From an uncultured Verrucomicrobiae bacterium (lineage in GTDB: Bacteria > Verrucomicrobiota > Verrucomicrobiia > Chthoniobacterales > JAATET01), in the NCBI GenBank assembly GCA_963719495.1, contig CAVRCI010000013.1, positions 320,001-384,000 of the forward strand: a stretch of DNA of 64,000 nt. The letters are read 5' to 3'. Made by a program: the position numbers and the translations under genes. A model generated the notes under the pieces. That model was not told where the DNA came from. It made no database searches and was given only the letters and a program-made list of their open reading frames with translations. Of this stretch, positions 1 through 64,000 are shown piece after piece; the first letter of the stretch is position 1; each line of letters opens with the position of its first letter.

Positions 1-134
1 ATGCTGGGATCGACGTTCGATGGGTCGAAGCTCCCGTCGAATTTGTAGGTCGCCAAGGTCTGGGCCGACAGGTTGGAAACGGCACCCAGCGCGAGGGTCG
101 CGAGGGCGAGGACGCAAGCGGTTTGGAACTTCAT
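1..134 (-). CDS. N-terminus of a secreted protein (runs off the window edge)
   Basis: Minus-strand ATG at 134 preceded by a GAGGA RBS. Reads MKFQTACVLALATLALGAVSNLSAQTLATYKFDG, a typical signal peptide. Confidence 0.7.
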   Translation of the reverse strand, partial: MKFQTACVLALATLALGAVSNLSAQTLATYKFDGSFDPSNVDPS

Positions 135-276
135 AACGGGTTCCTCAATAAGACGGGGTGCGCAGACCGTCAATGATGTTTCGTTGGCGCTGTCAACCGA
201 GAAACCGGGAATTTTTTGCGATCACCTAATCGCTTGCGCGCCCGCCACGGCGCGGCGAGGGTCCCGGCTCGCGCGC

Positions 277-1620
277 ATGGGGGAGAGATTTTGGAACGCG
301 GATTTTCCGTTTCGGCCGGAGCGATTTCCGATTTTTTACGGCTGGGTGATCGTGGTCGCGGCGACCATCGGGATCGTCGTGAGCCTGCCGGGACAGACGA
401 TGGGGGTGAGCGTCTTCACCGAGTCGCTCATGGCGAATCTCGGCCTCACGCGAACCCAGCTCAGTCTCGCCTATTTGATCGGGACCACGGGCAGCGGCCT
501 CCTGCTGCCGCGCGCCGGGATGCTGCTCGACCGCTTCGGGGCGAGGCGGACGATGACGGTGTCGACGCTGCTCTTCGGCGCGGTCGTGGCGATGCTGGCC
601 GGGAGCGACGGCGTGGCGCGGGCGGTTCGGAGTCTGCCGGGTCTGGGCGACGCGTGGCAGGTGTCGCTGGTCGTGATCGCGGTCGGTTTTTTTCTGATTC
701 GATTTCTCGGCCAGGGCATGGTGACGGTCACCTCGCGGGCGATGCTGGGGAAGTGGTTCGACCGGCGGCGCGGCATGGTTCTGGCGATCAGCGGGGTGGC
801 GGTGTCGTTCGCGTTTTCGTCCGCACCACAGCCGCTCAATTCGCTCATCGAATCCGTCGGCTGGCGCGGAGCCTACCTCTGGATGGGCGGCGGGCTCGCG
901 CTCGGCGTCGCGGCCATGGCGTGGCTGGTCTTTCGTGACAACCCGGAGGAATGCGGTCTCGAAATGGACGGCGGCCCGGGAACGGGCGACCCGGGTCGCG
1001 AGAATCCCGACCGCGTGATCGTGCGGGACCTCACGCGGGCCGAGGCAATGCGGACGTTTTCGTTCTGGGCGTTCAATTTCGGCACGGCCTGGCAGGCGCT
1101 CGCGATCACGGCCTACACCTTTCACGTCGTGTCGATCGGAGCCGAGGCCGGCTCGGACAAGGCGCACGTGCTGGGGCTCTTCCTCCCGATGGCGATGGTC
1201 GGCGTGTTCACGAATTTCCTCTCCGGCTGGGTCGGCGACAAGACGCGGGCGAAATACGTCCTCATGCTCCTCACGTCCGGCCTCACCATCGCGGGTCTCG
1301 GCATGGCTTGGTTGGCGGAGCCCGTCGGCCGCCTCCTGCTCATCGCGGGTCTCGGGATCTCGGGCGGCGCGTTTCAGACGACGATCGGGCTCGTCTGGCC
1401 GCGCTACTACGGGCGCACGCACCTTGGCGCGATCAGCGGGGCGAACATGGCGACCATCGTGCTGGCGAGCGCGCTGGGACCCTACGTTTTCAGCCTCTCG
1501 AAGGAGTTCCTCGGCAGCTACCACGTCGGGTTTCTCATCACGGCCATCGTCCCGGCGTCGCTGACGGTTGCCGCGTTTTTCGCCGATAATCCGCAGCGGC
1601 GAATGGCGGAGCGGGCGTAG
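277..1620 (+). CDS. MFS transporter
   Basis: About 12 hydrophobic segments, GMLLDRFGARR motif A and an FYGW N-terminal signature. Start moved to ATG 277. Confidence 0.9.
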   Translation: MGERFWNADFPFRPERFPIFYGWVIVVAATIGIVVSLPGQTMGVSVFTESLMANLGLTRTQLSLAYLIGTTGSGLLLPRAGMLLDRFGARRTMTVSTLLFGAVVAMLAGSDGVARAVRSLPGLGDAWQVSLVVIAVGFFLIRFLGQGMVTVTSRAMLGKWFDRRRGMVLAISGVAVSFAFSSAPQPLNSLIESVGWRGAYLWMGGGLALGVAAMAWLVFRDNPEECGLEMDGGPGTGDPGRENPDRVIVRDLTRAEAMRTFSFWAFNFGTAWQALAITAYTFHVVSIGAEAGSDKAHVLGLFLPMAMVGVFTNFLSGWVGDKTRAKYVLMLLTSGLTIAGLGMAWLAEPVGRLLLIAGLGISGGAFQTTIGLVWPRYYGRTHLGAISGANMATIVLASALGPYVFSLSKEFLGSYHVGFLITAIVPASLTVAAFFADNPQRRMAERA

Positions 1621-1699
1621 ATTTTTCGCGTTTTCGAGACCTCGAGAGATTTGCGAATGCCCGTTTCCCGGTCCGCGAAACTTCTGCTACGTTCCGCCG

Positions 1700-3307
1700 A
1701 TGCTGACGATTCGTGATCTCAAAAAGAGCCATGGCGGCCGCGTTCTCTTCGAGAAAGCCTCCATGCAAGTGAACTACGGCGAGCGGGTGGCGCTCGTCGG
1801 GCCCAACGGCGCCGGGAAATCCACCCTCTTCTCGATCATCCTGAAAAACGACAGTCCCGACTCCGGCACCGTCGACCGCGACGAGTGGACCATGGTCGGC
1901 TACCTCCCGCAGGAGGGCGAAGCCGCCGGGGAAGAGACCGTCATGGACATCGCCACCGGCCGCGCGGGCGAGATCGCCGCCCTCGACAAAAAACTCCGCG
2001 CCTTCGAGCAGGACGGCAACGTCGACAGCCCGGAATACAACGAGGCCAACATGCAGTTCGAAGCCCTCAACGACCCCCAGGTCGAGGCCAAGGCGAAGTC
2101 CATCCTCGCGGGCCTCGGCTACAGCGAAGCCGGCTTCACCCGCCCGGCCAAGGAGCTGAGCGGCGGCTGGGTGATGCGCGCCCACCTCGCCCGCCTCCTC
2201 GTCATGCAGCCCGACCTGCTCCTCCTCGACGAGCCGACCAACCACCTCGACCTCAACTCCCTCCTCTGGCTCCAGGAATACCTCAAGACCTACTCCGGCG
2301 CCGTCCTCATGATCTCGCACGATCGCTACTTCATGGACGAGCTCGCGCAGACGGTCTACGAGATCTCGAACCAGCGCCTCGTCACCTACAAGTCGAATTA
2401 CACGCAGTTCCTCGAGCAACGCCTCGCGAACTACGAAAACAACATCGCCGCCTACAAAAATCAGCAGAAGCAAATCAAGGCGCTCACCGAATTCATCGAC
2501 AAATTCCGCTCCGTCTCCTCGAAAGCCGCCCAAGCCCAAAGCCGCCAGAAGGAACTCGAGCGCATGGAGCTCGTCGAGAAGCCGCTCCCGCCGAAGAAGC
2601 CGTTCAAGTTCCAAATCCCCCAACCCGAACGCGGCGGCCAGCGCGCGATCTCGCTCGAGCACGTCGACTTCGCCTACGGAAAACACGTCGTCTACGAAGA
2701 CCTCGACCTCTCCGTCGAACGCGGCGAGCGCACCGTCCTCGTCGGCCCCAACGGCGCGGGCAAATCGACCCTCCTCAAGCTCCTCGCCGGCGTCCTCCAG
2801 CCCCAGAGCGGCCGCGTCAACGAAGGCCACAACGCCAAGATCGGCTACTTCAGCCAGCACCGCGCCGACACGCTCGACCCGGAAAAAACCGTCCTCGAAG
2901 AAGTCCTCGAAGCCGGCAACGGGATCCGCGAAGAGGACGCCCGCGGCATCCTCGGCACCTTCCTCTTCCGCAAGGACGCCATCTACAAGAAGACCGCCGT
3001 CCTCAGCGGAGGCGAGAAAAGCCGCCTGAACCTCATCAAATTCCTCGTCGACCCGCCGAATCTCCTCCTCATGGACGAGCCCACGACCCACTTGGACATC
3101 CACACCGTGGAATCCCTGATCCTTGCGCTCCAGGACTACGACGGCACCCTCGTCTTCATCTCCCACGACGTCCACTTCATCCGCCAGCTCGCCAACAAAG
3201 TCCTCCACGTCAACAACGGTCAGATCATCCCGTATCCCGGCGGCTACGACTACTTCCTCGAGAAGTCCGCTGCCATGGACGACCGAGCCGCCGTCACGAT
3301 GGCGTAG
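1700..3307 (+). CDS. ABC-F family ATP-binding protein
   Basis: Two ABC domains (GPNGAGKST twice, LSGGW/LSGGE, LLLDEPTNHLD/LLMDEPTTHLD) and no TM segments. Confidence 0.93.
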   Translation: MLTIRDLKKSHGGRVLFEKASMQVNYGERVALVGPNGAGKSTLFSIILKNDSPDSGTVDRDEWTMVGYLPQEGEAAGEETVMDIATGRAGEIAALDKKLRAFEQDGNVDSPEYNEANMQFEALNDPQVEAKAKSILAGLGYSEAGFTRPAKELSGGWVMRAHLARLLVMQPDLLLLDEPTNHLDLNSLLWLQEYLKTYSGAVLMISHDRYFMDELAQTVYEISNQRLVTYKSNYTQFLEQRLANYENNIAAYKNQQKQIKALTEFIDKFRSVSSKAAQAQSRQKELERMELVEKPLPPKKPFKFQIPQPERGGQRAISLEHVDFAYGKHVVYEDLDLSVERGERTVLVGPNGAGKSTLLKLLAGVLQPQSGRVNEGHNAKIGYFSQHRADTLDPEKTVLEEVLEAGNGIREEDARGILGTFLFRKDAIYKKTAVLSGGEKSRLNLIKFLVDPPNLLLMDEPTTHLDIHTVESLILALQDYDGTLVFISHDVHFIRQLANKVLHVNNGQIIPYPGGYDYFLEKSAAMDDRAAVTMA

Positions 3308-3375
3308 GACCACGGAGCGGCAAAAGCGGACAGCCGCCGCCGAGTCTTAAGCGAGTTGGCAGGCAGCCGAAGGCT

Positions 3376-3436
3376 GCCCCATCCAACCCCGCTGTCATGC
3401 TGAGCGAAGCGAAGCATCTCTGGCTTCTCACCGCAT
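3376..3436 (+). repeat. 61-bp repeat containing a GTCATGCTGAGCGAAGCGAAG REP-like arm (copy 1)
   Basis: 53/61 identical by hand alignment to 4703-4763. Core also matches 50163-50200. Confidence 0.85.
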
Positions 3437-3470
3437 TCCACGGATGAACCAATCCGGTCCCAGCACGAAT

Positions 3471-3538
3471 CTTTATTAACGCGGCTCGCTAATAAAGTTT
3501 TCGTCCATTTTCTTTACTTAAGCACTTTACTGATAAAG
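3471..3538. promoter_or_regulatory. Putative operator pair upstream of the Fic gene
   Basis: Perfect inverted repeat CTTTATTA-N11-TAATAAAG at 3471-3497 and a degenerate second copy at 3512-3538, in an AT-rich patch. Confidence 0.55.
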
Positions 3539-3559
3539 TTTTTCAGCTATTCCAAGATC

Positions 3560-4684
3560 GTGGCGGCTTTTGAATCAGGAAATTGGGTGAAAAGGACCGA
3601 ATACAGCAGCTTCGAGCCATCGCGGATCAACCATGCGTGGCAGATCGACGAGCCTCGCATCTGGGAAGCCCTCAGCCGGGCGGACCGCCACCTTGGGCGG
3701 CTCGACATGTTCTCCGAATACGTCCCGAATCTCGACCTCTTCGTGCGAATGCACGTCGTGAAAGAAGCCACGCAATCGAGCAAGATCGAAGACACTCTCA
3801 CCGAAATGGAGGAAGCCGTCCTTCCAGAGGAAGAGGTTGAACCCGAGCGTCGCGACGACTGGCGGGAGGTCAACAGACTCATCGATGCGATGCGCGGTGC
3901 CACGGCGCGGCTCGAGACGCTCCCCTTCTCGATGCGGCTGCTCTGCGAAGCCCACGCAACCCTCATGGCGGGCGTGCGCGGCGAGCGGAAAACGCCCGGA
4001 GAATTCCGCCGGAGTCAGAATTGGATCGGAGGATCCAACCCCGGTAACGCGCGCTTCGTCCCGCCCGTCCACGAGAACGTCCCCGACCTCATGGGTGACC
4101 TCGAGCTGTTCGCCCACAATCGAGACCTTCACCTTCCGCCGCTCCTGAAAGCCGCGATCATGCACTATCAGTTCGAGACGATTCATCCGTTTTTGGACGG
4201 CAACGGACGCATCGGTCGGCTCATGATTCCCCTCTATTTTCTCTCCGAGCAAATCCTCAAGCAACCCGTGCTCTATTTGTCGGACTACTTCGAACGCAAC
4301 CGGGAAGAATATTACCACCGGCTGACGCGGGTCCGGCACGACGGCGCGATGAACGAATGGCTGCACTTCTTCCTGGATGGCATCACCGAGACCGCCAGCC
4401 TCGGTGTGAAAACTTTTGACCGCATCCTCCAATTTCAGCGCGACTGGGAGAGCGAAATCCACCAATGGAAACCCCGGGGTTCCGCTGGCCTGGCCCTGTT
4501 TCGCCACCTCTTCATCCACCCGACGGTGAACGCCCAGCAAGTCGCCGAGGTGACCTCCGTCTCGCTGCCGACGGCGTATAAGCTGATCGAGCGATTCGTC
4601 GCGCGCGGCTTGCTCAAGGAAGTCACCGGGGCGAAGCGCGGTCGGCTCTTCCTCTTCGAGCCCTACCTCGCGCTGTTTCGCTGA
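3560..4684 (+). CDS. Fic family protein with C-terminal HTH-like region
   Basis: Canonical HPFLDGNGRIGR Fic motif, SSKIED inhibitory-helix-like motif and PGEFRRSQNWIG. Confidence 0.92.
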   Translation: MAAFESGNWVKRTEYSSFEPSRINHAWQIDEPRIWEALSRADRHLGRLDMFSEYVPNLDLFVRMHVVKEATQSSKIEDTLTEMEEAVLPEEEVEPERRDDWREVNRLIDAMRGATARLETLPFSMRLLCEAHATLMAGVRGERKTPGEFRRSQNWIGGSNPGNARFVPPVHENVPDLMGDLELFAHNRDLHLPPLLKAAIMHYQFETIHPFLDGNGRIGRLMIPLYFLSEQILKQPVLYLSDYFERNREEYYHRLTRVRHDGAMNEWLHFFLDGITETASLGVKTFDRILQFQRDWESEIHQWKPRGSAGLALFRHLFIHPTVNAQQVAEVTSVSLPTAYKLIERFVARGLLKEVTGAKRGRLFLFEPYLALFR

Positions 4685-4702
4685 ACCCGAGGCCGGCAAC
4701 CC

Positions 4703-4763
4703 GCCCCGTCCGACCCCGTCGTCATGCCGAGCGAAGCGAAGTATCTCCGGCTCCTCACCGCAT
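4703..4763 (+). repeat. 61-bp repeat (copy 2), direct repeat of 3376-3436
   Basis: Direct sequence comparison. Confidence 0.85.
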
Positions 4764-4808
4764 CGCACTTCCGCACGGAGGTCCGCCTTCGGAGACCCAA
4801 ACCACCTT

Positions 4809-6218
4809 CTAAAACGTCACCGAGTAATTGAGAATCACCCGGAAATCCTCCGCCGTCACCCCCGCCCCCGGCCCCATTTGGTCGAGCACCCCGTAGCGCA
4901 CCCGAAACCAGACCCCGTCGAGATTCGCCACCTTCGGCCGGTAGTCCAGATTCACGTCGAACTCCCGCTGATTCGGCGAAGCCGTCGGGCCGGCATTCGG
5001 CGTCGCCCCGCCCACCCACGTCGTCGAAGCCGCCACGCCTTCAAGGCCCAAGCCGCTGAAATCGTAAGACAGCGCGACCCGCAGGGACTTCTCGCCCGCC
5101 CGGTCGAAGTCCGCGATCAAGGCGGAATTGAAACTCGGCGACCCACCCCACGGCTTCCGGATGCCCGCCGTGTCCGAAGTCCACGTCCCGGACACCGACG
5201 CGATCAGCGATTCGTAACCAACCGACGCGACCACACCGCCCGATTGCACGTCGAATCCGCCGACCAACTCCCGACCCACGCTCCGCTGATCCGCGAACTG
5301 CGCGCCCACGCTCAAAGTCATCGCCTCGCCGATCCGGTGCAGATACTCGCCCTCCGCGTAGAACGTATTGAACGTGTCCCACCCGACCTCGTTCACCACG
5401 CTGAGAAACGTCTCCTCGCCAAAATCATACCGCGCCCCCGCGATCGTCACACCCAGGTCCGTCCCGTCCGCACCCGCGACGTCGGACATCGCGTCGAAGG
5501 CCGTCGCCGTCCGCGGCTTGATCGCCGACACGTGCGCGGCCCCGAAACGGAGATGCTCCCAATCCCGCGATTCGACGCCGACGGCTTCAAACGTATTCGG
5601 CGTCATCCGCGAGTCGTTCGCGTTGATGAACGGAAGATCGATCCGCTGCCGCCCCACCCGCAGCGTCGTCTTCCGAACCCGCAGATCCGCGTAAGCGACG
5701 CCCAATGCCGTGTAGCCACGCTGCCCCGAAGCCAGCAACCCCGATCCATCCCGGTCGGCCGGACCGTCAAGCCGCTGCGAAGTGTAGCCGGTCAATCCGA
5801 TCCGAAAAAAGTCCCGCCACCAACCCGTCCGCAAACCGAACGCCCCACCGTAAGCCGCCGCCTCCGACCGCGAGCCATCCAGATTCCGGGCGTTCCGAAA
5901 ATACCACCTCGGCGCGATGGCGAATTTCAGATCCCGGGCAAACGGGTTGACCCCCGCAAAATAGCGTCGCCGCAGATTCGCCAGCACCTGACTCGGCAAG
6001 ACTCCCCCGTCGAGCGCCGACCATTCATGGATCGACCCGATGCCATCCCCCGCCGAAGGCGACCGCGTCAGCGAAGGCGGCGTCCCACTCTCCGCCGTCG
6101 ACACCTCCGGCGGAGCCGCGAGGACCCCGCCGATCCCAATCAACACGATCAAAGCCGCGACGAGTGCCCGGCGGAAACGCGCCCATCTCACCCACCTCGA
6201 TTTGCCGCTCCCTACCAT
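4809..6218 (-). CDS. OprD family outer membrane porin
   Basis: Signal peptide, GRQRIDLPFINANDSRMTPNTF motif, alternating beta-strand pattern and C-terminal aromatic residue (LNYSVTF). Confidence 0.8.
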   Translation of the reverse strand: MVGSGKSRWVRWARFRRALVAALIVLIGIGGVLAAPPEVSTAESGTPPSLTRSPSAGDGIGSIHEWSALDGGVLPSQVLANLRRRYFAGVNPFARDLKFAIAPRWYFRNARNLDGSRSEAAAYGGAFGLRTGWWRDFFRIGLTGYTSQRLDGPADRDGSGLLASGQRGYTALGVAYADLRVRKTTLRVGRQRIDLPFINANDSRMTPNTFEAVGVESRDWEHLRFGAAHVSAIKPRTATAFDAMSDVAGADGTDLGVTIAGARYDFGEETFLSVVNEVGWDTFNTFYAEGEYLHRIGEAMTLSVGAQFADQRSVGRELVGGFDVQSGGVVASVGYESLIASVSGTWTSDTAGIRKPWGGSPSFNSALIADFDRAGEKSLRVALSYDFSGLGLEGVAASTTWVGGATPNAGPTASPNQREFDVNLDYRPKVANLDGVWFRVRYGVLDQMGPGAGVTAEDFRVILNYSVTF

Positions 6219-6418
6219 CCGGGGAGCGAATACCAGACATCACGCCCGGGATCGAGGCCGAGAAGGCGGATAGCGGGGGGGCAAACATCTTCCGCCAATC
6301 CTTCGGCCAAATCCTTTGGTCGCATCCACCGCACCCACGCCGCCCCGACGTCCAACACCCCATCTCCCCCCCTCGCCGCCGCCTACCGCGCCGGATCCGC
6401 GCCCGCCGCCGCCGAAAT

Positions 6419-7543
6419 TCAGCGATCCGCGGCGTCATCCCGCGCCGCCTCGTTCACGAGCATCTGCCACGACGGAAACCGTCCGGCGTCGGCCCCGAGC
6501 AAATGGCGGACCACCCGCTCCAAGTCGGGATTGAAATAGCTGGCTTCCTGCATCACCGACAGCGACCTCCGCGGATCGTAGAGGCGGCCCGGGCGGTATT
6601 CCTCGAGTCCCGCCTCGGCGCGGCGTCGGTCGAGGTCCACCCGCGAATTCGTCCACTCTTCCCGCGTCTTTTCGCCCATCGCGTAGGGGACGAGGTAATC
6701 GACGGACTTCGCGATGGAGCCACCCTCCGGCGACTCCCAGCGGTAAAGGCCGGCCCCGTCCTCACCCGACAGCATCGCCAATTCGATCACCGGTCGCAAC
6801 GCGCTGGCGTGGTAGGTGAGCGTGTCGCGGGTCTCGAGGTCCAGGCTGGTCCCGTCCGCGCGCAGGCTCGCCGAAACGAAACGCTTCAGTCCCTCCTCCG
6901 CACTCCGCCGCCACGCGTTCTCGTCGAGAATGCCGCCGATCAGCGACAGCAGCCGCACGTGTTTGGTGTAGCGGTTCGAGAAGTGCGTGGACTCCGCGAC
7001 CGCCCGGGCGTGAAGTTCACCGAGACTTCGCAACCACGCGTCGATGCGCTCGCGGTCCCCCGGCTCGAACGTCCCGCGCAGGTGGTGGTAGGCCACCAGC
7101 AACGGATATAGTTTATTCTCGTTCACGTCGTTGCCGGTCGGGCGGTAGGTCGCCGCCCAAGCGGTCAGAAAATCCCGCAACGTCTCCTCGGCGCGCGGAT
7201 CGCCCGACACCTGCCAGTCCCGCACGAGCACCGCGACGTCGTCCATCTCGCGCAGCTTCGCGACCGTCGCGATCCGCTTCGCGTCGGTGTTCACCAACCC
7301 CTCGTAATCGATGCGCGCCAGTGGCTGCGGCGTCGCGCCAAACAGGGGCCGGGCCTCCGTCCGCACCTCCTCCGCCAACGCCGAGGCCTCCGCGTCCCCC
7401 GCGACCAGTTCGCGCAACCGCTCGACCTGCTCCACGCCGAGTGGAACCACCGGCCGGATCGAAAACTCGCCCACGTCGGCCGCCCCCGTCAACGAGGGCA
7501 GGATCAACAAAACAACAAAACCGGGGAGGCAACGACGGATCAC
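6419..7543 (-). CDS. Alginate lyase domain family protein, secreted
   Basis: Signal peptide after GTG 7543. Helical protein with SNR..H and D...RD.LTYH motifs resembling this family. Confidence 0.6.
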   Translation of the reverse strand: MIRRCLPGFVVLLILPSLTGAADVGEFSIRPVVPLGVEQVERLRELVAGDAEASALAEEVRTEARPLFGATPQPLARIDYEGLVNTDAKRIATVAKLREMDDVAVLVRDWQVSGDPRAEETLRDFLTAWAATYRPTGNDVNENKLYPLLVAYHHLRGTFEPGDRERIDAWLRSLGELHARAVAESTHFSNRYTKHVRLLSLIGGILDENAWRRSAEEGLKRFVSASLRADGTSLDLETRDTLTYHASALRPVIELAMLSGEDGAGLYRWESPEGGSIAKSVDYLVPYAMGEKTREEWTNSRVDLDRRRAEAGLEEYRPGRLYDPRRSLSVMQEASYFNPDLERVVRHLLGADAGRFPSWQMLVNEAARDDAADR

Positions 7544-7684
7544 CCCCGGACTCTCCCGCGATCCCGTTCGGCCAACGAGACATTTTTGCCGCAAGCCGTT
7601 GCCCGCCCCATCCACCCCCAACCCCCACAATTTCCCAACCCCGCGACTTGTGAACCCTCACCCCGCCGCGCTACGTTCGCCTCC

Positions 7685-8863
7685 ATGGCAGCGGTATTGG
7701 CACTCGAGGACGGACGGGTTTTTCGCGGGGACGCCTTTGGCGCGACCGCCACGACGGTCGGCGAAATTTGTTTCAACACGGCGATGACCGGATACCAGGA
7801 GATCCTCACCGATCCCTCCTACCGCGGCCAGATCGTCGCCATGACCGCGCCCCAGATCGGCAACTACGGGTCCAACGACCTCGACGTCGAGAGCGACACG
7901 CCGCACGTCCGCGGGTTCGTCATCGAAGAACTCAGCCGCATCCCGAGCAACTGGCGGTCGCAGGCGAGCCTCGAGGATTTCCTCGAGAAAAATGGCATCC
8001 CCGGCATCGAGTCCATCGACACCCGCGCCCTCACCCGCCACCTGCGGACGCGCGGCGCGATGCGGGCCTGCGTGTCGACCGAGGACCTCACCGACGAGCA
8101 GGCGGTCGAGCGCGCCCGCGCCGCGACCTACTCCGAAGTCGATTTCGTCGCCGAAGTCACGCCATCCGAGACCTACGAATGGGACGCCGCCGGCGAACGG
8201 AGCCGCCGCTGGGTGCAGGCGAAGGAAGTCGCCGCCAGCACGGGCGACGCCGACGAGATGGGCAACGTCTTCCAGCCCGCCGTCCCGGTCGAGCGCCGCA
8301 TCGTGGCCTACGACTTCGGGATGAAGAAAAATATCCTGCGCCTCCTGCGCGGCGCGGGCTTCGGCGTCACGGTCGTTCCCGCCCGCACGCCCGCCGCCGA
8401 CGTGCTGGCGCTCGAGCCGGAAGGCGTTTTCCTCTCGAACGGCCCCGGCGACCCCGCCGTCCTCGACTACGCCCACGCCACCGCCCGCGGACTCATCGGC
8501 AAGGTCCCCATTTTCGGCATCTGCCTCGGCCACCAGGTCCTCGGCTACGCCTTCGGCGGCAAGACGTTTAAACTCAAGTTCGGCCACCGCGGCGCGAACC
8601 AACCGGTGAAGGATCTGCGCACGGGCCGCATCTCCATCACGTCGCAGAACCACGGCTACGCGATCGACCCCGATTCGCTGCCCGACGACGTTGAGGTCAC
8701 GCACGTCAACCTCAACGACAACACCGTCGCCGGCATCGCGCACAAGACGCACCCGGTTTTCAGCGTTCAGCATCATCCCGAAGCGTCGCCCGGGCCGCGG
8801 GACGCCGGATATTTCTTTGACCAGTTTGCGAAAACGGTCGATGAATACCGCAAATCCTCCTGA
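7685..8863 (+). CDS. carA: Carbamoyl-phosphate synthase small subunit
   Basis: GEICFNTAMTGYQEILTDPSY, LSNGPGDP, GICLGHQ and QHHPEASPGP motifs. Confidence 0.97.
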   Translation: MAAVLALEDGRVFRGDAFGATATTVGEICFNTAMTGYQEILTDPSYRGQIVAMTAPQIGNYGSNDLDVESDTPHVRGFVIEELSRIPSNWRSQASLEDFLEKNGIPGIESIDTRALTRHLRTRGAMRACVSTEDLTDEQAVERARAATYSEVDFVAEVTPSETYEWDAAGERSRRWVQAKEVAASTGDADEMGNVFQPAVPVERRIVAYDFGMKKNILRLLRGAGFGVTVVPARTPAADVLALEPEGVFLSNGPGDPAVLDYAHATARGLIGKVPIFGICLGHQVLGYAFGGKTFKLKFGHRGANQPVKDLRTGRISITSQNHGYAIDPDSLPDDVEVTHVNLNDNTVAGIAHKTHPVFSVQHHPEASPGPRDAGYFFDQFAKTVDEYRKSS

Positions 8864-8867
8864 CCGC

Positions 8868-9377
8868 ATGAACAAGCTTCGCATTACCCTCCCGGACGGC
8901 ACCCCCGCCACCCACGACCTCGGCGAAGACCGCGTCTCCGTCGGCCGCCTCCCCGACAACGACCTCCAGATCGAGGACGATTCCGTCTCCAGCCACCACG
9001 CCGAGATCACCTACGACGGGTCCGCCCACCAGCTCAAGGACCTCGGCTCGACCAACGGCACCTTCGTCAATGGCAAGCAGGTGACCGAAGCCACTCTCGT
9101 GGCTTCCGATCAGGTTCGTTTCGGCCAGATCGATTGCGCCTTCGAAGGCGACACAGCCGCCCCCGGCTCCGAGCCACTTCCCACCTCGGGTCCAGCCCAG
9201 GTCGCCCTCGGCGAAGGCAGCGCCCGCCCAGCGGGATTCGTGAACGCCTCGCCTTTCCCGAAACTCGTCGAGCAGTCCGGCCCCATCGCCAAAGTTGCGG
9301 TCACCTTCGCCGTCCTCGGCGCGCTGGCATTCGCTGCAGCCGTCGCGCTTACCTTGCAAATGCAGGCCCCGGTCTAA
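8868..9377 (+). CDS. FHA domain protein with C-terminal TM helix
   Basis: GR...ND, VSSHHA and DLGSTNGTFVNG FHA motifs. Confidence 0.9.
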   Translation: MNKLRITLPDGTPATHDLGEDRVSVGRLPDNDLQIEDDSVSSHHAEITYDGSAHQLKDLGSTNGTFVNGKQVTEATLVASDQVRFGQIDCAFEGDTAAPGSEPLPTSGPAQVALGEGSARPAGFVNASPFPKLVEQSGPIAKVAVTFAVLGALAFAAAVALTLQMQAPV

Positions 9378-9391
9378 AGCGGGGCGAAAGC

Positions 9392-9422
9392 TCCGTGCCC
9401 ATCGGCTTCCAGCCGATCACCA
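9392..9422 (+). repeat. REP-like hairpin ATCGGC-TTCCA-GCCGAT
   Basis: 31 bp identical to 13882-13912. Inverted copies at 31372-31394 and 46377-46405. Confidence 0.85.
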
Positions 9423-9561
9423 CCCAGCAATCGGCACCCAGCCGATTCAAAACCATCCGCGAAACGCCGGGACAACCCGCGAAGCAAGAAATTCCCCGCC
9501 CGCCGGATTTCCCCCCGGCGAGGTTGACACCAGCCGGGAAGGCGGGAAAGTCTGTTCGTCC

Positions 9562-10731
9562 ATGCCGAGCTCCTCGTATTCCGTCTTTGTCGAAGGGGCT
9601 TTCACGCCCGATGCCGTCCGGACGGCGGCCGTTTCATTACGGGAGCATCTCGGCGCACCCGCGACGCTGGCGTTCGCTTTCGTGACGCCGGACTACCTCG
9701 GCAACCTCGATGAATTCATCGACACCGTCCGCGTCGACGGCCACGTGGCCGAAGTCGTCGGCTGCACCGCCTCCACGCTCATCGCCGACGGCGGCGAGAA
9801 GGAAGGTGCTTCCGGATTCGTCCTCATGGGCCTGCTCGCACCCGAATCCACCGTGCGGATCGTCGACCTGCCGACCGAAGCGATGGAGGAAGCGGTCGGC
9901 CCGGAGACTTGGAAGGAAGCCGCCTCCGGCGTCAACGGCTGGCTCGTGCTCGGCAATCCCTACGGCTTCCCAGCCGACGAATGGCTCACGGAGTGGAGCG
10001 GCGTCGCTCCCGAGGTCCCGGTGATCGGCGGGATTGCCAGTGGCGGCGAATCCGAAGGCGAAATCGCGGTTTTTCACAACTCGGACCTGATCTCCGGTGC
10101 CGTCGCCATCGGATTCTCCGGATCGCTGCAGATCGTCGCGGCGGTCAGCCAAGGCTGCCGCCCCATCGGCGAAGCGCTGCCCGTCACGAAAGCCGAAGAC
10201 AACGTCGTCTTCTCGCTCGGATCCCGCCCCGCCTACCAGGCGCTCGAGACCGCGTTCGAATCGCTCTCCGAGGACGAGCGCTCCCACGCTCAAGGCAACC
10301 TCTTCGCAGGCCTCGCGAACAACGAATACGTCGACGAATTCCGCTCCGGCGATTTCCTCATCCGCAACATTATCGGTGCCGACCCGAATTCCGGCGCCGT
10401 CGTGATCGGCGGCATTCCGCGAGTCGGCCAGACGCTGCAATACCAACTCCGCGACGGTGCCGCCGCCGACGCCGACCTCCGCAGCGTCCTCGGCGGAGTC
10501 ACTTCGGTGCATCACGACACGCCGGTCGCGTCGCTCGTGTTCAGCTGCCTCGGCCGCGGCACCCGGCTCTTCGACGAGCCAAACCACGACGCCGGCCTCG
10601 TGCAAAAAGCGCTGCAAGCCCACCCGTCGGCGGGCTTCTTCGGCAACGGCGAGATTGGTCCCATCGGCGGTCGGAATTGCGTCCACGGCTACACGGCCTC
10701 CTGCGCGCTCTTCTACGACAAACGGTTCTAA
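9562..10731 (+). CDS. FIST signal transduction protein
   Basis: GGIASGG, VSQGCRPIG, FSCLGRG and GFFGNGEIGP motifs. Confidence 0.9.
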   Translation: MPSSSYSVFVEGAFTPDAVRTAAVSLREHLGAPATLAFAFVTPDYLGNLDEFIDTVRVDGHVAEVVGCTASTLIADGGEKEGASGFVLMGLLAPESTVRIVDLPTEAMEEAVGPETWKEAASGVNGWLVLGNPYGFPADEWLTEWSGVAPEVPVIGGIASGGESEGEIAVFHNSDLISGAVAIGFSGSLQIVAAVSQGCRPIGEALPVTKAEDNVVFSLGSRPAYQALETAFESLSEDERSHAQGNLFAGLANNEYVDEFRSGDFLIRNIIGADPNSGAVVIGGIPRVGQTLQYQLRDGAAADADLRSVLGGVTSVHHDTPVASLVFSCLGRGTRLFDEPNHDAGLVQKALQAHPSAGFFGNGEIGPIGGRNCVHGYTASCALFYDKRF

Positions 10732-10734
10732 GCG

Positions 10735-11838
10735 ATGGCGAAAAAATCGAAGACCGGGCTGATTTTCTTCCTGCTCGCAATCGCCGCCGCGGTGGGCGGA
10801 GCGGGCTGGTATTTTCTCCAAGGTGACCTGCTGGAATCCGAAGACGAAGTGCCGGGCAACCTCATCACCCAGGCCGAGCGCCGCGACATCGAATCGAAAC
10901 TTCTGCTCTCCGGCGAAGTCATCCCCGCCTTTCAGGTCGACGTCAAACCCGAGGTCGGCGGCAAGGTCAAATCCCTCGACGTCGAGACCGGGCAGGCCGT
11001 GAAAAAGGGCGACCTCCTCGCCGTGATCGACGACACCGACCTCCTCACGGAAAAGTCCGCCGCGCTCACCGAGATCGCGGGCGCCCAACTCTCCGTCGAC
11101 AAAAACCGCGGCAACTACCAGCGTGCCAAATCGCTCTTCGACGAAAAACTCATCAGCAAGGAAGTCTACGCCAACCTCGAAGCCGACCTCCTCATCTCCG
11201 AAAACTCGTTCAAGAAAGCCGAAAGCCGCCTCCGCTCCGTCGAAGACCGCCTCAGCAAAACCCGCATCCTCGCCCCCGCCGACGGCACCATCCTCAACAT
11301 CCCCGTCAACGAAGGCCAGGTCGTCACCGCCGCCGCGAGCGTGAATTCCGGCACGCTCCTCATGACGTTCGCCGACCTCACGCGGCTCCTCATCGACACC
11401 CACGTCAACCAGATGGACGTCGCCAAGGTGAAGTCGAAGCAGGAGGTCGAAATCGAAATGCAGGGAGCCGATTCGCGCACCATCCAGGCCCGCGTCGAGT
11501 TCGTCGCCCCCCTCGCCACCGTCAAAAACAACATCAAAGGCTTCCAGGTCCAGGCTCTCATCCTCGACAACGAAGGCCGCCTCAAACCCGGCATGTCCGT
11601 CAGCATGACAGTCCCCATCGGCGCCGCCAAATCCGCGGTCAGCGTCCCGATCGCGGCGGTCTTCAGCGAGGACGACGAAAACGTCGTCTACGTGAAATCT
11701 TCGAAGGAGGGCCAGATCGCCGACCGCCGCAAGGTCACCGTGGGCCTGTCGAACCTCTCTTTCGCCGAGATCACGTCCGGCCTCGAGGAGGGCGAAGAGA
11801 TCCTCCTCGTGAACCCAAGGCTCCTCGAGTCGAGCTGA
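10735..11838 (+). CDS. Efflux periplasmic adaptor subunit (MacA-like)
   Basis: N-terminal TM, lipoyl-like V..G..VKKGDLLA, IxAPxDG and LKPGMS motifs. Confidence 0.9.
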   Translation: MAKKSKTGLIFFLLAIAAAVGGAGWYFLQGDLLESEDEVPGNLITQAERRDIESKLLLSGEVIPAFQVDVKPEVGGKVKSLDVETGQAVKKGDLLAVIDDTDLLTEKSAALTEIAGAQLSVDKNRGNYQRAKSLFDEKLISKEVYANLEADLLISENSFKKAESRLRSVEDRLSKTRILAPADGTILNIPVNEGQVVTAAASVNSGTLLMTFADLTRLLIDTHVNQMDVAKVKSKQEVEIEMQGADSRTIQARVEFVAPLATVKNNIKGFQVQALILDNEGRLKPGMSVSMTVPIGAAKSAVSVPIAAVFSEDDENVVYVKSSKEGQIADRRKVTVGLSNLSFAEITSGLEEGEEILLVNPRLLESS

Positions 11839-11842
11839 CGTC

Positions 11843-12553
11843 GTGGCCGCCGTCCTCGTCGACCTCGAAAACGTCCGCAAGACGTATCGCCTCGGCGACC
11901 AGGAGATCCACGCCCTCGGCGGCGTCACGCTCCAGATCCGCGAAGGCGAATTCGTCGCCATCACCGGCCCCAGCGGCAGCGGCAAATCCACCCTCATGCA
12001 CCTCCTCGGTTGCCTCGACACCCCCACCTCGGGTCGCATGGAAATCTGCGGCCACGACATCGTCGCCGCCTCGTCCGACCGGCTCTCGATGATCCGCAAC
12101 CGCGAAATCGGCTTCGTTTTCCAATCGTTCAATCTCCTCCCCCGCCTCGACGTCGTCGAAAACGTCGCCATGCCGATGATCTACGCCGGCGTCGGTCAGC
12201 GAAAGCGCCGCGCCCGCGCCCTCGAACTCGTCGAGCGAGTGGGGCTGAAAGACCGCGCCGCCAACCGTCCCACCCAGCTCAGCGGCGGCCAATGCCAGCG
12301 CGTCGCCATCGCCCGCGCCCTCGTGAACGACCCGAAAATCCTCTTCGGCGACGAGCCGACCGGCAACCTCGACAGCACCACGGGCAAAATGATCCTCGGA
12401 ATGTTCCGCGAGCTCCACGACTCCGGTCGCACGGTCGTCCTCGTCACCCACGACCCGACCGTCGCCGCGACGACTGATCGCGTGATCGAAATTCGCGACG
12501 GCGTCGTCCACCGCGTTTACGATCCACGCGAGGAAGCGAGGGCGGCGGCATGA
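11843..12553 (+). CDS. ABC transporter ATP-binding protein (MacB/LolD-like)
   Basis: GPSGSGKST, LSGGQ and DEPTGNLD motifs. Confidence 0.93.
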   Translation: MAAVLVDLENVRKTYRLGDQEIHALGGVTLQIREGEFVAITGPSGSGKSTLMHLLGCLDTPTSGRMEICGHDIVAASSDRLSMIRNREIGFVFQSFNLLPRLDVVENVAMPMIYAGVGQRKRRARALELVERVGLKDRAANRPTQLSGGQCQRVAIARALVNDPKILFGDEPTGNLDSTTGKMILGMFRELHDSGRTVVLVTHDPTVAATTDRVIEIRDGVVHRVYDPREEARAAA

Positions 12554-13866
12554 TGTTCTGGATCACCGTCGAGACCGGCGTGCGGGAGATTTTTTCGCAC
12601 AAATTCCGGAGTTTTCTCTCGATGCTCGGCATCGTCCTCGGAGTCAGCAGCCTCATCGCGACGCTGGCGCTCACCGACGGCATCGAACGCAGCTCCCGCG
12701 CCTTCATGCAGCAAATGGGGGGCATTGAAATGGTCAAAGTCGTCGACAAGGACATCTCCACCGAGAACCTCGACTTCTGGAATCTCTCGCCCGGTCGCAC
12801 CCTTCAGGATGCCGAAGCCATCCGCCGCTCCGCCCCCCTCGTCTCCTACGTCTCACCCGAATTCGACGAGGGCATGCCCGTCTCCGTCGGCGGCCAGCAG
12901 TTGCGAACCCGCGTGAGCGGCGTCTGGCCGGAATACGTCGAGGCCACCGACACCCAGCTCCAGGTCGGACGCACCATCTCCGACCTCGACGTCGAACGCG
13001 CCACCCGGACGGTCGCCATCGGAGCCACGGTCGCGGCAGAAATGTGGCCCTACCTCGCCCCGGAACAAACGATCGGAAAAACCATTTTCCTCCGCCAAAC
13101 CCCGTTCGAAGTCATCGGCGTCTTCCAGCTCTACGAGCGCGAGCGCGACAAGAAGGAGGACAAGGACAAGGAAGCCCGTCGCGCGGCCCGCGGTGCCGGC
13201 AACCGCGGCTGGGATCCCTTTCGCTGGAAGAACGAAGCCGTCATCATCCCGATCACCACGATGTTCTACGAGTTCCAGTCCGGCAAATTCCCCGAGGACT
13301 CCATCGACACCGTTCGAATCAAGGACCTCACGTTCCGCGTCGGCAACCTCGACAACTTCGAAGCCACCCTCGAGCAGGTCCGCGCCGCCCTCGTGAAAAC
13401 CCACCGGGGCGTCGACGATTTCGGCTTCGATACCCGCGAAGATTGGTTCGACAACATGAACTCCCAGATCGCCGCGACCCGCACGAGCGGCGGACTCATC
13501 GCCGGCATCAGCCTCCTGGTCGGCGGCATCGGGATCGCGAACATCATGCTCGCCAGCATCTCCGAGCGCGTCCGCGAGATCGGCATCCGCCGAGCCGTCG
13601 GCGCCCGGGGGCGCGACATCTTCCTCCAAATCATCATCGAAAGCGTCTCGACCGCGCTGATGGGCGGCGTGCTCGGAGTCTTCGTTGGCTTCGGGCTCAT
13701 CGAGCTCATCGGCATTCTCGCTCCCAGCGACAGTCCGCCCTTTGTGAAAGCGGGCAGCATCGTGCTTAGCGTCGTCTTCGCCGCCGTCGCCGGAATCCTC
13801 TCCGGCATCTATCCCGCCATGCAAGCCTCCCGCCTCGATCCCATCCAAGCCCTCCGCTACGAGTAG
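12550..13866 (+). CDS. ABC transporter permease (MacB/FtsX-like)
   Basis: LLVGGIGIANIM, ERVREIGIRRAVGA and ASRLDPIQALRYE motifs. Confidence 0.93.
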   Translation: MMFWITVETGVREIFSHKFRSFLSMLGIVLGVSSLIATLALTDGIERSSRAFMQQMGGIEMVKVVDKDISTENLDFWNLSPGRTLQDAEAIRRSAPLVSYVSPEFDEGMPVSVGGQQLRTRVSGVWPEYVEATDTQLQVGRTISDLDVERATRTVAIGATVAAEMWPYLAPEQTIGKTIFLRQTPFEVIGVFQLYERERDKKEDKDKEARRAARGAGNRGWDPFRWKNEAVIIPITTMFYEFQSGKFPEDSIDTVRIKDLTFRVGNLDNFEATLEQVRAALVKTHRGVDDFGFDTREDWFDNMNSQIAATRTSGGLIAGISLLVGGIGIANIMLASISERVREIGIRRAVGARGRDIFLQIIIESVSTALMGGVLGVFVGFGLIELIGILAPSDSPPFVKAGSIVLSVVFAAVAGILSGIYPAMQASRLDPIQALRYE

Positions 13867-13881
13867 AACGGCCTCCCGCCG

Positions 13882-13912
13882 TCCGTGCCCATCGGCTTCC
13901 AGCCGATCACCA
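13882..13912 (+). repeat. REP-like hairpin, identical to 9392-9422
   Basis: Direct comparison. Degenerate inverted partial copies follow at about 13919-13960. Confidence 0.85.
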
Positions 13913-13990
13913 AACCCTCATCGACTGGAAGCCGCACTCACTCGATCGGCCGGAAGCCGGGTCCCCGGGAACGCCGACCTTCCCCCGACG

Positions 13991-14662
13991 CTAATCCGCC
14001 AGGTGCGAGAAATCGTGGTCCACGAACTCCCCAATCCGCCCCAGCGTAATATCGGCCGCCGGGAACCTGTCTTCCACCCCCGCCTCGGTCGCATAGTGCC
14101 CCTGTTTCACGAAGACCGTCGTCAGCCGATCGCCCCAGATCTCCTTCATCGCCGTAAGAATCCGCAGTTTGTCGTCGAGCATTACGTAATGATCCGCCGG
14201 ATGCACCGACTCGACGTATTCCAGACTCTGCTCCTTGTGGATGAGAATGATCACGCTCCGGCGGACCGCCTCGAAGATCCCGGAGCGCTCGACCTTCCTG
14301 GGCTGAAACACCGCGTCACCGTCTGACAGAACGACGGCTTTTCCAAAAGACTGCGCGTGCTCGATCGCATCGAGCGAACCCGGATAAAGCCGATTCGCGA
14401 AGGGGTAGTCCACCAGGTAGCTCGACATCCGGAGCAGCCGCGCATCGTGCAGCTCCTCGAGGCGGTAGCGCTGAAGCGTCTGGAGGTAATCCGCGTAACC
14501 CTGCTCGGCGCGAAGTTCCTCGAAAATCTCCCAGTAGCGGTCGCAAACCTCCCCGCCGAAGTGATCGAGATACTTGTGCAGGTCGGCGGTAACCTTGTCG
14601 TTGTCGAGGAGGGTATTGTCGACGTCGAAGAAGAAGACGACCTTTTCGCGGGGCTTGCTCAT
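13991..14662 (-). CDS. HAD family hydrolase
   Basis: FDVDNTL motif I, LSDGD and MLDDK motifs. Confidence 0.88.
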   Translation of the reverse strand: MSKPREKVVFFFDVDNTLLDNDKVTADLHKYLDHFGGEVCDRYWEIFEELRAEQGYADYLQTLQRYRLEELHDARLLRMSSYLVDYPFANRLYPGSLDAIEHAQSFGKAVVLSDGDAVFQPRKVERSGIFEAVRRSVIILIHKEQSLEYVESVHPADHYVMLDDKLRILTAMKEIWGDRLTTVFVKQGHYATEAGVEDRFPAADITLGRIGEFVDHDFSHLAD

Positions 14663-14686
14663 ATTTGAATCCTATTCGGACGCATC

Positions 14687-14736
14687 ATCCGTGTGAATCC
14701 GCGTTCATCCGTATTAATCCGTATTAATCCGTGGTT
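14687..14736. repeat. Five tandem 10-mers ATCCG-N5
   Basis: ATCCGTGTGA ATCCGCGTTC ATCCGTATTA ATCCGTATTA ATCCGTGGTT. Confidence 0.85.
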
Positions 14737-14740
14737 GAAA

Positions 14741-16384
14741 TCACCCCGCCGCGAAGGCGGTCGCCAGAATCTCCTGAGCCTCGGTTTGGATGCGTTTGAG
14801 GTGGTCCGCATCGCGGAAACTTTCGCCGTAGATTTTGTAAACTTCCTCGGTGCCGGACGGGCGGGCGGCGAACCAGCCGGACTCCGTCTCGACCTTGAGC
14901 CCACCGATCGCCGCTCCGTTGCCCGGCGCTTCGGTGAGCCGGCGGGTGATCGGCTCGCCCGCGAGTTCCGTCGCCGGGACCTGGTCGGGCGTGAGGTTTT
15001 TGAGGATCTTCTTCTGCGCGGCATTCGCCGGGGCGTCGATCCGCTCGTAAACGGGTGCGCCGAATTCCCGGGTGAGATCGGCGTAGTGCTCGCCGGGGTC
15101 GCGCCCGGTCTTCGCCGTAATCTCGGCCGCCAGCAAACCGAGAATGAGCCCGTCCTTATCGGTCGTCCAAACCCCGCCTTCGCGCCGCAGGAACGAAGCC
15201 CCCGCGCTCTCCTCGCCGCCGAAGCCAAGGCTGCCGTCGAAGAGCCCGTCGACGAACCACTTGAACCCAACCGGCACCTCACGAAGCGGACGACCCAGCT
15301 TCGCCGCGACCCGGTCGATCATCGAACTGCTGACCGCCGTCTTGCCGATTCCCGCGTTCGCAGGCCAATTCGGGCGGTTGGAGAAGAGGTAGGAGATCGC
15401 CACGGCGAGAAAGTGGTTGGGGTTCATCAGCCCCGCGCTCGGCGTCACGATCCCGTGGCGATCCGCGTCGGTATCGTTCGCGAAGGCGACGTCGAATTTG
15501 TCCTTGAGACCGATCAGCCCCGCCATCGCGGACGGCGACGAGCAATCCATCCGAATCTTCCCGTCCCAATCCACGGTCATGAATCGAAACGTCGGATCAA
15601 CGTCGCCGTTTTGAATGGTGAGGTCCAATCCATACTTTTCGGCTATGGGACCCCAGTAGGCCACCGACGCGTTCCCCAAGCAATCCACGCCGATCTTGAG
15701 ACCAGCGTTCTTGATGACGTCCAAATCGATCACCGCGCCAAGGTCGCCGACGTAGGCCGCCACGTAATCGAACTTCTCCGTGGTGTCGGCGGCAAGGGCC
15801 TTGGTGAGAGAGATGCGCTTCACGCCGGCGCGACCGGCGGCGAGCAGTTCGTTCGCGCGGTTCTGGACCCAACCGGTGATGTCGGTGTCGGCGGGGCCGC
15901 CGTTCGGCGGATTGTATTTGAACCCACCATCGCCCGGAGGATTGTGCGACGGCGTGATGACGATGCCGTCAGCGAGGCCGGAGGTGCGCCCGGCGTTGTG
16001 CGCGAGAATCGCGTGGGAAATCGCGGGGGTCGGCACGTAACCGTCGGCGGCGTCGATGCGGATGCTCACGCCGTTGGCAGCAAGCACCTCGAGCGCCGTC
16101 GCGTGGGCGGCCTCGGAAAGCGGGTGGGTGTCCATCCCGAGGTAAAGCGGGCCGTCGATGCCGTTGGTGGCGCGGTATTCACAGATAGCCTGAGTCGTCG
16201 CCAGGATGTGGTCCTCGTTGAACGTCCGCCGCGTCGCGGTCCCGCGGTGGCCGGAGGTGCCGAAGCTCACTCGCGCCGCGGGATTGCCGGGATCAGGCTG
16301 ATCGGAAAAGTAGGCCGTGAGAAGGCGCGGAACGTTCGTGAGGATCGAAGCGGGAGCGGGTTGACCAGCGAGCGGCGAGTTCAT
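14741..16384 (-). CDS. pgm: Phosphoglucomutase (alpha-D-glucose-1,6-bisphosphate-dependent)
   Basis: [30 protein letters not shown] and RPSGTE motifs. Confidence 0.97.
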
Positions 16385-16520
16385 GGGACCGAGCCTAGCA
16401 AAGTCGCGCCGTCCGCCAATTCCCGAGTTTTGGCTGATTCCTCGGTGACGCGAACGAACTCACGATTCGATTACAATTTTTCTGAAATCATTACGAAATT
16501 CCGGAAGTAGAAAATAATCA

Positions 16521-18083
16521 TTACGTTGCTTGCCCTCCCGAGACCCCCGCGACGACCGATTCTAGGGCAGCGATTTCCTGGTCCGTCAGTCGTTCGAACT
16601 CCACGGACTGCCGCTTTCGCGCTGAAAGACGGCCACCATTCTGTCGACAGAGCTTCACGAACAGATCGGCGATCCGGTTCGGCAGGTCGACGATGTCTCG
16701 CATCCTCTGTCGAATTTCGTCGTTTGCTGCCAGGTAACCAAGTTCGGTCGGTAATTCTTCCTCGATGGTCTCGCGGATGAAATCGATTCCGATGCGGGTC
16801 AGGTCGGTGCAGTCGATGTAGCGGTAGAAGTCGATGGTCTCGTTGGTGACGGTCATCCGCTGCCGATCATCGAGCGTGTATTCCACCCGCTTCATGAGAG
16901 GCCGCGAGAAGCTCTCGAGTGCCTGATCGTAGAGCGACGGGCGATTGAGAATCACGGCGGATACCGGCAGGATAATCCCTTCGGGTCCAAAGCCATTCCT
17001 GGCCAGAACGTGGTGCAGGAGGAATCGATGAATTCGACCATTTCCGTCGCTGAACGGATGAAGAAAATCGAATGCGAAGGAAATGACGACCGCCGCGACC
17101 AAGGTCGGGACTTCCGATCGGATGACCGCCTCCTTCTCCCGGAGCCGGATGCGCCGCGTGGTAATTTGTTTGGCCATCATCAAGAAACCATTCATGAGTT
17201 CGTCGAGATCGTCGGGTTTGGGCGCGGCATAGTGAATCCGCTCCAAGCCCGACGCGAGCGTCTCTCCCACGTAAACCTGACGATCATCGTCCTCCCGATC
17301 GCTTCGCCAACCAGGGTCGGCGTAGCGCGCATCGACGATGGCTTGGTGCAGCTCGACCAGAGATTCCTTCTTCAGGAAACTTCGGTGCCAAGCCTGCTCC
17401 AAGAGACTGATGAAGACCTCGGCTCGCCGGTGCGCTGGAGTCTCGCGTTCGATCTCGTGGCTACTGCGACTCTCCTTCGCGTAGAGGAAGCGGACCGCTC
17501 GCTGGAAGATATCTGGCGGGTATTTTCCCACGATTTCCTGACAGCGCGCCTTGAGCGTTTGCTCGTCCTGCGACCGGAACCCAGCGCAGCGGACCATCGG
17601 TGAGAACGTCAGACTTCCCAAAAGGTTCACGTTGATCCGTTGGCGTTTCGCTCTCCGGACGGGACCGGTCACGTAAAGGGCGGAATCGAGCAGATCCACG
17701 TAGTTTCCCTGCGATAGATTCGGGATCGGCAGGTCCTGGTTTGTAAACGACTCGAACAGCCACCAAATCACGCGCGCATACCGCCCGGTCGGGCGGCTCT
17801 TGACGAACTCGGTGAGTTCCTCTGGTGACAGAAGCGGAAGCAGTTTCCGGAGGAGTTCCAGGTGTAAACCCTCTCGGCGGAGAGCGAACTCGAGTTGAGA
17901 AAAGGTGTCCTCGCCCGGATGCTGAGAAGCGTTGAGATACTCGATCACCCGGCCTTCCTTTTCGACGGTCCGACGGGCACCGCGGCGAAGCGCGCGGCTT
18001 TCCACCCAATGCGGCATCACTTTGATTCGGAAGGTTTCTGCCAACCAAAGGTAGCCGAGCGGGTTACTTTTTGGCGTTGCCAC
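16521..18083 (-). CDS. Fic family protein with long N-terminal extension
   Basis: HPFSDGNGRIHR Fic motif and ESRSSHEIERE helix. Confidence 0.88.
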   Translation of the reverse strand: MATPKSNPLGYLWLAETFRIKVMPHWVESRALRRGARRTVEKEGRVIEYLNASQHPGEDTFSQLEFALRREGLHLELLRKLLPLLSPEELTEFVKSRPTGRYARVIWWLFESFTNQDLPIPNLSQGNYVDLLDSALYVTGPVRRAKRQRINVNLLGSLTFSPMVRCAGFRSQDEQTLKARCQEIVGKYPPDIFQRAVRFLYAKESRSSHEIERETPAHRRAEVFISLLEQAWHRSFLKKESLVELHQAIVDARYADPGWRSDREDDDRQVYVGETLASGLERIHYAAPKPDDLDELMNGFLMMAKQITTRRIRLREKEAVIRSEVPTLVAAVVISFAFDFLHPFSDGNGRIHRFLLHHVLARNGFGPEGIILPVSAVILNRPSLYDQALESFSRPLMKRVEYTLDDRQRMTVTNETIDFYRYIDCTDLTRIGIDFIRETIEEELPTELGYLAANDEIRQRMRDIVDLPNRIADLFVKLCRQNGGRLSARKRQSVEFERLTDQEIAALESVVAGVSGGQAT

Positions 18084-18178
18084 TATTCCGAGATTACAAA
18101 CCTTCCGAAATCATTACAATAGAGGGTTTATTTTCAAATTGATTTACGCCTTTCGTCGTATACGGCGGCCGCGAACTT

Positions 18179-18212
18179 AAAAAAACGGCGATCCTTGGAG
18201 GATCGCCGTTTT
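18179..18212. terminator. Intrinsic terminator downstream of the DUF892 gene
   Basis: Hairpin AAAACGGCGATCC-TTGG-AGGATCGCCGTTTT with a T7 tract on the minus strand. Confidence 0.85.
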
Positions 18213-18234
18213 GAAATTGGGAATGGTGACGAAA

Positions 18235-18744
18235 TTACGCGTGAGCGGCTTCGGCGTTGACGCCGCTGGAGAGAAATCCCCCCTGGGCGATCTTGTCGAG
18301 CTTCTCGTCGGCCGAGTATTCTTCGTCGAGTGTCTTCTGGAGCAGATCGGCGATGTCGCCGAGGTCGAGTTGCTTGGCGAGGGTCCGGGCGGTGCCGTAG
18401 CCAGCGATCTCGTAGTGCTCCACCCGCTGGGCGGCACCGATGAGCGCGGCGTCGATGACGGCTGGATCGCCGGTGGCAGCGATGATCTGCTCGCCTTCCT
18501 TCACGAGACCCTGGGTGGCCTCGCACGTCTCTCCGTCGTAGCGGGCACCGAGCTTGGAGTAGACCTCGTCGAGGCGGCGCTGTTGTTCGAGTGTCTCGTC
18601 GAGGTGCGCGGCGAAAGCGTCCTTGAGATCGGGGTGAGTGGCGGCGATTTGCATCTTCGGCAGAAGCTCGGCGATGCGGCGTTCGGCGTCGTAGAGGTCG
18701 TTGATTTCGGCGAGGAGGAGATCGTTGAGGGTATTGAGTTGCAT
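18235..18744 (-). CDS. Ferritin-like DUF892 (YciE/YciF) protein
   Basis: DLYDAE, HLDET..Q..RL and AAQRVEHYEIAGYG motifs. Confidence 0.92.
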   Translation of the reverse strand: MQLNTLNDLLLAEINDLYDAERRIAELLPKMQIAATHPDLKDAFAAHLDETLEQQRRLDEVYSKLGARYDGETCEATQGLVKEGEQIIAATGDPAVIDAALIGAAQRVEHYEIAGYGTARTLAKQLDLGDIADLLQKTLDEEYSADEKLDKIAQGGFLSSGVNAEAAHA

Positions 18745-18883
18745 GGTATTGAATCGGTTGGTGGGTTTGAAGTGACGCGGTTGGATCGCATCCGACCCTG
18801 GGATCGCGCGGGTGCGGGGAAGGAATTTGAGGACGAACATCGGAGCGTCGGGAGGACAAGGGGTCGACGCCCTGAGACCCATC

Positions 18884-18904
18884 GGGAGGGCAGGATGCCC
18901 TCCC
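18884..18904. repeat. REP-like hairpin GGGAGGGCA-GGA-TGCCCTCCC
   Basis: Perfect 9-bp stem. Related hairpin at 33732-33752. Confidence 0.7.
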
Positions 18905-19142
18905 CCCCTCACGTTCTGGTCTTCGAAGAGATCCCCGATCTATGATGCGCGCCAGGATGTAGAAGGCAAAACTCGCCCGAGGTCTGCGCCTGAACGTCTC
19001 AGCTGACGAAGGCGAAAAGCGCTTCCACAACAGGATCCGAAAGAACGTTCGGACCAGCGGCATCATCGCGCCTGAATTCGCCGCCAGTTGGAACAGATCA
19101 TACCTAATCTTGCAATGTCACCTGGTCACACCGCGTTGCGTG

Positions 19143-20339
19143 TCAGCGCTTACCGCGAATTACCACGCTTCCCTTCTTTTTCGTGGATACCGTTGCGTTG
19201 GAAGCATTGACGACTGTGAGGGTGGTCCGGATCTTCCGCTCACGGCCGGGGCGGCGGCGAGTTTTGACGCGGAAGACGACCCGGGCGGATTCACCCGGTC
19301 CAAGATTCGGAGTGGCGGCGTTGTTGTTCAGAAGCGACCGCGTGATTTCCCGCCCATTGAGCTTGAAAACACGTTCAAGTTGCCGCGGGGGGGTGGACCG
19401 TTCGCCGTTGGCCTCCCCCTCCCGGGGTTGTGTCGTCCGCCCGCGGAACAAATAGGTCTCCGCGGAGGCGGACCGATTGGTGATCACGAAGGTCGCGCGG
19501 GTCCGGGGGCGGTTGCTGACCACGCGAACGGAAGCGGGGATTTGACCATCGACGTTGGGGACGGGCCTCGGCTAAGGACTTGCAAACGGTTGGTTGAGGG
19601 CGGTTTCGATAGGCGCGAGTCCATCGGTAAGGAATGCGGTATTCACGTTGCCAGCTGGATCGAGAATGACGGTCGTTATGTCGCTCAAGGCGTCGGCCGG
19701 CGTGCCTCGCCCACCGCCGCTCCCGGCAATATTGCGCGCCGTGGAGAAGTAAACCAAGCTTGCGGTGGCTCCCGGCTCGATCGAGAAATTCGCTCCGCTG
19801 GCCACGCTCTCCGGGACGACGGTCAGAGTGGGAAGGACGGTCGCAGCGGCGCTCGCGACAATCGTTCCCAGCGCGGGATCGTTGTTGCTCGTCGGGCTGT
19901 CGGCGCTCACGGCCCAACGAATCAGGGGCGCGGAAGCAAAAACAAAGTTATTATCATCGTCAGCGCCCACGCCGCCGCCGAATGACGTCGAGACCGGCAC
20001 GGCGGTCGCGTTGTTGTTCGTGAGTCTAATCCACCAACGAACAAACCGAAAATCGGTGTTGCCGCCAAACGTGCCGAGCGACTGGTAACCCGTCAGTCGG
20101 ACCGAGACATCGATGCCGCCGATGTCCTGGGTAGCGGTATTTTAGATTGGATCACTTCCCGTGACCGCCCCGCGGAAAAAAGTCCCGTTGACGGCCAGTC
20201 GACCCCAGTCGTCGAAGATGTCACCTCCCCCATCCCGGATGACCGCCCCGGCTTCGACCTGGCCGTTGAGGACAATGGCGGACGCGGTTGAGACGACGGA
20301 GAAAGTGACCAAACAGGAGAGAAGAGCAATTAGTTTCAT
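19143..20339 (-). pseudogene. Secreted protein gene with two in-frame stops
   Basis: ORFs 20142-20339, 19572-20000 and 19143-19523 share one frame. Stops are TAA at 20142-20144 and TAG at 19572-19574. Signal peptide MKLIALLSCLVTFSVVSTASA. Confidence 0.75.
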
Positions 20340-20586
20340 AACTTCGGGGGGACGGAACTTCGTGGATCAGAACACAATTGCAACCACAGATCATTCCCAG
20401 TCGTGCCGCTCTTGATCTGCGACCGATGGGAAACCGGGTTCCTAGCCGCGCCCGGAAACAGCGGGCCGCCGCTGCTCAAATGTGACAACGTGAACGAACA
20501 AACCCTCCTTTGGCTATTGGAGCCGTAATGCGTGGGTGTGCGGCGCGCTGCTCGACAATGCGTCCGCGTTACGGGAAAATCTTTGG

Positions 20587-21756
20587 ATGCATCACCCGGA
20601 CAGGACGTTTGCCGAGTTTTTCGCGGGAATCGGGTTGATGAGGATCGGTTTGGAGCAGGCAGGGTGGAACATTCGGTTCGCCAACGACATCGACGAGGAC
20701 AAGTGCGGAATGTATCGGGATCATTTCGGGGATACCGATGAACTAGTCGTTGGCGACGTCCACGATTTGACCCCCGACTCCGTTCCTACGGTTGATCTGG
20801 CAACCGCTTCATTCCCGTGCAACGACCTTTCTTTGGCCGGATCTCGGAAGGGGCTTGCCGGGGCCCAATCCTCGGCTTTTTGGGGATTTGTGGAGGTTCT
20901 GTCTGGATTGGGAGACCGACGCCCTCCTCTGGTCTTGCTCGAAAACGTCACCGGTTTTTTGACGTCCCACGATGGCCAGGACCTTCGCGACGCTCTGCTG
21001 GGACTCAATCGACTCGGTTACTCGGTCGACGCGTTCATCGTCGATGCGTCGCGGTTCGTGCCGCAGAGCCGACAGCGGCTGTTCGTGGTCGGAACGAAGT
21101 CGGATCTCGTCTCCACGGTCGAAGAGACACCGAAGTTCTTCGAAGAGGACTGCCGTCCAGCCGCACTGGCGGACTTCATCCTCTGGAATCCGGAGATTGA
21201 TTGGAAGATCCGGCAACTCCCAAGCCTACCAAGGCGGGAGACAACGCTTTCGGATTTGCTCGAGGATCTGCCGATGAACTCTCCAGCTTGGTGGAGTCGG
21301 GAACGCTGCGACTATCTCCTGAACCAAATGAGTGAGAAGCATAGAGCCATCGCCGACAAAATGATCGGTGGCGCGGAGACGACTTTCGGGACGGTTTTCA
21401 GGCGGGTGAGAAAAGGGAAATCCATGGCGGAACTTCGGACCGACGGGACAGCGGGTTGCCTGCGAACTCCCCGGGGAGGGAGCGGGCGGCAAATCCTGTT
21501 CGCCGGGGGGCGCGGCCACTTCGCCGTGAGACTGCTGACCGCACGTGAATGTGCGCGTCTCATGGGCGCGGATGATTTCGCGATCAACGTTCCATTGAAT
21601 CAGGCGCTTTTCGGATTCGGTGACGCGGTTTGCGTTCCAGTGATCGAATGGATTGCTCGCAACTACTTGAATCCGATGCTGGAAAAGCTGTCTTTGCATC
21701 CAGCGAATCATGCGAAGCAGCCGCGCAGGGTCGAGAGCAAGACGAGCTACCGATAG
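20587..21756 (+). CDS. DNA (cytosine-5)-methyltransferase
   Basis: Motif I FFAGIG, IV FPCND, VI ENV, VIII QSRQR, IX RLLTARECARLMG and X FGDAV. Start uncertain (20536 or 20587). Confidence 0.93.
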   Translation: MHHPDRTFAEFFAGIGLMRIGLEQAGWNIRFANDIDEDKCGMYRDHFGDTDELVVGDVHDLTPDSVPTVDLATASFPCNDLSLAGSRKGLAGAQSSAFWGFVEVLSGLGDRRPPLVLLENVTGFLTSHDGQDLRDALLGLNRLGYSVDAFIVDASRFVPQSRQRLFVVGTKSDLVSTVEETPKFFEEDCRPAALADFILWNPEIDWKIRQLPSLPRRETTLSDLLEDLPMNSPAWWSRERCDYLLNQMSEKHRAIADKMIGGAETTFGTVFRRVRKGKSMAELRTDGTAGCLRTPRGGSGRQILFAGGRGHFAVRLLTARECARLMGADDFAINVPLNQALFGFGDAVCVPVIEWIARNYLNPMLEKLSLHPANHAKQPRRVESKTSYR

Positions 21757-21765
21757 GGCGAGCCA

Positions 21766-22698
21766 ATGGGTGCCACAACCGCTGCGCTGCGCAACCTTTG
21801 CAAGGTTCATCCGAAGCTCCTTCGGAAGGGAGGACTCTGCGTGGCGCTCGTCATGTCGGAAACAGCCAAGCGACGCGGACTTCCGCTCTCGCCGGAATCG
21901 TTGAGGACCGCAGAGGGTGGATAGGTCGTCGGACTCGGCAAGGCGGCGGTGCAAAAGATTCTCGCGGAATACGGAGTGACCAAGGTCCTTGCGGAAGAAG
22001 GGGGCCGGACCAGCCGCGGCAGTCTTGGGCTGATGAACGCTTACGTCGAGACCCTGAACGACCTGCATCGTCGGAAAGCAGTCGATTTGGACGAGGCCAT
22101 GACTTGGTGGATCGAGAAAGTGCGGGCGCACTTCGCGTCCGAGGGTCCGAAGTTTCATTTTGATCCCGGAAAATCCCTCCGCGCCAACATCGAAGATCTA
22201 CTCCGACAAGCCCACGACGTCCAAACCGAGGGCGGCGGAACGAATTACGTCGGGGCCATGCTCCAACACTTGGTTGGGGCGAAACTCGACGTCGTTCTGG
22301 GCGATGGGCAGATCGACCATCACGGATTCTCCGTTGCCGACCATTCGACCGACCGTCAGGGAGACTTCCAAATCGAAACGGTCGCGATCCACGTGACGAC
22401 CCATCCGACCGAGGCTCTCATCCGGAAGTGCGATGCGAACCTCCGATCAGGATTGAAGCCCTTGATCATCAGTCTTGGCGAAGGCGTTCTCGGAGCTGCC
22501 TTCCTGTTGAAGAACTCGTCCATCGAGGATCGCGTCGACGTTCTCGACGCCATCCAATTCCTGACCGCCAACCTCTACGAACGCAGCTTCTTCAAAACCG
22601 CCGACTGCAAGGTGACCCTTCTGAAATTGCTGACCCGCTACAACGAGATCGTTCGTGATTGCGAGACGGATCCGACGTTGTCCGTTCGCCTACCGTGA
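21766..22698 (+). pseudogene. DUF4928 family protein (putative restriction-endonuclease-like partner) with in-frame TAG
   Basis: ATG 21766, TAG at 21922-21924, then open in the same frame to 22698. Motifs EGGRTSRGS, GAMLQHLVGAKL, GDF and AIHVT. Confidence 0.78.
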
Positions 22699-22837
22699 CG
22701 AGGAAAACTGCAACCATCGGCGTCCGTGGCAAGCGCCCCTCCATCCTCGGAACCGAAGCCGTTTGTGCAATGTCTCGAAATTATCGAGCGCGTCGCGCGC
22801 GGCGAGTCCCCATAACGAAAGACCCTGCGCCGACGAG

Positions 22838-25336
22838 CTAGTCTTCGTAGCTGTCGCGATACGAAGCGACGGTGAGAAGCCGCCTTACCCGGGTCAGCGT
22901 CAGCGCCTTGATTGGACGCAGCACCACCATGCAAACCTCGCCTGGGAAGACGTCGAAATAGTTGTCGCTCAGCCGATATTCGACGCCCTCCGCTAGATTA
23001 AGAAAGACCTGATAAGCAATCCGGTCACTCGTCACGCGGATCTCGAACGTCCCCTTGACGGCTCCGACCGCCACCTTAGCCTCGACCCGCGCCCTCGCAA
23101 ACTCCACCCGCCGAGGCGGGACCAGAAACGTGGTGCTATCACTCGCCTCGTGGCCCGCCGCCTCCAGCCGACACCGGACGGCCAAGTCGTCGCGGCCATT
23201 CTTCTCGATCCAGTCACCGAGCTTCAGCACCTGACGACGGCGCGCCTCCCCGTTCGCGAGCCGCACCGCCTTCCGGCCCGTCTCCAGCACCACATTCCCG
23301 CGCACCGACCACACCGCCCACGAAAGCTCCCCCTTCACCGCCGTCGGCCCGTCGAAGACCGTATGAACCTCCACACCATCGACGTCGCTCAGCACCGTGT
23401 TCGTGCTCGTGTGGATCGTCTCACTCCCCAGCCGCTTCACCGACACCAGCGCCGGAGCGAAAAACCGCTTCGCCGCGTAGTGCAGCGCCTTCCACCGCCC
23501 GCCGAAGTCGACGCTCGACCACGACGCCACCGGCCAGCAGTCGTTCAACTGCCAATACACCGCCCCCATCGTCTGCGGCAGGTTCCGCCGCATGTGCTCG
23601 ATGCCGAACCGCAACGTGAACGCCTGCATGATCTGCGAAAGGTAGACGCACGACTCGTAATCCTTCGGAAACCGGAACAGCTCCGAGATGTAGTGAAAAA
23701 TGATCTGATTCCCTCCGCCATTCTTCTGGTGGTTATCCATCTCCGGCCCGAAGAGATTTCGGCTCTCGGTAAAAGTCCGCGCCGTCTCCACGCACGGATA
23801 AGCCTGCATCCCGAACTCCGAGAAAAATCGGTGAAACTGCTTCTCGTAGTCCGAGATCGGAGCCCGCTCGTGCCAGACGCCCCAGTAATGCGCGTCGCCG
23901 GAATCCGGGTTCTGCGTATTGCTAAAACGATCGTCCGGATTGTGCTCCGAACTCGAAATGTAAGCCGCCCCCGGCAACAGCTTCTCCAGAGTCCGAGGCA
24001 GCAGCTCGACGAAGATCTTCTCGTAATCCCGCCGCAGCTTGCGGTCCGCCCGGATTTCCGGCCCGTAAATCTGCTCGTTCTCGTTGTTCCCGCACCACAG
24101 CGCGATGTGGCTGTAATTCCGCAATCGCCGCACCTGATACTCCGCCTCCGCCTTCACCTCCCGCACGAAATCCGCGTCACCCGGATAGATCGCGCAGGCA
24201 AACATGAAGTCCTGCCACACCAGCAACCCCCGCTCCAGACACTCCTCGTAGAACTCTTCGACCTCGTAAATCCCCCCACCCCACACCCGCAGCAGGTTCA
24301 TGTTCGCCGCCACCGCCGAATCCAGCAGATCGGGAATGAGCGCCACGCCCTCGTTCACAAAACTGTGCGCCGGGATCCAGTTCGCCCCCTTCGCGAAGAC
24401 CGGACGACCATTGACCACAAAACGAAACGCCGCTCCCCACTCGTCCCGACCCCGGTCCAGCTCGATCCGGCAAAGCCCGATCCGCTGATCCCGACGATCG
24501 AGCACCACGTCGCCGTCCAGCAACTCCGCCGACACCTCGTAGAGCGGCTGAGCCCCCTGCCCGTTCGGCCACCAAAGCTCCGGCTTCGCGACGATCAGAT
24601 CGACGGACTCCCCCAAGGCACCCTCCGCCGTCGCGACCACCTCGCCGTCAAAACTCAGGACCGCCCGCGTCAGATACCGCCGCCCCGCCCGTGCCCCCGC
24701 GACCACGACCTCCACCGCGCACTCGCCGCCACCGTGCCGCTGCCGCACGGACCAATCTTGAATACGATTCCCCGACCAACCTTCCAGCCGGATCGGTCGC
24801 CAGATCCCGCTCGTCGTCAACCGCGGACCCCAATCCCAACCCGAAGCGCACTGTTCCTTCCGCAACTCCGTCCGCCCGCCCAGGTAGTCCGAAGGCACCG
24901 GCTTCCGCTCCGTCGTCCGACGCGCGATGGCGGCATCCACGCTGAGAAAGCGCACCTCGATCGTGTTTGCTCCCGCCCGCAGAAGCTCCTTCACCGCAAC
25001 CCGGTATCCCACGAACATGTTAGCCGTCTCCGCCACGAGCGAGCCGTTGATCCAGACCGACGCCACCGTATCCAATCCCTTCAGAACGAGATCCACGCAA
25101 TCGAGCGCTAGCAATTCGTCGCCAACCTCGAACTCCGCCCGATACTCCCAATCCACCCGCTCCAACCAAAGCAGATCCAATTCGTTCCGCCCATGGAACG
25201 GATCTGGAATCATCCCATTCCGGAGCAGGTCGGAATGAACGCACCCCGGCACGGTCGCCGACTTCCAAACATCCGCCCCCGCTTGGCGAAATTCCCAGCC
25301 CGAATCCAACTCAAATTTACACACAGGGTCCTTCAT
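22838..25336 (-). CDS. Beta-mannosidase (GH2)
   Basis: GWDWGP, KGANWIP, RVWGGG, WQDFMFAC, WCGNNE, SEFG and YWQLNDCWP motifs. Confidence 0.93.
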   Translation of the reverse strand: MKDPVCKFELDSGWEFRQAGADVWKSATVPGCVHSDLLRNGMIPDPFHGRNELDLLWLERVDWEYRAEFEVGDELLALDCVDLVLKGLDTVASVWINGSLVAETANMFVGYRVAVKELLRAGANTIEVRFLSVDAAIARRTTERKPVPSDYLGGRTELRKEQCASGWDWGPRLTTSGIWRPIRLEGWSGNRIQDWSVRQRHGGGECAVEVVVAGARAGRRYLTRAVLSFDGEVVATAEGALGESVDLIVAKPELWWPNGQGAQPLYEVSAELLDGDVVLDRRDQRIGLCRIELDRGRDEWGAAFRFVVNGRPVFAKGANWIPAHSFVNEGVALIPDLLDSAVAANMNLLRVWGGGIYEVEEFYEECLERGLLVWQDFMFACAIYPGDADFVREVKAEAEYQVRRLRNYSHIALWCGNNENEQIYGPEIRADRKLRRDYEKIFVELLPRTLEKLLPGAAYISSSEHNPDDRFSNTQNPDSGDAHYWGVWHERAPISDYEKQFHRFFSEFGMQAYPCVETARTFTESRNLFGPEMDNHQKNGGGNQIIFHYISELFRFPKDYESCVYLSQIMQAFTLRFGIEHMRRNLPQTMGAVYWQLNDCWPVASWSSVDFGGRWKALHYAAKRFFAPALVSVKRLGSETIHTSTNTVLSDVDGVEVHTVFDGPTAVKGELSWAVWSVRGNVVLETGRKAVRLANGEARRRQVLKLGDWIEKNGRDDLAVRCRLEAAGHEASDSTTFLVPPRRVEFARARVEAKVAVGAVKGTFEIRVTSDRIAYQVFLNLAEGVEYRLSDNYFDVFPGEVCMVVLRPIKALTLTRVRRLLTVASYRDSYED

Positions 25337-25560
25337 AATTCCGCCCGAGTTCACCCAACGCCTTACCCGCCAATGGAGCGCGCTCGGTGGGGGCAATAAT
25401 CTCGGTGATATCAACTGCTAAGCGAACTCCGTGGTTCGGAAAAGCGAAACGATGAGGCAAACGAGGATGACGAACACCTTGGCTGGGTCTCCTCACGTCG
25501 ACCACCACTGTGGCACCTCGCGAAGCGGCCATTCACCGGAGAAGCGGACGTCCCGACGTC

Positions 25561-25610
25561 CAAACTGGGGGTCAAACTGGGGGTCAGTGTGCAAAATGAA
25601 ATTTTTCGAG
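25561..25610 (+). repeat. GGGGTCAG-family element A with 12-bp tandem duplication
   Basis: CAAACTGGGGGT x2, then CAGTGTGCAAAATGAAATTTTTCGAG. Confidence 0.65.
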
Positions 25611-25653
25611 CCCCAAGGCCTTACTCCACGATCATGATCGGGAAAACTTGCTC

Positions 25654-26112
25654 TCATCCGGGGCCGTCGTTTGAGAATACGGATGTGCCGCGACAGAGCC
25701 AGTTTTCCACTCGCAACCCCTCTACCCGGCTGAATTCCGCTTCGTTTGCTGTGACCACGGTCATATCGAGGGCCTTCGCGTGGGCGGCGATCCAGAGATC
25801 GTTTGGGCCTATCGGCGTTCCTGCCTTTTCCAGCGCCCAGCGAATCGCTGCGTAATGCACCTCCGTAGGAGATTTTATTTCCACCGTCCGAATCGCACGG
25901 AGGATGCGTTCGGCCTGCCGGGCGAGTTTGTCTGATCTGCGTTTGAGCACTCCAAAGCGGATCTCGCCCGCGACCACTGGATTCACGCAAACAGCGTCCT
26001 CGCCTACTCGCTTGATCTGGTCGGCGACACGGCCCTGCGGATTCCGAATCAGATCCGAAACGATGTTGGTATCGAGCAGGAACTTCGGCGTCACGGCGAT
26101 CTTCCGACTCAA
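25654..26112 (-). CDS. vapC: VapC PIN-domain toxin
   Basis: LLDTNIVS, PIGPNDLWIAAHA and VVTANEAEFSRV motifs. Confidence 0.93.
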   Translation of the reverse strand: MSRKIAVTPKFLLDTNIVSDLIRNPQGRVADQIKRVGEDAVCVNPVVAGEIRFGVLKRRSDKLARQAERILRAIRTVEIKSPTEVHYAAIRWALEKAGTPIGPNDLWIAAHAKALDMTVVTANEAEFSRVEGLRVENWLCRGTSVFSNDGPG

Positions 26113-26366
26113 ATCGCGATCTCGTCCGTCGGGAGTAAGGTTTCGTCGATGTCGGGGAAGCTCTCCTCGATCTGACTCAGGCCTCGAAGTGTCTCCAAGA
26201 GTCCACCTGGTGTCTCGACTTCCTCCACGATGAGTTGCCGCCCCTCTCGTCGCAGCAGAACCTCGCCACCGGCAAACTCAAACTCTCTCGGAATCCGCAC
26301 CGCTTGATTGCGCCCGTTCCGAAAAAGCCGCGCAATTCGCCCTGTCGTCGTTGCCTGCTGTGGCAT
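26109..26366 (-). CDS. vapB: VapB antitoxin (AbrB/MazE fold)
   Basis: LFRNGRNQAVRIPREFEF motif. Overlaps the vapC start. Confidence 0.92.
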   Translation of the reverse strand: MPQQATTTGRIARLFRNGRNQAVRIPREFEFAGGEVLLRREGRQLIVEEVETPGGLLETLRGLSQIEESFPDIDETLLPTDEIAI

Positions 26367-26514
26367 AGGCCTCAACCTAGGTCGGAAACCTCAGACATCA
26401 AGCTGAGAAATGGCTCAGCCCCACCCCGCCGCGATTCCGCCGCAGCACGACAATCAGGCCGGATAGGCTCGCGAGGATGAGAAACAAGCTCGACGGCTCG
26501 GGCACGGGGGCACC

Positions 26515-26570
26515 GTGGCGGGGTCAGTCCGTGGTGGCGGGGTCAGTCCGTGCATTGGTTCAGTTTCGAG
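26515..26570 (+). repeat. GGGGTCAG-family element B with 19-bp tandem duplication
   Basis: GTGGCGGGGTCAGTCCGTG x2, then CATTGGTTCAGTTTCGAG. Confidence 0.7.
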
Positions 26571-26597
26571 AGGTCACGCACAGGCGATTCATCAGAC

Positions 26598-26629
26598 GAG
26601 GGTCAGTCAATTCACATTGACACATTTCC
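26598..26629 (+). repeat. GGGGTCAG-family element C
   Basis: GAGGGTCAGTCAATTCACATTGACACATTT closely matches element D. Confidence 0.65.
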
Positions 26630-26913
26630 AACTTTTTTTCTGACGAGCCGCGGCGATCTCAATGTGAATTGAATTCGCTGCCTCGTTCGACTCGCTGGCG
26701 AATCCGAGTGGACAACGGGAAGCGTGTATTCCGGAAGACGTGCGGTGAAAATTTTGTTCCTTCGCGTCTTCGACCTGATCTCGGAGCACTCTTCGGCATC
26801 TTCATCAAGCAGCCCCATCTTCAAACTCGCTCGCGTCGCGAGCCGCGCTACACTCTCCTTCTCATGCCAATCGCCGACCAAATCACCGTTCGCAGACTGG
26901 ACTGGTCGGTCGC

Positions 26914-28131
26914 TAGTATACTGTAACGCGCTATCTTGCGTATTGAGTCGCGCTCATCGGAGCGGTATGTGGGTGGATGGCAAATCGATATCGCATCACT
27001 TTAACCGAGTCCGAACGTGAGTATTTGAGCGCGCTGGGCCGGACTTCCAAAACCGACGCCAAGCGATGTGTGCATGCTCGAACGCTTTTACTTTGCGACG
27101 TTGGCGAGCACGCGCCAGGTAGAACAGTGTGGAGGGTGGCGGATGTCGCCAGTGCTCTGGGGATCGGCGTTCGCACCGTCGAACACATCAAGGAGCGCTT
27201 CGTGGAGGATGGGTTGGAGGCAGCGCTTGGACGCAAGCCGAGAACCGGTCCTCCGAGGATTACCTTCGATGGAGCCTTTGACGCGAGGGTGACCGCCTTG
27301 GCGTGCTCCGATCCTCCCGATGGACGCGCCCGGTGGACCGTCCGTCTTCTCGCCGACAAAGTCGTGGAACTCAAGATTGCCCCCAGCGTTTCGACGATGA
27401 CCATTCAGCGGTCTCTAAAAAAAACGAATTACGCCCTCATCTGAGCAAATATTGGAAGATCCCTCCAGACGGCAGCGCCGCTTTCGTTGCTTGCATGGAG
27501 GACGTTCTCGAACTCTATCACGCACCCTACGATGCGCTCTTCCCCCTCGTCTGTATGGATGAGTCGAGCAAGCAACTCGTTGGCGAAGTCCACGCGCCCA
27601 TCGCCAGCGCTCCCGGCAGGGCGCGGATCGAAGACCACGAATACGTCCGCAACGGCGTGGCCGAAATTTTCCTCGAAGTCGAGCCGCTGGGCGGACGCAG
27701 ACATCTGGAAATCACCGAACGCCGCACCCGCAACTAATGGGCCCAGTTCATTCGCAGCATGCTCGACGAACGCTATCCCCACGCGACCAAGGTGCGCTTG
27801 GTCATGGACAACCTCAATACGCACAACATCGCTTCGCTCCACGAAGCCTTCCCTCCCCAAGAAGCTCGCCGATTGGCCGAACGCCTTGAAATCCACTACA
27901 CCCCAAAACATGGCAGTTGGCTCAATGTCGCCGAGATCGAGTTCAGTGTCCTTCAGTCCCAATGCCTGAATCGTCGCATTCCTAACATTGAAACGCTGCG
28001 CTCGGAAGTCGCGGCTTGGGAGGCCGCCCGGAACGAAGCCGCCCGCACCACTTCGTGGCGCTTCACCACCGCCGACGCGCGGGTCAAATTGAGACGGTTA
28101 TATCCGCAGCTTTAGTCGTTACAGGATACTA
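26914..28131 (+). mobile_element. IS630 family element
   Basis: Terminal inverted repeats GTAT(A/C)CTGTAACG, flanked by duplicated TA at 26914-26915 and 28130-28131 (CTAG context). Confidence 0.92.
26977..28115 (+). pseudogene. IS630 transposase with -1 frameshift and an internal stop
   Basis: HTH ORF joined to the DDE ORF at the A8 run 27417-27424. Catalytic motifs CMDES, VMDNL and WLNVAE. Premature TAA at 27735-27737. Confidence 0.88.
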
Positions 28132-28153
28132 GCAAGGAGGGCACTAAAGCCTG

Positions 28154-29035
28154 ATGCCTTCTGACGGCGATATTGAATTGCCGCTCTTCAAGGCTTCGGA
28201 TGCGGCGAATTCCGACGATAGTGCAGGAATCAAGCTAGCCACCCGTGACGACCGCGGCGACACATTCGGAAAATACATTGTTTACGTCGATGAAAGTGGT
28301 GATCACGGAATGCAATCGATCGACGAGCAATATCCGTTGTTCGTTCTAGCTTTCTGCGTCTTTCACAAAGTCCATTACAGTCGAAAGGTCGTCCCGGCGC
28401 TTGAGACCTTCAAGTTCAAGCATTTTGGCCACGACCAGGTTGTGCTGCACGAGCAGGAAATTCGGAAAGAGAAAGGAGCCTTCACAATTTTCCGGACGCG
28501 CGAGCACAAGGAGCAGTTCCTGGGCGAACTGACCTCGATCATTGAGGAGAGTCGCTTTATTCTGATCAGCTGCGTCATCGACAAGCGGCGGTTGCAGCAA
28601 CAGCAAGAAAAGCCGTCAAATCCCTATCACATTGCCCTCCGCTTTTGCTTGGAGACACTCTATGAGTTTCTCGAGGAGAAGGGTGAGCAAGGCCACCTGA
28701 CCCACGTTGTCGTCGAGCAACGCGGACGCAAGGAAGATGACGAATTGGAGTTGGGATTCCGCCGGATCTGCGACGGGAACAATGGCTGCGAGAAGACTCT
28801 CCCCTTCAAAATTCTCTTTTCGGACAAAAAGGTAATGTCATCCGGTCTGCAACTGGCTGATCTGGTCGCACGACCGATCGGTCTTTCCGTCTTTCGCGGG
28901 GATCAGCCGAACCGGGCATTCGACGTTCTGAAGCAGAAGTTCTTCTGTGCGGGCGGTCGGGAGAAGGTTGGTGAGGACTATCAGGATTGGGGTTTGAAAA
29001 TTTATCCACCCCATGAAAGCGAAAGGCCTCGATGA
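28154..29035 (+). CDS. DUF3800 domain protein
   Basis: YVDESGDH and GLQLADLVARPIG motifs. Confidence 0.88.
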   Translation: MPSDGDIELPLFKASDAANSDDSAGIKLATRDDRGDTFGKYIVYVDESGDHGMQSIDEQYPLFVLAFCVFHKVHYSRKVVPALETFKFKHFGHDQVVLHEQEIRKEKGAFTIFRTREHKEQFLGELTSIIEESRFILISCVIDKRRLQQQQEKPSNPYHIALRFCLETLYEFLEEKGEQGHLTHVVVEQRGRKEDDELELGFRRICDGNNGCEKTLPFKILFSDKKVMSSGLQLADLVARPIGLSVFRGDQPNRAFDVLKQKFFCAGGREKVGEDYQDWGLKIYPPHESERPR

Positions 29036-29081
29036 AACTCACCGAGGCACAGACGCCGACCGGGTTCTCCCAATCCACTTG
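29016..29081 (+). ncRNA. Candidate DUF3800-associated structured RNA
   Basis: Hairpin GCCTCG-A-TGA-AAC-TCA-C-CGAGGC followed by GCCGACCGGG, overlapping the DUF3800 stop. This is the position where DUF3800 RNA motifs are described. Confidence 0.6.
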
Positions 29082-29148
29082 AGGGAGTCTAGTAGACCAT
29101 CGTGCACCGGGCAACAAGTGGTAAATGAATCCGAGTCGGGTGGAATTG

Positions 29149-30482
29149 GGTATGAACCGAGGACATAGGTGACAGATTGACCGAGGACATGGGTGACAGT
29201 TCAGGGTGGTGAATGCCCTGGCAAAACGAGTCACCGATGGAACAGAAACAGAGATTTGTAAGTTTGCTGACGAGCGACCGGTTCACGATGGTGGAGCTGT
29301 GCGAAAGTTTCGGCATCTCGCGCAAGACGGGTCACAAGTGGAAGGCGCGATACGAGGCCCACGGGATGGGCGGACTAGAGGATTGGAGCCGGGCCCCGAA
29401 GACGGTGACGAGCAGGACAGAAGAAGCGGTGGAGCGGCTGATTGTGGCCGAAAAGCGGTTACATCCGACGTGGGGGCCGAAGAAGATCCAGCGAGTGCTC
29501 GAAGTGAAGCACGAAGTGGATCGTTTACCGGTCGTAAGCACGGTGGGAGAGGTTCTCAAGCGGCACGGGCTGGTGAAGGCGCGCAAGCGGCGAGGAGGCC
29601 TCTTCACGGTGGAACGAGGGACGCTGACGCCGCCGGAACGCTGTAACCACGTGCTCGGAGTGGACTACAAGGGATGGTTCCTGCTGGGTGACGGCGAGCG
29701 TTGCGATCCGTTGACGGTGAGCGATCTGCACAGTCGATACCTGATGAAAGCGGAGGCGATGCCGGACATGACGGTAAAGTGGACGCAGCGCGAGTTCCGC
29801 AGTGTATTCAAGCGCTACGGGCTGCCGGAGATCATTCGCGTGGACAATGGCTCCCCGTTCGCGTCGATGGGACCAGCGGGATTGAGCAGACTGAGCGTGT
29901 GGTGGATCGGATTGGGTATCGAAGTGCAGTTCAGCCGACCTGGCTGTCCGCAGGACAACGGCTGCCACGAACGGATGCATCGCACGATGAAGGCCGAATG
30001 CTGTCAGCCGGGAAGCGCGAACCGTTGGGCCCAACAGCAACGTTTTGACCGGTGGCGCAGAGTCTTTAACGACGAGCGTCCGCACGAGGGCATCGGCATG
30101 AGGACACCGGCGCAAGCCTATCAACCCTCCCTGCGCCGGTTGGACGAACGCATCAAACCTGCGCTCTACGAGGCAGGGGTGGAAACCAAGCGGGTGAACA
30201 AAGCAGGCTTCATCTCCTTGAATGGAAACAACTGCTTCGTCGGCGAGTCACTGATCGGCGTCGATGTGGCCGTGGAGGAATCGCCGGAGACAGGGCTGCT
30301 GGCCGTTCGATATGCCAATGTGAAGCTCGGGTGGCTGGATCGGACTCCCAACGCTCGGCTCCGGCCTACGGCCTACGCCGAGCGTTGGGAGTCGAAGCTT
30401 GCTCCCGCAAGCCATGAAAACTAACCCTCTAAGTGTTACCTATGTGGTCGGTTTATCTGTAACCAATGTTCCCGTTCATACC
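29149..30482 (+). mobile_element. IS481 family element
   Basis: About 50-bp imperfect TIRs (GGTATGAAC...GTTCATACC) with internally repeated binding boxes. No target duplication seen. Confidence 0.88.
29213..30424 (+). CDS. IS481 family transposase
   Basis: MPW start, FGISRKTGHKW HTH, WGPKKI, and rve core motifs DYKG, RVDNG and QDNGCHERMHRT. Confidence 0.93.
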   Translation: MPWQNESPMEQKQRFVSLLTSDRFTMVELCESFGISRKTGHKWKARYEAHGMGGLEDWSRAPKTVTSRTEEAVERLIVAEKRLHPTWGPKKIQRVLEVKHEVDRLPVVSTVGEVLKRHGLVKARKRRGGLFTVERGTLTPPERCNHVLGVDYKGWFLLGDGERCDPLTVSDLHSRYLMKAEAMPDMTVKWTQREFRSVFKRYGLPEIIRVDNGSPFASMGPAGLSRLSVWWIGLGIEVQFSRPGCPQDNGCHERMHRTMKAECCQPGSANRWAQQQRFDRWRRVFNDERPHEGIGMRTPAQAYQPSLRRLDERIKPALYEAGVETKRVNKAGFISLNGNNCFVGESLIGVDVAVEESPETGLLAVRYANVKLGWLDRTPNARLRPTAYAERWESKLAPASHEN

Positions 30483-30536
30483 GAGGGGTCGGTCATTCAT
30501 CGCTGAGGGGTCGGTCATTCATATTGGCACATTTGG
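30483..30536 (+). repeat. GGGGTCRG-family element D with 18-bp duplication
   Basis: GAGGGGTCGGTCATTCAT x2 (4-bp spacer), then ATTGGCACATTTGGAG. Confidence 0.7.
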
Positions 30537-30623
30537 AGACGAGGGCATCAGTGTATAAAATGCTCGTGGCCGTGCTGATCCGGGCAGCATGCAGACGGAT
30601 GGAGTGGTTCCACTTTGAGCGAT

Positions 30624-30938
30624 TCACGCGGCGAGCGCTGCACAGCGCTCAATCTGTGGGCGGCTAGCTGCGTCTCGGGCTAGGCGGCGGAGGTCGTATT
30701 GGGATTGGGCGTTCATCCAGAATTGCGCGGTCATGCCGAAGTAAGTACCCAGACGGAGCGCGGTGTCGGGGGTGAGCGAGCGGGTGCCAGCCACGATTTG
30801 ACCGACAGCCGTGGGGCTGATTCCGATGTCTTTGGCGACTCGGTAGTTCGTGAGTCCCAACGGGACCATGAATTCTTCCTTGAGGATCTCGCCGGGAGTG
30901 ACCGGCGACAGCTTGGTGTCGGGTGCTTTGGTTTTCAT
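30624..30938 (-). CDS. higA: HigA family antitoxin
   Basis: PGEILKEEFM, TPDTALRL and FWMNAQSQYDL motifs. Confidence 0.93.
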   Translation of the reverse strand: MKTKAPDTKLSPVTPGEILKEEFMVPLGLTNYRVAKDIGISPTAVGQIVAGTRSLTPDTALRLGTYFGMTAQFWMNAQSQYDLRRLARDAASRPQIERCAALAA

Positions 30939-30946
30939 TCTGTTGA

Positions 30947-31228
30947 TCAGTGGTAATCGACGATCTCGACTTCCGCCGGACCCGCGTCGGTCCAGCGAAA
31001 GCAGACGCGCCATTGTTGGTTGACTCGGATGCTGTGTTGCCCCTTGCGGTCACCTTTGAGCGCTTCGAGGCGGTTCCCGGGTGGCACTCGGAGGTCGTCG
31101 ACTGCCGCGGCGATATCGAGCATCACGAGCTTGCGCAGCATCATCGGCTGCAGATTCCCGGGTAGCTTGCGGGAGCGAGTTTCTCCGAAGATTTTTTTCG
31201 CCTCCTTGCACGCGAATCCTTGAATCAC
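30947..31228 (-). CDS. higB: HigB (RelE/ParE superfamily) toxin
   Basis: DLRVPPGNRLEALKGDRKGQHSIRVNQQWRVCF and IVDYH motifs. Confidence 0.95.
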   Translation of the reverse strand: MIQGFACKEAKKIFGETRSRKLPGNLQPMMLRKLVMLDIAAAVDDLRVPPGNRLEALKGDRKGQHSIRVNQQWRVCFRWTDAGPAEVEIVDYH

Positions 31229-31233
31229 GAGAT

Positions 31234-31262
31234 ACGTTAACGCGAAGCGTTAATATGGTCAA
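31234..31262 (-). promoter_or_regulatory. higBA promoter with palindromic operator
   Basis: TTGACC-N17-TAACGT on the minus strand, with palindrome TTAACGC-GAA-GCGTTAA at 31237-31253. Confidence 0.7.
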
Positions 31263-31371
31263 CAACGATCATCACGCGCGGCGTTATTGTGGAGGGACTG
31301 CCGACGTCGCCTAGGAATTAAACGAATTCATGACGGTCGTGGCGGTGGCGGTCCGGCGGTCACCGAGCGAC

Positions 31372-31394
31372 CATCGGCTGGAAGCCGATGCCAC
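31372..31394 (-). repeat. REP-like hairpin CATCGGCTGGAAGCCGATGCCAC
   Basis: Inverted copy of the 9392 family. Confidence 0.8.
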
Positions 31395-31528
31395 TTGATT
31401 GGGACGTTGCTGTTCAATCTCTAAGTCTGAATCTATTCGGGACGGTAGGGTGATGTCCCCCCGTCAAATTCGGGGAAATTGAATTTTTTAGCGTGTTTAG
31501 CGTGTTTAGCGGGCAAAATCAGGGGGGT

Positions 31529-34500
31529 TCAGCGCTCGGGGACTTCGATGATGGTTTCGGTATCGGGGGTTGGGGGGGCGTCCTGATTCTCGATCAAGTC
31601 CCAGATTTTGCGGAGGGTTTCCGGATTGATGGCGACTCGTTTGCTGGTGGTCGGCGCCGCTGGGGCGGGTTGGCGGGTGCTGGTTTCGATGGTTTCGCGG
31701 ATGCTGGCGAGTTGACGGACGACTTGGGTGACCGGGTCGTTTCCGTCGCCGCCTTGGACGAGGAGGTTGCGGGTGAAGGTCTTCTTAATGTCGTTCCAGC
31801 GCTGGCTGTCCTCGGGCGTGAGTTGGCCGAGGAGTTCGCGGAGTTTGAGGAGGTTGGACTCGGCTCCGGTGGTGAGGGTCTGGGCTTCGTTGCGGTAGTG
31901 GTCGGCGATGAGGTCGGTGAGTTCGGCGTCGTTCATGACGGGGACGACCTTTTCCGCCAGGCGGTTCAGGTTGCGGTAGCTACCTTGGAGGAGGAACGGG
32001 GGTTCGGTGCGGTAGGCGTCCGCCTGGCCGGCGGAGCGGATGTATTCGGCGTTGACGGTGAGGATGACGTCCCGGATGCGGATGAGCTTGCGCATGACCG
32101 CCACCAAGTCCTCGAGTTCGCGGGCGGAGTAGCTGCCTTCGAGTTCGATTCCCTCCGATTCGTCGCCGGAGGCCATTGCGATGATGCCGAGGATGTCGGT
32201 GCGGGAGCGGGTCGCGAGGGGGTTGAGGAGGGCGTTGGAGGTGAGGGCGTTTTCGAGGTAGCTGAGTTTGAAGGCGTCAAGGTTGGCGCCGGTGGCGAGG
32301 TCGCCGAGATTGTAGGTGTCGGCGCGGTTGGCGAGCATGTCGGGGATGCGGAACTTTTCGCCGCTCTCGGTGTAGGGGTTGCCGGCCATGACGACGGCGA
32401 CTTTGCGTCCGCGCAGGTCGTAGGTGCGAGCCTCTCCATTGTGGACGCCTTCGATGCGGCGCTGGCCGTCGCAGAGGGAGATGAACTTCTGGAGGAACTC
32501 CGGGGCGCAGTGCTGGATGTCGTCGAGGTAGATCATGACGTTGTCGCCCATCTCGAAGGCGAGGTTCAATTTGATCAATTCCTCGCGCGACGCGGCGTTC
32601 GGGGCTTCGGCGGGATCGAGGGAGGTGACGGCGTGGCCGATGGACGGGCCGTTGATCTTCATGAAGACGACGCCGAGGCGGTTGGCGACGTATTCCATGA
32701 GGGTCGTCTTGCCGTAGCCGGGGGGCGAGACGAGGAGGAGGAGGCCCATGCGGTCGGTCCGGGTGTTCTCCCCGGCGGTGCCCATCTGTTTGGCGAGGTT
32801 CGCGCCGATGAGCGGGAGGAAGACGCGGTCGACGAGCTGGTTGCGGACGAAGGACGAGAGGACGCGGGCGGCAAATTGCTCGGGGCGGAGGCGGCGCCTG
32901 GCGTCGTCGACGGCGCGGCGCTTGGCGGCCTGGAAGCGCTCGAAGGCGGGGACGGTCTCGTCGGCGTGACGGCCGAGGCGGTCGATGAAGTCGAGGTAAT
33001 CGAGGCGGATGGTGCCGTTCTCGACGGTGGGGTGCTGGCCGAGGATGGGGGCGATCTGAGCCTCGAGCGTGACGTCGACGATCTCGGCGTTGTCGCGTTG
33101 GAGGAGGAGGACGATTTCGTCGCGGTAGCGGTTCTCTGGCCCGGCGGACGCGACGCGAGAGGGCGACGGACCCTTCGGCGAAGGGTCCCTACCGTGGGTG
33201 GGGGCTGCCAGGAATCCGCCCACCCAATCGCGCAGTATCTCAAAATCGTCGTCCACCGAAGCCCGGAGCGCGGCGAAGCGGTCGTCGGCCTTTTGCTCGG
33301 CGAGCGACTTGACGAACTGGCCGCGCAGCGATGCGGCGTCCTGACTGAAACGGAAGGTTTTGTCGCCGGTGAGGACGTCGAACAGATACGCGGCCGCGGC
33401 TGGCGCGGTCGTGGTGTCGAAGTGGGGGGCTTCGCGGCAGATGGCATCGAGGCGGGCGAGGTAGTCGGTCGGTCGGTTGCTCGTCGGGTAGAGCGCGCGC
33501 ATGGCGCCGAAGCTGGCGAGCTGCTGGCGGAGCGTTTCGTCGGGGTGCGCTTCCCACGCGACGACTCCGTGGGCGCGGGCGGGCGGGGCGTGGCGGAGGG
33601 TGCCGATGGACGCGTGAATTTCGGTTAATGCGGTGAGGATGAGGGTGGCGTCGTGGTCGTGGACGCCCTTGACGTAGCCTTCGGCGTAGCGGGGGGCCAT
33701 GAAGTCGGCGACCCATTCGGGGGACACGGTCGAGGGGGCGGGACGCCCCCTCCCCTCTTGATCCAGTGCGCGGAGGCACTGGTAGGCGAGGTATTCCGCG
33801 CGGTAGACGGTGGGGGATTCGGAGGGGACTTCGAGGTCCCAGTGGGGTTCGAGGGCGGTGAGTTCGGGGTCGGTGATGGGCGCGAAGTAACGGGTGCCGG
33901 TGAGGTGGATGGCGAGGTGGTCGGCGCGGCGGAGGACGGTGAGTTCGACGGGCTGGACGTTGACGTTGAAGTGGTGGGGGCCGAAGGCGATGACGTTGTC
34001 GCCGCCGACGAACAGTTCCCTTCTGTCGCGGAGTTGGCGGACGGCGTTTTCGCGGATTGTTTTGAGTTCGCTCTGGATGCCGTCGGCTTTAATGGGGTCG
34101 CCGAGGTCGAGGAGCTGGGTGACGACGTCGCGGAGGCGGTCGACCATTTGGTCGGAGGCGTAGAAGCCGTTGATCTCGGGGACGCCGGGGAGCGAATCGA
34201 CGCGGTGGGCGATGCTGTTGAGGAGCCGGTCGGCGACGGATTGGAGGGCGGTGGCGCGGCGGTTGCGGGCGTCGACGAGGGCGAGCTTCCGGGCCTCGAA
34301 GGCGCTCTGGATCTCGGTGCGCTTCTCGGTGAGCTGGATGAGGTATTCGTCGGTGTCGGCGAAGCGGCTCTCGAGTTCTTCGACCTGGACGAGGAGGCGG
34401 TTGAGGAGGTCGTCGCACTTGTCGGGGGTGTCGCAGCGCTCGATGGAATTTGCGACGGCCTGGCCGATGAGGCGGAGCTGGGCGGCGAATTGGGCGGCGT

Positions 34501-36538
34501 CTTCGGTGGCTCGGAGGTCGCGCAGGCGCTGGCGGAGGCGGGCGAGGATCTGGTTGAGGGTGGCGTAGATGGCCGAGATGCTCTCGACGATGCGGGTGGT
34601 CTGGGTGGCGTCGTCGATGCGGAGATTGCTGACGATCTCGATGAGGAGTTCGAGGTCGACGCCGGCTTGCTCGATGCAGGTCTCGAGGTCGCGGCCCTGG
34701 ACGACCTTTTCGACGGTGGCGGACTCGGCCGCGAGGGTGGCGGTTTTCTCGCGGTAGGGTTCGAGGGCTTCGTCGCGGAGGAGGAATTGGACGCAGTCCG
34801 CGGCGAGGGCGTCGGATTTTTCGGCTACGGCGGATTCGAACTCGGCGATGGAGTCGAGGTCGACGTAGCGGACGTCGCGGAGGGTGATGAGCTCGGCGCG
34901 GACGGTGCGGAGGTCGATGAGGGCGGCGACGTAGGCGTCGATGGACTGGAGGCTGCCGGGGATGAGGCCGTCGACGAGGGTGCGGGCGCGGGTGCCGAGG
35001 CGGTCGACCTCGGCGGCGGCGTGGCGGCGGAGCTCGAGGACTTTTTCGAATTCGTCGACGGTGCGGGCGGCGGCTTCGCGGAGGGCGGTGAGGGGCGCGG
35101 CCAGGTCGTGGGCCTCGGGGCTGTCGAGCCAGAAGTAGGCGTCGAGGAGGTCGCCAGCGCGCTTGCGGAGGTCGAGGTAGAGGCCGGCGTAGCTGTCGTC
35201 GCGGTGGAGGAGGGCGAGGATTTCGTGGGCCTCGGCCATGCAGCGGACGAGGGGGGCGTGGCCGATTTTGTAGAGGTAGGAGTCGGTGCGGGTGGCGGTC
35301 TCGTAGCCGGAGCCGGTGAAGGGGGTCTGCCAGATCTGGACGGTGTGGTGCTTCTGCGGCTCGGGGTCAGAGCGGAAGAGGGCGAGCTGGCCGTTGGCGA
35401 AGGTCGAGAAGCCGTTGCAGTGGATGGGGGTGTCGACGCGCTGGGTGATGACGTTGTAGGCCATGAGGACGTAGTCGCCGCGCTCACGGTTGTAGAAGAC
35501 GTAGAGGAAATCTTCGCGATTCGGCGACTGGATGCGGCGCTCGAAGAGCATGTCGGTCGAGTTGGCGTCGAAGAGTTTCAGCTCGCCGTTGCGGAGGTAG
35601 TAGCCGCGCGAGAAGATGATGCCGTGGTCGTCGGGGAGGAGGACGCAGGATTCCTCGATGGCGTCGACGCGGTGGATCTCGTCGAGCTTGTCGTTGAAGA
35701 CGAAGTAGCGCCACGCCTTCTCCTGGTAGGGGCGGATCCGGAGGAGGATGAGGTTGCCGAGGCTGGCGTAGAAGATTTCGGCGTCGTCGAGGGTCTGGTC
35801 GGGGTCGTCGACGGGTTCGCGGTAGAGGCCTTCGCCGGAGGTGGTGTTGTCCTCGATCTTGATCGTGAGGTCGCCGCCGATGCACTCGACGAAGAGGCGG
35901 TCGTCGACGGCGATGTGCGGGTGGACGCCGCCGCGGTGAAAGTCGCGGTGGGTGCGGGTCCACGTGAATTCGTGCTGGGGCGGGAAGATGAATTCGTGGT
36001 CGCTGCGGTTGCCGAGGTAGGTGAATTTGCCGTGGTCGAGCGCCCACTTGAAGGTCTTGATGTCGGTGATGCGGCCGCCGACGCGGAAGACCATGAAGAG
36101 GTGCGGGCCGATGAGGCCGAACTTCGCGAAGACGGTCTCGCGGTAGAATTTGAAGAGGCTCCGGAAGTCGTTCTGGAACTCGGGGTCGGCGAGGAAGTCG
36201 AGCGGGAGGGGGTGGAAGGTCTCGCCGGCCCATTCGAAGGCGGAGAAGACGTCGGCGAGTTGGGTCTCGGTGCGGAGGCCGAGGTGGACGTTGTAGCCGA
36301 GGAGGAAACGGTTGTCGCCGATGGCGACAAGGTCGCGGGGCAGGCAGTTGTTGTCGGTGGTGACGCGGTCGGTGGCGACGAGGGCGGTCTCGATGGAGCC
36401 GAAGACGGCCTGGCGGTCGGCGTTGAGGGCGTCGAGGCGGGTGCGGAGGTCGCGGCCGCAGTCGGTGAGGCGTTGGCGGAGGATCTCGTAGGTGCCGGTT
36501 TCGAGGGTTGGGGCCTCGGGTGGGGTTGGTGCCGGCAT
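31529..36538 (-). CDS. Giant coiled-coil AAA ATPase (usually labelled DNA repair ATPase)
   Basis: GTYEILRQRL N-terminus, Walker A SPPGYGKT, Walker B IYLDD and FRIPDMLANRAD. Start reset to ATG 36538. Confidence 0.85.
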   Translation of the reverse strand: MPAPTPPEAPTLETGTYEILRQRLTDCGRDLRTRLDALNADRQAVFGSIETALVATDRVTTDNNCLPRDLVAIGDNRFLLGYNVHLGLRTETQLADVFSAFEWAGETFHPLPLDFLADPEFQNDFRSLFKFYRETVFAKFGLIGPHLFMVFRVGGRITDIKTFKWALDHGKFTYLGNRSDHEFIFPPQHEFTWTRTHRDFHRGGVHPHIAVDDRLFVECIGGDLTIKIEDNTTSGEGLYREPVDDPDQTLDDAEIFYASLGNLILLRIRPYQEKAWRYFVFNDKLDEIHRVDAIEESCVLLPDDHGIIFSRGYYLRNGELKLFDANSTDMLFERRIQSPNREDFLYVFYNRERGDYVLMAYNVITQRVDTPIHCNGFSTFANGQLALFRSDPEPQKHHTVQIWQTPFTGSGYETATRTDSYLYKIGHAPLVRCMAEAHEILALLHRDDSYAGLYLDLRKRAGDLLDAYFWLDSPEAHDLAAPLTALREAAARTVDEFEKVLELRRHAAAEVDRLGTRARTLVDGLIPGSLQSIDAYVAALIDLRTVRAELITLRDVRYVDLDSIAEFESAVAEKSDALAADCVQFLLRDEALEPYREKTATLAAESATVEKVVQGRDLETCIEQAGVDLELLIEIVSNLRIDDATQTTRIVESISAIYATLNQILARLRQRLRDLRATEDAAQFAAQLRLIGQAVANSIERCDTPDKCDDLLNRLLVQVEELESRFADTDEYLIQLTEKRTEIQSAFEARKLALVDARNRRATALQSVADRLLNSIAHRVDSLPGVPEINGFYASDQMVDRLRDVVTQLLDLGDPIKADGIQSELKTIRENAVRQLRDRRELFVGGDNVIAFGPHHFNVNVQPVELTVLRRADHLAIHLTGTRYFAPITDPELTALEPHWDLEVPSESPTVYRAEYLAYQCLRALDQEGRGRPAPSTVSPEWVADFMAPRYAEGYVKGVHDHDATLILTALTEIHASIGTLRHAPPARAHGVVAWEAHPDETLRQQLASFGAMRALYPTSNRPTDYLARLDAICREAPHFDTTTAPAAAAYLFDVLTGDKTFRFSQDAASLRGQFVKSLAEQKADDRFAALRASVDDDFEILRDWVGGFLAAPTHGRDPSPKGPSPSRVASAGPENRYRDEIVLLLQRDNAEIVDVTLEAQIAPILGQHPTVENGTIRLDYLDFIDRLGRHADETVPAFERFQAAKRRAVDDARRRLRPEQFAARVLSSFVRNQLVDRVFLPLIGANLAKQMGTAGENTRTDRMGLLLLVSPPGYGKTTLMEYVANRLGVVFMKINGPSIGHAVTSLDPAEAPNAASREELIKLNLAFEMGDNVMIYLDDIQHCAPEFLQKFISLCDGQRRIEGVHNGEARTYDLRGRKVAVVMAGNPYTESGEKFRIPDMLANRADTYNLGDLATGANLDAFKLSYLENALTSNALLNPLATRSRTDILGIIAMASGDESEGIELEGSYSARELEDLVAVMRKLIRIRDVILTVNAEYIRSAGQADAYRTEPPFLLQGSYRNLNRLAEKVVPVMNDAELTDLIADHYRNEAQTLTTGAESNLLKLRELLGQLTPEDSQRWNDIKKTFTRNLLVQGGDGNDPVTQVVRQLASIRETIETSTRQPAPAAPTTSKRVAINPETLRKIWDLIENQDAPPTPDTETIIEVPER

Positions 36539-36572
36539 TTTCAAAAGGAGTGGTGGGGTGACGGTGCGGTGA

Positions 36573-36850
36573 GGTGCGATCCCTTCGGGATCGATGATCG
36601 CGCATTCACCCGCCGTGTCCCCGGGGTGTCGTGGCCTAGCGGCCGACTCAACCCCGTGCTCCTGTGGATGCCATCCCTTCGGGATGAGACGATCCCGGAG
36701 GGATCTGAGCCGCAGGAGCGCGGGATTGTGGCCCTTCGGGATGATGTGATCCCGGAGGGATTCCACCTGCGGGAGGCGGTGGTTGAGCGGAGCGACACCA
36801 CCGTGATACGGTCCGCCTCGAAAGGAATGCACCCCGGAGGGGTGCCAGCC
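36573..36850. repeat. Cluster of CCCTTCGGG/CCCGGAGGG palindromes left of the Y1 transposase
   Basis: At least six short hairpins. 36573-36667 is a direct repeat of 37307-37401. Confidence 0.85.
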
Positions 36851-36852
36851 CC

Positions 36853-37296
36853 GTGTCCACCTACCTGAGCCTCCATTACCACATCGTGTTTTCGACGAAA
36901 GGGCGGAAGCCCTGGCTCGCACCTTCGGTTCGCGTGCGGATGCACGAATACCTTGGCGGCACCGTGAAGGGACTCGGCGCCGAGACGCACGGGGTTGGCG
37001 GGACCGGGGATCACGTGCATTTGCTCGTTTCTTTGCGCGCGACTCATCGGTTGGCGGATTTCATGCGGGAGTTGAAGAAGGCGTCTTCCGCTTTCGCGAA
37101 GGAGGAATGCCGCCTGCCGGGATTCGCCTGGCAGGAGGGGTATTGCGCGATCACGGTGAGTCCGTCGGCGCGGCCTGCGGTTCACGATTACATCTCGCGG
37201 CAGGAGGAACATCACCGGACGCGGACGTTTCGCGAGGAGTTGGTCGAGGTGCTCGAGAAGGCGGGGGTGGCGTATGAGGATCGGTTTTTGGAGTGA
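36853..37296 (+). CDS. tnpA: IS200/IS605-like Y1 (HUH) transposase, no tnpB
   Basis: YHIVFSTK, DHVHLL (HUH), FAWQEGY and YISRQEEHH (catalytic Tyr). Confidence 0.92.
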   Translation: MSTYLSLHYHIVFSTKGRKPWLAPSVRVRMHEYLGGTVKGLGAETHGVGGTGDHVHLLVSLRATHRLADFMRELKKASSAFAKEECRLPGFAWQEGYCAITVSPSARPAVHDYISRQEEHHRTRTFREELVEVLEKAGVAYEDRFLE

Positions 37297-37306
37297 ACGG
37301 GCGGTG

Positions 37307-37420
37307 GGTGCGATCCCTTCGGGATCGATGATTGGGTTGCGACGGTTTGCGTCCCCGGGGTGTCGTGGCCTAGCGGCCGACTCAACCCCGCGCTCCTGTG
37401 GGTGGGATGCCTTCGGCATC
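37307..37420. repeat. Palindromic repeat unit right of the Y1 transposase
   Basis: Relative to 36573-36667: 26 identical bp, 18 variable bp, then 50/51 identical bp. Confidence 0.85.
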
Positions 37421-37422
37421 GT

Positions 37423-39350
37423 TTAGAGTTTGGTTGATTCCACGCCGAGGGTCTTGGCCTGGTGGAGGAGGTTTCCCAAGAAGGTGCGCTGCTCGAGGTC
37501 GTCGGTTTGGGCGATGAGCTTGCCAAGGGCGGCGGCGATGGTGAGGTTTTTCACGTCTTCGGTCTTGATGCCGAACTTTTTGATCAGGCCGTCGAGTTGG
37601 GCGCGGAAGTCGTCGGGGTCACCGGTGAGGAAGGTGTCTCGCACGTTGGTTAAGGTGCGGCTGTTGTCGACGAGGCGGTCGATGGCTTTGCCGTTCGTGA
37701 TCGCGCTGGTGATGCGGTCGAAGAATTGGGCTTCGCCTCCGACGATGTCGATTTTGGCGTATTTGAGGGCTTCGCCCAGGACGTAGGCCTGGTGCTCGGC
37801 GATGTCTTTGCGGACGTGGATGTTCGCCAGCTCGATCTCTTTTTCCTTTTCGAGTTCGAGTTTGAATTCCTCGTGCTCGCGGCCGACTCCGTCGAGGGCC
37901 TTCATGGACTCGGCTTTCTCGGCGATGCCTTTGGCCTCGGCGGCGTATTGCTTCTCGGCGGCGGCGGCTTTGGCCTCCATGACCTCGGCCTCCGCCAGGC
38001 CGCGGGCGGCTTCTTCGGCGCGGATGGCCTGGGTGAGGGTGCGGCGGGCTTCGGCTTGCTTGGTGGCGGCGGCTTGCTCCGCTTCGGCGGTGATGAGGAT
38101 CTCCTCGGCGTGCAGGGCGGCGGCTTGCTTGGAGGCTTCGGCGGCTTTGATGTCCTTGACGAGGGCTTGCTCGGCCAGCATCTCGGCGGCGGTGATCTCG
38201 ACCTTTTTCTTTCGGTCGGCGGCGGCGAAGGCTTCGGTGTCGTTGATTCGCTCCTGCTCTTCGACGGCGGCCTTTTCGACGACGAGGCGCTCGCGGATGA
38301 CGTCCTGGATGATCTTCTGCTCGGCTTCGACGGCTTTGTTCTTCTCGATGACCGCCAACTCGACGATGCGCTCGCGCTCGGTGACTTCGATGAGGCGGTC
38401 GCGCTCGACGCGCTCGGTCTCGATGGCGTCGGTGCGCTCCTTGTTCTTGCGGGCGACGATGACCTGGCGGGCTTTGTTTTCCTCGGCGATGGCGATTTCT
38501 TCCTCGGACTGGATGCGGGCTTGCTCGGAGCGGAGGAGTTGCTCGGCCTGGACCTTCTTGGATTCGGCCTGTTCGCGAGCGGTGACGATGGCGACTTCGC
38601 GGGCTTGTTTTTCCTCGGCTTCTTTTTGTTGGCGCTCGAGTTCGAGGATGGCTTCGCGGGCTTCGACGTCCTGCTGCTTGATGGTCTTCTCACGGTCGCG
38701 GTCGATGCGGTTGGCGAGGACCTTTTGGGCGGCCGTCAGCTCGGTGATCTTCTTGATGCCCTCGGAGTCGAGGATGTTGTCGGGGTTGAGGAGGTTGAGG
38801 GGGTCTGCTCGAGGTAATCGATGGCGACGTCTTCGAGGACGAAGCCGTTGAGGTCGTTGCCGATGAGCTTGATGATGTCGTCCTTGAGGAGCTCGCGGGA
38901 GTTATAGAGTTCGACGAACTCGAACTGGCGGCCGACCGTTTTGAGAGCTTCCGAGAAATTGGCGTCAAAGAGTTCGATCATGGCCTCCTGACTGGAGGCG
39001 CGGACGCAGCCGATGGATTGGGCGACTTTGAGGACGTCCTGGCTGGTCTGGTTGACGCGGACGAAGAAGGCGACCTTGATGTCGGCGCGCATGTTGTCCT
39101 TGCAGATGAGTCCGAACTGGCCGTGGCGGTCGATTTCGACGCGCTTGACGGAGATGTCGATGAACTCGGCCTTGTGAATGACCGGGAGGACGACGATGCC
39201 AGAGAACGCGACCTTGGTGCCGCCGAGGCAGTTGCGGACGAGGGCCTGGCCGTGGTCGACCTTCCGGTAGCACCGGACGATCATGATGATGAATCCGAAG
39301 AGGACTAAGAGGACGAATGCGCCGATGAGGACGCCGAGTGAAGTGATCAT
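37423..39350 (-). pseudogene. Flotillin/SPFH (YqiK-like) protein with a single frameshift (possibly an assembly error)
   Basis: N-terminal TM, SPFH motif GLICKDNMRADIKVAFFVRVN and AEA-rich coiled coil. One extra G in the G5 run 38799-38803 restores EQTPLNLLNPDNILDSEGIKKIT. Confidence 0.82.
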
Positions 39351-39378
39351 GGTGAGTGGAAGGGTTATTGGTTGGTGG

Positions 39379-39963
39379 TTATTGGTCTAGGCTGGATGCG
39401 GTGACGGGGCGGACGAGGTAAGTGCTGGTCGCCGGGTCGCCGCTGACGATGAGGGCGGTGGTGCCGAGGGGGAGGCTGGTGCCGTCGTGGGTGCGGATCT
39501 GGACGGTGAGCGGCGCGCCGTCGGAGGCGACTTCGCCCTGGCCGTAGGTGGCGTTGGCTTCGCGGGTGCGGACGACGCAGGTCTGGCCGACGAGGGTGCG
39601 GTCGGTGGGATTCGGGGCGTTGAGGAGGCGGAAGACGCCGCGCAGGGGCATCGTGGCGTAGCGGGTGACGACGGTGCTGATGAGGAAGGCGGGGACGAGG
39701 TAGCCGAGTCCGAGGAGGATGGAGGCGGACGGGTTGAGGTAGGTATTCGCCAGGATGCCGCAGACCCACGTGGTGAGGTTGAGGGTGGAGAGGATGACGA
39801 GGAGTGGGACTTCGCCGACGTTGAGGAAATGGAGGTAGCTGCCGAGGGGGCCGGGGGTGGCGTCGAGTTCGGCGTCGGCGTCGGAGAGGTCGAAGATGCC
39901 GAAGCTGACGAGGATCCAATAGCCGGCCAGGCCGAGGAGGATGACGGTGAACGGGAGGGTCAC
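39379..39963 (-). CDS. YqiJ-like membrane protein with C-terminal OB-fold (NfeD-like)
   Basis: Three TM segments, LNVGEVP motif and beta-rich C-terminus, located upstream of the flotillin. Start uncertain. Confidence 0.72.
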   Translation of the reverse strand: MTLPFTVILLGLAGYWILVSFGIFDLSDADAELDATPGPLGSYLHFLNVGEVPLLVILSTLNLTTWVCGILANTYLNPSASILLGLGYLVPAFLISTVVTRYATMPLRGVFRLLNAPNPTDRTLVGQTCVVRTREANATYGQGEVASDGAPLTVQIRTHDGTSLPLGTTALIVSGDPATSTYLVRPVTASSLDQ

Positions 39964-40118
39964 CGGGAAGAGGGAGGCGGTGAGGAGTTCGGTCTTAGCG
40001 TTTTCGGTTTTAAGCGGGATAGGTGGTTTGTGCTTTTTAAATTTTCGTGTTTTTTTTCAGCACTTTTGGGGTGGGGCGTGGAGGGTGAGGGGTTTGACGC
40101 TTCGCGTTTGGGGAGGAG

Positions 40119-40166
40119 GCTCCGAGCTGGAAGCTCGAAGCGGCGGGCTGGAAGCCCGCGGTCCCC
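40119..40166 (-). repeat. Copy of the alaS-associated double-hairpin REP
   Basis: Reverse complement reads GGGGACCGCGGGCTTCCAGCCCGCCGCTTCGAGCTTCCAGCTCGGAGC. Confidence 0.85.
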
Positions 40167-40215
40167 GGCGCTGCGCGCTTGTGAAGGTGAGGATTTTGTG
40201 GGTTTGCTGACCTTT

Positions 40216-40716
40216 ATGCAGGATTCGCACGTGGTGCTGAGGGAGGCTTTCGAGGTCGTGGGGCCGAAGGCGATTGCGGCGGAACTCGGGGTGTCGCTTT
40301 CCATCGTTTATAAATGGATGCAGGTGGCTGGGGAGGGGCAGAGCGGGACGAAGAATCCGCTGGATCGGATTGCCGTCGTGATGCGGCTGACGAAGGATCC
40401 GACGATCGTTCAGTGGCTCTGTCACCAGGCGGGGGGGGTTTACGTGGAGGATCCGAATGGGGGTGGCGTTTGCCAGGAGCTGATTCCGGCGACGACGGAG
40501 ATCATTCAGAAATTTGCCGACATGATGTCGGTCATCGCGACGGCGGCGGCGGACGGGCAGATTTCGGAGGTGGAATCGCGCGGGGTGCGTCAGCGTTGGG
40601 TGGAGCTGAAGACGGTGACGGAGGGGTTCGTGCGGTGCTGCGAGCAGGGGCACTTCGGACCGCTGCGGGAGGCGACGCGGAAGCCGCTGAAGGAGATCGA
40701 GGGGGAGTTGTGCTAG
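40216..40716 (+). CDS. Phage regulatory CII-like HTH protein
   Basis: KAIAAELGVSLSIVYKW HTH, NPLDR and AAADGQISEVE motifs. Confidence 0.7.
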   Translation: MQDSHVVLREAFEVVGPKAIAAELGVSLSIVYKWMQVAGEGQSGTKNPLDRIAVVMRLTKDPTIVQWLCHQAGGVYVEDPNGGGVCQELIPATTEIIQKFADMMSVIATAAADGQISEVESRGVRQRWVELKTVTEGFVRCCEQGHFGPLREATRKPLKEIEGELC

Positions 40717-40916
40717 GCGGCGGGCGCGGCGGAGGGGGACTCCTTTGAATAAGCGCTAAACTGGCGGGCTCGATCGTTGAGAAGCTCGATGACGGCGATT
40801 TTTTTCGCAAAGGGAAGGGCGCGAAATTTGCGGTGTTGATCGAGGCGCGCTCCCTCGAACGTGCAGGTCGACCAGTCGATGGTGGGGTCCGTGAAAAGAT
40901 CAGCGTCGGTTTTCAT
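40713..40916 (-). CDS. Small hypothetical protein coupled to the nucleotidyltransferase
   Basis: 67-aa ORF overlapping the end of the upstream gene. Confidence 0.6.
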   Translation of the reverse strand: MKTDADLFTDPTIDWSTCTFEGARLDQHRKFRALPFAKKIAVIELLNDRARQFSAYSKESPSAAPAA

Positions 40917-41416
40917 AGCTTCCGTCTCGAATGAACTCCAATTCCTCGACGTCGGCAAGGTCGCGCTGGCGACCGGCGGAGCGCTTCATCGCGAGAAGTG
41001 AATCGAATTGGAGGAAGCGCACCGGGATGTCGGTGTCGACCTGTTGGATGAAGGCGGCGGTGTATTCCGCTTCGAAGTCGAATGGCTCGGTGACGAAAAT
41101 ATCAAGCGGACTGTGTTGGTGCCGATCGCTCCAGAATTTGAGCACGATCATGTGCTTTTCGAGTCGGAGACGCTCGCGGGTTTCCGCGTTGCCAAATTGC
41201 TCGGCGCTGACCGGAACAGCGGGATGGTAGTCGACGGAATCGAGGGCGGCGAATGCTCGCGCGACAGTTTCGGAATCGAGTCGGATGACCACGTCGGATG
41301 TCGTCGGTGAGGCGTCCGTAGCCATGAGCCACAACGGCTAAACCGCCGACGACTATGAATCGAACGTCGGCGTCGTGAAGCGCTCTGGCGACGGCATAAA
41401 AAGCGTTCGTGATCAT
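40900..41416 (-). pseudogene. Nucleotidyltransferase-fold protein with a +1 frameshift
   Basis: VVGGLAVVAHG..RLTDDI/DVVI DxD motif broken by an extra base at 41296-41297. C-terminal MKRSAGRQRDLADVEEL motif. Confidence 0.75.
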
Positions 41417-41422
41417 CGGTGA

Positions 41423-43708
41423 TCAATGCGCCATCAGATCGCCGATGGTGTCGGCCCAGGCGTGGTGGAGGTCGGCGAGGGGCCAGACGTGCGGCGTGTC
41501 GCCGACGGTGATCTCGAGGGTGTTGGCGGCGGTGACGGTGCCGATTTTTTGGGCGGGGACACCGGTGGTGGCGAGGTGCGCGAGGGCTTCGTCGGCGTGG
41601 GTGGGGTCGACGGAGATGACGATGCGGGATTGGGTTTCGCTGAAGAGGGTGACGAGGGGCGGGTGGCTGGTGGCGAGGGCGAGGCTCGCACCGAGGGGCG
41701 CGGGGGCGGCGCTGAAGCAGCTTTCGGCGAGCGTGACGGCGAGGCCGCCTTCGCTGCAATCGTGGGCGCTGGCGACCAGGCCCTTTTGGATGAGGTCGCG
41801 GAGGGCGTCGTGCAAAGCGATTTCTTTGGCGTAGTCCATCGCGGGAGGTGGCCCCATTTTTTCGCCGTGGAGAACTTTGAGGTAGTGGCTCGCGCCCATG
41901 CCTTGGGCGGGGGTGTCTTCGATGAGGTCGCCGAGGAGGAGGATGAGGTCGCCGGGCTTTTTGAAGGCTTGGGTGGTGACGTGGGCGGGGTCGGCGATGA
42001 GGCCGACCATGCCGACGGTGGGCGTGGGGTCGATGGCCCCGGCGGGGTTTTCGTTGTAGAGGCTGACGTTGCCGCCGGTGACGGGGACGTCGAAGGCGTG
42101 ACAACCTTCGGCGAGGCCTTCGACGGCTTCGCGGAGTTGGAAGAAATTCTCGGGTTTGTGGGGGTTGCCGAAGTTGAGATTGTCGGTGACCGCGAGCGGG
42201 ACGGCGCCGGAGCAGGCGAGGTTGCGGGCGGCTTCGGCGATGGCGATGCGGGCGCCTTCGCGGGGATCTTGGCGGCAGTAAATCGCGTTGCAGTCGGTGG
42301 TGGCGGCGAGGATTTTGTCGCACTCGCGGACGTGGAAGACGGCAGCGTCGGAGCCGGGGAGGACGGTGCCGCCGAGGCGGACCATGTGGTCGTATTGACG
42401 CCAGACCCAGCGCTTGCTGGCGATACTGGGATCGGCGAGTAATGCGGTGAGGGTTTTAACCGCGGATGGCGCGGATGGTGCGGATGTGAGGGAATGCAAT
42501 TCATCCGCGAAATCTGCGTAATCCGCGGTTCCCTTGGATGCTTCCCTCGAATACAGCGGTGCTTCGTCGGCGAGTTGGCGGGCGGGGATTTCGACGACCG
42601 TTTCGGTGCCGACTTTGACGCGCATCATCCTGTCGTCCTTGACTTCGCCGACCTGGGCGTAGGGGAGGTCCCACTTTTCGAAGATGTCGCGGACCGTCTG
42701 TTCTTCGCCTTTGTTGACGATGACGAGCATGCGCTCCTGGCTTTCGCTGAGGAGGATTTCGTAGGGGGTCATTCCGGTCTCGCGCTTGGGGACGAGGTCG
42801 AGGTCGATCTCGACGCCGGTGCCGCCGCGGCTGGCGGTCTCGCACGTCGAGCAAGTGAGGCCGGCGGCTCCCATGTCCTGAATACCGGCGACGCAGCCGC
42901 TGGCGAGGAGTTCGAGGCAGGCTTCGAGGAGGAGCTTCTCGCGGAAGGGGTCGCCGACCTGGACGGCGGGGCGGTCCTGCTTGGATTCTTCGGTGAGTTC
43001 GCGGCTTGCAAAGGCGGCTCCGGCGAGGCCGTCGCGACCGGTTTCGGCGCCGACGTAAAAGACGGGGTTGCCGATGCCGACGGCACCGCCGCGGGCGATC
43101 TGGTCGTGGCGGAGGACGCCGAGGTTGAAGACGTTGACGAGGGGGTTGCCGGCGTAGGATTCGTCGAAGTAGATCTCGCCGCCGACGGTGGGGATGCCGA
43201 TACAGTTGCCATAGTGGGCGATGCCGCTCACCACTCCGGCGAATAGGCGGCGGTTGGCGGCGGCGGAGGATGTGATTGGTGACTGGTGATTGGTGATGGG
43301 TGGGTTGTTGATGGGGCCGAACCGGAGGGAGTTCATGGAGAAGACCGGGCGGGCTCCCATGGTGAAGATATCGCGGATGATGCCGCCGACGCCGGTGGCC
43401 GCGCCTTGGAAGGGTTCGACGGCGCTGGGGTGGTTGTGACTCTCCATTTTGAACGCGATGGCCCAGCCATCGCCGATGTCGATGACGCCGGCGTTTTCCT
43501 CGCCAGCTTTGACGAGGACGCGGTCGCCGGTGGTGGGGAACTTCTTCAGCTCGAGCTTCGAGTTTTTGTAGGAGCAATGCTCGCTCCACATGACGGAGAA
43601 GACGCCGAGTTCCGTGAAGTTCGGGGCGCGACCGAGGATGGACTCGATGCGGTCGTATTCTTCGGGCGTGATGCCGTGCTTGGCGATGATCTCGGGAGTG
43701 ATTTTCAA
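41423..43708 (-). CDS. purL: Phosphoribosylformylglycinamidine synthase subunit PurL
   Basis: [31 protein letters not shown] and GGNVSLYN motifs. Confidence 0.97.
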
Positions 43709-43746
43709 CGAATTGGAAATTTGAAATGCGGACTGAGAAATGGCGA

Positions 43747-44427
43747 TCAGGCCAGGAGGCTTTCGAAGATGTTGCGGCCGTCGGTGCCGCCGAGATCGGC
43801 GTGGCAGGCTCGCTCGGGGTGGGGCATGAGGCCGAAGACGTTGCGGGCTTCGTTCGTGATGCCGGCGATGTGGCGGCGGGAGCCGTTGGGGTTGGCGTCG
43901 TCGGTGGTGCGTCCGCGTTCGTCGCAGTAGCGGAGGACGACCTGGCTGTGGTGGTCGAGGTCGTCGAGGGTGGCCTCGTCGGCGAAGTAACAGCCTTCGC
44001 CGTGGGCGATGGGGAGGCGGAGGACCTGGCCGGTTTTACAGGTCTTCGTGAATGGGGTGTCGTAGAGTTCGACGCGGACGTGGCGGTGCTCGCAGATGAA
44101 GTGGAGGTCGCGGTTGCGGACGAGGGCACCGGGGAGGAGGCCGGCTTCGCAGAGGATCTGGAAGCCGTTGCAGATGCCGATGACAAGGCCGCCGGCTTCG
44201 GCGTGCGTCTTGACGGCGGCCATGATGGGGGAGAAGCGGGCGATGGCTCCGCAGCGGAGGTAATCGCCGTAGGAGAAGCCGCCGGGGACGATGACCGCGT
44301 CGGCGTCGCCGAGGCTGGTTTCCTTGTGCCAGCGGAGGTCGGCGGCGAGGCCGGGGACCGTGGGGATGGCGCGGAGGACGTCCTGGTCGCAGTTCGAGCC
44401 GGGGAATTGGAGAACGGCTAGTTTCAT
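43747..44427 (-). CDS. purQ: FGAM synthase subunit PurQ
   Basis: [25 protein letters not shown] and MPHPER motifs. Confidence 0.97.
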
Positions 44428-44477
44428 GAGGTTTGAACCGCGAATGGACGCGAATGGACGCGAATGGTGAGTCTCAT

Positions 44478-44708
44478 TTAGCTGATGATTTCCAACGTGT
44501 AGTCCTCAATGACTGGGTTGGAGAGGAGGTCTCGGGCGATTTCGTGGAGTTTGGCTTCGTCGGCTGCTCCGATGTCGATTTCGATGATGCGGCCGACGCG
44601 GACCCGGCCGACGCCGGGGAGGCCGAGGTGTTCCATCGCGGGGACGAGGGCGGCGCCCTGCGGATCGAGGACGGTGGGCTTGGGTAGGACGGTGACGAGA
44701 GCTTTCAT
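44478..44708 (-). CDS. purS: FGAM synthase subunit PurS
   Basis: VLDPQG and [10 protein letters not shown] motifs. Confidence 0.93.
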
Positions 44709-46345
44709 CGGGTGGAGTGTGGTGGGTCGGCGCTCGGAAGACGAGTTAGAGGTTTGCGGTGCCGGACGAGCCGGGTGCGGAGGGAGAGGATGGTGACGAA
44801 GAGACAGCCGATTGAAAAGATTTCGCCGTAGCGACTGTAGAACGTGAGGGGTGGCTTGATCGGGACCTGGATTTCGTTGGCGAGGACGCCCTCGATGAAG
44901 GTGCTGCCGGAGACGGGGTCGGCGAGGATACTGGTGACGCGGCCGAGGCGGTCGATGAAGCAGGTGACGCCGGTGTTGGCGGCCCGGACGAGCGGGAGCT
45001 TGGTCTCGACGGCGCGGAAGACGGCGTTGGCGAGGTGCTGGTGGGAGCCGGCGCTTTGGCGGAACCAGCCGTCGTTCGTGATGGTGACGAGGAGTTCGGC
45101 TCCGCGGATGGCGAATTGGCGGGTGAGGTCGCCGACGGTGTCTTCGAAGCAAATGAGCGGCGCGACTTTGATCGGCCACGAGCGGAGGGTGAAAACGACG
45201 GGCTCGGTGCCGGCGGTGAAATCGCTGGGGACGAGGTCGCCGACGATCCACGCGAAGAGCGGGAAGGTGTGGCGGAAGGGGACGTATTCGCCGAACGGGA
45301 CGAGGTGGATCTTGTGGTAGAGCTGGATCGAGCCGGAGGGTGCGAGGGACACAGCGGAGTTGTAGCCGCCCTCGTGGTCGTAGTGAATGGTGCCGAGGAG
45401 GAAGTCGCCGTGGAATTTGGTCAGCGTGGCGGCGGCCATTTGTTTCATGTCCTCGTCGAGCAGGAGCGGTCGCGGCGTCGAGGCTTCGGGCCAGATGAGG
45501 AGGTTGGGCTGGCCGAGGACGGCGACGTCGGTGAGTCGCTCGTAGGTGTCGAGGATGTGGTTCTCGAACTCGTCGTCCCATTTCTGGTCCTGCGGGATGT
45601 TCGCCTGGACGGCGGCGATCTTGACGGCGACTTTTTCGCCGGGGGCCGGGGTGTAGTAATGGTGGACGCCGTAGGCGAAGGCGGCGGCGATGAGACCGAC
45701 GGTGAGCGTGAAGTCGTAGTGCGGTCGGAGGCGGGTGCGCCCGACTTCGAGCTGGATGCGGCGAACGGTGATGACGGCCATGACGTTGGCCGCCATGACG
45801 AGAAACGAGACGCCGCCGACGCCGGTGATGTCGGCGATCTGGATGAGGGCGGTTTGTTCGTGGAGCGCGGTGCCGAGGTTGTTCCAGCCCCAGCCGGTAA
45901 ACAGGACGCCGCGGATCCATTCCAGGCCGACCCAGGCGGCGGACGCGCCGACCGTCACACGAAGATTTCGGAAGGAATCCAGGAACGGCGATGGCTCGGT
46001 CGGGCTTGGCGGCGCGATGGGCCGACCGATGAAGGCGAGATACGTCGCCCAGCACGCGGGGTAAAGTGCGAAGTAGAGGGAAACGAGGACCCAGCCGCCG
46101 ACGGTGACATTCGTCAGCCAACTGAAGGCGATCACGAAGAACGTGACTCCGAAGGTGAAGCCGAGGAGGAAGGGCTGGAGCCCGGCGCGGCGGGCGGGAC
46201 GGGGGCCGAACCAGACGGCGACGATGAGCGGGATGAGCGCGAGCCAGGCGAGCCACGCCTGGTCGAAGGGCGGGAACGCGAGGGCGAGGAGCAGGCCGCC
46301 GAGGGCTGCGGCCAGGTAGGGCCAGAGGCGGCGGAGAACGGTCAC
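44705..46345 (-). CDS. lnt: Apolipoprotein N-acyltransferase
   Basis: WPE, KIHLVPFGEY, ICFED, TNDGWF and RAANTG motifs. Confidence 0.95.
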   Translation of the reverse strand: MTVLRRLWPYLAAALGGLLLALAFPPFDQAWLAWLALIPLIVAVWFGPRPARRAGLQPFLLGFTFGVTFFVIAFSWLTNVTVGGWVLVSLYFALYPACWATYLAFIGRPIAPPSPTEPSPFLDSFRNLRVTVGASAAWVGLEWIRGVLFTGWGWNNLGTALHEQTALIQIADITGVGGVSFLVMAANVMAVITVRRIQLEVGRTRLRPHYDFTLTVGLIAAAFAYGVHHYYTPAPGEKVAVKIAAVQANIPQDQKWDDEFENHILDTYERLTDVAVLGQPNLLIWPEASTPRPLLLDEDMKQMAAATLTKFHGDFLLGTIHYDHEGGYNSAVSLAPSGSIQLYHKIHLVPFGEYVPFRHTFPLFAWIVGDLVPSDFTAGTEPVVFTLRSWPIKVAPLICFEDTVGDLTRQFAIRGAELLVTITNDGWFRQSAGSHQHLANAVFRAVETKLPLVRAANTGVTCFIDRLGRVTSILADPVSGSTFIEGVLANEIQVPIKPPLTFYSRYGEIFSIGCLFVTILSLRTRLVRHRKPLTRLPSADPPHSTR

Positions 46346-46376
46346 GAGGTGCGGATTTGAGGCTTCGCCTTGGGGT

Positions 46377-46405
46377 TGGTGATCGGCTGGAAGCCCGATG
46401 CCACC
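46377..46405 (-). repeat. REP-like hairpin of the 9392 family
   Basis: TGGTGATCGGCTGGAAGCCCGATGCCACC. Confidence 0.75.
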
Positions 46406-46409
46406 GGGT

Positions 46410-46781
46410 TTATTTCGGTGCGGTGGCGGAGTCGATGCTTACGGCGGCCGGGGCCGACGTTTCCGCGGTGTCTTCGGGCGGGGTGTGGTCGAGGACGATG
46501 ACCACGGAGTCGTCCGGGTTGACTGTCTCGATCATTCCGGTCATCCGCAGGCCAGGGAAGCTCGTGCTCGACACGATCGCGCCGGTGCCGACGACGAACG
46601 GGGTCGACCGCTCGTCGCGGTCGGGGAATTTTGCTTGGACGATCCATTGACCCTCGCGTCGGGAGAGCGTGGCGTCGGTCGTCGTTGGGTTGTCGGCGGA
46701 ATAGAACCACCACGTTCCGGCACCGAAGGCGACGGCGATGAGGACGATGAGGACAACGAGATTGGAGCCGGAGGATTTCAT
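46410..46781 (-). CDS. Hypothetical membrane-anchored protein
   Basis: ATG overlaps the upstream stop (ATGA). N-terminal TM helix. Confidence 0.65.
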   Translation of the reverse strand: MKSSGSNLVVLIVLIAVAFGAGTWWFYSADNPTTTDATLSRREGQWIVQAKFPDRDERSTPFVVGTGAIVSSTSFPGLRMTGMIETVNPDDSVVIVLDHTPPEDTAETSAPAAVSIDSATAPK

Positions 46782-47806
46782 TCTAGGTCGGTCGGGGTTT
46801 GGGTGAGCAGCGCGACGAGCCGCTGACCGGAGTCGGAGAGGACCGGGCTGCCCGCCGATCCGGTGATGATGTTTTTTGTCGCCCGGGAATACGGGACGCG
46901 GGAATCGCGGACGAAGAGGACTTGCGGTTCGGTGATGCGGACGGCGTAGGGTTCCACGCGGACGGGCGCGCCCTCGCGAGTGAAGGAGACGACCCAGGTG
47001 GGCGGGTTCGGGTTGACGCCTTCGAGCATCCACGGGTAGCGCTTCGCGAGCGTGAAGCCGGGGGCGGCCGGGATGGCGATCTTGTAGTAGATGGGCTGGG
47101 CGCGCAGGTAGTCGCCGAGGTTGAAGGTGGTGGGGTTCTCGCGGATGGCGAGCAGCAGGTCCGCGGGGTTGAAGCCGGCGAGGTTCTGGCCGTTGAAGTT
47201 CCCGTGCGGGTTCGCGTCGCCGCGATAAACGACGTCGTGCCATCCGTCGAAAAATTCCGACATCATGATGGCGAACTCGAAGTGGACGTGGGCGCGGGTG
47301 CGGTCGAGGCCGCGTCCGGAGTAACCCATGATCCCGAGCGTCTGGCCTTGGGCGACGCGTTCACCGTCGGCAACGGCGATGGACGCGAGGTGCGCGTAGA
47401 GAGTGTAGTATTTCGACCCATCGGCGACGTGCTCGACGACGACGTAGCGGCCGTAATTCGACCCACTGGGCGAGCTGCTGGCGTAGACGACCGTGCCGGT
47501 GGCGGCGGCCAGCACGGGGTCGAGCGGATTGCCGGACGGGTCGCGGCGGAGCGGCTTGATGTCGATCCCCTCGTGGACGCGGGTGTAGACGACGGTGCCA
47601 TCGGATTGGCTGGGATTCCGCACGAAGCCGTAGGAACCGCCCTCCCAAGGCTGCGACGTTTTTCCACCGAAGGTCCGGTCGACGTATTGATAGAACGCGT
47701 CGGGGCGCCCGGCGGTCAGCGCGCGGTTCTCCGTGGGGAAATCCAGCAGCAACCCGGCGCGGGCGGACAGGGTGACGGCGAGCAGGAGGACGATCGTGAG
47801 CCTCAC
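46778..47806 (-). CDS. M23 family metallopeptidase
   Basis: HEGIDI, YAHL and HVHFE zinc motifs, plus a signal peptide. Confidence 0.9.
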   Translation of the reverse strand: MRLTIVLLLAVTLSARAGLLLDFPTENRALTAGRPDAFYQYVDRTFGGKTSQPWEGGSYGFVRNPSQSDGTVVYTRVHEGIDIKPLRRDPSGNPLDPVLAAATGTVVYASSSPSGSNYGRYVVVEHVADGSKYYTLYAHLASIAVADGERVAQGQTLGIMGYSGRGLDRTRAHVHFEFAIMMSEFFDGWHDVVYRGDANPHGNFNGQNLAGFNPADLLLAIRENPTTFNLGDYLRAQPIYYKIAIPAAPGFTLAKRYPWMLEGVNPNPPTWVVSFTREGAPVRVEPYAVRITEPQVLFVRDSRVPYSRATKNIITGSAGSPVLSDSGQRLVALLTQTPTDLE

Positions 47807-48348
47807 GAGGGCAGCGGGGTCGGGGCGGGATCTTTTTCCTTTTTCACCTTCTCGATCTTCGGGCGTTTCGGGAGCTTCTCACCCTCTTTTCCGATGACGG
47901 GGAAATCGTATTGAAGCAGGTCGGCTTCCATCGGCAGGAGCCCACGCGGGATGGCGAAGAGGCCGTCCCGCACGGGCTGGTCGATGAAGAGATCCGTGAC
48001 GTGCCGACCATTGAAAAAGACGAGCAGGTAGGTGCCGCGCTTGGAGAGCGTTTGTTGTTCCAGCAGCTTCGCGCCGTGGGGCTCGAGTTGAAAATACGCG
48101 CCGAATGTGCCGCTCCCGGCGGGGTCCGGGAAGGCGTAGGCCGCGCTGACGTCCTTCTCGTTGAGCATCGGCATGGTTGCCATGTTCACGGTTTTTTTCG
48201 GGTAGATGAGTTCGACGGGTTTGGAGAATTGCCCACCCTCGGTGCCGCCTTCGGGGTAGACCCGCAGCGAGACGGCATTCTGTTTTTTGGCTCCGGCGGT
48301 CAGCGAGACGCACGCGACCGCGACGAGGAGCAGGGTGAGACGATGCAT
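47803..48348 (-). CDS. Hypothetical exported protein
   Basis: Signal peptide, host-like codon usage and coupling to the downstream gene. Confidence 0.65.
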   Translation of the reverse strand: MHRLTLLLVAVACVSLTAGAKKQNAVSLRVYPEGGTEGGQFSKPVELIYPKKTVNMATMPMLNEKDVSAAYAFPDPAGSGTFGAYFQLEPHGAKLLEQQTLSKRGTYLLVFFNGRHVTDLFIDQPVRDGLFAIPRGLLPMEADLLQYDFPVIGKEGEKLPKRPKIEKVKKEKDPAPTPLPS

Positions 48349-48416
48349 GGTCGCGGTGTAGCCCACGAGGATAGGATTTGCAACCGCCCGCGCACTGGGA
48401 TAACCGAGGGGGGACC

Positions 48417-49145
48417 ATGTTGTGCCGCCAATTTCTCATCCTCGCGCTGGCGACCGGCTCCCTCACGGCCTCGGCGCAGTCCGAGCAATCCGTCATCCCG
48501 GTCATCCCCGATGAGGAGAGTCCGTTCTTCGTCGTCCGCGATCCGGACTCCGAGCCGGGGACCCGTCGGAGCCAGCGTCAGAAGGGCGCGCAGGAATCCT
48601 TCCCGCGGAACAAGGGCTCGGATCGCAGCGCCGGCGAGACGTTTACCGGGTTTTTCACCGAGATGTTTGCGTCCGTCACGTTGCCCGGCGAAAAGAAAAG
48701 CTCCGGCAGCAAACTCGTGGTCGAGCCGTCCGAATTTTCGCTCGACGACCGTCGCGAGGTCGCGGTCGATTTCACGATCTACAACAAGACGAAGAAGCTC
48801 CTCCGGCTGGAATTTCCCACCAGTCAGCGCATTGAAATCGTGATTAAAGACCCCGCCGGTGCCGTGATCGAGCGCTGGTCCGACGACCGCGCCTTCGACG
48901 ATCAGGAAGGCATCGTGATGATCAATCCAGACGAGCGCGTCGAGTATCAGGAAAAAATCGCGACCCGCGAAATGGTCCCGGGCACGACCTACGTGATCGA
49001 AGCCTCCGTTGCGAACAACGAGGAATTCACCCGCACGACGACGGTCACTCCGACCGGCAAGCTCGAGCTACCGCCGACGCCGACGGCTCCGACCGAAGGC
49101 GAACAGCCCGGCGACGACAGCGCCGAAGGCCAGACCGCGACCTAG
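48417..49145 (+). CDS. Exported protein with BsuPI-like proteinase-inhibitor domain
   Basis: LEFPTSQRIEIVI and WSDDRAF motifs, plus a signal peptide. Confidence 0.7.
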   Translation: MLCRQFLILALATGSLTASAQSEQSVIPVIPDEESPFFVVRDPDSEPGTRRSQRQKGAQESFPRNKGSDRSAGETFTGFFTEMFASVTLPGEKKSSGSKLVVEPSEFSLDDRREVAVDFTIYNKTKKLLRLEFPTSQRIEIVIKDPAGAVIERWSDDRAFDDQEGIVMINPDERVEYQEKIATREMVPGTTYVIEASVANNEEFTRTTTVTPTGKLELPPTPTAPTEGEQPGDDSAEGQTAT

Positions 49146-49652
49146 GATGCCCCCCACCCGGCTCGTCGTCGACGGGATCGGATCCGGCATCACCGACCCG
49201 TCGAAGTAGTCGCGAGTCGCCTTGTGCCGCGCGACGAAGGTCACGCCGAAGACCGCCCGCAGGACGGTCTCGCTCACGAGCCAGCCCAGCACGCCACCGG
49301 GCAACGCATATTCCACCCGGTCGGTCATGCGCGTCCGCGCCCCGATCTCGATGGACTCGAATTCGTGCCGGTGCTGGAAGCTCGCGAAGGGCGATTCGAG
49401 AGCCCGGTCCCACAGCGCGACCGGATGCTCGGCCCGGTCCCAGACACCCTCCCAGCGGATCGGCACGAAGAATTGCGAAGCCTCGACACGGAAGGTCTCG
49501 CCGGCCACCGCTTCGGCGTTGGCCTCGATGTGGTGGACCCGGAGCGACGAAGGGCTGATCTTCACGAGGTTGTGCGGGTTCTCGTGGAAGGCGTAGACGG
49601 CTTCGATCGGGGCGTCGAGAATGGTGGATTTTTGGAAGACGGAGGTTTTCAT
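49068..49652 (-). CDS. SRPBCC family protein
   Basis: APIEAVYAFHENPHNL, PFASFQHRHEF and TRMTDRVEY motifs. Confidence 0.85.
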   Translation of the reverse strand: MKTSVFQKSTILDAPIEAVYAFHENPHNLVKISPSSLRVHHIEANAEAVAGETFRVEASQFFVPIRWEGVWDRAEHPVALWDRALESPFASFQHRHEFESIEIGARTRMTDRVEYALPGGVLGWLVSETVLRAVFGVTFVARHKATRDYFDGSVMPDPIPSTTSRVGGILGRGLAFGAVVAGLFAFGRSRRRRR

Positions 49653-49774
49653 GGTTGGAAATTCGCTTGACCCATTTTGCAGAACGCGTTTTCTGCCCTG
49701 CCAACAAATAATTGTTGCCAACGCGGGATGGCGATCCTATCTGCTACCCCACCGCACTAACCAAACCCAAACAA

Positions 49775-50020
49775 ATGTCCGAAAAATCCATCGAAGAAAA
49801 AGTCAAAGATATCATCGTCGAGCAGCTCGGCGTCACGCCCGAGCAGGTCACACCAGCCGCTTCGTTCATCGAAGACCTCGGTGCCGACTCGCTTGACACC
49901 GTCGAACTCGTGATGGCTTTCGAAGAAGAATTCAGCGTTGAAGTCCCCGACGAAGACGCGGAGAAGCTCCAGACCGTTGGCGACGTGAACAAATACATCG
50001 AAGAGCGCGTCAGCAAGTAA
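49775..50020 (+). CDS. acpP: Acyl carrier protein
   Basis: [20 protein letters not shown] motif. Confidence 0.98.
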
Positions 50021-50050
50021 GTGCCTCTTCGGTCGAACGACCGATTTTGG

Positions 50051-50082
50051 AACGGGCCGCGCCGCGAGGTGCGGCCCGTTTT
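50051..50082 (+). terminator. Intrinsic terminator after acpP
   Basis: Hairpin AACGGGCCGCGCC-GCGA-GGTGCGGCCCGTT followed by Ts. Confidence 0.8.
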
Positions 50083-50099
50083 GCGATTTGGTGAAGGGG

Positions 50100-50373
50100 C
50101 CTCGCGCAGAGACGCAGATGCGCAGAGGTGAAAATGCGAAGCATTGCCGCGTCCTCCGAAATGTCATTCTGAGCGAAGCGAAGAATCTCTGGCTTCTCAC
50201 CCTCGCCGCGCGCAAATGCGGTGTCAGTCAGAGATTGCCTTTGGATTTGGAGCTTCGGAAATGAAAGGCGGTCGGTGTCTCTTCGCTTCGCTCAGAATGA
50301 CCGTAGGGGGCTGGGAAAAGCTGCGCTTTCCCATTCTCTCCCAACCTTTTCCTCTCCGCGCCTCCGCGTGAGG
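50100..50373. repeat. Nested palindromic repeat elements
   Basis: Perfect inverted arms GTCATTCTGAGCGAAGCGAAGA (50163) and TCTTCGCTTCGCTCAGAATGAC (to 50301), inside outer CGCAGAG-unit arms. Confidence 0.8.
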
Positions 50374-50385
50374 AAAAATCCTCCC

Positions 50386-52332
50386 CTATTCGTCCGTCGC
50401 GCTCAACTTCGCGAGGACGCTGAAGTCCTCCATCGTCGTCGTGTCGCCGGTCACGTCGTCGCCGGCCGCGAGCTGCTTGAGGACCCGACGCATGATCTTG
50501 CCGCTTCGCGTCTTCGGGAGCGCTTCGGCGAAGCGGACTTCGTCCGGCTTCGCGATGGGTCCGATGATCTCGCCCACGTGCTTGCGGAGCGCTTCCTTGA
50601 GCACCTTCGTGGGCTTTTGACCCTCCTTGAGCGTGATGAACGCAACGACGCCCTGCCCCTTGATCTCGTCCGGACGACCGACGACCGCAGCCTCCGCGAC
50701 CGACGCGTGGGAGACGAGCGCACTTTCGACTTCGGCGGTGCCGAGACGGTGACCCGCGACGTTGAGCACGTCGTCGATGCGACCCACGATCCAGAAGTAT
50801 CCGTCCTTGTCGCGCCGCGCGCCGTCGCCGGTGAAGTAAGCGCCCGGGACTTCGCTCCAGTAGGTTTTCTTATAGCGGCCCTTCGCGCCGTAGATCCCGC
50901 GCAGCATCGATGGCCACGGCTTGCGGATCACGAGTTTACCGCCCTGATTCGCGGCGACTTCGTTGCCGTCGTCGTCGACGATGGCCGCGTCGACTCCGAA
51001 GAACGGGAGCGTCGCGGTGCCGGGCTTGAGCGGCGTCGCGCCGGGAAGCGGCGTGATCATGTGGCCGCCCGTTTCGGTCTGCCACCAAGTGTCGACGATC
51101 GGACAGCGACCGCCGCCGATTTTTTCGTGATACCACATCCACGCCTCGGGATTGATCGGTTCGCCGACCGTGCCGAGTAGGCGAAGACTGGAGAGATCGT
51201 GTTTGGCGGGCCATTCGTCGCCCCACTTGATGAAGGCGCGGATCGCCGTCGGCGCGGTGTAGAGGATCGTCACGCCATACTCGGCGACGAGTTGCCAGAA
51301 ACGATCCGGCTCGGGCCAATTCGGCGCGCCTTCGTAGAGCAGGCAGGTCGCGCCGTTCGCGAGCGGACCGTAGACCAAATAGCTGTGACCGGTGATCCAG
51401 CCCACGTCGGCGGTGCACCAGAAGACGTCTTCTTCCTTGAGATCGAAGACGTATTTCGTGCTCGTCGTCGTGCCGGTCAGGTAGCCGCCGGTCGTGTGAA
51501 GGATGCCCTTCGGCTTCCCGGTCGAGCCGCTCGTGTAGAGAATGAAGAGCGGGTTCTCGCTGTCGAATCCCTCGGCCGGACATTCGGTATTCACGTATTC
51601 CATCTCGCGGTGCCACCAGACGTCGCGACCTTCTTCGATGTGCGTGGGCGTGTTCGTGCGGCGAAAGACGATGACGCGACGCACCGACTTGTTACCCTTG
51701 AGCGCGTTGTCGACGTTCTGCTTGAGCGTCACGGTCTGGCCGCGCCGGTAGCCGCCGTCGGCGGTGATGACGAGCTTCGCTCCGCAATCGTGCACCCGGT
51801 CCTTGATGCTCTCCGAACTGAACCCGCCGAAGATCACGGAATGCACCGCCCCGATCCGCGCGCACGCCAGCATGGCGATCACCGCTTCCGGGATGAGCGG
51901 CATGTAAATGATCACGCGGTCGCCGCGCTTGACCTTGTTGCGCTTGAGGACGTTCGCGAATTTGCAGACCTCGCGGTGCAACTGGTGGTAGGTGAGCGTG
52001 CGCTTCTCGCCGGGTTCCCCTTCCCAAATGATCGCCGCCTTGTTGCGGCGCGGCCCGTCGAGGTGCCGGTCGAGGCAATTCTCCGCCGCGTTGATCTTCC
52101 CGCCGACGAACCACTTCGCGTCGGGGCACTTCCAATCCAGCACCTTTGTCCACTTTTTCTGCCAGTGGAGTTCCTTCGCCTGCGCGGCCCAGAATTTGTC
52201 CGGCTTGGCGATCGACTCGTCGTGGAGACGTTTGTATTCGGCCATGCTGCCGACGTGCGCGGCTTTGGCGAAGGCCTTGGAGGGTTTGAAGATGCGTTTC
52301 TCGACGAGGTGCGATTCGATGTTCTGGCTCAT
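50386..52332 (-). CDS. acs: Acetyl-CoA synthetase
   Basis: [21 protein letters not shown] and [12 protein letters not shown] motifs. Confidence 0.97.
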
Positions 52333-52342
52333 GGGGAATTAA

Positions 52343-54676
<2,334 letters not shown>

Positions 54677-54814
54677 TCAAGCGACGACGCTCGCGGCGCG
54701 AAGCGCCCTAGCCTTGGATGGTAGGGACGGTCGCGCCGCGCCATCCGTCGCCATTTCGTGACGTCCTCGATCCTCCGATCAGCGCCGCCACGCCGCCCAA
54801 TCGCCCAACCCCGA

Positions 54815-55879
54815 TCAAGCCACCGTCACGCCGTCGCACAGATACACGTCCTGCACGGCGTTGAGAATCTTCACGCCCTCGTCCATCGGTCGCTGAAACG
54901 CCTTCCGCCCCGTGATGAGACCCATCCCGCCGGCGCGCTTGTTGATCACCGCCGTCGTCACCGCCTGTTTGAAATCGTCCTCCCCCGACGCGCCACCGCT
55001 GTTGATCAGACCCGCGCGCCCCAGGTAGGAATTCACCACCTGATACCGGCAAAGGTCGATCGGATGGTCGGTCGTCAGCTCGGTGTAGATCCGTTCGTCC
55101 AGCTTCCCGTAGCTGGAATCCCCCGAGTTCAGCGCCTTGTAGCCGCCGTTATTTTCCGGAAGTTTCTGCTTCACGATGTCCGCCTGGATCGTGCTGCCAA
55201 CGTGGTTCGCCTGCCCCGTGAGATCAGCCGACACGTGGTAATCCTTATCCTGCTTGAAAGCCGGATTCCGCAGATAGCACCACAGCACGGTCGCCATCCC
55301 GAGATCGTGCGCGTGCGCGAACGCCTCCGCGACCTCGACGATCTCGCGCGCCGCGTCGTCCGAACCGAAGTAAATCGTGGCCCCGACCGCCGCCGCCCCC
55401 ATGTCGTGCGCCTGCTCGATTGTTCCGAAGAGGATCTCCTGATGCTGATTCGGATAAGTCAGCAGTTCGTTGTGATTGATCTTCACGAGGAACGGGATCT
55501 TGTGCGCGTATCTCCGCGAGACCGCCCCCAGCACGCCGAACGTCGAGGCCACGGCATTGCACCCGCCCTCCATCGCCAGCTTCACGATATTCTCCGGATC
55601 GAAGTAGATCGGGTTTTTCGCGAAGCTCGCCCCCGCCGAATGTTCGATCCCCTGATCGACCGGCAGGATCGAAACGTAACCCGTCCCGGCCAACCGTCCG
55701 GAATTCAGAATCCAGTTCAGGTTGTTGAGAACCCGCTGATTCCGATTCGTCGGAGCAAAGATCCGATCCACCCAATCGCCACCCGGCAGGTGCAACAGAT
55801 CCTTGGAAACGGTCCCGCAAGAATGCCGAAGCAACGAATCCGCCGAATCACCAAGAGTCTCAACGATCGAATCAATCAT
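54815..55879 (-). CDS. fbaB: Class I fructose-bisphosphate aldolase
   Basis: [18 protein letters not shown] and [16 protein letters not shown] motifs. Confidence 0.95.
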
Positions 55880-55898
55880 GGAGCGAATTTCATACAGT

Positions 55899-55997
55899 TT
55901 GTCCGCAAATTAAACAGATTAACGCAGGTTTCTATTCCTCTTCAGGTCATTCAGAACTCGAATTCAATCTGCGTCCCTCTGTTTAATCTGCGGACAA
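55899..55997. repeat. Imperfect palindromic element built of short CAGAT-type units
   Basis: TTGTCCGCAAATTAAACAGATTAACGCAG ... CTGCGTCCCTCTGTTTAATCTGCGGACAA. Confidence 0.75.
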
Positions 55998-56004
55998 CCT
56001 CACC

Positions 56005-57075
56005 TCAGTTCCGCCCCACGCAATTCAAATCCTCGAACGAAACCAGCAGCCGCTTCGTGAACGCCGCCTCCGCCGCACCGAGCCAGACCCGCGGATCGTA
56101 TTGCTTCTTGTTCGGCGCGTCCGGCCCCTTCGGGTTCCCGATCTGCCCCTGCAAATAATCGTGATTCGCCGCCTCGTATTCGCGAATCCCGTCCCAGAAT
56201 GCCCACTGCAGATCCGTGTCCAAATTCATCTTGATCGCCCCGTAGCCGATCGCCTCGCGAATCTCCGCCCGCGATGACCCCGACCCGCCGTGAAACACGA
56301 AATTCACCGGCTTCGGCCCCGTCCCGAACTTCTTCTCGATGTAGTCCTGCGAGTCCTTGAGGATCGTCGGCTTCAGCTTCACGTTCCCCGGTTTGTAGAC
56401 GCCGTGCACGTTGCCGAACGCCGCCGCGACGGTGAAGTTCGGACTCACCTTGCTGAGCGCCTCATACATCGCCGCGACTTCTTCCGGCTGCGTGTAGAGC
56501 CGCGCTTCGTCGACGTCGGAATTGTCCACGCCGTCCTCCTCGCCGCCGGTCACGCCCAACTCGATCTCGAGCGTCATTCCCATCTTCGCCATCCGCTCGA
56601 GGTAGCGGCAGCACGTCTCGACATTTTCCTCCAGCGGCTCCTCCGAGAGGTCGATCATGTGCGAGCTGTAGAGCGGCTGCCCCGTCCCAGCGAACGCCTT
56701 CTCGCTCGCGTCGAGCAGCCCGTCGATCCACGGCAGCAACTTCTTCGCGCAGTGGTCGGTATTCAAAATCACCGGAATCCCGTAGGCCTTCGCCGCCTGA
56801 TCGACGTAGGTCGCGCCCGCGATTCCGCCCAGCACCGGCCCCAGCTGATTGTCGCCCTTGATCGTCTTCCCGATGAAAAATTGCGCCCCGCCGTTGGAGA
56901 ACTGAATCATCATCGGCGAATTCACCTCGCGCCCCGCGGCCAGCGCCGCGTTCACGGAACTCGTCCCGATGCAGTTCACCGCCGGCAGCGCGAATTGCTC
57001 CGCCTTCGCCGTATCCAGCAATTCCTTCACCTCATCACCAAACAACACACCGGCCCGAAAACGTTTTTCGCTCAT
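56005..57075 (-). CDS. fbaA: Class II fructose-bisphosphate aldolase
   Basis: TDHCAKKLLPW, GGEEDG, FGNVHGVYKPG and FVFHGGSG motifs. Confidence 0.96.
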   Translation of the reverse strand: MSEKRFRAGVLFGDEVKELLDTAKAEQFALPAVNCIGTSSVNAALAAGREVNSPMMIQFSNGGAQFFIGKTIKGDNQLGPVLGGIAGATYVDQAAKAYGIPVILNTDHCAKKLLPWIDGLLDASEKAFAGTGQPLYSSHMIDLSEEPLEENVETCCRYLERMAKMGMTLEIELGVTGGEEDGVDNSDVDEARLYTQPEEVAAMYEALSKVSPNFTVAAAFGNVHGVYKPGNVKLKPTILKDSQDYIEKKFGTGPKPVNFVFHGGSGSSRAEIREAIGYGAIKMNLDTDLQWAFWDGIREYEAANHDYLQGQIGNPKGPDAPNKKQYDPRVWLGAAEAAFTKRLLVSFEDLNCVGRN

Positions 57076-57172
57076 GCCAATCGGTTTAGCACACCGTCCC
57101 GTCTTGCGCCCGACGAAAATTCATCGCATCACAGTCCCTTCACCATTCACCCCTCACCAATCACCAACTCCC

Positions 57173-57904
57173 ATGGGAAGACAATGGCTCCACGCCAAAA
57201 AAGAAGTCGCGCACCTGAAAAAAGGCCAGGCCGTCGGTAAGCTCGTCAAAGAAATCATGGTCGCCGCCAAGACCGGCGGCCCCGACCCCGAGTCGAACGC
57301 CCGCCTCTTCGCCGCCTGCGAGAAGGCCCGCAAACAAAGCGTCACCCGCGACGCCATCGAGCGCGCCATCAACAAAGGAGCCGGCATCGGCGACGACAAA
57401 GCCGTCTTCGATCACGTCGTCTTCGAAGGCTACGCGCCGCACAAAGTCCCCGTCATCGTCGAGGTCCTCACCGACAACATGAACCGGACCGCCCCCGAGA
57501 TCCGCGTACTTTTCAAAGCCGCCCAACTCGGCGCGCCCGGCAGCAACAAATTTCTTTTCGAATACGTCGGCCTCGTCGAAGCCCACCACCCCGACATCTC
57601 CATCGACCGCGAAGAAGCGGCCATCGAAGCCGGCGCCAACGAAGTCGAACCCCTCACCGCCGACGAGAACGACGACATCCCCGCCGACGCCGCCGGAGCC
57701 CGGTTCATCACCGAACGCACCGCGACGGCCGAAGCGTCGAAATGGCTAACCGACCACGGCTGGACGGTCGTCACCAGCGAACTCGGCTACGTCCCAAAGC
57801 AGTTCCCCGAATTAACCGAAGACCAAAGCACCGAAGCCGCGGAGTTCCTCGAAGCGGTGGAAAGCCACGACGACGTCCACCGAGTCTGGGCCGCACTCAA
57901 ATAA
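57173..57904 (+). CDS. YebC/PmpR family protein
   Basis: GGPDPESNARL, IERAINKG, EGYAP, LTDNMNRT and DDVHRVW motifs. Confidence 0.92.
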   Translation: MGRQWLHAKKEVAHLKKGQAVGKLVKEIMVAAKTGGPDPESNARLFAACEKARKQSVTRDAIERAINKGAGIGDDKAVFDHVVFEGYAPHKVPVIVEVLTDNMNRTAPEIRVLFKAAQLGAPGSNKFLFEYVGLVEAHHPDISIDREEAAIEAGANEVEPLTADENDDIPADAAGARFITERTATAEASKWLTDHGWTVVTSELGYVPKQFPELTEDQSTEAAEFLEAVESHDDVHRVWAALK

Positions 57905-57925
57905 ACGGGGGGGCGCAGCCCGCCG

Positions 57926-58004
57926 GGGGACCGCGACCTTCCAGGTCGCCGCTCCGGGCTTCCAGCCCGGAGCCACGTCCAAAACCGGCGAAGCCGCACT
58001 TCCC
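57926..58004 (+). repeat. Double-hairpin REP unit abutting the alaS stop codon
   Basis: GGGGACCGCGACCTTCCAGGTCGCCGCTCCGGGCTTCCAGCCCGGAGC...CCGGCGAAGCCGCACTTCCC. Confidence 0.9.
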
Positions 58005-61000
58005 TCACCCCGCCAAAACCCGCTCCGCCTCCGCCAGCGCCTCGCGCAATTTCGTCACATCCTTCCCGCCCCCACGCGCCGCTTCCGGTCGTCCGCCCCC
58101 CTTGCCTCCGACGACCGGCGCGATCGCTTTGATCACATCGCCAGCCCGAACCACCCCGACGAACTCCAGCGACACCGTCGCCACCAAGGCCACAACCCCA
58201 TCCGCCGCCCCCGCAAGCACCAACGCCCCCTCGAACCGCCCCTTCAGCGAGTCCGCCATCGCCTGCAACTCATCACCCGAAGCCCCCTCGATCTCCTCGA
58301 TGATCGCGGGCACGAGCAACCCCGCGCTTCGCACCCTGTCGAGCAGCGCACCCGCCGCCGCGGCCGCCTGTTTCTGGCGCAGCGCCGTCACCTGTTTTTC
58401 GAGATCCTTCTGTCGAGCCAACGTCGCCTCCAGCTTGCGCTCCAGCTCCACGACCGGCGCGCCCACCATCGCGGCCAGCGCCCCGAGCTGCCCGGCATCC
58501 GCCGCCCCGCGATCCAGCGCGACGAAACCCGCCACCGCCTCGATCCGCCGCACGCCCGCCGCGATCGCCGACTCCGCCAGAATCCGGAACGGCCCGATTT
58601 CGCCCGTCGCCCGCACGTGCGTTCCGCCGCACAACTCCATGGAATACCCGTCCAGCTCGCCCGCCGCCCCGCCAATCTGCACGACCCGCACGACGTCGCC
58701 GTATTTATCCCCGAAGAACTGCATCACGTCCGCGCGCCCCGCCACGTCGGCGTGCGGCACCTCGGTCCAACTTACCGGCGCGTTCTCGAGAATCCGTTCG
58801 TTCACCAGCCGCTCGACGTCGCGCACCTGCTGATCGCTCAGCGCCGCGCCGTTGAAATCGAACGTCAGCTTTTCCGCCCCCACGTAGGACCCCTTCTGCG
58901 AAGCCTCGCGGTTCACGACCTCGTGGATCGCCCAGTGCAGCAGGTGCGTGACCGTGTGGTGCCGCGCCACCGCCGCCCGCCGCTCGCAGTCGATCACCAC
59001 CGAGACCCGCGAGCCCGTTTCCGGCGCGTCGTCGCCGTCGATGAAGTGTAAAAACGTCGCGCCCGCCTTGCGCACGTCAGTCACCGACCAACTCGCCGCC
59101 CCGTGCGAGATAAGACCCCAGTCGCCGACCTGCCCGCCCATCTCCGCGTAGCAAACCGTCGCGTCAAGGACCACCGCCGTCCGGTCTTTCACCGCCACGA
59201 CATCCAGCACCTCGGCGTCCATTTCGTCCGTCTCGAACCCTTCGAACCGCGTCACCCCCGACCCGTCGAAACTGGCCAGACTGATCACCTCCTTCTTCTG
59301 AGCCGCCCGAGCCCGGCTGCGCTGCGCCTCCATCAACGTTTCGAAACCCGCCGTATTCACCGAGAGCCCCCGCTCCCGCGCCATCAGCTCCGTCAGATCC
59401 AGCGGGAACCCCTGCTCGTCATAGAGCTTGAACGCAAACTCCCCGGAAATCACCCCGGGAGCGCCAGCACCCCGGGGACCGCGACCTTCCAGGTCGCCGC
59501 TTCGAGCTTCCAGCTCGGAGCCACGTTCCAATCCCGGCGAAGCCGCACTTCCCGCACCCGCAGCCTCCGCCCGCCCCCGAAACCAAATCCACGAATAATC
59601 CTCCTCCGGTCCCACGACGTCCGACCGCCAGGGATTCGAAAGCACGTAGTGAAACTTTTCCTCCACGTCGGCATCCGACCGCATGAGCCGGTCGTGATAT
59701 TCGTTCTCCCAGAGTTGCTCCCCTTCTCGACCCTCCAGCTTGTTGACCTCATTCGCGGTGAACGATTTCAGCGAATGGAAAATCTCCGCCAGTCCAAAGA
59801 AGCTCGGCTCTCCAACGGCATCCCCGCCGTTGACCATAGGCTGAAGCAAAACGTGCACGTGGTCCGGCATCACGCAAGCCGCGTAGAGTTCGTAGCGTCG
59901 GCCATCGAAGTGCCGAAGCGAGTTCATGACGACGTCGCGCGCCGGCTCGGTCAGGATGCGATGGTCCCGTGTCGAAAAAGTCACGTGGTAGATGCCGTGC
60001 GGACGTTCGTAGTGCGGGAGGCGGCGTTTCCAGTAGCGAGCGCCCGCGGCGGGCGATTGGGGGGAAGCTCCGAGCTGGAAGCTCGAAGCAGCGACCTGGA
60101 AGGTCGCGCTCCCCAGCCTTTCGGCTTCGCTTTCGAACATCGCGATCCCGCGATCCAGCGTCCGATTGAACGCCTCCTCCTCCATGTGCAGCACCTCGCG
60201 AATGTGCCCCTGCTGCCGCCGCAACTCCGGAAAGACATCGCCCATCGATCGCACGACCACGTCCGACAATTTGTAGAAAAACGGCTCGTGAAACCCCAGC
60301 TCCCGCCCGTATTTCACCGCCCGCCGCAGGATTCGCCGCAGGACGTAATTTCGGTCCGAGTTCCCCGGCTGAATCCCATCCGCGATGGAAAACGTCAACG
60401 TCCGGATGTGATCCGCGATCACCCGAAACGCCACGTCACCCCGCTCCTGGTCCGATTCACCCGCCGACCCCGCCATCGGCAGAGTCGACCCGTATTTCCG
60501 CCCGCTCATCGTCTCCAGCTCGTCGAAGATCGGCCGGAAGATATCCGTTTCGTAATTCGAGATCTTCGCGTTCGCAAAATCCGTGAACCCCCGTGTCCCC
60601 TGAATGATCGAAGTCACCCGCTCGAACCCCATCCCCGTATCCACGTGCTGCGCCGGCAGCGGCACGAACGACCCGTCCGGATTCGCGTTGAACTGAATGA
60701 ACACGAGATTCCAAATCTCGATGCACCGCGCGTCCCCCGCGTTCACCAGCGACCCCCGCGTATCCCCGGCGGGCGTCAAATCGACGTGCAGCTCCGAGCA
60801 AGGCCCGCACGGCCCCGTCTCGCCCATCATCCAGAAATTATCCGCCTTGTTCCCGTTGACGATTTGCACCGCCGGATCGAGTCCCACCGCGCGAAAAAGC
60901 TCCGCCCAAAGATCCCACGCCTCCTGGTCGAACTCGCTCGGATCCCCTTCCCCCGGGGCGTAAACCGTCGCGTAAAGCCGCTCCGCCGGGAATCCCCACC

Positions 61001-61376
61001 GCTCCACCACCAGCTCCCAAGCCCACCGGATCGCCTCCGCTTTGAAGTAATCGCCGAAGCTCCAATTTCCCAGCATCTCGAAGAACGTCTGGTGGTAGGT
61101 ATCCAGCCCAACATCCTCGAGGTCGTTGTGTTTCCCGCCCGCGCGAATGCACTTCTGCGTGTCCGTCGCCCGCGTGTCGCGCCCCGGCACGCCCCCCGCC
61201 CAGCGGCTCACGTCCGGTGCCTTCTGACCCAGGAAGATCGGGACAAATTGGTTCATCCCCGCGTTCGTGAAGAGCAGGTTCGGCGAGTCCGGCATCAGGC
61301 TGGACGACGGCACCACCGAGTGCCCCTTCGAAGCGAAAAAATCCAAATACGACTGCCGAATCTCAGAACTGGTCAT
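58005..61376 (-). CDS. alaS: Alanine--tRNA ligase with in-frame transposase insertion (1123 aa)
   Basis: LLFTNAGMNQF, FFEMLGNWSFGDYFK, DTGMGFER, editing motifs HTVTH and ELCGGTH, and C-terminal GGKGGG. Start reset to ATG 61376. Confidence 0.96.
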   Translation of the reverse strand: MTSSEIRQSYLDFFASKGHSVVPSSSLMPDSPNLLFTNAGMNQFVPIFLGQKAPDVSRWAGGVPGRDTRATDTQKCIRAGGKHNDLEDVGLDTYHQTFFEMLGNWSFGDYFKAEAIRWAWELVVERWGFPAERLYATVYAPGEGDPSEFDQEAWDLWAELFRAVGLDPAVQIVNGNKADNFWMMGETGPCGPCSELHVDLTPAGDTRGSLVNAGDARCIEIWNLVFIQFNANPDGSFVPLPAQHVDTGMGFERVTSIIQGTRGFTDFANAKISNYETDIFRPIFDELETMSGRKYGSTLPMAGSAGESDQERGDVAFRVIADHIRTLTFSIADGIQPGNSDRNYVLRRILRRAVKYGRELGFHEPFFYKLSDVVVRSMGDVFPELRRQQGHIREVLHMEEEAFNRTLDRGIAMFESEAERLGSATFQVAASSFQLGASPQSPAAGARYWKRRLPHYERPHGIYHVTFSTRDHRILTEPARDVVMNSLRHFDGRRYELYAACVMPDHVHVLLQPMVNGGDAVGEPSFFGLAEIFHSLKSFTANEVNKLEGREGEQLWENEYHDRLMRSDADVEEKFHYVLSNPWRSDVVGPEEDYSWIWFRGRAEAAGAGSAASPGLERGSELEARSGDLEGRGPRGAGAPGVISGEFAFKLYDEQGFPLDLTELMARERGLSVNTAGFETLMEAQRSRARAAQKKEVISLASFDGSGVTRFEGFETDEMDAEVLDVVAVKDRTAVVLDATVCYAEMGGQVGDWGLISHGAASWSVTDVRKAGATFLHFIDGDDAPETGSRVSVVIDCERRAAVARHHTVTHLLHWAIHEVVNREASQKGSYVGAEKLTFDFNGAALSDQQVRDVERLVNERILENAPVSWTEVPHADVAGRADVMQFFGDKYGDVVRVVQIGGAAGELDGYSMELCGGTHVRATGEIGPFRILAESAIAAGVRRIEAVAGFVALDRGAADAGQLGALAAMVGAPVVELERKLEATLARQKDLEKQVTALRQKQAAAAAGALLDRVRSAGLLVPAIIEEIEGASGDELQAMADSLKGRFEGALVLAGAADGVVALVATVSLEFVGVVRAGDVIKAIAPVVGGKGGGRPEAARGGGKDVTKLREALAEAERVLAG
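59474..60114 (-). mobile_element. REP-flanked RAYT-like Y1 transposase domain inside alaS
   Basis: RRLPH, YHVTF, VMPDHVH (HUH), KSFTA, LWENEYHDRLMR and YVLSNP motifs. 48-bp inverted repeats at 59474-59521 and 60067-60114 (46/48 identical). Confidence 0.92.
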
Positions 61377-61415
61377 CACGTAAAACACCGTCCCCAAAAC
61401 CAAAAAGAAAAGCAA

Positions 61416-61490
61416 GGGGACCGCGACCTTCCAGGTCGCCGCTTCGAGCTTCCAGCTCGAAGCCCCCCAAACCCGGCGAAGCCGCACTCC
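61416..61490 (+). repeat. Double-hairpin REP unit upstream of alaS
   Basis: Near-identical to 59474-59550. Confidence 0.9.
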
Positions 61491-61496
61491 AGCCTC

Positions 61497-62507
61497 TTAA
61501 ATCTCCGGAATCAGATCCACCACTTCCCCCCGCGAGAACCGCACCCCGCTCCCCGCCAACCCCTCACCCTCCACGCGCAGCTCCATCCGCTCCACCCCGT
61601 CCAGCTCCCCCGCCCCACCCGATATCACCTCGACCCGCCGCCCCCGCCACACCGCGCCCCCGTCCTCCGTCGGCGACACGCCCCCCACGAACCGCGCCGC
61701 CGCCCGCGGCGTCCCCGACGTCGTCACGACCGCCATCACCTCCGCGTCCCGATCGACCCCACGCGAGATCACCATCCGCACCGCCTCGCCACCCAAAGTC
61801 CCCGGATAAGCCAACCCCGTCGCCAACCGCTCCCGCAAAGCCGCCTCCGCCTCCGCCGCCCGCCGCGCAAAAGCCGCCTCCCAGTCCGCCCGCAACGCCT
61901 CCAACCCAGCGACGACCACGCCCACCTCCGCCAAAGCCCGCCCCGCCGCCTCCGTCCCGACGACCGGAATCTCGGGCCGCACCACCGTCTCGCCCGTCAG
62001 CTCGAGCGTGTTCCCCGATTCCTCGATCACCCAGCCGCCCTCCACCGTCGGCCGAAGTTCCAAGGTCACCAGCGCCGGCAGCTCCGACCCCGCCGAATGC
62101 TCGACCCGCTTGAGCAAAAATCCATACCGCGCCTGCTGCCACGTCCGCTCGATCGACGTCCGCAACGCCGCCCCCTCCGGCAAACGTCCCGCCGCCCAAT
62201 CTCTTACCGCGTCCAGCCTCGCCGCCAGCGCCCCGGCACTCTCCACCCCAAACCCATCGAAGATCGTCACCATCTCCCGCCGCGTCCGATACCGCACCGG
62301 CACGGACGTCCGAAAGCGCCCGTCGCCGATGGCCTCGAGCGGAAACTCCCCCGTCACCTCGACCAGCGAAGCGTTCTCCGGCGGATTCCCCGCCACGAAT
62401 TCCCGCACCAGATCACCCCGCCGATCCGAGCACCCAACGACCGCCCCCAGCACGACCGCCACCGCGGCCCATCGCACCCATTGCCGAACCATCATCCGAG
62501 AACCCAT
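61497..62507 (-). CDS. Hypothetical lipoprotein
   Basis: Lipobox-like VVGC after a hydrophobic stretch. Start uncertain. Confidence 0.6.
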   Translation of the reverse strand: MGSRMMVRQWVRWAAVAVVLGAVVGCSDRRGDLVREFVAGNPPENASLVEVTGEFPLEAIGDGRFRTSVPVRYRTRREMVTIFDGFGVESAGALAARLDAVRDWAAGRLPEGAALRTSIERTWQQARYGFLLKRVEHSAGSELPALVTLELRPTVEGGWVIEESGNTLELTGETVVRPEIPVVGTEAAGRALAEVGVVVAGLEALRADWEAAFARRAAEAEAALRERLATGLAYPGTLGGEAVRMVISRGVDRDAEVMAVVTTSGTPRAAARFVGGVSPTEDGGAVWRGRRVEVISGGAGELDGVERMELRVEGEGLAGSGVRFSRGEVVDLIPEI

Positions 62508-62539
62508 CGCAGCCCGCTCTCCGCCCGGTCGTCGCCGCG

Positions 62540-63106
62540 TTAGTTGCCGAGCAGACCCTGCTTGAGCGACTCCGCCGCCGGCTTCGGCCCAAAGAACAAA
62601 CTCAGAAACGCCTGCTGGAAATCCTTCCCCTCCACCGAGCCTTTGTAAGACCCACCATCGTAGACCTTCGTCTCATCGCCCACCAACACGACCCGCTGCG
62701 TCTCCAGCTTCCCGATCGGATCGAACATCGCCACGAACGCCTTCCGGTCCGCCTCGAACCCGTCGTAGGGATCGGTCACGCTGAAATCGAACTGCTTGTT
62801 CCAACCATCGTCGACCTGCCCCTGATTCGCCGATCGCAGGAACGTGAAATGGAACTCGAGCGGCCCCTCGGAGCCCATCACCGCGCCCGCCGATCCCAAT
62901 TGGGAAGGCGCAAAGAACGCCGCCACGTAAACCTTGATCGGAATGAACGCCAACTTGATCGACCGCACCCCCGTGCCGTTCAGTTTCAATGAAGTCCCCG
63001 CGACCGTCACCGACCCCGGCACATCCACCCCCTCGACCGATTTCGCGCTCAGCGTCCCCATCGCCACCAATCCACAGATCGTCACCGCACTGAAAAAATT
63101 TCTCAT
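62540..63106 (-). CDS. Chalcone isomerase-like family protein
   Basis: LKLNGTGVR, KVYVAAF and LKQGLLG motifs, plus a signal peptide. Confidence 0.85.
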   Translation of the reverse strand: MRNFFSAVTICGLVAMGTLSAKSVEGVDVPGSVTVAGTSLKLNGTGVRSIKLAFIPIKVYVAAFFAPSQLGSAGAVMGSEGPLEFHFTFLRSANQGQVDDGWNKQFDFSVTDPYDGFEADRKAFVAMFDPIGKLETQRVVLVGDETKVYDGGSYKGSVEGKDFQQAFLSLFFGPKPAAESLKQGLLGN

Positions 63107-63199
63107 CCGAAATCAGTATCTGTCCGCCGCGACGACCGCAATCCACGAGATCCCAGCGGAAACTCGCCGAGTCCACCGATTCCGTGTAACCTCCAAACC

Positions 63200-63943
63200 G
63201 TGATCAATAACCTCCCGCGCCTCGCGGCCATCCCCGTCCTCGCCCTCCTCGCCAGCTGCGCCTCCGTCACCGCCGTCAAGACCGACGCCGTCCCGATGGA
63301 GAATCCCGACAGTCTCCCCGAGCGCATCTACGTCCGCGACTTCGCGACACCCGCCGAGAATATCCGCGCCGACCGCGACGGCGAGCGGCTTGCCGCCTTC
63401 CAGCGCGACATCGCCGACAAGCTCACCGCCCAGCTCGTCAAGAAGATCGACCGCAGTCTCACCGCCGCCGAGCCCCTCGCCGCCGACGCCGACCTCCCCC
63501 GCGGCAACGCCTGGCTCATCACCGGCGAGTTCGACCGGGTCAACCAAGGCAGCCGCGCCCTGCGCACCATCTTCGGCTTCGGCTCCGGCGGCACCAAGGT
63601 CGTGACCACCGCCAGCGTCTACGACCTCTCGACCAACCCACCCACCCCACTCTTCGCGGTCCGCACCAGCGGCGGATCGAACGCCATGCCCGGCGTCATC
63701 GTCAGCGCAAATCCGTTCACCGTCGTCGGCCCCATCATCTTCGGCGTTGGGGGAGTCGTCGCCGGCGCGGGAGCCGGTATCCTCCCCGGTCTCACCGACG
63801 ACATCCGCCGCACCGCCCGCGAGATCACCGCCACCCTCTCCGCCTACTCCGCCCAACAAGGCTGGATCCCCGAAGATCAAGCAATGAACCCCAAAAAGCC
63901 CGGCACCGGAGCCATCCGCATCTCCGACCCCAAGCGGCGCTAG
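63200..63943 (+). CDS. DUF4410-like lipoprotein
   Basis: Lipobox LASC, and IYVRDF and GSRALRTIFGFGSG motifs. Confidence 0.7.
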   Translation: MINNLPRLAAIPVLALLASCASVTAVKTDAVPMENPDSLPERIYVRDFATPAENIRADRDGERLAAFQRDIADKLTAQLVKKIDRSLTAAEPLAADADLPRGNAWLITGEFDRVNQGSRALRTIFGFGSGGTKVVTTASVYDLSTNPPTPLFAVRTSGGSNAMPGVIVSANPFTVVGPIIFGVGGVVAGAGAGILPGLTDDIRRTAREITATLSAYSAQQGWIPEDQAMNPKKPGTGAIRISDPKRR

Positions 63944-63968
63944 CCCCGCCGGGGATCGCGACCCGCAG

Positions 63969-64000
63969 GGGGACCGCGAGCTTCCAGCTCGCCGCTTCGG
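63969..64000 (+). repeat. Partial copy of the alaS-associated REP (window edge)
   Basis: GGGGACCGCGAGCTTCCAGCTCGCCGCTTCGG. Confidence 0.8.

Follow-up and report, generated by a model that had tools for sequence, protein, structure and literature searches.

REP sequences and their cognate transposases (RAYTs, or tnpAREP) together form REPtrons; the reference for REPtrons and for E. coli TnpAREP (PDB 4ER8) is reportedly Ton-Hoang 2012. In published descriptions, RAYTs are "domesticated" transposases that are immobile, present in one copy and encoded by free-standing genes. The REPtron literature (Corneloup 2021, PMC8266576; Quentin 2018, PMC6006769) includes, in the excerpts available from Corneloup 2021, the statement that there is "no evidence of tnpAREP mobility". 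According to the accessible portions of Di Nocera 2013 (PMC3733652), intragenic REPs and Rickettsia palindromic elements lie in frame and are translated inside functional genes, the hosts include tRNA synthetases and repair genes, and the highest count occurs in the verrucomicrobium Opitutus terrae. No RAYT within the frame of a host gene is described in these portions, and no published description of in-frame RAYT cassettes in host genes was found in the literature.

Here we report on an alaS gene that carries a RAYT together with both REP ends in one frame, found in the window (the whole stretch of 64,000 nt of DNA that was analysed). Judged from sequence comparison and structure prediction, the best explanation, which we hold to be probable, is an in-frame REPtron that resides in an essential gene as an unspliced internal protein domain on disordered tethers.

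The alaS frame and its transposase domain

The alaS coding sequence occupies positions 58005..61376 of the minus strand (1123 codons plus stop), within an open frame at 58005..61487 in which the Met at 61376 is the likely start of a 1123-aa product. This product scores 796.6 bits against TIGR00344 (cut-off 457.05), with a match that is split by the insert at profile positions 383 and 379. A full-length match above the equivalog cut-off and a single genomic locus identify it as alanine--tRNA ligase (AlaRS); no second alaS was found in its own genome, which is 98.6% complete. The insert comprises AlaRS residues 422-641 (60113..59454) and lies between TLDRGIAMFESEAERL (residues 406-421) and VISGEFAFKLYD (residues 642-653). 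On its N-terminal side, residues 1-421 (60114..61376, minus strand) contain the aminoacylation domain together with a portion of the domain for tRNA recognition, and correspond to Pfam tRNA-synt_2c profile positions 1-378. On its C-terminal side, residues 642-1123 (58005..59453, minus strand) contain the remainder of tRNA-synt_2c, the editing domain and C-Ala/DHHA1, followed by the stop codon. In the AlphaFold secondary structure, a long predicted helix (residues 389-421) terminates precisely at the insertion point.

The insert has no stop before that of alaS, and both REP arms are translated. When the sequence was read directly, no in-frame ATG, GTG or TTG was found between the left arm and the RRLPH motif (AlaRS residues 451-455). 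The insert starts with Gly422 and ends with ...APGV641 before Ile642, and therefore has neither a Cys, Ser or Thr start nor a His-Asn end. The Hint fold and the +1 nucleophile of inteins are likewise missing, and Pfam scans gave no match to a Hint/intein family (E <= 0.01 for the whole protein, E <= 1 in a second scan).

The RAYT (HUH/Y1) core was assigned to AlaRS residues 454-596 (59589..60017, minus strand) by profile match, AlphaFold and Foldseek. On the same strand, the sequence contains the HUH motif MPDHVH (residues 503-508, with His506 and His508; 59853..59870) and the catalytic tyrosine motif YVLSNP (residues 577-582, with Tyr577; 59631..59648). Against NCBIfam REP_Tyr_transpos (NF047646), the insert scores 78.1 bits (E 6e-22, profile positions 3-145 of 146), which is 1.9 bits short of the curated cut-off of 80 bits; the recG copy of the same genome passes this cut-off with 84.3 bits. 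For Pfam Y1_Tnp (cut-off 23), the score is 24.9 bits for the insert alone and 20.4 bits, below the cut-off, inside the whole AlaRS. The score against NCBIfam NF033573 (transpos_IS200) is 17.8 bits (cut-off 55).

Structural comparisons point in the same direction. A PDB search with a profile from 16 in-frame copies had 4ER8 (E. coli TnpAREP) as its sole match (E 2e-5), and a search with the single sequence gave marginal ISDra2 matches only (E >= 0.05). The AlphaFold model of the RAYT core (pLDDT 84.1) has 4er8_A as the first Foldseek match in the PDB (E 9.6e-7, TM 0.62/0.64); ranks 2-30 are nearly all IS200/IS605-type Y1 HUH transposases, and the first other fold is found at rank 31. As in RAYTs, an HUH motif and a tyrosine in a C-terminal helix are combined with a predicted Y1 fold nearest to TnpAREP.

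Conservation was examined in 120 proteins with 131 in-frame domain copies. One HUH histidine is present in all 131 copies and the other in 130, and the tyrosine and the asparagine of YVLSNP are present in all 131. Most pairwise dN/dS values for the core lie within 0.02-0.25, among them 0.064 at a dS of 0.56 and 0.083 at a dS of 0.41. Between the own genome (G000) and related genomes (G001-G004), the recG insert has a dN/dS of 0.177 (G000 versus G003), and the alaS core a dN of 0.178 at a dS of 1.15 (G000 versus G002). These values indicate that the catalytic core is under purifying selection.

All sequence claims of an earlier note on this DNA are borne out by these data, and its interpretation is borne out in part. 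The uninterrupted 1123-aa frame with an insert at about residues 422-641 was verified in coordinates and frame. The stated lack of an ATG upstream of RRLPH extends to GTG and TTG, and that of a His-Asn end to the Cys/Ser/Thr start and to Hint families. The intact RAYT that the note placed in frame inside alaS, between inverted repeats, agrees with the motifs and the NF047646 match, and its host gene has a single locus; a second intact alaS, named there as counter-evidence, was not seen in the genome. The Y1_Tnp search that the note had proposed is positive for the insert alone, and the dN/dS, also proposed as a check, is far below 1 and not neutral.

REP arms and the dispersed REP family

The left REP arm (60067..60114, minus strand) has a GGGGAGC head followed by two coding-strand hairpins, and is translated as GSATFQVAASSFQLG. 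The right arm (59474..59522) lies on the plus strand, opposite to alaS, with its head at the plus-strand 5' end, and is translated as GSELEARSGDLEGRGP. As the earlier note had described for its translated 48-bp repeats, the 48-nt arm cores match at 46 of 48 positions as inverted repeats; in the longer arms (59474-59533 and 60055-60114, 60 nt each), complementarity is 88%. The bases outside the heads mostly extend the inverted repeat (for example, TCTG...CAGA and AAAG...CTTT). No direct repeat or target-site duplication was seen at the element ends, which are approximate, and 47 of 69 measured element sizes are multiples of three, again with approximate borders. At the tag position 5' of the hairpin, the window has GGAG, and about one fifth of the related arms have GTAG.

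The left arms of 65 elements were compared for hairpin pairing. In total, 96.7% of the cells pair, and compensatory changes were found in 15 of the 17 hairpin pairs. Cells with both sides changed were observed 261 times, versus 73 +/- 12 in shuffled and 25-44 in slid controls. This pattern marks the translated arms as functional DNA structures, with two hairpins kept via compensatory change. Wobble pairs favour the coding strand in left arms (23 G-T versus 6 A-C) and the non-coding strand in right arms (34 versus 7). Since the favoured strands are opposite, one mRNA would carry the right arm with A-C mismatches. The opposite preference points to single-stranded DNA hairpins rather than mRNA, and argues against the suggestion of the earlier note that the long repeats pair for a removal at the RNA level.

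Further REP copies are dispersed in the genome. Two extragenic copies on the plus strand flank alaS, one 40 nt upstream of its start (61416..61464, 98% identical to the right arm) and the other 31 nt downstream of its stop (57926..57974, 94% identical). The window also contains a copy on the minus strand at 40118..40166 (C13:360118-360166, 92% over 49 nt) and one on the plus strand that crosses the window end (63969..64000, C13:383969-384009). A 24-nt pattern of head and first hairpin has 36 genomic copies (<=2 mismatches), versus 0 for the reversed control, and 16 of these copies have zero mismatch, which suggests recent copying.

The copy number differs between the related genomes. For the alaS-type REP, there are 36 copies in G000, 7 in G002, 3 in G001, 0 in G003 and 3 in G004; congeners whose alaS site is empty have 0-3, compared with the 36 of the own genome. 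For the recG-type REP, the corresponding numbers are 27 in G000, 6 in G003, 0 in G002, 4 in G001 and 3 in G004. In these five related, non-independent genomes, REP family abundance tracks the presence of the cognate in-frame RAYT. No alaS-type REP was found within 10 kb of any of the 11 other RAYT loci in G000. A screen of the other G000 copies for translation inside genes, by open frame and GC3, was ambiguous in this GC-rich genome. Six REP-spanning frames were assigned by Pfam (SpoIIE-type regulator, FtsH, COX2, COX1, ABC ATPase and one unknown), in which intragenic and upstream copies are indistinguishable, as each frame extends between two stop codons.

Empty alleles, sister insertions and alternative explanations

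The alignment of AlaRS orthologues that the earlier note had proposed for borders and empty alleles revealed clean empty alleles. Congeners that are 93-94% identical in the N part of AlaRS read ...EAERLG(A/E)(S/K/I)GEISG... without the insert, a difference of 648 bp. Two of the five AlaRS alleles in the genus are filled, and a congener has a diverged copy (75% core identity) at the same codon position. Other family members have unrelated inserts of about 60-85 residues at this spot, and the residues flanking the insert are not conserved among the elements. The insertion site would be a length-variable, permissive surface loop of AlaRS. In the full-length AlphaFold model, residues 423-456 and 603-639 have pLDDT values below 50, and 10-residue blocks over residues 461-600 average 68-94; with a pTM of 0.44, and pLDDT below 50 also in the catalytic N-terminal region 37-109, the model informs little on domain packing.

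In the own genome, recG and leuS likewise carry in-frame RAYT domains. The earlier note mentioned neither these sister insertions nor the breadth of the phenomenon.

A match at E <= 1e-10 was found in at least 779 long proteins, and the inserts occupy at least 549 genome loci. Among 75 related loci in public genomes, 74 lie inside identified host frames (50 AlaRS, 14 RecG, 3 CarB, 3 ThrRS, 2 MetH and 2 PFL). Some host proteins carry more than one insert. In-frame RAYTs were found in 6 of 401 genomes of a phylum sample and in 26 of 61 genomes of the order. In-frame RAYT insertion is a widespread habit and not a single event. In the insert tree, no more than two origins at the AlaRS site are required by branches with good support, and host-site labels change 16 times versus 39 in shuffles. 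There is indirect evidence that the whole REP-RAYT-REP unit has moved repeatedly, to several sites and several hosts.

Pairs with inserts more alike than their hosts were considered as candidates for horizontal transfer and not accepted; in the best pair (P0027/P0031), the insert is 100% identical, adjoining host windows are about 95% identical and the C-terminal domain is divergent. A lower dS for the core than for the host in some pairs was also discarded as transfer evidence, as constraint could equally explain it.

A search for relatives of near insert length gave 133 matches. Among 10 inspected sequences, 6 have host sequence at an end, 3 are ambiguous and 1 is unclassed. Some short relatives whose contigs are long, such as P0129, P0142 and P0144, may be free-standing, so that the lineage may not be strictly in-frame.

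If the locus is an in-frame REPtron, one 1123-residue protein would be made, with no splicing at the RNA or protein level. The RAYT domain would be folded and held on two disordered tethers of about 35 residues, encoded by the REP arms and adjoining linker, and AlaRS would remain functional despite the insert. The domain would still be catalytically active on ssDNA hairpins, each REP being oriented head-5', and this activity would maintain and spread the cognate REP family genome-wide, and occasionally move or cleanly excise the entire unit. For such cleavage and rejoining of single-stranded REP DNA, selection on the active site and the strand-specific hairpin wobble are indirect signs. A bifunctional AlaRS-nuclease is plausible. 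The essential host gene would supply transcription and translation, and would also protect the element, since the cell could survive its loss by clean in-frame deletion only; the niche of an intein would be reached without splicing. Patchy distribution and clean empty alleles suggest that the unit is a selfish or commensal resident and not a part that the host needs. The proposal of the earlier note, an intein-like safe harbour and expression vehicle without protein splicing, fits the patchy spread in housekeeping genes, the clean empty alleles and the purifying selection on the core.

Other explanations have to be weighed against this one. The RAYT might have been recruited by the host in a fusion that benefits the cell, for example by coupling REP or ssDNA processing to translation or repair. 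Such domestication would agree with the strong purifying selection on catalytic residues, with the many hosts that are nucleic-acid enzymes (AlaRS, ThrRS, ValRS, LeuRS and RecG), with the fidelity of insert lineages largely to one host site in the above tree, and with the wide view of RAYTs as domesticated single-copy genes in the excerpts of Corneloup 2021 (PMC8266576). We still regard it as unlikely, as the distribution is patchy in phylum, order and genus, the nearest relatives thrive with empty alleles, the hosts CarB, MetH and PFL are unconnected to DNA, and the domain is predicted to be attached through long, disordered tethers and not through a conserved interface. It is quite doubtful that the insert is a tolerated relic, i.e. 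an old insertion kept since it is unsafe to delete, with an inactive transposase and with dispersed REPs left from past activity. The alaS inserts of G000 and G002 are consistent with plain vertical descent and would fit long residence, GC3 of the insert core (0.74) is near that of the host (0.82-0.86), one relative (the AlaRS copy of G058) has decayed to HVD in place of HVH, and the quoted literature excerpts report no tnpAREP mobility. A relic should decay, yet 130-131 of the 131 copies retain their catalytic residues, dN/dS is far below 1, the hairpins are kept through compensatory change, and G000 has its mismatch-free REP copies.

Separation of the RAYT from AlaRS after transcription, whether by RNA excision via the inverted repeats, by a new type of protein splicing or by tether proteolysis (leaving a free RAYT and a two-piece AlaRS), is improbable in our view. 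A search of sequencing runs for the locus listed no RNA run. The 48-nt arms could pair in RNA, and the predicted disorder of both tethers would make them accessible to proteases, but the wobble preferences are opposite in the two arms, intein terminal residues and Hint/intein family matches are missing, and the flanking residues vary among elements. An assembly or binning artefact joining a transposase to alaS can practically be dismissed. The draft genome consists of 16 contigs, and the read mapping across both junctions that the earlier note had proposed could be matched on one side only: in a public run of a sediment metagenome, possibly the source sample, a contig of 221 nt bridges the left junction (59959-60179, 1 mismatch), and the right junction and most of the insert are without cover by the five short contigs of this one DNA run. 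Against an artefact, the locus lies within a 775-kb contig and its frame is perfectly open, hundreds of independent assemblies have this architecture too, some of them on contigs of more than 700 kb, and the diverged copy of the congener sits at the same codon position.

Significance and comparison with known systems

Beyond the probable in-frame REPtron at alaS, these units might represent a distinct class of mobile elements, a reading that we put forward tentatively and to which we give somewhat less than even odds. They would then be REPtrons adapted to life as open-frame cassettes in permissive loops of essential proteins, expressed only within the host protein, active there, and moving whole between alleles and host genes, either through excision and insertion of a single strand by the transposase or through replacement of alleles. 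If true, they would correspond to inteins that do without splicing, and would be the first evidence for mobility of the RAYT gene itself. The in-frame units, with RAYT and both REP ends in essential frames at several sites and in several hosts and with an active site under selection, would represent a new survival strategy of DNA transposons, namely protection by an essential frame without splicing chemistry. The congeners, although few, provide a natural test of the link between REP abundance and the cognate in-frame transposase. In practical terms, the inserts mark surface loops in AlaRS, RecG, ThrRS, CarB, MetH and PFL that tolerate about 220 additional residues, and "over-long" synthetases in annotations would be real and not fusion errors.

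The unit resembles REPtrons in its HUH and Tyr Y1 core, for which 4ER8 is the best solved match, in the inverted REP hairpins that flank the transposase, and in the cognate REP family dispersed through the genome. REPtrons have a GTAG tetranucleotide directly 5' of the REP hairpin, to which the G(T/G)AG-type tag before the first hairpin of the in-frame units may correspond. The tnpAREP described so far is a free-standing gene that has a start and a stop of its own and extragenic REPs. The alaS unit, in contrast, has neither start nor stop, lies inside an essential gene and has translated REPs; sister units in frame are known from at least seven classes of host or site. The intragenic REPs and Rickettsia palindromic elements described in the accessible portions of PMC3733652 are also short palindromic repeats that lie in frame and are translated in functional genes, but those inserts consist of REPs only and encode 20-82 residues, whereas the alaS insert includes the transposase itself.

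Elements of the IS200/IS605 type (IS608, ISDra2) share the Y1 HUH fold and the use of sub-terminal hairpins as ssDNA. They excise seamlessly, which would fit the clean empty alleles of alaS. Their ends are unlike hairpins on one strand, whereas the alaS unit has inverted repeats that are each tuned to their own strand, and it lacks an IS200-type TnpA, tnpB and a reading frame of its own. With inteins, the unit shares the selfish nuclease-type domain in frame within conserved, essential, long proteins, as well as fixed sites, a sporadic occurrence, empty alleles that are clean and, in some host proteins, the presence of more than one insert. Unlike inteins, it has no Hint domain, no N-end Cys, Ser or Thr and no C-end His-Asn, it lies in a variable surface loop rather than in a conserved active-site motif, and it is presumably retained in the mature protein.

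The alaS frame and its inserted domain

The gene alaS lies on the minus strand in a frame open over 58005..61487 of the window, and translation from the conserved start MTSSEIRQ... at 61376 yields 1123 residues, confirming the uninterrupted, insert-bearing frame described in an earlier note made from the sequence alone. Every motif position given there was correct in the translated frame: TLDRGIAMFESEAERL spans AlaRS residues 406-421, GSATFQVAASSFQLG 422-436, RRLPH 451-455, MPDHVH 503-508, YVLSNP 577-582, GSELEARSGDLEGRGP 619-634 and VISGEFAFKLYD 642-653. The inverted repeats (REPs) said to bracket the REP-associated tyrosine transposase (RAYT) were also recovered, as 60-nt arms with 88% complementarity according to a repeat finder (59474-59533 and 60055-60114), matching at 46/48 positions over their 48-nt cores. 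The whole protein scored 796.6 bits against TIGR00344 (equivalog cut-off 457), the match being broken by the insert at profile positions 383 and 379. No second alaS was found in the whole genome (G000; 4.54 Mb in 16 contigs, 98.6% complete, 63% G+C). In a public sediment-metagenome run, maybe from the source sample, a 221-nt contig bridged the left junction with 1 mismatch, the right junction being uncovered. The in-frame RAYT in alaS is real and unusual.

The open frame extends 37 codons 5' of the conserved start (61377-61487), because an upstream REP copy (61416-61464) likewise lacks stops in this frame; a gene caller may report an AlaRS of 1160 residues, as in the stored protein P0001. Together with the internal left arm, this extragenic REP makes up an inverted pair of 87% complementarity (60062-60121 with 61409-61468), which encloses the entire N-terminal half of alaS (1287 nt) and is a possible rearrangement substrate.

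The inserted domain is a RAYT. Taken alone, it matched NCBIfam REP_Tyr_transpos over profile positions 3-145 of 146 with 78.1 bits (E 6e-22), slightly under the cut-off of 80, and passed the Pfam Y1_Tnp check proposed in the earlier note with 24.9 bits versus a cut-off of 23; within the whole AlaRS protein, Y1_Tnp scored only 20.4 bits. A single-sequence PDB search gave marginal matches only. A profile built from 16 in-frame copies matched a single solved structure, E. coli TnpAREP (4ER8, E 2e-5), and an AlphaFold model of residues 441-611 (mean pLDDT 84.1, pTM 0.80) had 4er8_A as its top Foldseek match in the PDB (E 9.6e-7, TM 0.62/0.64), followed by IS200/IS605 transposases.

In a full-length AlphaFold model from a 45-sequence alignment (mean pLDDT 73.0, pTM 0.44), a predicted helix at 389-421 terminates at the insertion point, and the host chain picks up again with predicted helices at 645-655. 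In between, pLDDT is <50 at residues 423-456 and 603-639, and 10-residue blocks across 461-600 average 68-94. pLDDT likewise drops to <50 in parts of the N-terminal catalytic region (37-109), and this model, weak overall, supports only the picture of a RAYT domain predicted to sit on two floppy tethers.

Host frames in other genomes

Searching G000 with the insert identified a RecG frame of 911 residues (L002, G000:C14:100089-103643; frame at 478..3213 of the locus, minus strand) that holds a domain 46% identical to the alaS insert. This is a complete in-frame REP-RAYT-REP unit, with its own inverted arms (50 nt, 84% complementary) and its own dispersed REP family. A leucyl-tRNA synthetase frame (L003, G000:C10:1141-4425; frame at 109..3285 of the locus, minus strand) holds a more distant RAYT-type domain in frame, of a different subclass with motifs DLPHWQQ, MPNHVH and YVRKN; clear inverted arms were looked for around it and none were found. 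The ValRS of two genomes (G024 and G038) holds a domain resembling the LeuRS one. The insert also matched a free-standing gene of 211 residues on contig C4. In total, a family model recognized 12 RAYT-like loci in G000, 3 in long host frames and 9 in frames of 183-356 residues.

In-frame RAYT insertion is a widespread habit. Within the same order, 26 of 61 genomes (G000 counted) matched at E <= 1e-10, and open frames of 770-1450 residues contained the stronger hits. A Pfam scan of 21 such frames assigned 9 to RecG, 5 to AlaRS, 2 to ValRS and one each to ThrRS and LeuRS, with no host domain found in 3. Among 8000 candidates scored from a protein collection, 779 longer proteins matched at E <= 1e-10. 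The best 120 of the 779 were almost all AlaRS, with MetH, RecG and CarB also present; many were auto-named by JGI 'alanyl-tRNA synthetase/REP element-mobilizing transposase RayT', and 11 of these 120 had two RAYT domains. Some metagenomic AlaRS and MetH proteins (P0002-P0012) carry two in-frame RAYT domains at separate sites. Proteins of 121-385 residues gave 133 matches only; among ten of these short relatives inspected, six had recognizable host sequence at one end, one was unclassed, and three (P0129, P0142 and P0144) could, from their sequences, be free-standing.

Species-representative genomes contained at least 549 stretches encoding a relative of the insert, the named records being mostly Verrucomicrobiota (Chthoniobacterales, Udaeobacter and others). 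We kept 80 of these loci and scanned for hosts all 75 in which an open frame contained the LPH motif, which gave AlaRS (50), RecG (14), CarB (3), ThrRS (3), MetH (2) and PFL (2), with no host domain found for one. At least two insertion sites exist within AlaRS, around G000 residues 411-445 and 295-305, and a third, in the editing domain, is shown by one fragment (P0157). When the phylum was sampled evenly, the element appeared at E <= 1e-30 in only 6 of 401 genomes, a lower bound because at most eight candidates were scored per genome; the frames around all 7 matches were 730-1164 residues long.

History of the insertion and selection on the transposase

AlaRS alleles could be aligned across the site for 14 of 17 family genomes (G005, G009 and G016 had no usable stretch there). 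The three congeners nearest to G000, with 93-94% identity in the N part of AlaRS, read ...EAERLG(A/E)(S/K/I)GEISG... at the site, both insert and REP remnant being absent; the orthologue alignment envisaged in the earlier note thus yielded empty alleles, 648 bp shorter than the filled one. Diverged insert copies occupy the same position in G002 and G014. Four other genomes (G011, G010, G015 and G012; loci L047, L049, L051 and L053, respectively) have unrelated inserts of about 60-85 residues in the same loop, with no RAYT similarity, and the loop is therefore permissive.

With insert columns removed, the host tree is (G002,(G000,(G004,(G003,G001)))), the forks shown having support of 98-100. 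The insert was either ancestral to the genus and cleanly lost once, or gained twice. Between G000 and G002, identity is 89% in the host N part, 75% in the core (the transposase domain) and 77% in the host C part, and synonymous divergence of the core is not higher than that of the host, consistent with co-descent. GC3 of 0.74 in the core is not far from the 0.82-0.86 of the host. Identity of the host part is only weakly correlated with that of the insert over 82 full-length AlaRS fusions (Spearman 0.38). Replacement of the insert is suggested for the protein pairs P0058/P0111 and P0091/P0112, because insert windows diverge beyond host windows (down to 45-78% identity, versus 80-100% in most host windows) while dN/dS is near 0.06. 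Pairs of the opposite kind, with inserts more alike than hosts, were unconvincing on inspection.

In a 91-core tree, 16 changes of host label are required (minimum 6, shuffled mean 39, 0 of 200 shuffles as low), and the insert in the window falls in a 30-member, all-AlaRS clade with support 96. Lineages therefore largely keep to one site and switch in some cases. Well-supported branches demand no more than two origins for the main AlaRS site. Occupation of at least seven host or site classes in itself means that the unit as a whole has moved repeatedly.

All 131 domain copies of the 120 best proteins (of 779) retain the first HUH histidine and the tyrosine, and 130 retain the second histidine; a genome copy outside this set (G058) has HVD. 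Nei-Gojobori dN/dS over 79 locus pairs with cores at least 78% identical was mostly 0.02-0.25 where dS was measurable, for example 0.064 for L110/L112 (dS 0.56), 0.083 for L088/L099 (dS 0.41), 0.078 for L078/L082 (dS 0.66) and 0.177 for the recG inserts of G000/G003 (dS 0.155). The value of 0.51 for G001/G004 (dS 0.058) derives from very few changes, and the window's insert compared to G002 (dN 0.178, dS 1.15) is close to saturation.

Cognate REPs, translated arms and known REP systems

REPs were counted as the 24-nt head plus first hairpin with up to 2 mismatches; a reversed control pattern had no matches in the genomes counted (G000-G004). G000, with alaS and recG inserts, has 36 alaS-type (16 without mismatch) and 27 recG-type copies of the G000 type. 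G002, with an alaS insert and no recG insert found, has 7 and 0, and G003, with only a recG insert of the G000 type, has 0 and 6. G001 and G004, whose recG inserts belong to another lineage and whose alaS is empty, have 3 and 4, and 3 and 3, respectively, one of the three alaS-type copies in each being an arm of its own recG insert. In this small sample of five related, non-independent genomes, the reciprocal pattern of G002 and G003 nonetheless matches the expectation for a working, specific transposase domain. Copies of the alaS type lie directly upstream and downstream of alaS, and the remaining 11 RAYT loci in G000 have none within 10 kb.

Further REP copies in G000 are found at or in frames, taken from stop to stop, that encode a SpoIIE-type response regulator, FtsH, COX2 and COX1 (C8:95753-95834; C5:133223-133246 and 135515-135560; C15:90147-90172 and 91186-91226); ftsH and the COX2 gene are each bordered by a REP pair resembling the pair around alaS. 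Subfamilies depart from the master copy by paired changes that preserve the stem (GCGAGC...GCTCGC, 13 copies; GCACGC...GCGTGC, about 17), which hints at lineages diversifying with the hairpin kept, or at further cognate transposases.

Inverted arms were present in nearly all elements, irrespective of host, and in 64 of 69 elements the arm has a constant reading phase with respect to the transposase. An alignment of 65 left arms, anchored at the head, shows a common GGG(G/T)AGC and then two hairpins with element-specific stems. Over the 7-bp and 10-bp helices (17 pairs, 1054 cells), 96.7% of cells were paired and 15 of 17 pairs showed both-sided changes. Cells altered on both sides numbered 261, versus 72.9 +/- 12.2 in 500 shuffles (none reaching 261) and 25-44 with the partner column slid by 1-3, a comparison in which the real pairing has an advantage, as the structure was derived from the same sequences.

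The earlier note had also considered removal of the insert at the RNA level through the long repeats. Non-Watson-Crick cells were mostly G-T on the coding strand of the left arm (23, versus 6 A-C) and, in 59 right arms (3 dropped for register), on the opposite strand with the head 5' (34 versus 7); wobble-compatible pairs are therefore kept on a different strand in each arm. One mRNA would carry A-C mismatches in the right arm, and the pattern argues against RNA-level removal. A strand-wide mutation bias would shift both arms alike, and they shift oppositely. The wobble pattern is instead the one expected if REPs serve their own transposase as single-stranded DNA.

The other part of that proposal, an intein-like safe harbor and expression vehicle without splicing, is the most likely reading: on sequence grounds, an in-frame REPtron (as defined by Corneloup et al., PMC8266576) whose RAYT, probably active, is made as an internal domain of an essential synthetase and left unspliced. 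It would persist as such a domain because, we propose, only a clean deletion is survivable. Full-text literature searches, with subscription journals and supplements outside their coverage, returned no account of a RAYT lying within the frame of a host gene, whether in titles, abstracts or text passages. REPs within genes, including those for tRNA synthetases and repair proteins, are described by Di Nocera et al. (2013; PMC3733652), with Opitutus terrae having the most. Those inserts consist of REPs only and encode 20-82 residues, whereas in the alaS insert of G000 the transposase is in frame as well.
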